Below, piece after piece: positions 1-64,000 of a stretch of 64,000 bases of DNA. Made by a program: the position numbers and the translations under genes. Every line of letters starts with the position of its first letter. The first letter of the stretch is position 1. The stretch is taken from positions 10,974,001-11,038,000 of the forward strand of contig OX597814.1 in the NCBI GenBank assembly GCA_951406725.2, in the 5' to 3' direction. The notes beneath the pieces are model-generated. The model saw nothing but the letters and a program-made list of their open reading frames with translations, did no database searches and was not told the origin of the DNA. This stretch comes from Octopus vulgaris (taxonomy: Eukaryota).

Positions 1-47
1 TATGTATATACATACACATATATACATATATATAAACATACATATAT

Positions 48-80
<33 letters not shown>

Positions 81-372
81 TATATACATATACACGCATA
101 TGTATATATACATACATACGTATATATACATACACATAAAGATAGTTATGTATGTATGTATGTATGTATGTATGTATGTATGTATACGCCCATATCTTCA
201 GCTTCGTCTCTCAGATAGATAACGGTGTGTGGAAGGATGTCAAAGAATGGAAGAATATTGCAATTGTGTATCTGCGTGCCAGTGAGGGAGGGAAGAGAGA
301 GACAGAGAGACAGAGAGAGAGAGAGAGAGCAGTAGGTGATGGGAGAAGTATGATTACATATGTATATATATG

Positions 373-404
<32 letters not shown>

Positions 405-1115
405 CATACACATAGAGGGAGAGAGATTTGAGTTTATACAAGTTCATATTTGTTTTAAAACATTTTGTTTAAAAATAATTTCATTTTTATTATGGTACAC
501 ATACGTACATATATGCTTGTGTGACTACTCACGCGCGTGCCCGTGTTTGTGTGTGTGTGTGTGTGTGTGTGTTTGTATGTGTAAGGGTGTGTGTGTGTGC
601 ATAGACTGCGCATCAGTTTCATAATCAATAATTTTGATAAATATATCTCCTAGATTTGCCACATGGGCTGTGATATTCTGAAACATAATAATATTTTTAA
701 AAAAATATAAAGTAAAAAAAAAAAACCAAAAAAACATTTAAACACCGCAAGGGTTTTGTGTGTACGTACGTGGGTGTCTACGGTTTAGTCTATGCGTATG
801 TGTATGTGTGTGTGTGTGTGTGTGCGCGTTTCTGGTTACGAGTTTTCGTCTCTATGTTTCTGTATGGATGAATGGATATGTGGATTTCCGTCTTTTCTGC
901 AATATTTATGATATATGATGTATAACGTTTGATGGGTTTTGTGTGTTGAATAGCATGTAATACGGTATATCGTTGTATTTAAATTACTCATTTTCTATGT
1001 AAAATCTTTTAGTGTCAGTATGGATGGATGAATGGATGGTTGTGGTAAGATAGCGTGGTGTATGAAGAGAGATAGCTGCAGAGAAACGGGAAATGACACA
1101 CGCAGATAGATAGAC

Positions 1116-1158
<43 letters not shown>

Positions 1159-1992
1159 AAGAAAGAAAAGTAGACAGACAGACAGGCAGACAGGCAGACA
1201 TACAGACGGATGAGTGGATGAATGGATGGATAGACAGACAGACAGATAGATAGATAAATAGATAGATAGATACATACATAGATAGATAGATAGATAGATA
1301 GATAGAAAAGTAGACAGACAGACAGGCAGGCAGGCAGGCAGACAGACGGATTGGTGGATGAATCGATGGATGGATGGATGGATGGATGGATAGACAGACA
1401 GATAGACAGACAGACAGGCAGTGAGATACATACATACATACATACATACATACATACATACATACATACATAGATGTGGACATAAATCTTTTATGTAAAT
1501 AATTATATATACCTATAAACACTTATACAAAGACACCAGGAAATGCACACACTCACGAAGATATGCTAAGTCACACTCACGCACATTCATATTAGCATAC
1601 GCACATATATGTATGTGTTTCTTTTATATGGTTCATACTTTTACCTAGTATACATGTGTGTGTGTGTGTATGTGTATGTGTATTTGAGAGTATGTCTATG
1701 TGTTTGTACGTATAGAGTATGTCTATATGCTTACGCGTGTGCATATATGTATGTATGTATATTATATGATTATTGTTTTATTTAGAGTGAAAGCTATTTC
1801 GATTCTCGAATTATGATCCCTCTATATTTTACTATATATAAGGAATAGTTAGAAACGGAACATATGAATGTGTGTTATGTTTGTGTATTTGTGTGTGTTT
1901 GTTTGTGTTTGTGTGTGTGTGTGTGTTCTATCTAGATAAATATACATCTCTCTATCTATTTATCTCTCTCTCTCTCCCCTTCTCTGTCTCTT

Positions 1993-2045
<53 letters not shown>

Positions 2046-2058
2046 ACATGATATAAGA

Positions 2059-2129
<71 letters not shown>

Positions 2130-2143
2130 GTCAGCCATATATT

Positions 2144-2223
<80 letters not shown>

Positions 2224-2501
2224 ATGGAGAAACGTACAACGACACACATGCACATATATGTTTGTATATGAATGCATATATACATGTGCGTGCATATATA
2301 ACGCGGAATATATATATATATTTATATATATGTTAATAAAATATATGCATATATATAAACATATATGTACGTACCTACCTCTACATGTACATATACACGC
2401 ATATATGTGTACAGGACACCAAAAAGACGTCGAACACATAGAGAGACGAAAAACATAGACACAAACCAAGGAACAAGACAGGCAAAAAAGAGAGATACAG
2501 G

Positions 2502-2561
<60 letters not shown>

Positions 2562-2732
2562 AATGGACAACTGAATAAGAATTGCATGATAGTATATTAA
2601 ACTGTTGTTTAGAGATTGACTAATTTACTAATAATTTAGAAAAGATAAAGATTTTTTTTTTTCCTTTTTTTAATTTCAGCTCTGAGCTGTAGCCATGCTG
2701 CACAAAATATAACATATGAAGCGAAAAAGTAC

Positions 2733-2770
2733 GTGAGCGGAAGTGAACGGAAGTGACCGGATGTGACGTA
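2733..2770 (+). promoter_or_regulatory. Three tandem ETS-type sites (10-bp period) followed by a CRE half-site
   Basis: GTGA-GCGGAA-GTGA-ACGGAA-GTGA-CCGGAT-GTGACGTA. Confidence 0.4.
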
Positions 2771-3141
2771 AAGTTTTCAATGTTTTCTCTGAAATCTGAT
2801 ACAAGGAAATTCTAAAACTGATGATACGAAACAAATAGATTTGCTGTGGCTGTGGCGTAAAATAAAATTACGTTTGCAAATCATAGTATCATACGCGTTT
2901 TGAGATTAGCTTTTGTTGTATATATTTTACATGTATGAACAAACGAATCATCCTTTTGCACCGCATGCACAAATGGATGTATGTATATGTGTAAGTATAT
3001 GAATGCTTCACTGCTTGTGTATATCTGTCTGCTTATATGATCAATGTGAGTGTATACCAACAAAAGCTCACACACACGTATATATATGTGTATGTGTGTG
3101 TTTATAAGATATATACATACGTGCATATATATATATATATG

Positions 3142-3180
<39 letters not shown>

Positions 3181-3286
3181 ATATATATATATATATGTAT
3201 GTAAATATGTATATGTGTATATATATATGTATATTTATAAACACATGTATGTACATATGACCTTTATAGTCGATTATCTATGTATG

Positions 3287-3333
<47 letters not shown>

Positions 3334-3460
3334 GCAAAAATATATAGATAAAGAGATATATACATATTATATAATAATAATTATTCATATAATTGTATAT
3401 AGTAAGAAATTAAATATGCTTCCATATATATAGATATATAATTTGTATATATGTATATAA

Positions 3461-3586
<126 letters not shown>

Positions 3587-3694
3587 TTGTATATATATAT
3601 ATATATATACTTAGGCATATATATAAATATTTCGTATATGTGTTTTGTGTGTGTATGTGTGTATGTATTTGTGTATGTGTATGTGTGTATGTGT

Positions 3695-3765
<71 letters not shown>

Positions 3766-4366
3766 AATGATAAAACGTCTGTGTTGGTGAAATGAAATTA
3801 CAACAAAATGAAAACTCCAACAGACATTTTATACATTATTTACATTAGTTACATTTGACGGATATTTTATACAGCAGAATCCTTCAGATTTCATTCATAA
3901 TTTCCTTACAAACTGCGGTGTGTTTTCCTTCATAAATGGTCCTGTCAAAGGCATGTTAACATAGGTACAATACTAAAAAATAAGCATATTGTATTTATTT
4001 TTGAAGCAGGTACGAGGGTTAGACTGAGAGGTTTATTTTTTAAAAATTCATACGTGAGAAAGGTGTGATTTAGTGTATAAAACCAAAGGACAAGCAATGG
4101 TTGAATACATGCACGGAAATGATATATCTTAATTATAGGAGGCGAAGTGTGAGAAGTAATTGATCCGCTCAATGAGAACGCAATTTACAAGCACAGAAAG
4201 GGAACAAAGATAATGTGTAATACATATATATATATATATATATATAGACCACGGGTGTTTAGTTCACTGGGGATCTAATGGGTAAGTGTTGTAACAGTTT
4301 AACAGGGTCCCAAGCTCATAACTTACATGGGAGCTATGGATCCATTCTAGGTTTCCGATTGAGCAG

Positions 4367-4527
4367 ATATATATTTATGAAAGAGAACAGCAAAAGCCGT
4401 GGCATAATAAGTATCTCAATCCATATACATTAATTTATATCATACTTAATTTAAGAATAATATAAAATAAGGTATTGAGATGGTTATTATGTGTCGGCGT
4501 TTTTTTTTCCTCTTTCACAAATATATA
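4367..4527. repeat. Imperfect inverted repeat (about 54-bp arms, 53-bp AT-rich spacer), MITE/pLTR-like
   Basis: ATATTTATGAAAGAGAACAGCAAAAGCCGTGGCATAATAAGTATCTCAAT versus ATTGAGATGGTTATTATGTGTCGGCGTTTTTTTTTCCTCTTTCACAAATAT. Confidence 0.65.
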
Positions 4528-5237
4528 TATATATATATATATCAAAACTGGAGATTGAAAAATGTTTGGTATTATTTAGTCACCATTACATAGGTTTCAT
4601 TTGGTAATCGGAGTTATAGATTTTACATGTAGTAGAAAACATATTTCCTATCAGAAATTTATCGGACGCGCTTCATGAGTACACAGCTAGGGTTTTAATC
4701 CTATCTGCAGTATATATACATACATACATACATAGAAACATACATACATACATACATGCATATATATATAAATATATGTATACAATGAAGGAGAGAGAGA
4801 GAGAGAGAGACATATACATATATATATAGCTGGTTATATCCCGACCTCATTCAATTCAATGTCAATGCTTATGTAAGCAGTTATTAAACAAAATCACCAC
4901 ACAAATTACCCTCTGAAAGCCCTCAATTGCTCAATGACTCTCAGATTGATTTAATTGGACAAGCTTTCAATAGAGGTTCGACGATCCCAGATTTGACTCA
5001 GAGATGACTCTGTGGATGATATGTATGTAATTGCAAATGTCTGTTTTACGTTGACTTATAATAATAATAAAAAAATAAAGACAAACTGAAGTATTACTCG
5101 GTGCTGCATGTATAGTATAAATCTATTAAACTATTTAGAAGAGTGTGGGGTGGGGGAGAGTTAAAAGTGTATTATAATATGTCTATATACATGCATACAT
5201 ATATATATACATACATATATATACATATATATATATA

Positions 5238-5292
5238 CTTTATTTAAAGCAGCAGAAAAATTCAATTGAATTTTCTGCTGCTTTAAATAAAG
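5238..5292. repeat. Near-perfect spacerless 55-bp palindrome
   Basis: CTTTATTTAAAGCAGCAGAAAAATTCAA|TTGAATTTTCTGCTGCTTTAAATAAAG, with one extra A in the left arm. Confidence 0.85.
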
Positions 5293-5361
5293 CATATTAC
5301 TCTACCACTGGTATTTGCGTACTCTTTTTTCCACCTTGTTTCACATTTATGTGTTTACTCC

Positions 5362-5423
<62 letters not shown>

Positions 5424-5441
5424 AGTATATGTACATATATA

Positions 5442-5481
<40 letters not shown>

Positions 5482-5748
5482 TATGTGGTCACAGGACGTC
5501 ACGAAATGTGTACAACAAAAAATACGAAGTACAAATGTACATGGAATATGAACTATTTTTTTGAACAACAAAAGACACAAATGGAAAACAAGACAAACAA
5601 CATAAAGTACGACCCTTCATCAGTTGTTGGCTGTTTTTCTAGCCTCGTATTTCGAACTCACACACGCACATATATATGTGTATATGTGTGTGTACACATA
5701 CACACTCTGTCTCTGTCTCTCACGCACACACACACATATACACACACA

Positions 5749-5818
<70 letters not shown>

Positions 5819-6364
5819 GGCATTGAACAAAATGTATATGCTAAGGGATAATGATAAGAGCATAATCTCACTTGGAAAATATAGAGCAAGATAAATCTAT
5901 TTATGATATTAACGACAGATAGATACATACATAAATACATACATGCACGCACGCATGCACACATACATATATACACACATACATACATGCACACACATGT
6001 CTACACACGAACATACATACATACACATACACACATACATACATATACACACATACATACACACATACATACATATATATATATACAATCATCCTCATAT
6101 TATCCACATACAAATAAACGTGTACATTAGTCTATATACATATATAAGTACACGCATACATGCAAACATGCATTCGTCCTTCCGTAGCGATGGAGAGCAA
6201 AAAACATGTAGAAAAATATTTGGTGCGGGAGACAGTGACAAAGAATCAGGTGTAACTTTATTATTTTACATAAACCAGATGTTATAAGGAGAGCTTTTAC
6301 ATGTGTAAGAAAACAAATAGAGTTACCCGATATGTTTTCGCGTTATTCTTACACACATGTCTGG

Positions 6365-6440
<76 letters not shown>

Positions 6441-6530
6441 ATATATCTATATATATATATCAATCTATCTAGCTAGTTATTTGTGTCTGTCTGTTGGATT
6501 GTCTAACAGTCTATTTATTGTGTGTTTGCA

Positions 6531-6618
<88 letters not shown>

Positions 6619-6949
6619 CTGTAGATTTTGTCTGCTTTTTTTTGTTTTTTTTCTTTATCGATTTTCATTTTGGAAGTAAAGCAAGAATCCAGAGTGGATA
6701 ATCCTCTCTCTCTCTCTCCCTCCCTTTTTCCATCGTTTATCCCAAGTCTCATCTCTCTTTCTCTCTATCTCTCTCTCACTCTCTCTCTCTCTCTCTCTCT
6801 CTCTGCAAATAAACATGAATGTCTGATATATATATATATATGTACATACACACATTCATATATATCAGACATTCACACACACACATACACATATGTTTAA
6901 ACACATATAAACATACATAAATATGTATTTACATTTGTGCATATGTGTG

Positions 6950-7011
<62 letters not shown>

Positions 7012-7364
7012 AATGCATAAATGCATATATATGTGCATGCGTCTGGATGTGTACGTGTGGGTGTATGCATGTGTGTGGGCGCGTGTGTTTGTGTGTATAT
7101 GCCAGTATGTATGCATGCTTACAGCCCCATTCGCAAATATAATAAGACGTGTAAGTAATAGACAATATTGATTTCTCGGAATAATTAACGGAAAACCTAA
7201 ATGGCAGTGAGAGAGGAGAGGACGGCTGATATTCAACGTAGTGTATCCGATAACAGGTAGTGTGAGATGTTGGATTAGATGCTCATCACAAAACATACCG
7301 TTTTCGAGATTTCTATAGCACGCATGAACCTATAGTATGAATGTACTATCTATCTATCTATCTG

Positions 7365-7475
<111 letters not shown>

Positions 7476-7539
7476 AGCTTTCTATTTATATATGAGCGTG
7501 TGTGTGTGTGTGTACATAGACTGACTTGTACATTTCCTG

Positions 7540-7590
<51 letters not shown>

Positions 7591-7622
7591 AGAGATATAT
7601 ATATATATATATACATAGATAT

Positions 7623-7680
<58 letters not shown>

Positions 7681-8115
7681 TATACATGTTCTAAATACAT
7701 AAAGCATTTACGTTTATGCGACTATATTCATCTGCATATGTGTGTGTATGTGTGTATATATATATATACACACATATATATATATACATATCATACATAT
7801 GCATATATATATATTCATATATATATATGTATACACATATATATACGTACATGTGTATGTATATATATCTGTATGCATCTGTGTTTATGTATGCATGTAT
7901 GCATAGATGGATGTATATATAGTGAGAGAGAGAGAGAGAGAGTGGTATGTAAATATAAATAATCTCTCCGTAAATATGCATGCATATTTGTGTATATATA
8001 CATATTTATGCATATATATGTATATATACATATGTGTGTGTGTAATGTGTATATATGTGTGTGTGTATCTTCATGCCTGTATGTTTTATACTTGTACTAC
8101 TGTATAATTAATTAC

Positions 8116-8187
8116 CTGTATTCACAACGAAGTCTTGTGCTATTTCATGAGAATCAGCACATATATTTGCCATGTCATAATACAAAA
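8116..8187 (-). CDS. Candidate internal exon (72 nt, phase 1-1) of the same gene: (V)LYYDMANICADSHEIAQDFVVNT(x)
   Basis: Minus strand reads tgtatttacAG|TTTTGTAT...AATACAG|GTAATT. It is open in the frame that continues exon 1 (G+TT=Val), is a multiple of 3, and is unique sequence between repeats. The polypyrimidine tract is weak and no homology was recognised. Confidence 0.4.
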
Positions 8188-8334
8188 CTGTAAATACAGC
8201 AGCGCCATCTATATCTAGAACAATGACAACAACAACAGCAACAATAATAACAACAACAAAAACAATAACTACTACAATATTCTGTACTGGTACTAACCGA
8301 CAGAGGAACACCCACGTTGGCACTATGTATGCAT

Positions 8335-8583
<249 letters not shown>

Positions 8584-9006
8584 ATGGTTTACTGGTGATG
8601 ACGAGGTCGTATTTTTATGGTGACCGTGTCGAAAAACGATGATGTACCCGGTGTCGCTGTTGCACTGTATATTACGATTTATGTATTGCGAATGAAGACC
8701 TGTGTAAGTGCGGGGCAGACGGCGAGCGAAAGAATGTCACAGCATATGAGTTTAAGTACACATCAGAACGTGTATTCCTTTTTATCACTCCCCCTCTCAC
8801 TTTCTCTCTCTCTCTCACTTATATACATATATATATAGACACACATATATACATATATTAATAATACATAATGCACATGTATGCATGTATATAGACGTAT
8901 GTATACATAAACACACACGCACACATATATATATACATATATACATATATATGCATTTATATATATATATGCATATATATATATGATATATATATATATA
9001 TATATA

Positions 9007-9080
<74 letters not shown>

Positions 9081-9484
9081 TATGCTCATCCGATGGTAAT
9101 GGGGTGGGTCAGTAAAAAAAAATGTTCCCCACCTTCAGATCCAGCGAGAGACAAATATTTAATAATATAATATAATAATATAATATTCAATACTCAGGAT
9201 TTCAGGATCTAACTAATTACCCGCACACACATCCACAGAGGGAGCTATTGCATGTTTGTATAAATTGTTGAAAATTAATAGAAGTTCTTTAAATGTATTT
9301 ACATCACTAACGGGATCTAACTCTAAAAACAGTTTAACTCAACATTTCAATAAATTGATATCGATGTAATTAATAATTTCTTGGAGGTGGTGTCCCAATA
9401 TGGAAGACCACCCACTAAAATGCGTGAAAAGAAATTAAAATGGAAACAATATTTATTGCATCTATCATTCCATAGACCTTTGAG

Positions 9485-9740
9485 ACTGGGATGAACTATC
9501 GATCATATCGGCCTCCATACTTAACTGGCATTTAATTCCATCGAACCCCGATGGACGAAATGTAATGTCAATATTGATTGGGTTTTAAAGTCATTCGTTG
9601 CAGCTCTTAACATTCTGAGTTCAAATCTCTTTCGGGACCGATTAACTAAACTACCTGTCGTGTTCTGCGGTTGATGGCATCGATCAGCCCTCTCTTTTCT
9701 TTCAAAATTGTTGGACTTGTTCCTAAATCAAAATCGTAAT
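9485..9740. mobile_element. Decayed SINE family B fragments in opposite orientations
   Basis: A minus-strand piece (ATCGAACCCCGATGGACGAAA, 9540-9560) and a plus-strand piece (ACATTCTGAGTTCAAATC...TTCGGGACCGAT, 9610-9640). Confidence 0.5.
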
Positions 9741-10818
9741 TACTGTGTTTACGCCTTTGGTGATCAGGTAGACCCAAGATCTGTGAGGTTTCTTAGTTGG
9801 TTTACTTTGATTCGTGACTCTTCAGCATAAGAACTACATTTTTCATGTTTTCACATATTTTAGGATGCTGTAAATATATATACCTTTTATCTCATTTCTC
9901 CTTCATTACCTGTTCTTTCCTCTCATCATTTTCGTAAAAATCCCCAACACGTAACATAAACTATCTTTGTAACGTCCTCCTCATCAAATGACCTTATGTC
10001 AAACAAAATCATCATCATCGTCGTCGTCATCATCGTCATCATCATGATAATTTTCCTTGATATCTTTATTGGTTTCTTATATTTTATTTCTTGGTAGTCA
10101 ACTATTCCATACTATCGTAATGAAGGCATTTTTTAATGATTAATAAGTAGTGCGATGCAATTCGAAAGAACTTAGCCCCTGTTAACGTACTATTATCGTA
10201 TAGTTTCTATTAAGTTATATTGGATTACTTGTCCGCTAAGTAACCATATTAAATAGATTTATCTATTAAGTGTCGACTACTTCACATCTCCAGAACACCA
10301 CCACTACCACCAACACCGCCACCATCACCACCACCACCGTCGCCAACATCACTGATGCTATCACTATTACTAATACTGGCAACATCACCTCCGCCAACAA
10401 TAGCCACTAACACTATCACCAAGAAAACTTCTAGACTATTATCTGCCGAAGTTTTCACTTTTTCATACTAGCTACTAACCATTTTCTCTTTATCAACAGA
10501 TTTTAATTTTTATCTACTTTTATCTGTTAATATGTATTAGTAGCATATATAATTACGTTTGGGTATACATAAGTGTGTGTGTATGTGTGTGTTTGTGGTT
10601 GTGGGTGAGTATGTTTGTAATTGTTGATATGCATGTGTATGCATATATATAGAGATTTATACACACAATCACACACACACACATACACACACACAAACAT
10701 ATATATATATATATGTGTACCATTGATAAGCAAAAAATTGTCGAACCTAGTTTGGTATGTAGATAAATCTATTTACAAACTTTTTTTATATACATACACA
10801 CACATACACATATGTGTA

Positions 10819-10859
<41 letters not shown>

Positions 10860-10908
10860 GCTTTTTAGATTTAGGTGCATTTTCAGACCTCAAAACAAAT
10901 TCTCATAT

Positions 10909-10957
<49 letters not shown>

Positions 10958-11449
10958 ATATATATATATACACATATTCACACACAGACACACATATATA
11001 TGTACAGAGAGAGAGAGTAGTGTATATGGTATATGTGAGTGTCGATGGGTATACATGAATATGTATATATATATATATACGCACATACACACATATATAC
11101 AAAGAGCAGAGAAAGAAAATAGATATATGTGTGTATATATGTGTCTGTATATTTATAGTCATATAAATGTATGCATATATGCAGGTATATGTAGGTATAT
11201 GTACTAATGCATGCATATACGAATGTATATGGGAGAGTGTAAATAAGAAATGCATGTCGAAAGGCGATTTTACAGACAACTTTAAATGTGCAACTGTACT
11301 CTTCCGCCGTCCAGACATCTCTATATAGTTTGATGTAATGTAATCTTGTATCACGTCAAGGAGGAAACTTGTACGAAGTCGTTCGACTCCAAATTAAAAT
11401 TACTTACTGAAAATCAGAAATAATTTTATTTGCAAATTGTATTCTTTGA

Positions 11450-12105
11450 CACCTTGAAATAGACGAGATAACTAAAACCGGATGGAATCCTCTGTCCTTG
11501 ATTGAACATCGTTTCATTAAAGTCAGCTTCGAGTGAAATACTAACATTAACAATAAAATAAGCTTATGTAGGTCATTCTTATCATTCTTTTGGAGGCCCA
11601 TGTCTAATTTAGTTTCATCACTTATATAATGTAAGGTCGAACTGAAGGTGAGTAATTTTGACCAATTCACCACCAGATCTTGAATGAACCACTAAGGCTA
11701 AATCTTCCACAAACACTAGCCCTTTCTCGCTTGGCTCATATCTTTTAGCCTGCAACCGATAAATGGAGATCGTTTGAAAAAGCTTTAACCAGCCTCGTAC
11801 CAATGGAGGCTGTGAAGACTATGGGTACATATCTTTTCTTCAGAGGAAAACCATTTAAGAAATCATTAAAGAGCACAAAAAATTTGTTCATCCTCGGGAC
11901 GAACATCTCTGATCTCTGATATGATGACAGTGACACAGAGCAGATGTTGAAGAAACTTAAGATACTTTGGATTTGAGAACCAGCTTGGAAGAATTTGAGA
12001 AAACTAACCTTGGTCCCTTCAACAAAGAACACTTGGCATAATCCTTGGGAGGTATGAAGATTTATTGTCACAAAATTTCAAGACATGGTTCTGGTAATAT
12101 GATCA
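11450..12105 (-). mobile_element. Highly decayed RTE-clade LINE reverse-transcriptase fragment
   Basis: Ordered remnants across frames: ILPE..., PKYLKFLQHL, RLQAKR...LVFVEDLALVVHS (compare RTE RLQAKTK...LLFADDCALVAHS), and KLLTFSSTLHYISDETKLD (compare KFTYLGSTIS...LD). Confidence 0.55.
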
Positions 12106-12864
12106 ATGTGGGACTTTTTTTACAACAATAATAATAATAATAATAATGATAATAAAAATAATAATAATAATAATAATAATAACAATAATAATAATAATAA
12201 TACCGATTGTGATGACAATGATGACATCGACAACCACGACGACAACCACGACGACGACGGCGATGATGATGATAAAAGTGATGAGGATTTCTTTAATTGG
12301 GCGCTGCGAATTCGATGAGTAATGGGGGCACTTACAAAGACGGTTACAATCTGTAAGAGAATGACATAAATCCTCCCTATTCAAAGGAGCTTCCATACAG
12401 GACCAATCTAGGTACACTACAGATCCTAGATTGCAGGGATCACTCTAAAGTCAAGCGCCTTCGCTCAACCGTTCTCCTAGTATGGGCAACTGAATGTAGT
12501 AAAACGAACTGATTGTTTAAATGTTTTTAAGATAGTTTATTATAGCTAAATATTTTGTCATGTTTTGAGTCAATTAGGGCCGTGAGTGGTGGGGAAAGAT
12601 TTCGATAATAGCCCTTAGTCATAAATTTGTGGAGTTGTAATATATATTTCAAGGGATGGCGAATAGTTTCAATGTAAACCCATCATTTCATAATTGTGAA
12701 TTTTATGACGCTTCAAGAGAATGTTATGATTATCATAAATATAGACATTAGATATGTATGCATACTTATGTATGTATGTATGTATGCATGTATGTATGTA
12801 TGTATCGTATGTAATGTATGTATGTATCTATCTATCTATATATATATATATATATATATCTATA

Positions 12865-12895
<31 letters not shown>

Positions 12896-12912
12896 GTATA
12901 TGTATCTATCTA

Positions 12913-12952
<40 letters not shown>

Positions 12953-13104
12953 TATATATACTAATAGATAGATAGATAGATAGATATTGATAGATAGAGA
13001 GATAGCATATTAGGACTGAAAGTGCAGATTCCTTACTTGACATTCATACATCTGTATCTATCTACCAATATACACAAGTGAATATGTGTGTGTGTATTAA
13101 TATA

Positions 13105-13500
13105 TACTCTTTACTCTTTACTCTTTTACTTGTTTCAGTCATTTGACTGCGGCCATGCTGGAGCACCGCCTGTAATCAAGCAACTCGACGCCGGGACTTA
13201 TTCTATCGGTCTCTTTTTGCCGAACCGCTAAGTGACGGGGACATAAACACACCAGCATCAGTTGTCAAGCAATGCTAGGGGGACAAACACAGACACACAA
13301 ACATACACGCACACATATATATATATATACATATATACGATGGGCTTCTTTCAGTTTCCGTCTACCAAATCCACTCACAAGGCTTTGGTCGGCCCGAGGC
13401 TATAGTAGAAGAAACTTGCCCAAGCCGCCACGCAGTGGGACTGAACCCGGAACCATGTGGTTGGTAAGCAAGCTACTTACCACACAGCCACTCCTGCGCC
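13105..13500 (-). mobile_element. tRNA-derived SINE family A, near full length
   Basis: Head GGCGCAGGAGTGGCTGTGTGG (A box)...GGTTCAGTCCC (B box), a CORE-like CTTGGGCAAG segment, an internal (CA)/(TA) tract, and a 3' tail GGCGGTGCTCCAGCATGGCCGCAG...AAACAAGTAAAAG with AGTAAAG repeats. Confidence 0.9.
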
Positions 13501-13892
13501 TATATGAATACATATATATATGAACATATATATATATACTCGTATATACACATGTACATGTGTGTGAGTGTATGTATTTATGTATTTATATATACACAGC
13601 CACTATTTTGTACAATTAAAGTTTTCGGAGTATTTTATAATTTTACTTATACATTAGGTATAATTAATTTCTAAGAACTACTGAGAACCTCGGAAGTTTC
13701 GCTTTTATGGTCGGTAATCATGGATTACTGACAAGAATAATTTATTTAATACAATTATAAATACATATGTACATGTGTATGTACATATCTATCTATCTAT
13801 CGATATATATAAATATGTATATATATGAAAATATATCTATATATATATATACATACACATACATATATACATATATATATACATACATACAT

Positions 13893-13952
<60 letters not shown>

Positions 13953-14082
13953 TATATGTGTGTGTATACATATACATACACACATGTATATATATGTAAA
14001 CAAACTATATATATATATATATTTCTGAGTAAAAGTTATACACGTAATATTTCTGCATGAGAAATTTTGCCATGACATTGCA

Positions 14083-14147
<65 letters not shown>

Positions 14148-14176
14148 GAGAAAGAAGCAACAAGAATGGATTGCTT

Positions 14177-14218
<42 letters not shown>

Positions 14219-14274
14219 ACATATATAACATATATACATATATATATATATAATATATATACATATATACATAT

Positions 14275-14323
<49 letters not shown>

Positions 14324-14592
14324 GTGGTGTGTGTGTGTTTATGTATGTGTGTTTGTGTATGTTGTGTGTATGTGTATATATATGAAAATAAAACAATACA
14401 ATTATAGTCATTATATATTGTATGTAATGTATTACTAATGCGAAATTCGACAATTTGTTTTTTATATTAATGGCAATTATTTACATAAAATTCTTTTTGA
14501 ACATTCAAGAAGTTTAATTACTCGTACTCATCATTAGAATTAACGTTAATATTAATACATTAATGTACTTATTAATCCTGTAGCAAACAAAA

Positions 14593-14764
<172 letters not shown>

Positions 14765-14765
14765 G

Positions 14766-14905
14766 ATTTGATTGGTGTTGGTTCTTACACCTGGTAGAAC
14801 TTATGTGTGTAGCAGGTTACTACTTGTAACCTCAGGTATCTACAATCTTTCAATACTCTTTCAAGTGCTTCAGATCATCCTGATAATCTTTCCTGCCCTT
14901 GAGAG
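14766..14905 (-). mobile_element. Probable 3' end of an R4/Dong-like element
   Basis: Minus strand ends ...AGKIIRMI*, followed by a short UTR running directly into (AAT)n, as at 58.5 kb. Confidence 0.35.
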
Positions 14906-15070
14906 GCAAAATTTCTTGTTCCTCCGTCTTTACGTTCTGAATTCAAATTCTGTAAGTTCTCAGTTCCAGTTCGACCTTACATTTCATCCTCACGGAGTCG
15001 ATAAAATAGTACAAGTCAAGCCCTATCCCGCTACCCACAACTTCCCGGCCTTGTGCCTATAGTGAAAAGG
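14905..15070 (+). mobile_element. SINE family B, diverged
   Basis: CCGTCTTTACGTTCTGAATTCAAATTC...TTTCATCCTCACGGAGTCGATAAAAT...GGCCTTGTGCCTATAGT then (ATT)n. Confidence 0.7.
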
Positions 15071-15101
15071 ATTATTATTATTATTGTTGTTGTTGTTGTT
15101 G

Positions 15102-15194
<93 letters not shown>

Positions 15195-15276
15195 GTAATT
15201 ATTATCATTATTATTATTATTATTATTACCATCATTATTATTATTATTATCATTATTATTATTATTATCATTATTA

Positions 15277-15310
<34 letters not shown>

Positions 15311-15324
15311 CATCATCATCATCA

Positions 15325-15384
<60 letters not shown>

Positions 15385-15411
15385 TTATTATCATCATCAT
15401 CATCATCATCA

Positions 15412-15482
<71 letters not shown>

Positions 15483-15567
15483 TATTGCCTTTGCACAGCT
15501 TCTAACGCTGGAGATTCACTACGGTGCCAGCTGTTCACTACCAGTAAACTAAGATAACACCCCTTAC

Positions 15568-15648
<81 letters not shown>

Positions 15649-15799
15649 ATTGTGGCTGAAACCATTACAAGTCGATTAGCTCTACACAACGCCGTCATAT
15701 CTTTCTTCGTGTGCGTTGTGGGTATACTTGCTTATTTTTCTCAAATGTTTCGTCTTGGAGGTCCATCATTACTCAAGTAAAAATTTTTGGTATGTGTTA

Positions 15800-15980
15800 G
15801 TGGTGGGTGATGTCGACGGGTGTCAAGTACAAAATATCGTGAGTCATGAGGCTAAAATTTACATTGCATATAAGATCATTAAAGGATGCACAAAACTGCA
15901 TCTTTATACCATGTCATATGCAGATGACGAGATCATCGTTTGCACCGACTAACATGAAATATCTTCAAAGATAATCTAAA
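15800..15980 (+). mobile_element. Decayed LINE RT fragment with YADD motif
   Basis: The ORF ends ...LHLYTMSYADDEIIVCTD*. The YADD catalytic motif is followed by hydrophobic residues. Confidence 0.4.
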
Positions 15981-16069
15981 ATAGTTGCTTGCTTGTTTTT
16001 CTATGTTTGTATGTGTTGAATTGTTTGAGCGTGTATGTTGGTGTGTCTGTGTGTGTATGTGAGTGTATG

Positions 16070-16132
<63 letters not shown>

Positions 16133-16151
16133 TATATATGTATGTACTATA

Positions 16152-16183
<32 letters not shown>

Positions 16184-16346
16184 CATACATACACATACAC
16201 ACACGCATGTATAAGGTTATACATCCATGTGTATAACTACACATATAGAGAGTTGTGCATACATTTGTACATACATTTTGACACGCATACTAACGTGTAG
16301 ATATAATATACTCGTGATATATAATGTATATGTGTATGTATGCATA

Positions 16347-16390
<44 letters not shown>

Positions 16391-16449
16391 TATATATGCA
16401 TATATATTTGATATACTACTATTAAAACACTATCTTCCTCATCGTTTTG

Positions 16450-16492
<43 letters not shown>

Positions 16493-16502
16493 GTATGTAT
16501 AT

Positions 16503-16541
<39 letters not shown>

Positions 16542-16883
16542 CACATAGATATGCAAACGAAAATATATATATATATATATGTGCCTGTATCTCCGTGTGT
16601 GGTTGTGTGTGTGTGTGTGTTCGTGTGATGTATATAATTACCTTTATTGTTATTTAATCTAGGAGTGAGAAATAAATAAATACATGTTAATGTTTTCTTC
16701 ACCATGCGGAACGCTTTTTGTATTCTTTGCCCTGAGTACTCTTTGCATTTGCACGATTTGCATTGTTGATAAAATGTAATTACACTCAAACAAATCTATT
16801 GAGTAAGTTTGCCCTCAGTTTTTTGTACATACGTACATAATTCACAAAAACACACAATCATAGATATGTATACACGTATGTAC

Positions 16884-16940
<57 letters not shown>

Positions 16941-16944
<4 letters not shown>

Positions 16945-17265
16945 TTTCAGATCGCTGCGACCATGCTTGGGCACCGCCATTTGGTGTTGCTTAATAAAAT
17001 TTTACTTCACGATTGCTTTTTTAGGAATTAACATTTGGTGCATGAGAGAGTTTGATGCAGCTGGCCTCATCTGCACCTCCTGCCGTGAAGTTGGTTCATC
17101 TAGGACACTTGACAAGAAGAGGTTCAGCTCTATTTTGAAGACACCTACATTACCCCCATGCAGATATCTGAGGTCATTCGGGGGGATATTGAAAAGCTGT
17201 GGACCTCTGAAGCCCAGGTTATTGCAGTATCTTGTCCTACATCTTGATGGCAAATTTGGAATCCT
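16941..17265 (-). mobile_element. 3' end of a CR1-group LINE
   Basis: C-terminal peptide ...GPQLFNIPPNDLRYLHG...VFKIELNLFLSSVLDEP...RPAASNSL is typical of CR1-group ORF2 ends. The 3' tail GGCGGTGCCCAAGCATGGTCGCAG...CTGAAAC is shared with SINE family A. Confidence 0.7.
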
Positions 17266-17295
17266 TGTATATGTATATGCGTGTTTGCATGTTTG

Positions 17296-17357
<62 letters not shown>

Positions 17358-17612
17358 ATACATATATACATATATACATATATACATATATACACATATA
17401 TATATGCATATACATATATATTTCATGAGTGCCAGTGATCAGAACTCTCGCCCTTTGCATCTCTTTGTAACTCCTGCCGATGAAATAAAAGATATATATA
17501 TCCTTATATCTTGAGTTCTGTTTTGCAGTTTCATACCAAACCTATATATGTATCTATATTTATATAAGTATATATACACAAATTTACATATATGCATATA
17601 TGCCGTCATCAT

Positions 17613-17650
<38 letters not shown>

Positions 17651-18069
17651 GTATCTTATATACTTGTATGTATGTATGTATATATATATACATGATAAGT
17701 TGTGGTGTACTTGAGCACTGTATACAATAATTTCATGATATATATATATATATATATATCAATGATTATGTTATGAACTTCATTACCTTATATTTGTTTC
17801 TGCTATAAGATGTACTGGACCTATAGCTGGGTTCATGTATAACACTTTGTTGCTTCATCGGAGCTTCGAATATGAAGTGCAATTTATTTGGGAAAGAATT
17901 ACATTTGTGCCTACACAGGGAACGCATCAGCAATGAGAAAGTTCAATGCAGATGTCTATATTTGGTCACCAACATGCAAAAATATCCACGATACATATTC
18001 TATTTCTCCTTGTATATTTTTTTATCGTTGTTAGTGATCTTTCCACTATCTCTTTTTTATTCTAGATCT

Positions 18070-18106
18070 GTATACTGAAGAGGAAACCACGTCCGAAACG
18101 TTATAC
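18070..18106 (+). ncRNA. Minimal hammerhead motif (CUGAAGA core)
   Basis: GTATA-CTGAAGA-GGA-AACCACG-TCC-GAAACGT-TATAC. Stem I is GTATA/TATAC and the ACGT is palindromic. It appears one nucleotide short at the cleavage site. Confidence 0.5.
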
Positions 18107-18406
18107 TATGTTCTTTCTCCTCTTCTAAGCGTTTCTCTCCTAGTTTCCTTTGTGAACCAACTAAAATTTCTTTTTCTTTATTTTCGCTTAGTCGATATAT
18201 ATAAATATATGTTTACGCATTCATACTTTCAGATACACACATTTACATATGGTGTGTCTGTGCCAGTGTTTTATGCACACCATCTGAGTGTGCGTGTGTG
18301 TGTACGCACGCATACATACACACACACATATATATATATATACACATATATATATGTGCATATGTGTGAGTGTATACATGTATGTATCTACATATATATG
18401 TATATT

Positions 18407-18465
<59 letters not shown>

Positions 18466-18949
18466 CTGTGCACATATACATGTATACTTATATATATATA
18501 TTTATATACATTTATATATATATGTATTTATGTATGTTTGTATGCATGTATATGCATGTTTGTACGTATGTTTGCACATACGCACGCATGAATATTTTGT
18601 TGCTTGCGTCCCAATGAATCTCTGTACAGACGCATGCATACATATATATATATACATACATTCACGTAGAAACATTTATATAATCGTATCAATATATCTC
18701 CGTATTAAATTAAATGCACAACATACATATAATATACAAATCAGCCTTCATCAATAACTACATCACATCACACAGATTCTCAATCTCTCTCTTCACCCTC
18801 CCTTCTTCCTCTCCTCTCTTTCTCTTACTCTCTCCTTCCTTCCCTTCTTCCCTCTCTCTCTCTTTTACTCTCCTTTCTCACTTGTCGCCGCAGTCTTCCT
18901 TCTCTCTCAATTACTCTCCCTAATTCCTTCTTTCTCGTCTTCTCTCCTC

Positions 18950-18980
<31 letters not shown>

Positions 18981-19169
18981 TCCCTCTCTCACTCTGTCTA
19001 TCTATCTATTTATTTATCTATCTCTTTCTTTCTGTTTCCTGTGTCTGTCTAAATCTAAGCTCAAATTCTCTCCCTCCTTCACATACAGCCTCACTCTCTT
19101 CCTCTTTCACTTCTTCTCAATTTATTTACTTCTTTCACGCCGTCTGTTTCTCTTTTCTTCCTTCCCCCT

Positions 19170-19200
<31 letters not shown>

Positions 19201-19675
19201 ATCTCTTTCTTTCTCTCTCTGTCACTTTCTGCCTTTTTATATCTCCCTCTTTCTTCCTGCATAAATCTTTATCTAAACGCTTTCACTTTCAAACACGAGT
19301 AGTATGTATATATGTATATAGGTGTGAGTGTGTGTGTATGTGTATGTGTGTACACAATTTATGTGCACATATATGTACATGCATACATTCAATTACGTTC
19401 ACACAACACAATTGCAAATACACACACACACACACGCACACAGACACACACACAAACTCACAAACACACAGAGGCACATATAAATATGCATATAAAGCGT
19501 GTGTTCACACAAGCACATCTAGCCACACCGCTGACGTTTGCATTGCTACAAATGCAATCGCCTTCACTCACACCCTAACACCAAATCCCCTTCCTTCCTT
19601 CCTCTTCTTCTCTCTGCTACCTTGCTCTCCCCTCGCCTTCTTCTCACTTCTTCCAGAATCATCATCGGGCTCCAC

Positions 19676-19756
19676 AACACACACACACACACACATACAC
19701 ACACACACACATGCACATACACACACACACACATGCACATACACACACACACACAT

Positions 19757-19800
<44 letters not shown>

Positions 19801-19891
19801 ACACATGCACATACACACACATACACACACACATACACACACACACGTACACGCACATACACAAACACATACACACACACATACACACACA

Positions 19892-19942
<51 letters not shown>

Positions 19943-19990
19943 ACACACGCGTACACGCACATACACTAACACATACACATATACACACAG
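19676..19990. repeat. Long imperfect (CA)n tract
   Basis: Direct reading. It is representative of hundreds of (CA)n, (TA)n, (GATA)n and (TATG)n tracts not listed individually. Confidence 0.95.
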
Positions 19991-20465
19991 ACCAACACCC
20001 AACGCAACCCACCTCTTTTTCGGTCTCACCAAGTTACAATGTAATTTATAGGCCGAGCGCTTGACACTAGCTCGTACAGAACACGGCAATAATTAGTACT
20101 AAATCGCCAAACATTCCGATCTCCTCCTAGTCAAGGGGCCAAAATGTTTATGTATGCTTAGCAGATGCTCTATCGTTTCGCTCTCACAAAACCCGTCTTC
20201 CTCTACTATGTCTCAATTCCAATGTACCATTTATTTATTTATTTATTTATTTGGTATTTGTGTTCGTTTTATCCTTTCGTTGTCTTTATTTGTATCTGTT
20301 GTATTGTTGTTGGTTGGTTGGTTGGTTGGTTCGTGTCCAAGGCTGGTTTTGTTGCTTTATTTAATTTGTTTTAAATATCCGAGGCAGTGGACATCATCGT
20401 TGTCGTCGTCACCATCATCATTATCATCACTTCATCATCATCATCATCATCACCAACAGCAATAG

Positions 20466-20517
<52 letters not shown>

Positions 20518-20582
20518 TTCAACAATATCATCATCATCATCATCATCATCGTCGTCATCATCATCTTCAACAATGTCGTCAA

Positions 20583-20619
<37 letters not shown>

Positions 20620-21579
20620 GTCGCTGTCGTCATCATCAACTTCATCTCGTTATCAGTTTTGTTCATTCAAGCACCCTCATTTTCTCTCTCTCCCTCCGTC
20701 TCTCTCCATCTCTCTCTCTTTCTCTCTCTCTCTCACCAAGTAGTTCTACATCTTCATTTCTTTCAGTCAGTATCTTTTCTATTCTTTTTCTTTTCTACCT
20801 TTTCTATCACAATTTTCCTTCTCTTTCTCACTCTCTCATATCCATTCACCCATTTATTCATTCATTAAAGTTATTCTTTCTTTTGTCATTCACGCAATAC
20901 ATAACACTTCTATCGACTCACCCTCTTTGAACGAATCTCCTGTCGTCCTCCGTTTCTCTCTTCTCTTTCTTTCCCCACCCCTCTAACATTCTCTTTCCCT
21001 ACTCTCTCTCCTATGCCTCTCCCTATCCAAGCTCCCCCTTTGTCTTTCTTACCCTTTCTATCTCTCCCTTTCTCCGACATACACATACTTCATACACATA
21101 CGTAAATCCACACCCACTCACTCCCTTTCTTTCAGTCCCGATTTTCCCTACATCTATTTACCTATCTACCTTTTCCATCTCTCCTTAAATAATTATTCCT
21201 TCCTTAATTTATCTCTTTGTTTCAAGCAACCTTCTTTTCAGAAATTGCCATGTAAATGAAGACGCTAACTTACTGCGCATGCGCTGGCCTTATGGGAAAA
21301 AAATGTGGGAGTCAGCTCTCTGATGAATCTCTAAGAAGACAAGAAACTAGCCATATCGATTCTACTTTTCTGTCCACAGAGACATAAACATTTGTGCTGT
21401 GATTATAATTTACGTTAATTTTAACACCAAACTTGAAATTAGAAGTTTAATAAAAAGATATATCTAATCTCTAGATATCACTTTGTGGAACAAGATTAAT
21501 TGCAGAATAAATCCACTTTGGAAACTAGGCAAACTAGTTTAACAGAATCCATGTTTGTTTACACAATAAATAGCGAATG

Positions 21580-21657
21580 TCCGAAGGTGACACGCAGTGG
21601 AACTGAACCTGGAACCATCTGGGTGGGAAGCAAACTCCTTATCATAACCCACGCCTA
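21580..21657 (-). mobile_element. SINE family A, 5' head fragment
   Basis: CACGCAGTGGAACTGAACCTGGAACCAT matches the head at 13430-13460. Confidence 0.75.
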
Positions 21658-21797
21658 TATGTATGTATATATATATATGTATGTGTGTATATATATATTT
21701 CTTTATACGTACATATACATATGTATATTTCTTTATACGTGCATATACATATATATATTTCTTTTTAATCTAGTTTCAGCATATATATATACATATA

Positions 21798-21958
21798 TGT
21801 CCTTAGGACACAGAAAATGTGTCAAAGCCGACAGGAAGCGTTCAATGCTTCCTAGGGCTAAATAGCGGTGGTGTAATTCCCATACGGGACTGTCACGTTA
21901 AGTTGACAGTATACAACCACTCTATCGCTCCACCACCGCTCATGTCTCTTTGAGACAT
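21798..21958. other. Multi-hairpin structured element of unknown identity
   Basis: At least six perfect or near-perfect stems within 160 nt (see findings). Confidence 0.6.
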
Positions 21959-22395
21959 TTAGAAATTTTATATTTCTGATTATATATATTGTAAAAATAT
22001 ATTAATGTGAGGGTAATAAAATAATTATTCTATTCCTAAATTTTTTTATGACGACTGTAGAAAACGCACTCTAAGAAGGGTTACCTTTAATGAATTCCAG
22101 GTCCATATAACAGTTTAGAGAATGTCAAGTAAATGATTGAAAAACTTTACACAAGACTCAACCAAAAGCACATATACACATGCATACATATACACTTGCA
22201 CAAATTTACAGACAGACGGACAGAGGGAATAGTACGTAGATATATTTCTGTGTGCATATACATATGTGTATATAGCTATTTGGTCTTTAGATATGTCTAG
22301 TAGTATGTCGGTTTGGTGAATATACAAATGCATGCGTGTGTTTCTCTGAAATTCTCTATGTCTACATGTACGCATATTCATACAGATATATGTAT

Positions 22396-22427
<32 letters not shown>

Positions 22428-22907
22428 GTATATTCTTACGCATATATTGATTTATGCACATATATATATATATACATACATATACACACATATATATACA
22501 TATATACATACATATATGTATGAATATGCGTTTGTGTTAGTTTGAGTGTGTATATATTTACATATATACATATATACACACACATAAACACGAATACAAA
22601 TAGAGAGAGAGAGACGGGAGAGAGTGTTAGGTAGATAAAAAATAGATTGGTAGATAAATAGATAGATTGTTTGTAGATAATAAAAAGATGTTGATACAAA
22701 TATGTAAATATACATACACTCGCACTCACAAACACACTCACACATATATATATACATACATACACACATACATACATACACACATATATATATATATAAA
22801 CATAGATATAAATATATATACATATGTATATGCCCATTAAAAAGGTGAGGACAGGTGTCTAAACAACAAATAGGTGTATTAGTATAACGCTCGGGAAAGT
22901 GAGAAAG

Positions 22908-22945
22908 TCTTTTATGTTTCGAGCCTACGCTCTTCAACAGAGAGG
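22908..22945 (-). ncRNA. Second copy of the CUGUUGA hammerhead-like motif (mutated cleavage region)
   Basis: Minus strand: CCTCT-CTGTTGA-A-GAGC-GTAG-GCTC-GAAACATA-AAAGA. The flanking repeat (about 22836-23000) aligns with 32660-32810. Confidence 0.45.
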
Positions 22946-23229
22946 AACACGAGAAAATAAACAGAGGGAGAATAAAAAAATCGCTTTAGGGGCTAGCAGT
23001 GCACAATGTGTGCGCGAACGTGTATATATCGTCGTGGTTTTTTTTAATGGCTGTATAATACCGAGTGACATATATGAGTGAGCATATAAAAGACAATTGG
23101 TGTTGAGGTAAAGTATATACTTTTGGTCCGTGAATGCTTAATGGTGTCTTCACTCCTATATTTCATTATGCATCATATTGGCATTTGAAAAATTTCAGCT
23201 ATACACGCGCAGGCACATATACACGCACT

Positions 23230-23354
<125 letters not shown>

Positions 23355-23919
23355 ACAAGCTTAAATACACGTGTATTTAAGTGAGTGAGTGAGTTACTGT
23401 GAGTGTACTTGTCTGAAAAGAAAAAGGTGGCATGAAAGCCTAAAAAAACCCCAGATATACACAACATACGTATCTCAATAAATAACTGGACAGAGATGAT
23501 AGCCTGATATCGTTACACCTCCCCCAACACACACACACACAGATTAACACATATGTACATGTGCTTACGCATTATATATATATATATGTGTGTGTATATA
23601 TACATACATATATATAAATATATATACGTGCATCTACACACATATATATATATATATATGTGTGTATTAGAAGAAATGAGGTACTCAGAAAATCGGATGG
23701 TTTATATTTACAGATATTTATTTGTATATTACATTTCTTATACATCATATAACTTCGATCATGTATTAGCGCTTTCTCCCATTCTAGTGGGGTTTTCAAA
23801 TTAAACTAAGTTCTTGTGTGAAAAGTTTTGACCATTTTATAGTGGTATTGAGTTTGTAGTGGTGGAGAGGAATATAAGACAGTACAAGAGGGTGATGGAT
23901 GAGTGTGTATATATATATG

Positions 23920-24006
<87 letters not shown>

Positions 24007-24800
24007 CAGTTTTAATTATTAACATTCAAAAATATATTCCTTATAGTATAGTATGATACTACTTTTTAATGAACAAGTTGCATGTTCGAAACCTCACCTT
24101 TACAATGTGTGTGCGTGTGTGAGTTTGTGTGTGTGTGTGTATCTATATATATGTGTGTGTGCGTGTGCATAAGAATATATCTAAATTTATATATATTTTA
24201 TACAAACATATATATGTGTGTGTGCATGCGTACATATGTATGTGCATTTATATATATATATATATATATATACATACATTCACAAACGTACACATATATC
24301 TGTACAAACGTACATACGTACACACAAAAACACATATATGAATTCTTCAATAGATAGATAGATATAGATAATTGTTCAATTTATTTACATATCTAAGTGT
24401 GATAATATAGATATATAAATGTATACACATGTCAATATAAACTTCAAGATTTATGTGTGAGCGTGCGCGAAATGGTGTATGTGTAAGTGAGTATGATTTT
24501 ATGAATGTGGTGTATGCATGTTTTGTATGTGTGTGAGTGTTCGAGCGAAACTGTGTTTGAGTAAAGCTGGAAAAGCCCAGAACGTATAAAGTAATAAGCA
24601 TTTTTCTACTAATCAAATCCCTCGAAATTTTAAATGCCTTACAACAGAAGTAGTATATGGCTTATGAATTATTTCGTAAATTTTACACTAAATACATGGA
24701 GATCTATGTGATATATATTCATATTACCTACCACACCTCAATATACTTCATATATATATATGTATATATATATAAGTTCAGCAAAACTTCATATAACTTC

Positions 24801-24874
<74 letters not shown>

Positions 24875-25234
24875 ATATGTCTTTGTATTTATAAATACAT
24901 ACATTCATTTATATGCATATATGTATACATATATATATATAAATATATATATATATATGCATACCTATACATATACATATATATGCATATATATACATAT
25001 GAATGTATATATATATATATATATGTGCATGTTTGTACGTACGTATGTAGGCATATATACATAAGCATGCATATATATATATATACGTGTGTACGTATAT
25101 GTATGTGCGTGTGTGTATATATTACGTATGAGTGTGTATATGTATGCACGGTTTATCTATGTGTGCCTAGTTACATAGCCATCGTTTCAAAGTCTAGATT
25201 TGTAAATTTGTATGAGTCACGCTGAGACAGATTT

Positions 25235-25395
25235 TGCACAGCCGGATGCCCATCCAGTCGCCAAACCACGCCTATTTCCAAGCAAACTAATATATTCCGC
25301 TTGGTCAGAGATATTTTCCACAGAATATTGGAAATTCGTGAAACAACTTCTATGACAGTGACACGGATTTTCAACTATTACCTGATGTCAAGACA
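25235..25395. mobile_element. Interspersed repeat with RTE-type tail motif
   Basis: GCCGGATGCCCATCCAGTCGCCAAACC resembles the GGATGCCCTTCCTG.CGCCAACC terminal motif of RTE-related LINEs/SINEs (from memory). Confidence 0.45.
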
Positions 25396-25446
25396 TGTGG
25401 ATAGTATCATATACAACTTCAAAATCCCACACAATATATACACACG

Positions 25447-25501
<55 letters not shown>

Positions 25502-25507
25502 TGTGTG

Positions 25508-25546
<39 letters not shown>

Positions 25547-25638
25547 TTCTTTCCTGTGTTTCATATCTGTGTATCTATCTATCAATATATATATACATAA
25601 ATGTCTGTCAATCTATCAATATTTATATATATGACGCC

Positions 25639-25677
<39 letters not shown>

Positions 25678-25805
25678 CTAAGTAATTAAGGGTTTACCAA
25701 CGATTTGCCCCACCACACACCGAATTATATATATATAGCAGTCAAAGAGTTTTGGCTATTCTTTCTACAATATAAAGGGAGACATAAATGTCTATCTATC
25801 TATCA

Positions 25806-25836
<31 letters not shown>

Positions 25837-25950
25837 CATATTTATAAACATGTGTATTTAGTTACCTTTATATGTTTGTGTATGTATATATGCATGCATA
25901 TATGTACCTATGTATCTGTGTATGTGTATGTATGTATTCATATATATCTA

Positions 25951-26014
<64 letters not shown>

Positions 26015-26260
26015 GCATGTGTGCACCTATATATGTTTGTGAGTGTATGTACATATATATACACAGGTAAAGGAAGAGAGAGAAAGAGAAATTTGCATAC
26101 ATTCTTTCCACGAAATTCTTGGATCCATAAAGTTGTCTAAAGTCAACCTCATACAATTTCTAATTTTAAACAATTTTTTTACGAATCAGAATACCATTTC
26201 AAGCCATGTGTATAGAGCCCTTTAGGTTCTTGCGCGACTATATGAAAAAGTAATGCTTTA

Positions 26261-26341
<81 letters not shown>

Positions 26342-26342
26342 G

Positions 26343-26408
<66 letters not shown>

Positions 26409-26570
26409 CATCCCTCCCTCTATGTGTGTGTGTGTGTTATGTCTGTGTGTTTGTGTGCGTAAGTTTTAGAATAATATTTATTATAGTATATTCAAATTTT
26501 TCTATATAATATAGATAATGTCTTTCACTATTGAATTCCTTAATAGAGGTTATTTCTCTTAATTATATAC

Positions 26571-26601
<31 letters not shown>

Positions 26602-26747
26602 TGTACATATATATATATATATATGCATATAAGTACTTATATATATATATATATATACGTAGGTATGTATGCATGTAAGTACAAATATATATATTATATG
26701 TATACACCTATGCCAATATATATGTATCGATCCACACACGCACGCTT

Positions 26748-26781
<34 letters not shown>

Positions 26782-26806
26782 TTATATATACATGTATATA
26801 TATGTA

Positions 26807-26852
<46 letters not shown>

Positions 26853-26996
26853 AATCTACAGACATATGACTATATACCCCTACACACCTGCAAATACTCA
26901 TATATATATATATGTATATGAACATATGCGTATAGTCGTTTCCGAAATAAAAAAAATATATATATATAAATAAAATTGTGTGGTAGAATAGACTGG

Positions 26997-27040
<44 letters not shown>

Positions 27041-27461
27041 AATGACGTCCATTTGCTCCGCGCCTAAATGTGCAAATACATATCTACAAGAAATATTTAT
27101 TATCCCTACGCTATCTAGCTTATAATGAGAACTTTTGCAATATGATTAAGTCATCCTATTGTGTGAAGCAGTAGCTGACGGTATTTCTGTCTCTCCCTCT
27201 TCTTAATGAGAGCGTTTTTATTATATATTTTCTGTTATATCTACGTAGCAGTCATAAATGAATTATTTTCAAGTATGTTACTAAATATGGAAGAATGCAT
27301 CCATTACTATCCTCACAAGCGCACACGTGTGCACATACATATGTAGATATACTAGCTTAGATGTGTGTGTATTTTTATGCATACATACAAACATACCTAT
27401 GTATATGGTGATAGATATATGCATATATATATATGTATATATATAAATATATATATAGATG

Positions 27462-27492
<31 letters not shown>

Positions 27493-27513
27493 GTGTGTGT
27501 ATATATATAAATA

Positions 27514-27569
<56 letters not shown>

Positions 27570-27619
27570 TAGATAGATATACATAGATAAATGATATAGA
27601 TATATAGATATAAATGTAT

Positions 27620-27672
<53 letters not shown>

Positions 27673-27912
27673 CAGATATAAATATAAATATATATATTGT
27701 GTAATATATAAATATACATATATATATATATATATCTTTGTATAATTAAATAAATATGTATATATACAAAATAGTGGATACATACATATATATGCATAAA
27801 TGTATGTATATGCGTGTGTCTGTGTGTGTATATATTTATATATATATATATTAAATATATACATATACACATATATTAGACACAGACAGATGGTAGTTAG
27901 ATAGTTAGATAT

Positions 27913-28770
27913 GTTTCTTTATTAGCCACACAGGGCTGCACACAGATAGAACAAATTACAAGGTAGAGCTTTTCTTTTGAAGGTTTAAAAAAAAAAAAAA
28001 AAAAAAGGAAGGGGGAGTTTCGATCAAAAGGGATCGTAAAAGGAGAGAAAGAGGACAAAAAAAAGGGGGTTAAAAAAAAGGGGGAGAGGAAAAAAAAAAT
28101 TGATCAATAGGGATCGTTATCACAGAAATGTCAATATGAAGTGTAAAGGGGAGGACAGGTGAGGTTTACCCGTGGAAAGAAAAGCCTACGGAAAAGACCA
28201 CGGTAACCTCGGTCAATGAAGTCACATTTTATATTTCTTTTTTTTTTTTTTTTTGCAAATAAGCAACTCTCTGTTTTCGATTTCTGGGTTCATAGGACTA
28301 TGCTCAAGGTGGCTTCGTCATTCATACGTGCCATTCTTGCTACATTCACCCATCTTTTTAAAACATTCGCTAGACAAAACTTGCCTCTCTACTCTCACTT
28401 TCCTTTTCAAGTGGTACTTGAAGAAGTTGATGAGAGATTGACCAGAGAGGAAAGTGTTTGTCTCCAATCCTTTCAGACGCGTCCACCAGATACATTCCTT
28501 CGCCATAGCCACAAGGATGATGAAAATAGCTCTTCCTTCCCGTTTGAAGGAAGGAGGCGTGACAATATTGACGATAGACTCAGCTGATAAACCGACTCGT
28601 CCCACACGTGACAGCAGTTGTTCGACATAAGCCCACAGGTCGGAAATTGTTGGACACTGAACGAGTGCGTGCAGAACGGTTTCGTCGCTCTGACCGCATC
28701 TCGGGCAGGTCGGCCCCGTGTTTCTCGAGCCGTGTCTGTAGAGCTTATCCCGAACGGGTAGCGCTTCTCG
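27913..28770 (-). mobile_element. 5'-truncated Tx1/L1-clade LINE (zf-RVT C-terminus plus 3' UTR)
   Basis: Translation REALPVRDKLYRHG...CPRCGQSDETVLHALVQCP...LWAYV...AKECIWWTR is the CCHC zinc-finger region of L1/Tx1 ORF2. The pyrimidine-rich 3' UTR ends AATAAAGAAAC. The element is flanked by (GATA)n and degenerate GATA-like repeats. Confidence 0.85.
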
Positions 28771-28771
28771 G

Positions 28772-28807
<36 letters not shown>

Positions 28808-28811
28808 ATGG

Positions 28812-28850
<39 letters not shown>

Positions 28851-28859
28851 GAGATAGAG

Positions 28860-28911
<52 letters not shown>

Positions 28912-29458
28912 GGAAAAAGAAATAGAAAGATTTGTATGTATGTATGTATGTATGTATGTATGTATGTATATATGTATGTATATTTGTAACAGTGCATGCA
29001 TGTATGTATATATACATGCATAATAAATACAGCCACAAAGGCCTACATGCATTTATATTTATATACATAAATACATACAGAAATACACGCTCACAGACAT
29101 ACATGTGTGTGCACATATATGTATGCATATTTATATGTAACTGCTATGCTTGCATATATGTGTATGTGCATGTGCACGTATGAAATGTGTGTCGTTATAT
29201 ATATATATATATGCATTTATACATATATATATATATATATTACTTTATATTCTTAATTTAATACTTTATTTAATATAAAAGCATAGATAAATTGAATTGA
29301 TAAGTAATTTCTCAAAATATATTTAGTAACAACGAATTTAAACATACCATATTAAACTTATGCATCACAATAATGATATTTTTCTGTACATGTACTCAGA
29401 GACAGACTTACACAATGAATGCACCCTCGCACCCACAGACGTATATGCATATATATAT

Positions 29459-29506
<48 letters not shown>

Positions 29507-29909
29507 GTAAAGTAAATATATGGAATATATATAATCAGACGCAGACTGTATATGTTACTACTCTATTTTATATATTATATATATACACACACATACACAT
29601 GTACAGTCATACACACACACACACACAGGTATAGCTACAGGACTATCTACCTATGTATGTGTGTAGGTATATATGTACCAATCTATCTATCTAGCTATAT
29701 ATATATATATACATATATACAAATATATGCATATATATATATATATATATGTATACATATATATATATATACCTATATATATACATATATATATATACAT
29801 ATATATATGTATATATATGTATACATATATACACATATATATATCTATATACATATATACACATATATATATCTATATACATATAAACATATAAACATAT
29901 ATATATCCA

Positions 29910-29961
<52 letters not shown>

Positions 29962-30124
29962 TATACACATATATATACATATATACATATATACATATAT
30001 ATATATATAAAGACAGAGAGAGGCAGAAAGGGTGAGAGGTATGATTTTAACACATCTAGCTACCGTAAGGAATAAATGAATAAATATATAAAGCGTCTGT
30101 GTTTTCCTGTGTGTGATAGAAAGT

Positions 30125-30230
<106 letters not shown>

Positions 30231-30535
30231 GTGTGTTTGCGTGAGTGTTTGTGTGTGTGGTGAACATTTTATCAGATTTCTTTCTGATACAAATGAATTT
30301 ACAAATTAATTTGTCAATACTAAGTGAGCGCTACGTGACATGTATCGCTGAAATTATATTGTTCTTCTACACGTGACTGCCTCACTGTGTGAGTCAACAC
30401 AGAGTTACGGTGATAAGAAAGCGGGAGAGTTACTGATAAGAACAAGGTTCAATCCCTGTAAAAGACCTGAGTTAATCGTTGATTTAAATCTTATTTGCAC
30501 ATAAACGTGTATGTGTGTGTGTGTTTGTGTATGTG

Positions 30536-30566
<31 letters not shown>

Positions 30567-30568
30567 AT

Positions 30569-30962
30569 TCTTTTACTTGTTTCAGTCATTTAACTGCGGC
30601 CATGGTGGAGCACCGCCTTGAGTCGAACAAATCAACCCCCCAGGATTTATTCTTTTTAAGCCTAGTACTTATTCTATCAGTCGTTTTTTGCGGAACGACT
30701 AAGTTACGGGGACGTAAACACACCAACATCGGTAGTCAGGTGATTGTGGGGGAACAAACACAGACACACGCACATATATATATATATATATATATAAATA
30801 TATATATATATCGATACCACGGGCTTCATTCAGTTTCCGTCTACCAAATCCACTCACAAGGGTTGGGTTGGCCCGAGACTATAGTACAAGGCACTTGCTC
30901 AACTTGCCACGCCACGCAGTGGGACTGAACCGGGGACTTCGAAACACAGCCACGCCTGTGCC
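30569..30962 (-). mobile_element. SINE family A, near full length
   Basis: Colinear with 13105-13500. Confidence 0.88.
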
Positions 30963-31012
30963 TCAATGTATGTATCTTTGTATATGTATAAATACGTATA
31001 CATACATTCTAT

Positions 31013-31276
31013 CAGTGATTCCCAACACGGAGCATTTCCCTGCCGGTGGGGCCTGGAAAAATTGTGGTGGAACTTAAGATCCAAAGTATTTTTTCTTTCT
31101 GAATAATGTACTTTTATTTTCTACTCAGTAATTAATAAAAGAACTACCGTAGATTATTTTGTATTAAATAATTCTGATAAAATATTCAAAATAAGTTTGT
31201 GTTTTTCCATTTACCGGAGGGGCATACATTCTTCTGGAAAGTTGTAGTGGGGCCTATAGTGGTTTGGGAAACATTT
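31013..31276. mobile_element. hAT-type MITE
   Basis: Imperfect TIRs CAGTGATTCCCAAC ... GTTTGGGAAACATTT. The 8-bp target duplication is CATTCTAT (31005-31012) / CATTATAT (31277-31284), a 7/8 match. No coding capacity. Confidence 0.7.
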
Positions 31277-31277
31277 C

Positions 31278-31324
<47 letters not shown>

Positions 31325-31404
31325 AGACAGAGAGGGAGGGAGAGAAATATCTATGATGTCATTATATGTATATGTAACATGTATACATATATATAAATAT
31401 ATAA

Positions 31405-31449
<45 letters not shown>

Positions 31450-32615
31450 AAGAGGTGGAGAGAGAGAGAGAGATAAATAGATATAATATTATTATATGTA
31501 TATATAAATGCATATATATACATATATATATGCATGTATTTATATATACATATATATATACATATTACATATACATATAATAATATATCTATTTATCTCT
31601 CTCACTCTCTCTCCGCCTCTTTATATATATTTACATATATGTATATGTATGTATATATATTCATATATATATATATTCATATATATATATATATTTATAT
31701 ATGTATACATAGCATTGACCTTTAAAATGTTTTTCATTATGATTTGACCATACGTTTCATGTGAATATCCGTTCTTATTTTCACTGTAGTTTTACAGAAA
31801 ATCTTTGTAATGTTAAAGTAAACACGCCTTAAATTTTATTGTTTCTCGTACGGGCGCCTTTATACGTAACTGTAATATATCTGATGTTTTAGTAAATGAA
31901 ATACACATAAACGAATTTAAATTACTCGAAAGCAGACTTTAAACAGGTAGTTAGTTTACATGTATTTAATTACATTATTTTACGCTCTGCGTTCAAACTT
32001 CAGAGCGATGAAATCTATTTTCAATTCCCAGCATGGTCGATAGAAAAAGTTTCTGTAAAGCAATGTGATCAATTTACTTGATGAACCTATCACCCAAACT
32101 TCGTTGCCTTACATCTATGTTAAGATTGTTTTAAATATTTTCAATATCATAACCATCGTTTTTAATATCATCTATTGTCGTATGAAGCACTTAAATTGAG
32201 ATGGCGTTAGCATAGTAAATGGTAAATGTTTCCTGTCTAAAAGCTCAACACCTATGTTTAATATTGGTCCATCTTGGAAGAAGTATGTAATGTTTACACT
32301 AGTGAAACTACATAATACATACATGCATACATACACATACGCATACAAACACACATACACACACACAATATATATGTATATGTATGTAAGCATGTATGTA
32401 TGTACGTATGCATGTATGTATGTATGTATGTATGCATGCATGCATGTATGTATGGGTATATTTATGTCTGTGGAAATGTAAGTATAAACGCAGTTACCCA
32501 CACATATATATGCTATATACACATTATATATTCTGCATGATATTCAATATAATATATAAAATATTTGCTATATATATGATATATGATACATATCATATAT
32601 ATTGTATATTATATG

Positions 32616-32649
<34 letters not shown>

Positions 32650-32707
32650 TAAGAATTTATGAAAAAAAACAAAAGATGAAGATGGGTGTAGATGTGTTAT
32701 AAGAAAG

Positions 32708-32746
32708 TCCTTTACGTTTCGAGCCTGCGCTCTTCAACAGAAAGGA
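32708..32746 (-). ncRNA. Ultra-minimal hammerhead-like motif (CUGUUGA variant, helix III reduced to palindromic ACGT)
   Basis: Minus strand: TCCTTT-CTGTTGA-A-GAGC-GCAG-GCTC-GAAACGTA-AAGGA, inside a ~150-bp repeat (32660-32810). Confidence 0.5.
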
Positions 32747-32873
32747 ACACAAAAATAAACAGAGAGAGAAGATAAAATGACCGAGAAAATAAAAAAGCTT
32801 TAGTGACTCTATATACGTATGTATGTATGTATGTATGTATGTATGTATGTATGTATGTATGTATGTATGTATG

Positions 32874-33023
<150 letters not shown>

Positions 33024-33406
33024 TAGTATACACGTACATCATACATAGTCAATAAATGCTTACATACTTTCAACCGTTGTCTCTCATATATATATATGAT
33101 ATTTGTACAATTGTAGTGTTAATTAATAGGTGCATTTTACGCCCAGATATTAACCCATCTGACGGGATAGTCTAACCATCGAAATTCACGAAATGATTGC
33201 CTTTGCTATAAGATCATTTTTTCCTTAATGAATTAAAGTAACGTTGTGTCCAAGTGTAAGCCGAAACTATTACTCTGACATGTGGGGAAAGATTATACTA
33301 TTTGTCAAGAAAGAAATATATTTCGAAGTAAACTAATATTGCTGAAAATAAATATAAATGTATATATTAGAACGAATATACGTGTGCGTGTGTATATAGA
33401 CAGACC

Positions 33407-33497
<91 letters not shown>

Positions 33498-33779
33498 GTA
33501 AATATATGTATATATGTATACATGTACTTATACATGTAGGTGTATGTGTATGTCTGTATGTGTGTATACGCATGTGTGTGTAACACCTCTGCACCCAGCT
33601 TTACACATCACGGTCATGTAATATCATGAGGCAAAATACCATTCATGTAACGTAGATGCTCTACTGATATATCAACCACACACATACATACATACATGCA
33701 TATATACAAGCATGCATGCATAGATACAACTACATACACACACATTTTTGTATACATGTAGGTACGTATGTACATCTGA

Positions 33780-33930
33780 GTCAATAAGGGAGAGTCTATG
33801 CGGTTACTCGTCCTCCTAGAAAATACAACCAAATCTTGCTCACATCTCAGCAATACTCTGCGAAAACGGAGGCAGACAGTGGTAGATCTAGTTGAAAATA
33901 CATTATACCTATAATATAGATGTCCGGATA
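33780..33930 (+). mobile_element. Interspersed repeat family C (SINE-like); related copies near 35520-35760 (-), 36700-36875, 37850-38060, 42125-42330, 61920-61970 (-)
   Basis: Shared motif GGTTACTCG.CCT.CTAGAAA.A.CA.CCAAATCT; several copies end in TGGGGTTAAA.AACAACAA. Confidence 0.55.
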
Positions 33931-33968
33931 TCAAAGAGGGAGATACACATATACATAATTATATATAC

Positions 33969-34082
<114 letters not shown>

Positions 34083-34156
34083 TTTATAATAGGGTTTAGC
34101 AAAGATTTCCTTTACCACATACCTAAGTTCACTAATTAATTAATTTTACCCTTTGT

Positions 34157-34201
<45 letters not shown>

Positions 34202-34204
<3 letters not shown>

Positions 34205-34357
34205 GATCGATTTCCTTCAGTTTCCATTTACCAAAACCACTCACAAGCCTTTGGTCGGCCCGAAGTTATAGTGGACGTCACTTGCCCAAGGGTCCACGCG
34301 GTGGGATTGAACACGGAACTATGTGGTTGGGATATAAGCGTCTCCAATACACAGCCA
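34202..34357 (-). mobile_element. SINE family A, 5' half
   Basis: TTCAGTTTCC...CCACTCACAAG...TTGGTCGGCCCG...CACTTGCCCAAGG...GGGATTGAAC. Confidence 0.8.
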
Positions 34358-35023
34358 GACGAAAACATTAGAAAAATGTGATCCTAGATCTACATAAATT
34401 AGGGTAATCGTGTTTAGAATATATGGATCAGGGCTGCGCAAGGACTAAAAATAAGCAACAAAAACAACCATGACCAAACACATGTTGTCATGACATTTTT
34501 CAAAATGGTAGTGGACTATGTAAAATCCGACATCCAAGCATGACCACTGTCAGAAAAATATAAATTTCATACATACGTGTATATAAATGCAGATATCAAC
34601 GTGTATTGTGTATATCTACATATACACACAGATACCCAAACATATATCTTGAGTAAAGCATTCAGTCTACTTATATACAAAATGCGAATATAAACAGAAG
34701 CACTATTTGTACAAAGTTCACTTGCTAATATATATATATATATATATACACATACACAAAACATATATGTATGAATATGTACATATATGTGTAGGCACGC
34801 ACACACACACACACACACACTGTTATCATATGTGTGTGTGTTTTGGTAAAAATAAAAACGGGAAGCACTGCTTTATTATAGTTTTTTTTTTTTTTTTAAG
34901 CTGAAAACTTCACTGAGCTTTACCCTGAGCTTTAGGTTTTAAGGTCCCCGCCCGACGATCAAAAACATGAAACCTAGTGGAGCGATTACTGAAGTTTTCA
35001 AATTCTGCTGCACAGAGGTATCA

Positions 35024-35130
<107 letters not shown>

Positions 35131-35149
35131 GTATATGTATATATACGTA

Positions 35150-35203
<54 letters not shown>

Positions 35204-35280
35204 CATACACATACATACACATACACACATACACACACATATACATACACATACACACATATACATATATATACATATAT

Positions 35281-35341
<61 letters not shown>

Positions 35342-37225
35342 CAACTATTGTAATGATTATTGTAAGTAGACATTTTGTTTATCACTGATGCTGAAAGGTA
35401 TTGTAGCTAGTTAGGTACGATATCTCAGGTGTGTATAAGCGATGTGAGATGGGGTAGATACATGATGCCCAGAAGTTTGTGGTTTTTTTTTGATGATTTT
35501 TGTTGTTGCTGTCGTCCACTATTACCCAACCCCAGGCCAGTCGCGACTGATTAGATCTTCGATGAATAGCAATCTATCGGAGTTAGTCTGCCTAGAACGA
35601 TGTTATTAAATGAGTCCTTTCACAGTCGCTAGCCTATAACTTAGGGGAAATGTTTCAGGTGTTATTTCTAGTAAGAAACAGAATTGTGTGAAAGCTCCCC
35701 TCGCTGCCTTATTTCAAAGGGATGTCTTAAACAGTTTATGTGGAGTAGATTCAAGCAGGAATTTAAACAGAATGGCGATGCCCTACATCTGCTACGAAAA
35801 TATTTCAATAAATTCACTCGTATTATACTCGGACACACACGCAGGCATGCATACACACGTAAAAGTATATACCTCATGCGCACTTATACATGCATATACA
35901 CACACATAGATACAGAACTAAATACAACTGCATACAAGTGAACACATTCTTATAAGCTCACAGAAACTCACCGAATATTTACACACACTGACACACACAC
36001 ACACACATATAGATACATAGCTACTTAAACACATACATGCATAGAAGGCATATATAATTGTACATAATATCACTTGTTATTTTACATACACATTCATACA
36101 CACGTATACATACAACTCTACAATATGCTCACACGTAGACGCACACATACACACCCGCAAGCATGCAATAACACGCACACACATACATAAAATACAAACA
36201 TACGCGTACAAGCGTGCACATGTACTTATAGACGTGTCGTTTACAAAACATCCATTGGAGTCGGACACACGGACACAAAAATGCGTTGTACGGCACTCGC
36301 ATCCGCCGCCACGCACACACGAACACAACTGATTCAGACATGTTCGTTCGCAGACACAACGCATGCTATGGCAAGACAGCCATTAATTGCACACACACAT
36401 TCACACACACACACACACCATTACAGAGGTTTTATTTAACCCCGGGTCATTTCACATCAGGTAGATCATTAATCAAAGAGCGTTCCAGTAGTACCCATTC
36501 TATCTACGGTTGAAATTATCAATGAGGACGGCTGAAACGTAGTACCTTCCGTACTACATTTTCCGATGTCTCACCTCTTTTTGTATTTATCAAACGAACG
36601 GTTGGGTGTTGTTTACCTCAACGTGTAATAGAATAATTAGAAAGAAAACTGAAACGAAATAATTAATTGGTTCGTTAATGGAAGTCACGTGGCTTGAAAT
36701 TTCTTAGCAATAGTAAAGAAGCCATTATAGACTTTCTAGAGATGGCAGCTAAATATTCTTCAGATAACAAAATACCTCTTAAAAGCGGGTGTGCTTTATA
36801 CAGTATAATATGGTCCCAGAGATGATCAAGGCTTTTTTCAGCCAGGAATGACTTGGGGTTAAATAACAACAATAGTAGTAGTGACAACAATAACAGTTAT
36901 TCATCTTTTACACTTCACCCTCTGCATTCCCCAACAAAATTCAATTAATTGATTTTATTAGAGTTATCTATCTTGCGAGTTTTAATCTTGTTTTAGGATT
37001 TTGTTGCGTTTTTCTTTTAGATTTTTAAACATTCTCAGTGGGTGATTCTCTGTACGAATTACGTGGATAATCTCAGATAATCAAAGTTTTTTTTTTCTCC
37101 AGCTCACAAAGTTACATGTATGAGCTCCTATAGCGAGTGTATTTAGTTTGTAGGACGTTTCCCTGTGGTACGTTTCCTTCCGCCATATTGTTGTTATAAT
37201 TGCCATCACTGCAATCCATGTGTGT

Positions 37226-37273
<48 letters not shown>

Positions 37274-38169
37274 CTGTGTGTATACACACATACATGTATA
37301 TGTATGCACGTACGTACGTATATATGTATATACGCATGTATGTATGTATGTACGTATGTATGTATGTATGTATGTATGTATGTATGTATGTATGTATGTA
37401 TTATGTATGTATGTATGTATGTATGTATGTATACAGAGCACTTTTAATCTTACCAACTGAGGTAATACACTTCAAAGAGCAAGTCTAATAATACCGAAAC
37501 ATGTCCGTTACTTTCACTAAGTTATCTTTAAATCTAATATTGACTCACATTTACATCTTCAAAAATTTTTATCGGCTGATATTGGAGTTATCCTCCCTTG
37601 CTTCTGTTGTTATTTTTTTTTTTGCTTTCTTTTTTCTTTTTAGGACATTTTGAACCGCTCCGTTACACCCTAGAGAATATTTCCTGCGGTGGCTGCATGG
37701 GTAAACTTGGTTGATCTAAGTATTTCCCCTCACTGTATTACACATATGCGAGAACCTATGTTGAAAGGACTATCTCTTGAGGTAGTTTTCCCTCCGCCAT
37801 ATTTTTAATAGTAGAACACATTACCACCCAGAGTCAGTGAGGGGAGTTTCTAGGTAGTCTTTCAACTTGTTAGAAATAGCAGCCACTTCTCCCTCGTGTA
37901 ATACACTGACGTGTTTAAAAAGTGACTGATTAGGTAATGGGGTTCTAGATACATACATTTGGAATGGACACAAGGAAAGGTGTACATACTGGGCGATGCA
38001 GATTTGAATGCACAACACTCGGAATCAAATAATGGAATCGTCCACGGCTTGATTAGCCTTGATCATAGATTTACTGGATCAACGCTGACCCAGCAGGAAG
38101 CAATAAGAAAATTATTACTTTATATTTATTATCATTTGTCAACATCATCACCACTGTTAAAAACCCTTC

Positions 38170-38810
38170 AAAGCAACGGTAAAAATGCCACAAAGCATTT
38201 TTATGGTTCTGTATAATCTGAGTTCAAATCCTGCCGAGAACGTCTTTACTTTTCATTTTTTCGGGGTCGATATAATAAACACCAGTGTTATTGGATTAGC
38301 AGAATCATTAGGATGCCCTGCAGTGTTAGTTCCTTGAGATCTATAAATAAAACACTAGTCTACCTAGTTCGTTTACTCCAGATTTGTGGCTTTGTGCCTA
38401 TATTCGAAAACAATTACCGTTCTTGTTGTTGTTTTCAATATTGCTTTTGCCGTGAGTCTCAAGAGAAATGCCCACTGAGACAGAATTTAACTTTCGTCCA
38501 TCAAAACCTTACCACATTCTTCGCCAAAGTTACAATGTTAAAATCCATCAGCTTCCACTTAGATTTGTGGATTCTTTTGGACAAGACATGTCTAACAACA
38601 TATATTGCTATGCTTGATCCCGTACTTTATGCTTCAAGTTCCAATCCCAGCGATGTCAACTTTGATTTTCATGTTCAAATCCTACCGAAAGCGATTTTGC
38701 CAATCATCTTTCGGGGACCGAAGAAAAGAAAATACGAGTCAAGTACTGATGCTGATGGTACCGACTTCATAACTTTTCTTGAGATTCCTAATCATATTCC
38801 TATATTTGAA
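38170..38810 (+). mobile_element. Cluster of decayed SINE family B fragments
   Basis: CTGAGTTCAAATCCTGCCGAG...TTTCGGGGTCGATA (38218-38272); TCAAGTTCCAATCCCAGCGATGTCAACTTTG and CTTTCGGGGACCGAAG (38634-38725). Confidence 0.55.
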
Positions 38811-39653
38811 ATAATAATTGTTGTTGTTGCTGCTAGTGATGGAGGGGGTGGTAGTGGCATCATACTCATGTCAATCAATACAGAGCTAAGTTTCAGAGAA
38901 GCTTGAATCACATTTCTGGCAATAATTTCTGTTAATTAATAAAAGCCCCACTCAGCCCGAAACCGCAGAAATTCCTTTGGTTGCCGTTGGCCGTCTTCGA
39001 ATAATTATAGAGAGGCTGCAGGTTCTGAGGATTTGATTTGTATTTATTTTTGTTTTAATTTCTGTTATTTATAAACATGAAGATATTCTGAATTAGAGGT
39101 ACAACGCTCTACACCAACTGACACAATTACATAAACTCTATTACGTCTACAAACACACATACTTGCATACGTTCACCCATTGAGCTGTGTAATTAATAAA
39201 GTCACCAATAACACAAACACACACACACATATATACATGTATATATAAATATACAAATATATGTTTATATTATGCATGTATATGATATATGATTATATAT
39301 ATATGCGTATATATAGTGATACAAATACATACACAAAGGCACAATAATTACATGAATTTGTATAAATGCCACACATATACGTAGAGGGCATTAAGATGTT
39401 ACAAATTCGTTCCCAAATATACAGAAAACTTGCAATCGCACACTATAAGACCATAAAGGCAAATACATATTTACGTCTAAAGCACTCTACCTACATACAT
39501 ACATACATAAATATAGTTTAGATTTTAAAATGGAAAGCACAACGTTTGGGATTACTCGAAAAATGATGCCAAATTCTGTATTTAAATTAAATGATTGTAT
39601 TTAAATAAAGAATATAAACATAGTGCAGAGTAGTTATGATAAATACGTAAAGT

Positions 39654-39743
39654 GCCTTACAGCTGTTTCTAGTATAGCCTAGCATTTAGCTCATGTTATT
39701 TGTAAAGGGCTTCGCGTGAGCAAAGTATACCGTCATCGGAGAG
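39654..39743 (-). ncRNA. Hammerhead motif (U4C variant) with extended stem II
   Basis: Minus strand: TCT-CCGATGA-C-GGTATA-C-TTTGCTCACG...CATGAGCTAAA...TATACT-A-GAAAC-AGCT-GTA-AGG. The core and AGCT loop match the 44.3-kb copy, but stem II is different and longer. Confidence 0.55.
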
Positions 39744-40117
39744 AGAGAAGTAAGAAAATATAGAAATGAAGAATATCCTCAGTCGAGGATATCAGTAGTT
39801 TTTCAGTACATACATGCATGCATACATACATACATACATACATACAGACAGACAGGTTCTGGTGTTAAGTGTTTAACACTTATAGTATACAAATCAGTAG
39901 TTCCAATTGTCGGAAGATACTGGATTTGATGAGTTTATAAATGGATTGGTGACTTTTTTTTCTTGAATTGAACAAGTAATGTAGAAATATCTAATGAGAA
40001 ATAATCTTGATACTTATACCTGCAATTATTATGTGACTATCTAAACCCAAAGCTTGAAAAGCTGAGATTTGCAGAAATAAAAAGGACAGGATTAATTACA
40101 AGATAACAATTAGAGGA

Positions 40118-40295
40118 GGATTCGGTCCACTGCGTGGTACCCTGGGTAAGACAGTTGCTCCTATAACTTCCCAATAAATTTTGGATTTTATGGAGTGACA
40201 AAGTTGGGAACAAAAACAGGGCAGTGGAAACATACAAGGAAACCAGACGAAAACACATATACATAATACATACATACATGTATATATATATATGT

Positions 40296-40333
<38 letters not shown>

Positions 40334-40363
40334 TATATAGTTACATACATACATATACACACA

Positions 40364-40414
<51 letters not shown>

Positions 40415-40635
40415 GTATATGTATGTGTGTGTATGTGTTTGTCTGTGCCCCCCATCACTGCTTTACAACCGGTGTTGGTGCGCGTATGTCCCCGTAACAT
40501 AGCAGTTCGGCAAAATACACCGATAGAATAATTGCCAGGCATAAAAAAAAAATCAAATCCTGGGGTCGTTGATTCGCTGGTGGGCAAAAAAAATGCTTCA
40601 AGGCCGCAGTCTAATGGCATAAACAAGTAAAAGAT
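40118..40635 (+). mobile_element. SINE family A, older diverged copy
   Basis: GGATTCGGTCCACTGCGTGGTACCCTGGGTAAG head remnant; 3' half CCCCGTAAC...GTTCGGCAAAA...CGATAGAATAA...GGCCGCAGTC...AAACAAGTAAAAG. Confidence 0.75.
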
Positions 40636-41108
40636 GGAACTGTGAAAATATGAAAAAAATATTCCAAAGGTTTAGAATGTATTAAGTGCATATGCACTGA
40701 TGTAGATACAGAAAGCGTGTAACTCCTCACATGTAATAACACAAATACTTGCAAATATGCTTACTGATGCACACACACACATGCAAGTATCGAAATGCAT
40801 ATACGACTACCCAGTTGATGCTTCTTTTTAAATTTCAGCGACAGGTCACACCAACACACATATAGGTATAGACTATATATTCATATGCTTGTGTGTGTAC
40901 ATATGTTACTCACACGGGCAGACGCTCGCTCAAATACACATACACATATACGTAAAGAGAGATAGCGATAGATAAAGCCATACCTCACACATTACTAATT
41001 TAACCTGATATACAATGAATGAATTCAGCATATTAGGCAGAGTGGAAGGATGTGTGTGTATGTATGTATATTTGTATAATACAGCAGCATTTTCGAACTT
41101 CATTTTTT

Positions 41109-41157
<49 letters not shown>

Positions 41158-41161
<4 letters not shown>

Positions 41162-41347
41162 ACTTGTTTGACTGCGGCCATGCTGGAGCACCGCCTTTAT
41201 TCGAGCAACTCGACCCCGGGACTTATTCTTTGTAAGCCCAGTACTTATTCTATCGGTCTCTTTTTGCCGAACCGCTAAGTGACGGGGACATAAACACACC
41301 AGCATCGGTTGTCAAGCAATGCTAAGGGGACAAACACAGACACACAA

Positions 41348-41394
<47 letters not shown>

Positions 41395-41563
41395 CATATA
41401 TACGATGGGCTTCTTTCAGTTTCCGTCTACCAAATCCACTCACACGGTTTTGGTCGGCCCGAGGCTATAGTGGAAGACACTTGCCCAAGGTGCCACACAG
41501 TGGGCCTGAACCCAGAACCATATGGTTGGTAAGCAAGCTACTTACCACACAGCCAATCTTGCG

Positions 41564-41565
<2 letters not shown>
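41158..41565 (-). mobile_element. SINE family A, full length, young
   Basis: Highly similar to 13105-13500 and to the reverse complement of 59348-59707. Confidence 0.92.
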
Positions 41566-41657
<92 letters not shown>

Positions 41658-41678
41658 TAGATATAGATATTCTTTCAT

Positions 41679-41900
41679 TCTTTTTCTTGTTTCAGTTATT
41701 TGATTGCGGCCATGATGGGGCACCTCCTTAAAGGTTTAATTTTTTTAGTGGATGAAATCGACCCCAGGACTTATTCTTTGTAAACGTTGTACTTATTCTA
41801 GCGATCTGTTTTGCCGAATCGCTAAGTTACGGTTGTCAAGCGGTGATGAGGGAAGTCAAACACAGACACAAAGACACATATTCATAAACACACACAAACA
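41679..41900 (-). mobile_element. SINE family A, 3' half
   Basis: TTGTTTCAG...TGCGGCCATGATGGGGCACC...GACCCCAGGACTTATTCTTTG. Confidence 0.8.
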
Positions 41901-42541
41901 CACATTTACATACGTGTATGTTGATGCAAACAGGAAAAATAGGACTCAAAATATGAGTATATGCATATTTTTCTTAATATTTAGCAGAAGTAACCGAGTG
42001 ACTCAAAGTCCGATACTTTCGTGCATTGGCAGTTAACAAATATATATATATACCTGAGAACTACTAATTACATGCTTACGTATACAGTAATTAACTATAT
42101 GCATCTACTACTTAAAATCAATCTAACGAGGAACCCCCTACATAGTTACTCGACCTGCAAGAAATTGCAGGAAAATCTTCCTCTTCTAATAAACTGTCAT
42201 TTTAGATAAAGAAATGGCGGACCATATAATCCTTGACTCCTGCACGTAGATAAAAGATGGGGCGGTCATATGAGGAAAGCTTTTGATCATAAGTTTGTTG
42301 AGTCAGGGTCGTCTTGGGGTTACACAACAAAATAATAACCAACTTATTAGAATTGTGTACATGAGTTAATTAAAAGATAATTCATAGGTGCACACCTTTG
42401 CAGACACTCACAGAAGCTATTTCAAATACGCACACACGCACAAGGACGGGCACAGGCGCACAAGGAGCATTTATACGCGTACACGCACACACGCACGCGC
42501 AAACCAAATGCTCATCATTGTTAACATCATCATCATCATCA

Positions 42542-42605
<64 letters not shown>

Positions 42606-42836
42606 GCAAAAAAAATACAAATACGGACATCGTATTTTGCACATGCTCACACACTCTCACACACTTACACACACAGTTGCGCACATACATTCACGCAGTT
42701 AAACACGCAAATAGTCGCCCGCGCACACACAGCCATATATCCATGATCACACATGAATGAACGTACACACTCACGCACGAACGTATGAATGTGCAAGCAC
42801 AAGGCAATACAACACAAATGTAAAAATTCTAAGCCA

Positions 42837-42872
<36 letters not shown>

Positions 42873-43564
42873 TAATTTCATGAAAATGTGTCGGATTCAA
42901 TGCCATACGGACTAAGTTCGAACCCTACCCGGGTCAAATTTGCATTTCATCCACTGTGCGATAAATAAAGTTAATAGTCCAGTACAGAGGTTCGATTCTT
43001 CTCTATCCCCAGTTCTTACTCCCTTTCAGAAGTGTGCCACGAATAGGGCCGTGGGAGAACACTTATTGCACCTTTTCTCATAAATGGAGAAAATTTAAAT
43101 ATGGAAGAAAATCCTGATACATTATCGAAATCGTTTAATGATGGGAAATAATGTAAAAGCCGCATATTATGATCACTTTCGGAAGACGCCTTTGCGTTAA
43201 TGATAACCAGCTGATAATATTAAGCAAATAAAGTGCTTAAAAACCACAAATTTTGATAAGAATAACCAGTTGTTAATATACATGATTAGGTTAAACGGCT
43301 TCCACTACTGATATTTCGTTTACGTGTTTCAGAAAGCTGAATATTTATATATGGAGGAAAGCTTTTAGAAGATGGTAGAATTCTGGAAGAAGCGCCGAAC
43401 TACATGCATAGCATTGTCTACATAATGGTGTTCCATTATATGAAAGTCAATCTTCGAATTTATGAGTACCAGCATGATTCTGAGGTTTGCACAAGGAGAC
43501 ATTGAGGTCAACAGAATTGATATAATACAGGTCTCCCTCTCAGCAAAATGTATGTGTATATGTG

Positions 43565-43596
<32 letters not shown>

Positions 43597-43884
43597 ATAC
43601 GAGTTTTTGCGTGTGTATGCTCATTCTGACGCGTATGTGCCAAGACGACAAAGTAGCTGATTTCAAACCAATGTGAGGGTATATCTTGTACAGTCACTTA
43701 ATCGACTAGAAATAACAGTCAAATAACCTCGCTCACGTTACACATACACTACATTTCGAAAACAGAGGCGGGGGAGAGGCATGTTTGATAATGTACTTCT
43801 ATATATGATATACATACAATATAGTGTGTGTGTGTGTGTGTGTGTTTTTTTTTTTATATATATATATATCTGCATACATACATA

Positions 43885-43965
<81 letters not shown>

Positions 43966-44177
43966 GCATGTATACATGCATATACATATACATTTACATA
44001 CACAAAAATACATATATGTATGTAGGTGGTTATATGTACACACGGGGATATGTATATGCACTCAAACATACATACATACTACAAGTTGCTTTCCTTCACA
44101 ATCTTTCTACCAAGCAGGTGGCCGGATAAAATTTATTCTTAGTTAAAATGAGAGAGCATTCAAGCACTCACTCTTAC

Positions 44178-44234
<57 letters not shown>

Positions 44235-44291
44235 CAGAATGCGATAAAAATCCAAGGCTGTGGAAGATTTCAGAATATTCATAAATAGAAG

Positions 44292-44339
44292 GTCTTACAG
44301 CTGTTTCCGGGATATTTTATATATCCCTTCATCGGAGAC
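44292..44339 (-). ncRNA. Minimal hammerhead motif (U4C core variant), left arm of palindrome
   Basis: Minus strand: GTCT-CCGATGA-A-GGGATAT-ATAAA-ATATCCC-G-GAAAC-AGCT-GTA-AGAC. Stem I (4 bp) and stem II (7 bp) are perfect, and loop III is the palindrome AGCT. Confidence 0.65.
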
Positions 44340-44554
44340 GGTGTGAGAAGATGGTTAAGCAATAGTTATTCTAGATAAGATATGAAATAGAGAGTGAACT
44401 GAAGAAATGAAAATAGACGTGAGATATGCAGGGATATTGTATCTGTAGTTCCATTATATTCCCTGTATATCTCACGTCTATTTTCATTCATCCACTTCAT
44501 TCTCTATTTCATATCTTATCTAGAATAACTATTTCTTAACCATTTTCTCACATC

Positions 44555-44602
44555 GTCTCCGATGAAGGGATATATAAAATATCCCGAAAACAGTTGTAAG
44601 AG
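44555..44602 (+). ncRNA. Minimal hammerhead motif (U4C variant), right arm of palindrome
   Basis: GTCT-CCGATGA-A-GGGATAT-ATAAA-ATATCCC-GAAAAC-AGTT-GTA-AGAG, a slightly mutated mirror copy of 44292-44339. Confidence 0.55.
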
Positions 44603-45306
44603 CTTCTATTTACAAATGTTCTGAAATCTTTCACAGTCTTTGCTTTTATCTCATTCTGATAATTGTTTTTATATATACATGCTACGTTGGACTCCTCATT
44701 CGCATAATTAACGAACCTGAGCTTAACTATAGTCTGTCCATAGCACTTACTCAGCATTTTGGGTCTTATTCATACCATTACCTCTCATAACCTATATATA
44801 TATATGTATGTATGTATGTATGTATATATATATATATACATACATACGTACATACATACATACATACATATATACATACATACGTACGTACATACATACG
44901 TACATACATAAATACATACATACATACATACGTACATACGTACAGGAGAAGAACAGCATTGACTTTGATCAGAGGTCGGCACAGTCCGTATTGATGTCAG
45001 GGCTAAATGGTTATAATATCGACACCGACAACAACACCAACAACAAGAAGTGTGCAACAGCAACAACAACAACAACAACAACGGTAACAGCATGAAATCA
45101 ATATGGTTTCAATAAATACATTGTTAAGTCGTAGAAATTTATGTCAGCACCAGAATAAACATGTGAATTTTATTCCTATAAATTTTCCTAAGACATGCAT
45201 ACAATATAACGCATGTTATAAAGTATGACAGAGATATTCAGACGGTAATTTGAATTAAGAAGCATAACAAATGGGGTGGCGATTGTATGTACAGATGTGT
45301 GTGTGT

Positions 45307-45362
<56 letters not shown>

Positions 45363-45926
45363 GTGTACAGAAATAGCCTGTGAATATACTTGCCTAGACA
45401 GATAAACATTTTATTAGCCAAATACTGAAACTTGTTTCTACGTGGCGGTTGCACTATCTCCTAGACATAGCAGCTAAACCTTTCAGGATGTTTGAAGGTA
45501 GTGCGTATTCTTTACTATGCGCATAACGCATAAAGAGGAGAATGCGTCGGTGTGCGAGTGTATGAGCATCTAACTATATTTATGTATGTATATACGTATG
45601 TACATACATATACGCATATGAACACACACACACACATAGACATATATTTATAGAGTGAGAGAGAGAGATAGGTAGAGCAAGGGAGATGAAAATAGATATA
45701 TATATATACATACATAATTCTAGGTGCTATATGTGTATACATAAATGTGAATATATATATATATATGTACATATATGTACATATATGTATATATGTATAT
45801 AATGTATATAATGTATATATATATATATATATATACAAATGTAAATATATAATATACATATATATATATGCATATTTATATCTATATGTATGTATGTGTG
45901 TATATGTATGTATATATATATATAAA

Positions 45927-45983
<57 letters not shown>

Positions 45984-46251
45984 CACATACATATACACAA
46001 GCAGACATACACACGTAATATATTATATATTACATATGTATTACATATGTAATATATCTTACAAATGTGCGTGAATGTGTGTTATATACACACACTAGAT
46101 CAATCTGCATAAAATTCCCGTTTCGAAATCAGTCAAATGCATTCGATTATTAAAAGACAAGTCCCGTTGGAACATAGTTCATTACACATCACTCATTTTC
46201 TGTTAAATCTAGGGCAACTAACAGTATAAGATGCTAGCCTTCAAGCACCTG

Positions 46252-46347
<96 letters not shown>

Positions 46348-46416
46348 ACTATCTATCTATCTTTCTATCAGTATTTATAGGCGCAGGTGTGTATACGAAG
46401 TTTGCTTCTCAACTAC

Positions 46417-46478
<62 letters not shown>

Positions 46479-46615
46479 AGAGAGAGAGAATATGAATATC
46501 CATATTTATCTCACTGTATGAGTGTGTTTGTGTGTGTGTGTTTCTGTGCGTGTTTGGTTGTGTGTCCATAAATGTATACAAGTATGAATACACTACATAT
46601 ATGGGTGGGTTTGCG

Positions 46616-46658
<43 letters not shown>

Positions 46659-46689
46659 CAAAATAAGCAACAATAATGACTCCGGTAAT

Positions 46690-46775
46690 TTGGTACAATT
46701 GTTTCGCCCTACATCATTTTATTAAAAGTTCTAAGTATTACAACAGATTTAAGATGCTGAGTGCTCGTCAGCCAA
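46690..46775 (-). ncRNA. Minimal type I hammerhead ribozyme with canonical core (Penelope-like pLTR type)
   Basis: Minus strand: TTGG-CTGACGA-GC...long stem II with CATC/GATG...GC-GAAAC-AATT-GTA-CCAA. It has a full CUGANGA/GAAA/GUH core, a 4-bp stem I and a palindromic AATT loop III. Confidence 0.75.
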
Positions 46776-47232
46776 TTAAATAGGTTTTCCATTAATATAA
46801 AAGCTTTCAAATCAAGTAGCAACATTATAGAGAAGGTAGATATACAGACAAAGATGTAGATTTAAATTTTAAGAACATATGAGCAGACACACCCACATGT
46901 AATGTTAGGAGGATGTGTGTGTGTGTATGTATGTATGTATGTATGTATCTAAAAGCACACGTACAGACGCGCATATATATAAATATTAACTGTACCGAGT
47001 GTCGCTTAGAACAACGAGTCGGATCGTCATACACTCACAGACACACACAAGCACACACCTAAACGTTTATTTGCCCATCAATATCACTCTATCGATCTAT
47101 CATTCACCTTATGAAAATCAATCTGTCAATTCACATATTTATGTATCAATTACCGAAATAGCCAGCAATTGATACGTCGGAGCGTATCTCTATACATACA
47201 GACATACACACACACACACACAAATATATACG

Positions 47233-47278
<46 letters not shown>

Positions 47279-47493
47279 AACTATATACATATATATACAT
47301 ATATATATTTTTATATATATACATATATATATACATACATATACATATATATATATGTATATTTATACATCATATATATACATATATATATATATATGTA
47401 TTTATATATATCTATACATATATATATTCATATATATGCATATATATATATATATGTATATATATATATTCATATATATACATATATATATGT

Positions 47494-47529
<36 letters not shown>

Positions 47530-47706
47530 GTATAAACATACATATATATATGTATTATGCTTAAAGAAATGATTTACAGGACCATTTAGAGAACAACGGA
47601 TTCAATACATTAGATTGTTGGTTGAAGATTTTATTGATGCTTAACTGTCATTCAGTGTGAGTTAATGTGCGTGTAGCTTTTGTACATTTGTATGAAAGTT
47701 AGTGTG

Positions 47707-47800
<94 letters not shown>

Positions 47801-48007
47801 AATATATATATATGTATCTATGTATGTATTTACGTCATTATGTATATAACAAGAGAGATTGGGTGTGGAGAGTCGACAGACAGATAGATGGATATTCGTT
47901 TGGCGATTGGTGAGCGGTTATGTGTGTAAAAATGTTTGCGTTTATATATATATATATATACATACATACACAGACATATACACATATGTATACACACATG
48001 TATACAA

Positions 48008-48065
<58 letters not shown>

Positions 48066-48393
48066 ATAATATTAAGGAGTGAGGTAAAACCAAGGCAGTC
48101 ACTTCCTTTGCACCTCTTATAGGAGGCTGGCTAGCATAACTTCCAAATAATTCAAGGCCTGATTATAAAACAATTATTTTATCATACTCACAGGGTGAAA
48201 ACTAATTATCTTAATTTCCTCAATTAAAATAATTATATACATATACATATACATATACATATATATGTGTGTGGGTGTGTGTGTGGGTGTAGATAAATAG
48301 ATACATTCATACATACATACATACATACATACATACATACATACATACATACATACATACATACATACATACATACATACATACATACATACA

Positions 48394-48424
<31 letters not shown>

Positions 48425-48879
48425 GTGTGTGTATGTAAGCATGTATATGAATATTACAAACTCATAGATAAAAAAAATTAACGTCCTCTCTCCACTGAAC
48501 TCAAATACTAATAGATAATACTCCTCTCATGGGACAAAATATAGACCATCCAAATTATGCGTAAAATAATTCACCCCTTATATACAAGGTTTTGTTAACT
48601 ACTAATGTTTATTATTATTAATTAATGTTTATTTTAAAGGTTCTAGCTCCCTTATACAGTTCTTACTAGTGAGATTTATCTGTTAAATATTTCTTAAACT
48701 TTAAGCTTCTTCTATAGTCTGCTAATTTCATTAGCAAATTATATCAAGGAGTATAACACCAACCACATTTTCTGTTGCTAATAGAAGCCGTACTGCAATA
48801 TATTTTTACCAGAAGAAAATTTTGAGCTGATAATATTAAATATATAAAACTATGTAAGTAATATATAAAACTATAAATG

Positions 48880-48922
<43 letters not shown>

Positions 48923-48991
48923 ATAAATTGTAGATAGAAAAGTAGATAGATAAATACTCCTGTAGAAGCTCCTTCTATAGATAGATAGATG

Positions 48992-49065
<74 letters not shown>

Positions 49066-49205
49066 ACCGTACATATTTTCATCTTATTTAAAGATGTTAA
49101 GCAGTAGTACTTTTCTTTTGGCAATATTTGCGAGATGAATATAACTGTGTATGTGTAACTTCACCTATGTATGTATGTATATATATGTATATATATATAT
49201 ATACA

Positions 49206-49274
<69 letters not shown>

Positions 49275-49651
49275 ATATATACTTTAAATAATCACAAAAT
49301 GGAGATAGCTTTTGATCAACAAACAAATTCAACCACATCGGTATTATTATTATTTTTTTATACAAAACATGACGTTGAAATGTTTTGTCATGTTTTCTAT
49401 TAAAAAATAATCTACCGATGTGGTTCAATTTTTTTTTTTTTTTTTTTTTTGATCAGATGTTTTCTCTATTTTCTAATTATTTAAATTTGATTCCTGAAAA
49501 GTTTTTTGTTTATTTTGTTGTTACCTGTACCCTGTGCGCATAGTGTGCTTGCATACTCATGCCCAGGTATAGCCCAGGTAATTGATACCGATAGTAAATA
49601 AGGATACTTTTAACCCTTAATCGATAACTACAACCGCTAACTCTACTTAAC

Positions 49652-49683
<32 letters not shown>

Positions 49684-50597
49684 AATAAATAAATATACAT
49701 ACATACATACATACATATATATATGTGTATGTATGTAAGTATATTTATTTATATATATGTATGTATATTTATTTAGTTAGTATGTTTATTTATTTATATA
49801 TATATATGTATATTTATGTGTGTGTGTGTATGTATTTGTGTGCGTGAGTGTATGTGAATGTATATATGTATGTATATTTCTAATATATGCTAGCAGTGTC
49901 GTCTAAACCATGGTCCTTCTGTTAATGAAAGCCAAATAACCTGAAAGTCAAATGGTACAACTGTACAATGGGCCCTTGCGCTTGATAGGTACAGTAACAG
50001 TGGATCACTAGACCTGTGAGTTGCCCTCATTGGCCCCAGATGTTGCCTTGTAAAAAGACCTTAGCATTTATGTATATTGTGTGTATCATCACTTCCTTGC
50101 ATTCATTTTGATTTCAGTGTAAAAGCCCTAAATTGCGTGTAACTTTTAAACTATATGTTATACATATTATTATTATGGATATTATTATGACAATAATAAT
50201 AATAATAATGCACTATTATTGGATATTATTGTGACAATAATAAAAAAAATGTACTATTATTGTTGTGGTTATTGTTGATTTTGTTGCTTGTGCTGGATAA
50301 ATCGGAGATTCAAAGCTTCAAAAACCAATGGTTTCCCATTGGGAAAATATAATTTATACTATACACACACACATTACATGAAACAAAGAATTTTTATGTA
50401 TGTATATATGTTTATGTTGGTGTGTATTTATGCTTGTCTGTAAGTAGGTAAGGAGATACATAGGAAAAGAGAGGCGGATGCCTGTATGAATGTATGTATG
50501 TAAGTATGTAATGAAAGACAAACAAAAGTTAACTTCCACAACACTGTAGATTCGATATTCCCCGTTGAATTCATTATACGTACACGCACACATGTAT

Positions 50598-50662
<65 letters not shown>

Positions 50663-51125
50663 CATACACATATATACAAAAAAAGAAATGTAATTGAATG
50701 TATATAGATGTACATAGATACATACACATATACATATATATATATGTGTGTGTATATATATAAATATATATATATATATATGTGTATAATATATACATGT
50801 GTGTTTATCATCTATAATATTTACGTACAAACACGTATATACAAGAAACACGCATATACATGTACACATACACACACACATACACACACATACACATATG
50901 TACATTTGTGAGAAATAATTCACTACTTATCATAGAATTTTACGGTATTTTTAAGCACTGACATATTGCACAAACATATGATAATAGAATATAGTCGAAA
51001 CTTAGAAGTGTACATATATATGTAATTTATGTATGTATGAATTGCTATTTTTGCTAATGTAATGGTTTACTAAATATCACATCTTGGAAATTATGACATG
51101 TTATATTTACGCTATAAATTGTTAC

Positions 51126-51201
<76 letters not shown>

Positions 51202-51486
51202 ATTATATGTATTTATATGTGTGTGTATTTATCTTTTATATATATATGTATATATATTTAATTGTATATATGTGTGTGTGTGTGTATTTATCTTTTATAT
51301 ACATGTATGTGTATGTATATAGGGAAAATATATCACATCATACATATTTGTTACGATGTAAATAATTTCAATACATTTACATATACATACACACACGTTC
51401 ACATACATATGTGTGTGTACGTGTATATAATAATATATATATATATATATGCATGTACATACATATATGCATATACACACACGCAC

Positions 51487-51521
<35 letters not shown>

Positions 51522-51891
51522 CGTAATATATATAATATATATATATGTATATATGTATGTATGTACATATGTTCTAACCATTTTGCTTACCTTATATTTT
51601 TTCATTAAATGTTTGCGAAATATTTCAATACTAAAAATTAGTATAATCATACTCAATGGATTACTTCTAAGGAATGCGACTGATGAGAATATTATAGATA
51701 ATGATAGCGAGAAAAATTATTGAAATTCGAGCTTGTTATTAACTGATATTTATCTCTCCCTAGACGATGTAAAATTTAAGTTCACCCCTCACCATAAGGA
51801 CGCAGTATGGTACATCGTGTGTGCAGATGTGTGTGTGTGTATGTGCGTGCGTGTGTGGATTTATGCATTTAAAGATCTTGGTTAAAATGAC

Positions 51892-51923
<32 letters not shown>

Positions 51924-51940
51924 TAATAATAATGATGATG

Positions 51941-52064
<124 letters not shown>

Positions 52065-52329
52065 AATAACCTCTGTGTGTGTGTATATATATTTATATAC
52101 ATGTGTGTGTGTATGTGTGTGTATGTTTATATGTATATATATTTATATACATGTGTGTGTGTATGTGTGTGTATGTTTATATGTATATATATATAGGTAT
52201 GTATACAAACATATATGCATATATATGCATACAACTACAGATATAGATACATATATATATATATACATGATCAATATATTTCTATATCTACATATATATA
52301 TATATTATATATTATATATTATACATATA

Positions 52330-52380
<51 letters not shown>

Positions 52381-52618
52381 TATATATATATACTTATAAA
52401 TAAATACATACAAACATACATATGTACATATGCATAAAATATCTACATATGTCCAGTTACACAATATTCACACTTTTTCAAAATTTGTTACATATTGTAT
52501 ATTTCATTGATACACCAATTACCATCACGAATGTTCTTTGATGGTTTATATTTTGTACTTGGAAGGGACCAATATCTTTGATATATTATATTATATGTAT
52601 GGGTACACCTAAATTTTG

Positions 52619-52715
52619 TTCAAAATTACTTATAAATGTAATAATAATTATTTCAAAATTACTTATAAATGTAATAATAATTATTTCATTTATAAATGTA
52701 ATAATAATTATTTCA
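52619..52715. repeat. 33-bp minisatellite, about 3 copies
   Basis: TTCAAAATTACTTATAAATGTAATAATAATTAT twice, plus a shortened third copy. Confidence 0.8.
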
Positions 52716-53145
52716 GTTTTGTCAATGTGAGTAACGGACTGAGTCCAAATTTAAGAAAAATCAAAAAGAAATAAGTGGAAATTTTACCAGTGAGTGTGTT
52801 AAATTATAAGGCACATGATGACTCTCCCCAGACACAACATAATAATAGTAATTAAATTTCCTATTTTTGGAAACCAGTTTTAATACTAGTTAGAAAAATT
52901 AGAATATTTAATTACTTTAAAAATAATTGTGTAACAATTTTTTGAAATATGTTGTTCACATTCTTGAAATTTAGTATTAACACTTACTCGCATAAAATTC
53001 AGGATGATTTTCTTTTTTATATTTTTAAAATAAAAATAAAGTATCCCGAAATATGTTGAAACAGTTTATATTTTAAGTAATGTAATTGTGCAAAATATCA
53101 TTATACATTGAATGTAGAAATTACATATATACATATATAAATATA

Positions 53146-53194
<49 letters not shown>

Positions 53195-53219
53195 CGTATA
53201 TATCTATCTATCTATCTAT

Positions 53220-53255
<36 letters not shown>

Positions 53256-53632
53256 GATAGATAGATATAGATATAGATATATTGATAGATAGATAGATAA
53301 ATAGATAGTTAAATAGATATATAAATAGATAGATAGATATATAGTTAGAAAGATATGTAAACAGGATTTTCAGATATATAATAGCTATATCTCATATGTA
53401 ATATTTATACACACATTATTCATATATTTGTTTTATAATATTTATACAATAAAAATGTACATACATATATATTTATATATATATATATAGTCATATACAT
53501 ACATATATGTAAATATGTTTACACGCACTAAGTCAGACATTTTCAAACACACCCATACACATACGTAGTTAAATATATAGATGGCTATACGAAGAATAAG
53601 AGAAAGACGATCATGGCAAATGCACACACATT

Positions 53633-53683
<51 letters not shown>

Positions 53684-53704
53684 TATAGGTAGATAGACAG
53701 ATAC

Positions 53705-53741
<37 letters not shown>

Positions 53742-53766
53742 TAGATAGATAGATAGATAGATATAC

Positions 53767-53808
<42 letters not shown>

Positions 53809-53944
53809 GTATATGTAAATATATATATATACATATATATACATATATATATATATATATAATATATATGTATATATATTTGTATATCTATTTATATATA
53901 TATGTATATTATGGATATAATAATAAAAGTTAGGTTGAACTTAC

Positions 53945-54497
53945 CGTAAACATGTGAGGAAACTATAGCACAGGGTGACGTGTTTCCTAATCGCAAGTTG
54001 ATTGACTCCGAGGTCGAACCGACTAACGTCGGCGCTAACGACGCCGTCAACGACGGCAGCCGAGAATTCGGTGACAACGTTGGGGGTGGCGGCGTCGTCG
54101 TCGTCGCCGTGGGCAGCGGCGGCGATGACGTCGACGTTGTCAAGGGTCCCGGCGACGTCGGCGTCGTCGTCCGCGACGTCCGCGACGGCGGCGTCGTCGT
54201 CGTCGTCGTCGTCGTCGTTGGTATACCACAGTTGATGTTGTTGATGATGTTGATGGTGTTAGTGTTGTGGTGGTTGATGCTGTTACTATTGTCCTTCCGA
54301 TCGACGGGCATCTTGTCGCCGAGAATTGCGGCTATAGAGAAGGCCGAGGCCTTGTCTGATAACTGACTTTTGTCCGTGTGATGATGTGTCCGTGTGTTGA
54401 CCACCATACTGCTACATTTAATAACCTCCTTGACGGCCGGTATATTCTGGCCAATGACCCCACAATCCACCACGCTTCCATTACTGTTCTCTGTCAT
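53945..54497 (-). CDS. First coding exon of a probable T-box transcription factor (Tbx20-like, or Tbx15/18/22 group); N-terminal eh1 motif plus Asn/Thr/Pro low-complexity region
   Basis: Non-microsatellite ORF starting ACCATGA. It contains QLSDKASAFSIAAILG, resembling the vertebrate Tbx20 N-terminus (QLSSRANAFSIAALM) and Tbx18 (LSLKAHAFSVEALIG). It ends at a consensus donor ACG|GTAAGT (GT at 53944-53943) after 553 nt, phase 1. The region is GC/CpG-rich against an AT-rich background. No T-box domain is seen in the window, so the family call rests on the eh1 context only. Confidence 0.75.
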
Positions 54498-55131
54498 GGT
54501 AATAACAATACCAAAACAACCAAGGGCGCTACTGTGTCTTTGATGTTTTGTGTCTCAAAAAACTCTCTATTATGTCGTATGTTGCACTGACTGTATATAT
54601 CTGTTATGTATGGAGATGAATATATGTGTTATATATGCCATGTGTATTTATGTATGTGTCTGCTTCTAAATGCTTCTTATATATATTTATGGGTATTATT
54701 ATTACGGTATGCATGTAGGCGTATGTGAGTGTATAAATTTCTGTATTATCTTATGTGTATATATATGTATATTTACTTGTGTAAAAATACATATTTACAC
54801 ATGTAAATGTAAAAAAAAAAAATTATATCTACCCGTATATATACATGTATACAAATATATTTATATAATAAATATATAATTGTATGAGTATTCGTGTGTG
54901 TATGTGTGTGTTTGTGGATGTATAAATGTGTAAATGTGTGTTTGTGTGTGTGTTTGTTTGGTACAACAAAATTCAAATAAATAAAAAAAAGATTATATAA
55001 TTACTTGGAGTGAATCTATTATTATTCCTTGCCTTTTCTCTTCTCTTTCTGGTTTTGTTTACATATATATATTATATACATATATATTATTGCCTCTCTC
55101 TCTATCTTTCACGCTTTCTCTCTCTCTCTCT

Positions 55132-55215
<84 letters not shown>

Positions 55216-55519
55216 ATATGTATATATATGTACACACACGCAGAAGTTTTTTTTTTTTAAATCGCTCTTCTGGATCCTTTTTGTTTTGCTTCTCGTTGCC
55301 TTGTCTTATGTGTTTGTACTTTAAATTTGTTGTACTCTGACGTGCTTTTTTCCCTTTTTGGGGCTGTTTGCTTTTTGATTTTTATCTTTCTTTTTTGTTT
55401 GTTTCTTTCCTTTTTTGTTTTTTTTTTGTTTTTCGCTTTTGGTCCTGTGTTTGTTTTCCGCTCTCTTCGATGTCTTGCCTGGCCTCCGCCTTGCCTTGCT
55501 TGCAGGCAAGCTCAATGCA

Positions 55520-55595
55520 AACTGATTCAACGAGCTGTCTGACGTATGAGAGATAATAAACCCTCTAGTGTGGAGTCGGCAAATGATTGGATTGG
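55520..55595 (-). promoter_or_regulatory. Putative core promoter of the T-box gene
   Basis: Minus strand has tandem CCAAT-CCAAT (55595-55586), AT-rich TTTATTAT (55560-55553), a CRE-like ACGTCA (55545-55540) and an initiator TCAGTT (55525-55520, predicted +1 at 55523). The spacing fits CCAAT at about -65 to -70 and a TATA-like element at about -30 to -37. Confidence 0.45.
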
Positions 55596-56077
55596 ACCAA
55601 AAAGAGAGACAGAGTGTCAGCGAGAGAGAGCGAGAGTGCGTGAGGGTGTGTGCGTTCGTTTTATGTACATGTACGTGTGTGTCTGTGACTGTATACGTGT
55701 ACGTACGTGTAAGCGCGCGTGTGTGTGTGTGTGTGTGTTGATAGTGTTAGTGACGTGGGTGAAAGGAAGAGAGAAATAACAATATATAAACAAATGAATA
55801 GATAGATAATTAAACACACAACACACACACGGACACACGCACACACGCGCTCACATACACTTAGAATGTGTATACGTGTGTGTATGCGTATGTGCGTGTG
55901 TGTGTGTGAGTATTGAAAGTAAATTATGATAAACACAGAAATGGAAATTATCCACTCGACAAATAGGAAATTTTGTGTTTTAACACAGAGTTGTTGATGC
56001 TAATGTATTTAGTGTTATGACAGCATTTTGTGTTGAGGTTTGCTTTGTTTTTACTGTCTACATGATATATGTATATA

Positions 56078-56159
<82 letters not shown>

Positions 56160-56218
56160 TATACATATATGTATATATATATATGTATATATATATATAC
56201 GTATATATATTTATATGC

Positions 56219-56313
<95 letters not shown>

Positions 56314-56346
56314 CATATATTTATAGATACATACATATATGTATAT

Positions 56347-56394
<48 letters not shown>

Positions 56395-56437
56395 ACATAT
56401 ACATATACATATACATATGTATATATACATACATACT

Positions 56438-56486
<49 letters not shown>

Positions 56487-56489
56487 AAG

Positions 56490-56521
<32 letters not shown>

Positions 56522-56708
56522 TGTGTGTGTGTGTGCGTGTGTGTGTAAATGTGTAGATCTACATCTATATATCTATATTCATATATGTATGATATATATA
56601 TATGTATTTCACATGTACTATATATACTATATTACAATATGCAAATATATAATAAACACATAAACTATACTATATATTGTTTTGGGGGATCGTCATGTTG
56701 CCAATATA

Positions 56709-56747
<39 letters not shown>

Positions 56748-57131
56748 CATACATATATACACTCCCATATATATATGTGTGTTTGTGTATGTTCTGTATG
56801 AGCATATACCTATGTGTATATATACACGTGTATGTGTGTACGTGTGTGTAGTGTACCTGTATATCTGTGAATATACATATATATGTGTGTTTATACGTAT
56901 ATGTATGTATATGTATACATTCGCGCGCGCGCGTGTGTGTGAGTGTTTGTTTTATGTACAGTTTATATTTAGAAGCTGTATTAATTGAAAAAGCAATCTG
57001 TACATTTAAATGGAGTAACACTTTGTAGTTTTACAATCACTGTTAGTGACTTCGAAGTTTATGTTGTAGGGGAAAATCAACATGCACATACTTCTGTTTC
57101 GTTTTTTGTATCTGTGTATGTGTGTCTATAT

Positions 57132-57191
<60 letters not shown>

Positions 57192-57464
57192 CTGTATTCA
57201 ATTTTACAGGTAATTTTTATTCTTTTTGATTTATTGGTGGTGGTGGTGGTGGTGGTGGTAGTGGTAGTGGTAGTAGTAGTAGTAGTAGTAGTAGTAGTAA
57301 TGTGGATGAATGAGAGATTCGGCAGAGCACTGGATATATGAAAAAAAAAATATGTCATGCGTTATTTAACTTCAATTCCTTCTTTAAACAGATTGAGTTC
57401 AAATCCGACATCAGGTTGAATTATCAATTCCACAACCCTGAAGGATCAGTGCAATTAATAAATG

Positions 57465-57555
<91 letters not shown>

Positions 57556-57584
57556 TAATAATAATAATAATAATAATAATGATG

Positions 57585-57654
<70 letters not shown>

Positions 57655-57660
57655 TCATAA

Positions 57661-57731
<71 letters not shown>

Positions 57732-57779
57732 GTAATTTAATAATGATAATCCTCAATGGGCATGCATAGTTTGGGGATG

Positions 57780-57831
<52 letters not shown>

Positions 57832-57873
57832 TCATAAGTAATAATAATAATAATAAGTAATAATAATAAAAAT

Positions 57874-57904
<31 letters not shown>

Positions 57905-58365
57905 TAGCCTGATGACATTTGTACCATCATCAGTTCCATAGATACGTGAGCCCCAGCTGTCTTTTTTTTTCAATTATTATGAATTATATATTTCGTCGTT
58001 GCGCTGCACCGAACCCATTATGGCTCTTGAGGCCAATATTTTATTTTAGTGTCGTTATTATCAGTAGGACACCGTGATACACAGTTCTGTGTTATTTCTC
58101 ACAGAACTCCCTTCGAGTTCGACTTTACTTTTCTTCCGTTCAGGGCCGTTAAAATATGTATCAATTCCAACACTGGATTCGCTATAAAATGACCACTAAC
58201 ACCTTCCTTCACATTTCTGGCCTTGTGCCTATAGTAGAAACGATTATTATTATTGTTGTTGTTGTTATTGTTGCTAAATGTTGATAGTTTTGTTTATACG
58301 CAAAACCCTCGACACAGTCACACACATACTCACACTCTTTGTTTTTCTTAATGTGGTTAATAAAG

Positions 58366-58486
<121 letters not shown>

Positions 58487-58529
58487 CATTATTATTATTA
58501 TCATCATCATCATCATCGTCATCATTATT

Positions 58530-58826
58530 TTAATATACAATCAAAAGATTAGACTGTTGGAAAAGACAAAATCCCTAGCATCAAGCTACATAGGTAGCCT
58601 TAGATGCCAAGAACCCTCTTCCGATGTATCTCAGCTGTCCCTAATAACACTGGTTTCTGGAGCTATACTAAACTGGGTTTTAAGCCTATTCCCTCTATCC
58701 ATCTGTTAAGATCTTCAATGCACCTATAGCTACTGGGATACATTTTACCGGCACTTTCCATAGTCTCTGTAATTCAGAGTGCTAGGTCCTGGCACTCAGC
58801 TATTTTTTTCTATACCTCTCATATTG
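58530..58826 (-). mobile_element. 3' fragment of an R4/Dong-type (REL endonuclease) non-LTR retrotransposon
   Basis: Frameshifted translation KIAECQDLAL/ELQRLWKVPVKCIPVAIGAL/DLNRWIEGIGLKPSLV*LQKPVLLGTAEIHRKRVLGI* matches the R4-clade C-terminus (K..KY.DL..E..RLW...P..IGALG...LQK..LLGTA.ILRKVL). It is embedded in (ATT)n. Confidence 0.8.
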
Positions 58827-58892
<66 letters not shown>

Positions 58893-58909
58893 GCTCTTGT
58901 TATTAAAAT

Positions 58910-59303
58910 GGCGGTGAGCTGGCAGAATCGTTAACACGCTGGGCGAAATGCTTAGCTGTATTTCGTCCGTCTTTACGTGCCGAGTTCAGATTTCACCGAA
59001 TTCGACTTTGCCTTTCATCCTTTCGGAGTCGATAAATTAGGTACCAATGAAATACTGGGGTCGATATTTTGCCACCTCCCCTAATATTTCTGGCCTTGTA
59101 CTTGGCAGAATCGTTAGTACGTCGGCCGAAATGCTTAGCGGTATTTCATCTGCCACTACGTTCTGAGTTTAGATTCTGCCGAGGTCGATTTTGCCTTTCA
59201 TCCTTTTGGGGGTCGATGAAATTGGTACCAGTTGAACACTGGGGTCGATGTAATCGACTCATCCCCTCCACCAAAATTGCTGCCCTTGTGGCAAAATTTG
59301 AAA

Positions 59304-59305
<2 letters not shown>
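58910..59305 (+). mobile_element. Two tandem copies of tRNA-derived SINE family B (58910-59101, 59102-59305)
   Basis: GGCGGTGAGCTGGCAGAATCGTTA...GAGTTCA...GACTTTGCCTTTCATCCTTTCGG.GTCGATAAATT...GTACCA...CTGGGGTCGAT, with an (ATT)n tail. The central segment resembles the Meta-type SINE domain (from memory, unverified). Confidence 0.85.
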
Positions 59306-59347
<42 letters not shown>

Positions 59348-59348
<1 letters not shown>

Positions 59349-59707
59349 GGAGTGGCTGTGTGGTAAGTAGCTTGTTTACCAACAACATGGTTCCGGGTTC
59401 AGTTCCACTGCGTGGCACTTTGGGCTAATGTCTTCTGTTATAGCCTCGGGCCGACCAAAGCCTTGTGAGTGGATTTGGTAGACGGAAACTGAAAGAAGCC
59501 CGTCGTATGTATGTACATATATGTATGTGTGTGTGTGTGTGTTTGTGTGTCTGTGTTTGTCCCCCTAGCATTGTTTGACAACCGATGCTGGTGTGTTTGC
59601 GTCCCTGTTACTTAGCGGTTCGGCAAAAAGAGACCGATAGAATAAGTACTGGGCTTACAAAGAATAAGTCCCGGGGTCGAGTTGCTCGATTAAAGGCGGT
59701 GCTCCAG
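59348..59707 (+). mobile_element. SINE family A, near full length
   Basis: AGGAGTGGCTGTGTGGTAAG...GGTTC...CACTGCGTGGCAC...GGCGGTGCTCCAG. Confidence 0.92.
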
Positions 59708-59731
59708 AAAAGAAAAAAAGAAAAAAGAAAG

Positions 59732-59772
<41 letters not shown>

Positions 59773-59778
59773 GAAAAA

Positions 59779-60220
59779 GTCGACGAGTTTGCAGAATCGT
59801 TCACACGCTGGGCGAAATGCTAAGCAGTATTTCGCCTTCCTTTACATTCTCAGTTCAAATTCAACCGAAGTCGATTTTGTCAATCATCCCATCGGGGGCG
59901 ATAAATTAAGTATCAGTGAAACACTGAAATGGATGTAATCGACTAGTCCCCTCCCCACGAATTTCAGGCTTTGTGCCTCTATTAGAATGGATTATTAATC
60001 CTTATGAAAGCGCCGAGATGCCCAAATCGTTATTGAGCTGGATAAAATGCTTAGAAGCATTTCGTCCGTCTTTATATTCTGAGTTCAAATTCTGCCGAGG
60101 TCGACTTTGCCTTGCATTCTTTCGGGGTCGATAAAATAAGCAACAGTCAAGTACTGGGGCCGCCTTAATCGATTTCCTCCTCCCACAAAATCTGCTGACC
60201 CTGTAGTCAAATTTGAAGCT
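59779..60220 (+). mobile_element. Two further SINE family B copies (59779-59992, 60008-60220)
   Basis: Both repeat GAAATGCTTA...ATTTCG...GTTCAAATTC...GTCGA.TTTG...CGGGG.CGATAAA. Confidence 0.8.
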
Positions 60221-60258
60221 ATTATTATTATTATTTTTATTATTATTATTATTATTAC

Positions 60259-60366
<108 letters not shown>

Positions 60367-60386
60367 CATTATTATTATCATTATTA

Positions 60387-60450
<64 letters not shown>

Positions 60451-60500
60451 CATTATTATCATTATTATTATCATTATTATCATTATTATTATCATTATTA

Positions 60501-60578
<78 letters not shown>

Positions 60579-60604
60579 CATTATCGTTATTATCATTATT
60601 ATTA

Positions 60605-60653
<49 letters not shown>

Positions 60654-60671
60654 CATTATTATCAATCATTA

Positions 60672-60704
<33 letters not shown>

Positions 60705-60969
60705 CATTATTATCATTATTATTATCATTATTATCATTATTATTATCATTATTATTATTATTATTGTTGTTCTTTATTATTATCATTATTATTATTATTA
60801 TTTTTATTATTATTGTTGTTATTATTATTATTATTATTATTATTGTTGTTGTTGTTGTTATTATTATTATTATCATTATTATTATTATTATCATTATTAT
60901 TATTATCATTATTATTATTATTATTATCATTATTATTATTATTATTATCATTATTATTATCACTATAAT

Positions 60970-61204
60970 GGCAGGAGCTGGCAGAATAGTTAGCGTGTCG
61001 GACAAAATGCATGGCGACATTCCTGCCGTCTTCACGTTCTAAATTCAAGTCCGGCGAGGTCAAGTTTGTCTTTCGTCTCTTTTTTGTTTGTTTTTTGTTT
61101 TTTGTTTTTTTTTTTGAAGGTCGATAAAAGAAAGTAGCAACTCAAATATTGGAATCGATGCAATCGACTAGCACCCCCCCCCGCCTCAAAAACTTTAGGC
61201 CTTG
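60970..61204 (+). mobile_element. SINE family B copy
   Basis: GGCAGGAGCTGGCAGAATAGTTAGC...GGCGAGGTCAAGTTTG...GGTCGATAAAAG...TCGATGCAATCGACT. Confidence 0.75.
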
Positions 61205-61209
61205 CGAAA

Positions 61210-61860
<651 letters not shown>

Positions 61861-62349
61861 GATTTATTTAATTATTTATTTATTCATTTATTTATTTATT
61901 TATTTATTATGTGCACCTGGTGTGAGCGGTACTTGGCTGCTATTTCTGGTCGCAGGTCGAGCGCCCACGTAGAAGAAGTTAAGTCTTTCCCCCCACTTTT
62001 CATTGGCTAGTTTAGTTGCAGCGGGTCAATGTTGATGATGGTGTTACTGATGTCGCCGCCGCCGTCGCCATCGTCGTGGTCGTCATCACCGTCATCGCTG
62101 ATGTTGTCGTTGTTATTATTGTTGTTGTTGTTCTCACTTCTAGTCTTGTCGACAGCGCCTGCTCTCTGTGTATTTTCATCACTCTTACCAACTACTTCCC
62201 TTACTTTAAACACAACCATCTGATGTGGAGTGTACAAGAGAACAACACCCTTCACCTAAAAAGACTGTTTATCCTGCATTTCATAGCTAATCAACAATCA
62301 ATCTCCCACCTCTCTCTCTCTCTCCCTCTCTTGTTCTTTGTATCGCTTT

Positions 62350-62405
<56 letters not shown>

Positions 62406-62644
62406 CACTCATATCTGTTTATTTTTCTCTCACACCTATCTACTTTCTCCGTATCTCTCTGTCTCTTTCCTTCTTTCACTGTATCTCTCTCTCTTTCTCT
62501 TTCTTTCTCGCATACACACACACTAATTTCATTCACTTCCGTTCTTAGTTTTAAATTTGGTTGTCTCATTCTTGCCTACCAAAACTGCCTCTCTATCTAT
62601 CTATCTATCTGTTATTTTATCCGTTTATCTAACTAGTTATCTGC

Positions 62645-62771
<127 letters not shown>

Positions 62772-62898
62772 TTCGGGGAAAAAATTTTATCAATGGCCAG
62801 CATATCAAAAAATACCTTTAAAGGTTAAATTTATAAATAATTTACAAAATTATTGTATATATATTTTTTTTCCCGAAAAAAATTTTATCCTACATTAG

Positions 62899-63008
<110 letters not shown>

Positions 63009-63409
63009 CATACATGCATATACATATATATATATTTATCTATCTATCTATTTACCTTTTTTTACCGATCCCTTTTGATCGGAATTTTACTTCTGTTCTC
63101 TTCGTTTCCTTTTTCTTTTTCATTTTCGAAAAGAAAAGCTTTACATTTGTATTTGTCCCCTCTGTATCCAGCCCTGTGTGGCCAATAAAGAAAATTATCA
63201 ATCTGTCTATCTATCTGTTTGTCTGTCTGTCTGTCTGTCTATTCATCTGTTTGTTTCTCAATCTATCTATCTGTCTGTCTGTTTGTCTATCTATCTAGCA
63301 AGCTATTTTGTCTGTCTGTCTTTCTGTCTATCTAGCTCTCCCTCTCACTAATTCCGTACAATTACCCTGCTCTTTTCTTCTATTCTTCACTGCGTTGCTC
63401 TCTCTCTCA

Positions 63410-63472
<63 letters not shown>

Positions 63473-63639
63473 ATACATACACACACTCTCTCTCTCACTC
63501 TTTCTCTCTTTCTTTTTCTCTCTCTCTTCTATATATCCTAATTCTATATTTCTGAACACCTCTGTCATTCTCCTACTTTTATTCTCTTCTTCACAATTTC
63601 TATCTATCTATCTATCTTTTAATCTATCAGTTTGTCAGT

Positions 63640-63693
<54 letters not shown>

Positions 63694-64000
63694 GATAGAT
63701 AGATATAGATTTGTATCTAACTAGCTATCTCTCTTTTTCTCTGTCTGTCTCTTTCTATCTATCTATCTAGCTGTCTTGTCGTTTTCTCTCTCCACCTCTC
63801 TTTCACCCTCCCATTCTTTCTCAACTCCTCTCCTATTTCTTATTTTATTAGTAATCTTGCTCTCTCTCTCTTTCTCTTTCTCTCTTACTCTTTTTCTCTT
63901 TTCTCTTTCCTCTAGCTCTCTCTTTTCCTCACTTCGCCAATTCCCCAACATTTCTCCTCCTCCTCCGCCTCCCCCTACCCTCTTTCTCCTTCTCCTCCTT

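Follow-up and report, generated by a model that had tools for sequence, protein, structure and literature searches.

A densely folded element in the genome of Octopus vulgaris is, with good probability, a 5′-truncated retrozyme copy without its hammerhead, likely pasted into a TA repeat by the reverse transcriptase (RT)/endonuclease of a Penelope-like element (PLE), its fold likely being the domain at which its RNA was loaded and reverse transcription started. The element occupies positions 21805–21980 (+ strand) of the 64-kb stretch that we analyzed, hereafter called the window, which belongs to an assembly of 2.8 Gb. An earlier note on this DNA had listed the structured end of a mobile element among its suggestions, and this one proved apt: the element is the 3′-terminal half of a retrozyme-type repeat, and the fixed ends of the copies lie inside it. 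The copy in the window has lost its ribozyme and is without evident function. The retrozyme class is already known, and the family in octopus is a new member of it. In the literature, we found neither an octopus or cephalopod retrozyme nor an account of retrozyme insertion ends; the words "octopus" and "cephalopod" are absent from the main text of PMC7229834 (Cervera and de la Pena 2020), the supplement of which, like repeat libraries, may hold one.

The folded element in the window

The element corresponds to m1–m176 of a monomer that we call family A (m1 = 21805); at three positions it departs from the majority base of the compared copies, taken column by column. Its right limit is at 21980–21982, 22 nt beyond the end given in the earlier note. 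As that note had remarked, it is GC-balanced in AT-rich surroundings (GC content 0.47, versus 0.36 for 21001–22000). The + strand of 21790–21965 folded at −62.9 kcal/mol (z = −5.99), far more stable than its shuffled counterparts, none of which (0 of 200) was equally stable; the − strand of the same stretch gave a z of −5.16.

All of the stems listed in the note are real and lie where it had placed them. On the + strand, hairpin H1 (21807–21823) is followed by hairpin H2, which has an internal loop (21826–21859), and by helix H3 (21864–21940), which closes a junction. Inside H3, the fold prediction places two adjacent hairpins (21878–21889 and 21890–21909) and an AC-rich linker (21910–21930, +). 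Hairpin H4 (21942–21958, +), in which a G-C pair is replaced by A-U in 2 of 20 family copies, and the AT-rich hairpin H5 (21959–21982, +) complete the element. The predicted pairing probability of the main helices in the window copy was 0.95–0.98. Two positions at which copies of the family recurrently end also fall here: fixed end A (~m120; 21920–21926, +) is in the AC-rich linker, and fixed end B (~m176) is at H5. They are the putative first and second starts of reverse transcription, respectively, and H4 lies within the 56-nt tail.

The window copy stops at end B, where it adjoins a TA tract. TA-rich tracts are present on both sides (21780–21797 on the left and ~21981–21990 on the right) and may represent a microsatellite target; no target-site duplication was readable at the window copy, the flanks of which are TA-rich. 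At the 5′ truncation junction, 21798–21804 (−) is a 7-nt fold-back, the reverse complement of m354–m6, that is particular to this copy; other copies have the family sequence there. No second copy of the element was found within the 64-kb window.

The earlier note had also described two alternative pairings that would compete with these helices. Both exist as letters; in the window copy, however, their predicted probabilities were 0.03 (TGTCC/GGACA) and 0.00 (GTGGT/ACCAC), values that lend no support to a conformational switch. The TGTCC/GGACA alternative stems from the fold-back at 21798–21804 and is not a feature of the family. The second alternative was chosen over the 10-bp helix of H3 when RNAalifold was applied to 20 family copies. 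With Rfam 15, no family reached the gathering score within the window, and over the element there were two chance-level matches (E = 6.5 and 7.2).

Several other features of the window were recorded. A SINE-like repeat ending in a TA tract lies ~150 bp upstream of the element, at 21575–21660 (+), and also matches locus L026. At 21320–21350 (+), we observed a core like that of a hammerhead (CTGATGA...GAAAC), the stem II of which is weak; it resembles a motif beside a GIY-YIG locus in L214 and is probably the decayed end of another PLE-type repeat. A decayed minimal-hammerhead-like repeat, in which a GAGC/GCTC stem is followed by GAAAC, occupies 22840–22960 (−); sequences like it occur on the flanks of L002 and L025. 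Of 399 tiles of 160 nt across the window, the one with the most stable fold falls in a GC-rich (0.69), low-complexity region of GTC/GAC/GGC triplets at 54000–54330.

The repeat family and its hammerhead

A genome-wide search for copies, which the earlier note had recommended, returned 3,132 first-look candidates; among the 40 that were scored, there were 39 other full-length copies, 95–98% identical. The monomer is 354 bp long, noncoding, and arranged head to tail, its period having been read in locus L014. In the half that is missing from the window, and in the same orientation as the window element (+ sense), there is a type I hammerhead: CUGAUGA at m267 is followed by stem II (4 bp), GAAAC, a stem III that is short and palindromic, and GUC at m299–301, and stem I has 6 bp. 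The ribozyme of this family is thus an ordinary one situated in the half lost here; the novel ribozyme that the note had considered found no support, and no sign of catalysis emerged for the half kept in the window. We recognized the hammerhead by its motif and stems; Rfam listed no hammerhead model at E ≤ 0.5 in six loci. The core was intact in 32 of 36 units among those listed, many of them from loci picked for the hammerhead half. A search with the hammerhead half gave 703 candidates, compared with the 3,132 for the element, suggesting that most copies, like the one in the window, end before reaching the ribozyme.

L014 is a 1.8-mer of a young subfamily with two hammerhead cores 354 nt apart, the second ending in GUU; the window copy lacks such a pair. 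No young family A array of more than 1.8 units was present among the 40 scored candidates. An older subfamily forms a 4.1-unit array (L121:2928–4346), in which two units share a deletion in the hammerhead core and two are intact. Where an inserted arm is long, it passes from one monomer into the next with no other sequence between.

Folded as circles, two natural monomers had z scores of −8.1 and −8.4 in the sense orientation and of −6.3 and −6.4 in the antisense orientation (60 shuffles), and 64–67% of the circle was predicted to be paired. The prediction is a long rod with the hammerhead at its tip, together with a multibranch domain, the latter being the window element. In isolation, the family A hammerhead was predicted to adopt a noncatalytic fold ~3 kcal/mol more stable than the catalytic one; in the circle, the predicted probability of stem II was 0.95.

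Metazoan non-LTR retrozymes consist of 150–450-bp tandem units with a type I hammerhead, a GC content under 50%, and no LTR features; their predicted circles are highly self-paired, and mussel units measure 350–390 bp (PMC7229834). The octopus family likewise has a type I hammerhead in head-to-tail units of 150–450 bp, is noncoding, has a GC content under 50%, and is predicted to form a highly self-paired circle. Judged by its sequence, it is of the non-LTR retrozyme kind. It differs from the retrozymes reported in PMC7229834 in that its copies are mostly dispersed, truncated, and often two-armed, rather than forming long arrays, and in having a multibranch domain that looks conserved and 3′ ends fixed at two positions, features that do not appear in the portions of that paper available to us. 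In addition, cleavage and circles were demonstrated there, whereas the octopus family is known from sequence alone.

In vertebrates, retrozymes, which are non-autonomous hammerhead repeats, occur as monomers, dimers, and multimers, most families having no more than seven units, and have been argued to come from the pLTRs of PLEs (Li, Clavereau, Pollet 2026, bioRxiv 10.64898/2026.07.22.740005). Only one of nine Xenopus dimers was cleaved in vitro (bioRxiv 10.64898/2026.07.22.740005), so the hammerhead activity of the octopus family cannot be assumed. In the text of that survey that we had at hand, no mollusc is among the named species.

The fold in sister families

Other related families turned up in the fetched loci: family C, with a 362-nt unit (2,734 candidates), and family D, with a 359-nt unit (2,622 candidates), each of which has its own hammerhead. 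A further family, E, is represented by locus L168, and a related copy is in L206. Arrays of 2–4 pure monomers exist in A/B, C, and D. The fixed ends of family C lie 178 and 237 nt after the hammerhead cut, leaving a tail of 59 nt; the corresponding distances for ends A and B of family A are 173 and 229 nt.

When C and D were folded separately, the helix order was the same as in A (H1; H2 with its internal loop; a closing helix, two adjacent hairpins, and a linker), and the topology of H3 was predicted for each of them. H4 appeared in the consensus of D and in single-sequence folds of C. No equivalent of the alternative H3 pairing was predicted for C or D. H1 is present in both families with one-sided changes only; H2 has two-sided changes between families, its inner stem being GGAAG/CUUCC in A, AGAGG/CCUCU in C, and GGAGA/UCUCC in one D copy.

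A covariance model built from A/B alone found C (best E = 6e-10), D (2e-7), and E (2e-9). By rough E-values, structure improved on sequence alone for C (6e-10 versus 7e-6) and for E (2e-9 versus 5e-5); for D, it brought no gain over sequence. Because a MAFFT alignment of A/B with C was 1–2 columns out of register in two helices, we counted pairs instead on an HMM alignment, which uses sequence only and is blind to structure. Across 15 sister rows (59–70% identity), 2–9 pairs per row were kept through two-sided changes and 2–11 were broken. Ten of these rows kept more pairs than a random-substitution null (p < 0.05) and five missed that threshold; the 15 rows represent three families only, and rows within a family are not independent. 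Within A/B, 96% of cells were paired and a two-sided change was seen in 4 of 44 pairs (4 of 500 shuffles), so that covariation inside this group looks thin. The earlier note had asked whether copies would break the stems without compensation: the helices are kept in the sister families, with the loss of individual pairs given above.

Taken together, these comparisons lend moderate support to a fold that looks conserved across sister families, and at least four diverged families appear to share the folded domain. To that extent, the structured noncoding RNA proposed in the note was a fitting description. A role as a further, undescribed ribozyme or as an RNA switch is very unlikely for this stretch. 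Persistence of the fold over ~40% sequence divergence would suit such a function, as would the preference of RNAalifold for the alternative H3 pairing in A/B; yet the alternatives reach at most 0.03 in single sequences and have no predicted equivalent in C or D, no Rfam ribozyme matched, and the family already has its hammerhead.

Insertion ends and a possible partner enzyme

To describe how copies end, we mapped 103 arms at 70 distinct sites. The loci were selected by similarity and length, 30 of them by their match to a B-ended query, so counts of ends and lengths are biased and do not amount to a census. The 3′ ends lay at m168–180 (B) in 52 of the 103 arms and at m114–126 (A) in 41, with 10 elsewhere; A and B, 56 nt apart and both inside the domain of the window element, thus account for 93 arm ends. 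The 5′ ends, by contrast, were scattered around the monomer. Thirty-nine arms were longer than one monomer, a number subject to the same selection bias. Many arm ends adjoin TA or TC repeats. In L011:977–1782, L087:1359–2875, and L168, members of different retrozyme families were seen side by side, sharing a TA-rich site.

A single arm was present at 38 of the 70 sites, and two pieces, nearly all of them inverted arms, at 31. Among 30 divergent two-armed insertions, 25 paired A with B, one paired A with A, none paired B with B, and four had another end; hence, where both ends could be classed (26 pairs), 25 were A+B. Inverted arms and insertion in TA could also suggest a DNA transposon, either a MITE or a fold-back element, whose terminal inverted repeats are long. 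We regard this as scarcely credible and largely refuted, because the outer ends are unequal by 56 nt, so that matching terminal inverted repeats are absent; moreover, more than half of the sites are one-armed, the inner junctions of two-armed insertions are scattered, and the units are tandem and carry a hammerhead.

No pile-up of 5′ ends was seen at the hammerhead cut: 3 of the 103 lay within 6 nt of it, about as expected from an even spread. From this, and from the arms longer than one monomer, we infer that the template was uncut there, being either a circle or a multimer. Per 100 sites, the rare variants shared numbered 0.36 for the paired arms of an insertion (28 pairs) and 0.69 for two rounds within an arm (23 pairs), which is 6-fold and 12-fold, respectively, the level between insertions (0.06; 4,437 pairs). 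This sharing fits a single template per insertion, as it also fits subfamily membership or gene conversion.

These features resemble those left by PLEs. The insertion marks of PLEs include partial tandems, an inverted 5′-truncated copy, a 30–40-bp tail, and a bias toward microsatellites (Craig et al. 2021, PMC8557442). In vitro, a PLE cuts AT-rich DNA on each strand; RT starts internally at two sites in an AC-rich stem loop, and the sequence separating these sites forms the tail (Frangieh et al. 2024, PMC11167929). The marks found in the octopus insertions are 5′ truncation, an inverted 5′ copy, a fixed-end tail, and a microsatellite target. With EN+ PLEs, as far as these sources describe them, octopus copies share 5′ truncation, partial tandems, the inverted 5′ copy, and AT-rich or microsatellite targets, as well as a hammerhead in the repeat and a tail between two RT start sites, one of them in an AC-rich stem loop. 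They differ in having no ORF, in the length of the tail (56 nt, or 59 nt in C, versus 30–40), and in RT starts located 173 and 229 nt past the cut. PLEs have been proposed as the mobilizing partner of metazoan retrozymes (PMC7229834), and, in what we could consult of PMC7229834 and bioRxiv 10.64898/2026.07.22.740005, re-entry of animal retrozymes into the genome is proposed, not demonstrated. The vertebrate survey, in the portions available, links retrozymes to PLEs through co-occurrence and pLTR homology; the octopus link comes from insertion ends, and no pLTR homologue was found in the 46 distinct GIY-YIG loci searched.

By analogy with known retrozymes, a multimer transcript would cut itself at each hammerhead, and the resulting 354-nt monomer would close into a circle. 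A PLE protein might then bind the folded domain of the monomer RNA, nick AT-rich (TA)n DNA on both strands, and start cDNA at the internal sites A and B, as the PLE studied in vitro suggests. Synthesis would continue round the template until the enzyme falls off, giving premature stops. The window copy would be one arm, begun at B and stopped after 176 nt; as it stopped before the hammerhead, it could not itself release a monomer. A more far-reaching proposal, to which we give somewhat less than an even chance, is that the multibranch fold of 160 nt serves at least four diverged retrozyme families as a domain for loading and initiation, conserved in structure, which would recruit the PLE in trans and set two internal starts on a small circular RNA, one per strand of the cut TA repeat. 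If so, retrozyme mobilization would have its missing cis element, and PLE-mediated insertion of RNA cargo could gain a portable tag. The PLE tail signature and the conserved fold offer a concrete RNA substrate and start sites for an in vitro PLE assay.

A linear multimer could instead have been the template, with A and B being RNA 3′ ends produced by processing or termination and the fold serving processing or stability. Arrays of up to ~4 units exist, uncleaved RNA was the dominant substrate in vitro (PMC11167929), and the best U2-promoter-like site falls just past end B in four of six monomers, outside the window copy, which would fit snRNA-type transcription. This promoter motif was not significant in A/B, however: with a U2 upstream matrix built from seven distinct motifs (17 of 20 U2 loci), p was 0.61 for A and 0.32–0.88 for three B monomers, compared with 0.053 for C and 0.013 for D. 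The A+B pairing in 25 of 26 insertions better suits one complex with two starts than two RNA species, and young family A arrays stayed within 1.8 units among the scored candidates. We consider a linear template decidedly improbable. The U2 genes themselves (L222–L241) are numerous and nearly identical, their upstream regions fall into several distinct types, and an ATCAGT-centered motif lay 57–61 nt upstream in 17 of 20 loci. Assembled contigs of four runs (three guessed to be RNA), carrying at most four organism labels, cover much of the monomer and are blind to strand, level, ends, and circles; their joints going back ~350 are as expected from tandem DNA.

We searched for the partner enzyme that PLE-mediated insertion of a retrozyme RNA would call for. 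PLE-type ORFs are numerous in this genome. There were 6,136 GIY-YIG candidates; 150 of them were scored, yielding 148 matches, 16 of which lie in a 781-aa open frame. One ORF of the genome carries RT and GIY-YIG domains with a cysteine-rich linker, a feature that points to Neptune or Nematis by the criterion of PMC8557442. No RT/GIY-YIG ORF was found within or attached to any mapped arm. Likewise, blastn, nhmmer, and the covariance model placed the domain at the end of a PLE in none of 46 distinct loci, drawn from 30 GIY-YIG loci (~3.2 kb each) and 20 longer stretches (7.2 kb each); the clear domain hits in L109 and L206 are separate insertions, that in L206 lying ~600 bp past the PLE end.

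This search bears on whether an autonomous PLE left the copies behind as stumps of its pseudo-LTR, with no independent small RNA cycle. All of the insertion marks are PLE marks; in Xenopus, 24 of 57 retrozyme families are homologous to annotated elements, of which 21 of 22 are PLEs with the similarity at their termini (bioRxiv 10.64898/2026.07.22.740005); and the scored loci are only 150 of the 6,136 candidates. Against this, long arms run into the next monomer rather than into an ORF, pure monomer arrays occur in A/B, C, and D, and the 46 loci contained no PLE end with the domain. We therefore judge a pseudo-LTR origin improbable and favor a retrozyme RNA inserted by a PLE.

Members of the young 781-aa PLE family (L097, L102, L217, and L218) have a long 3′ UTR of repeated CCAAT/TGACGT-like blocks. 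At its 3′ end, ~70 nt from the terminus, this family has a minimal hammerhead variant with a TTGATAA core; the octopus retrozyme family, in contrast to this minimal form, has full stems I and II. L206:820–3985 is a two-armed PLE insertion with an inverted copy of its own 3′ end, and its open frame of 574 aa is 46% identical to the 781-aa family.
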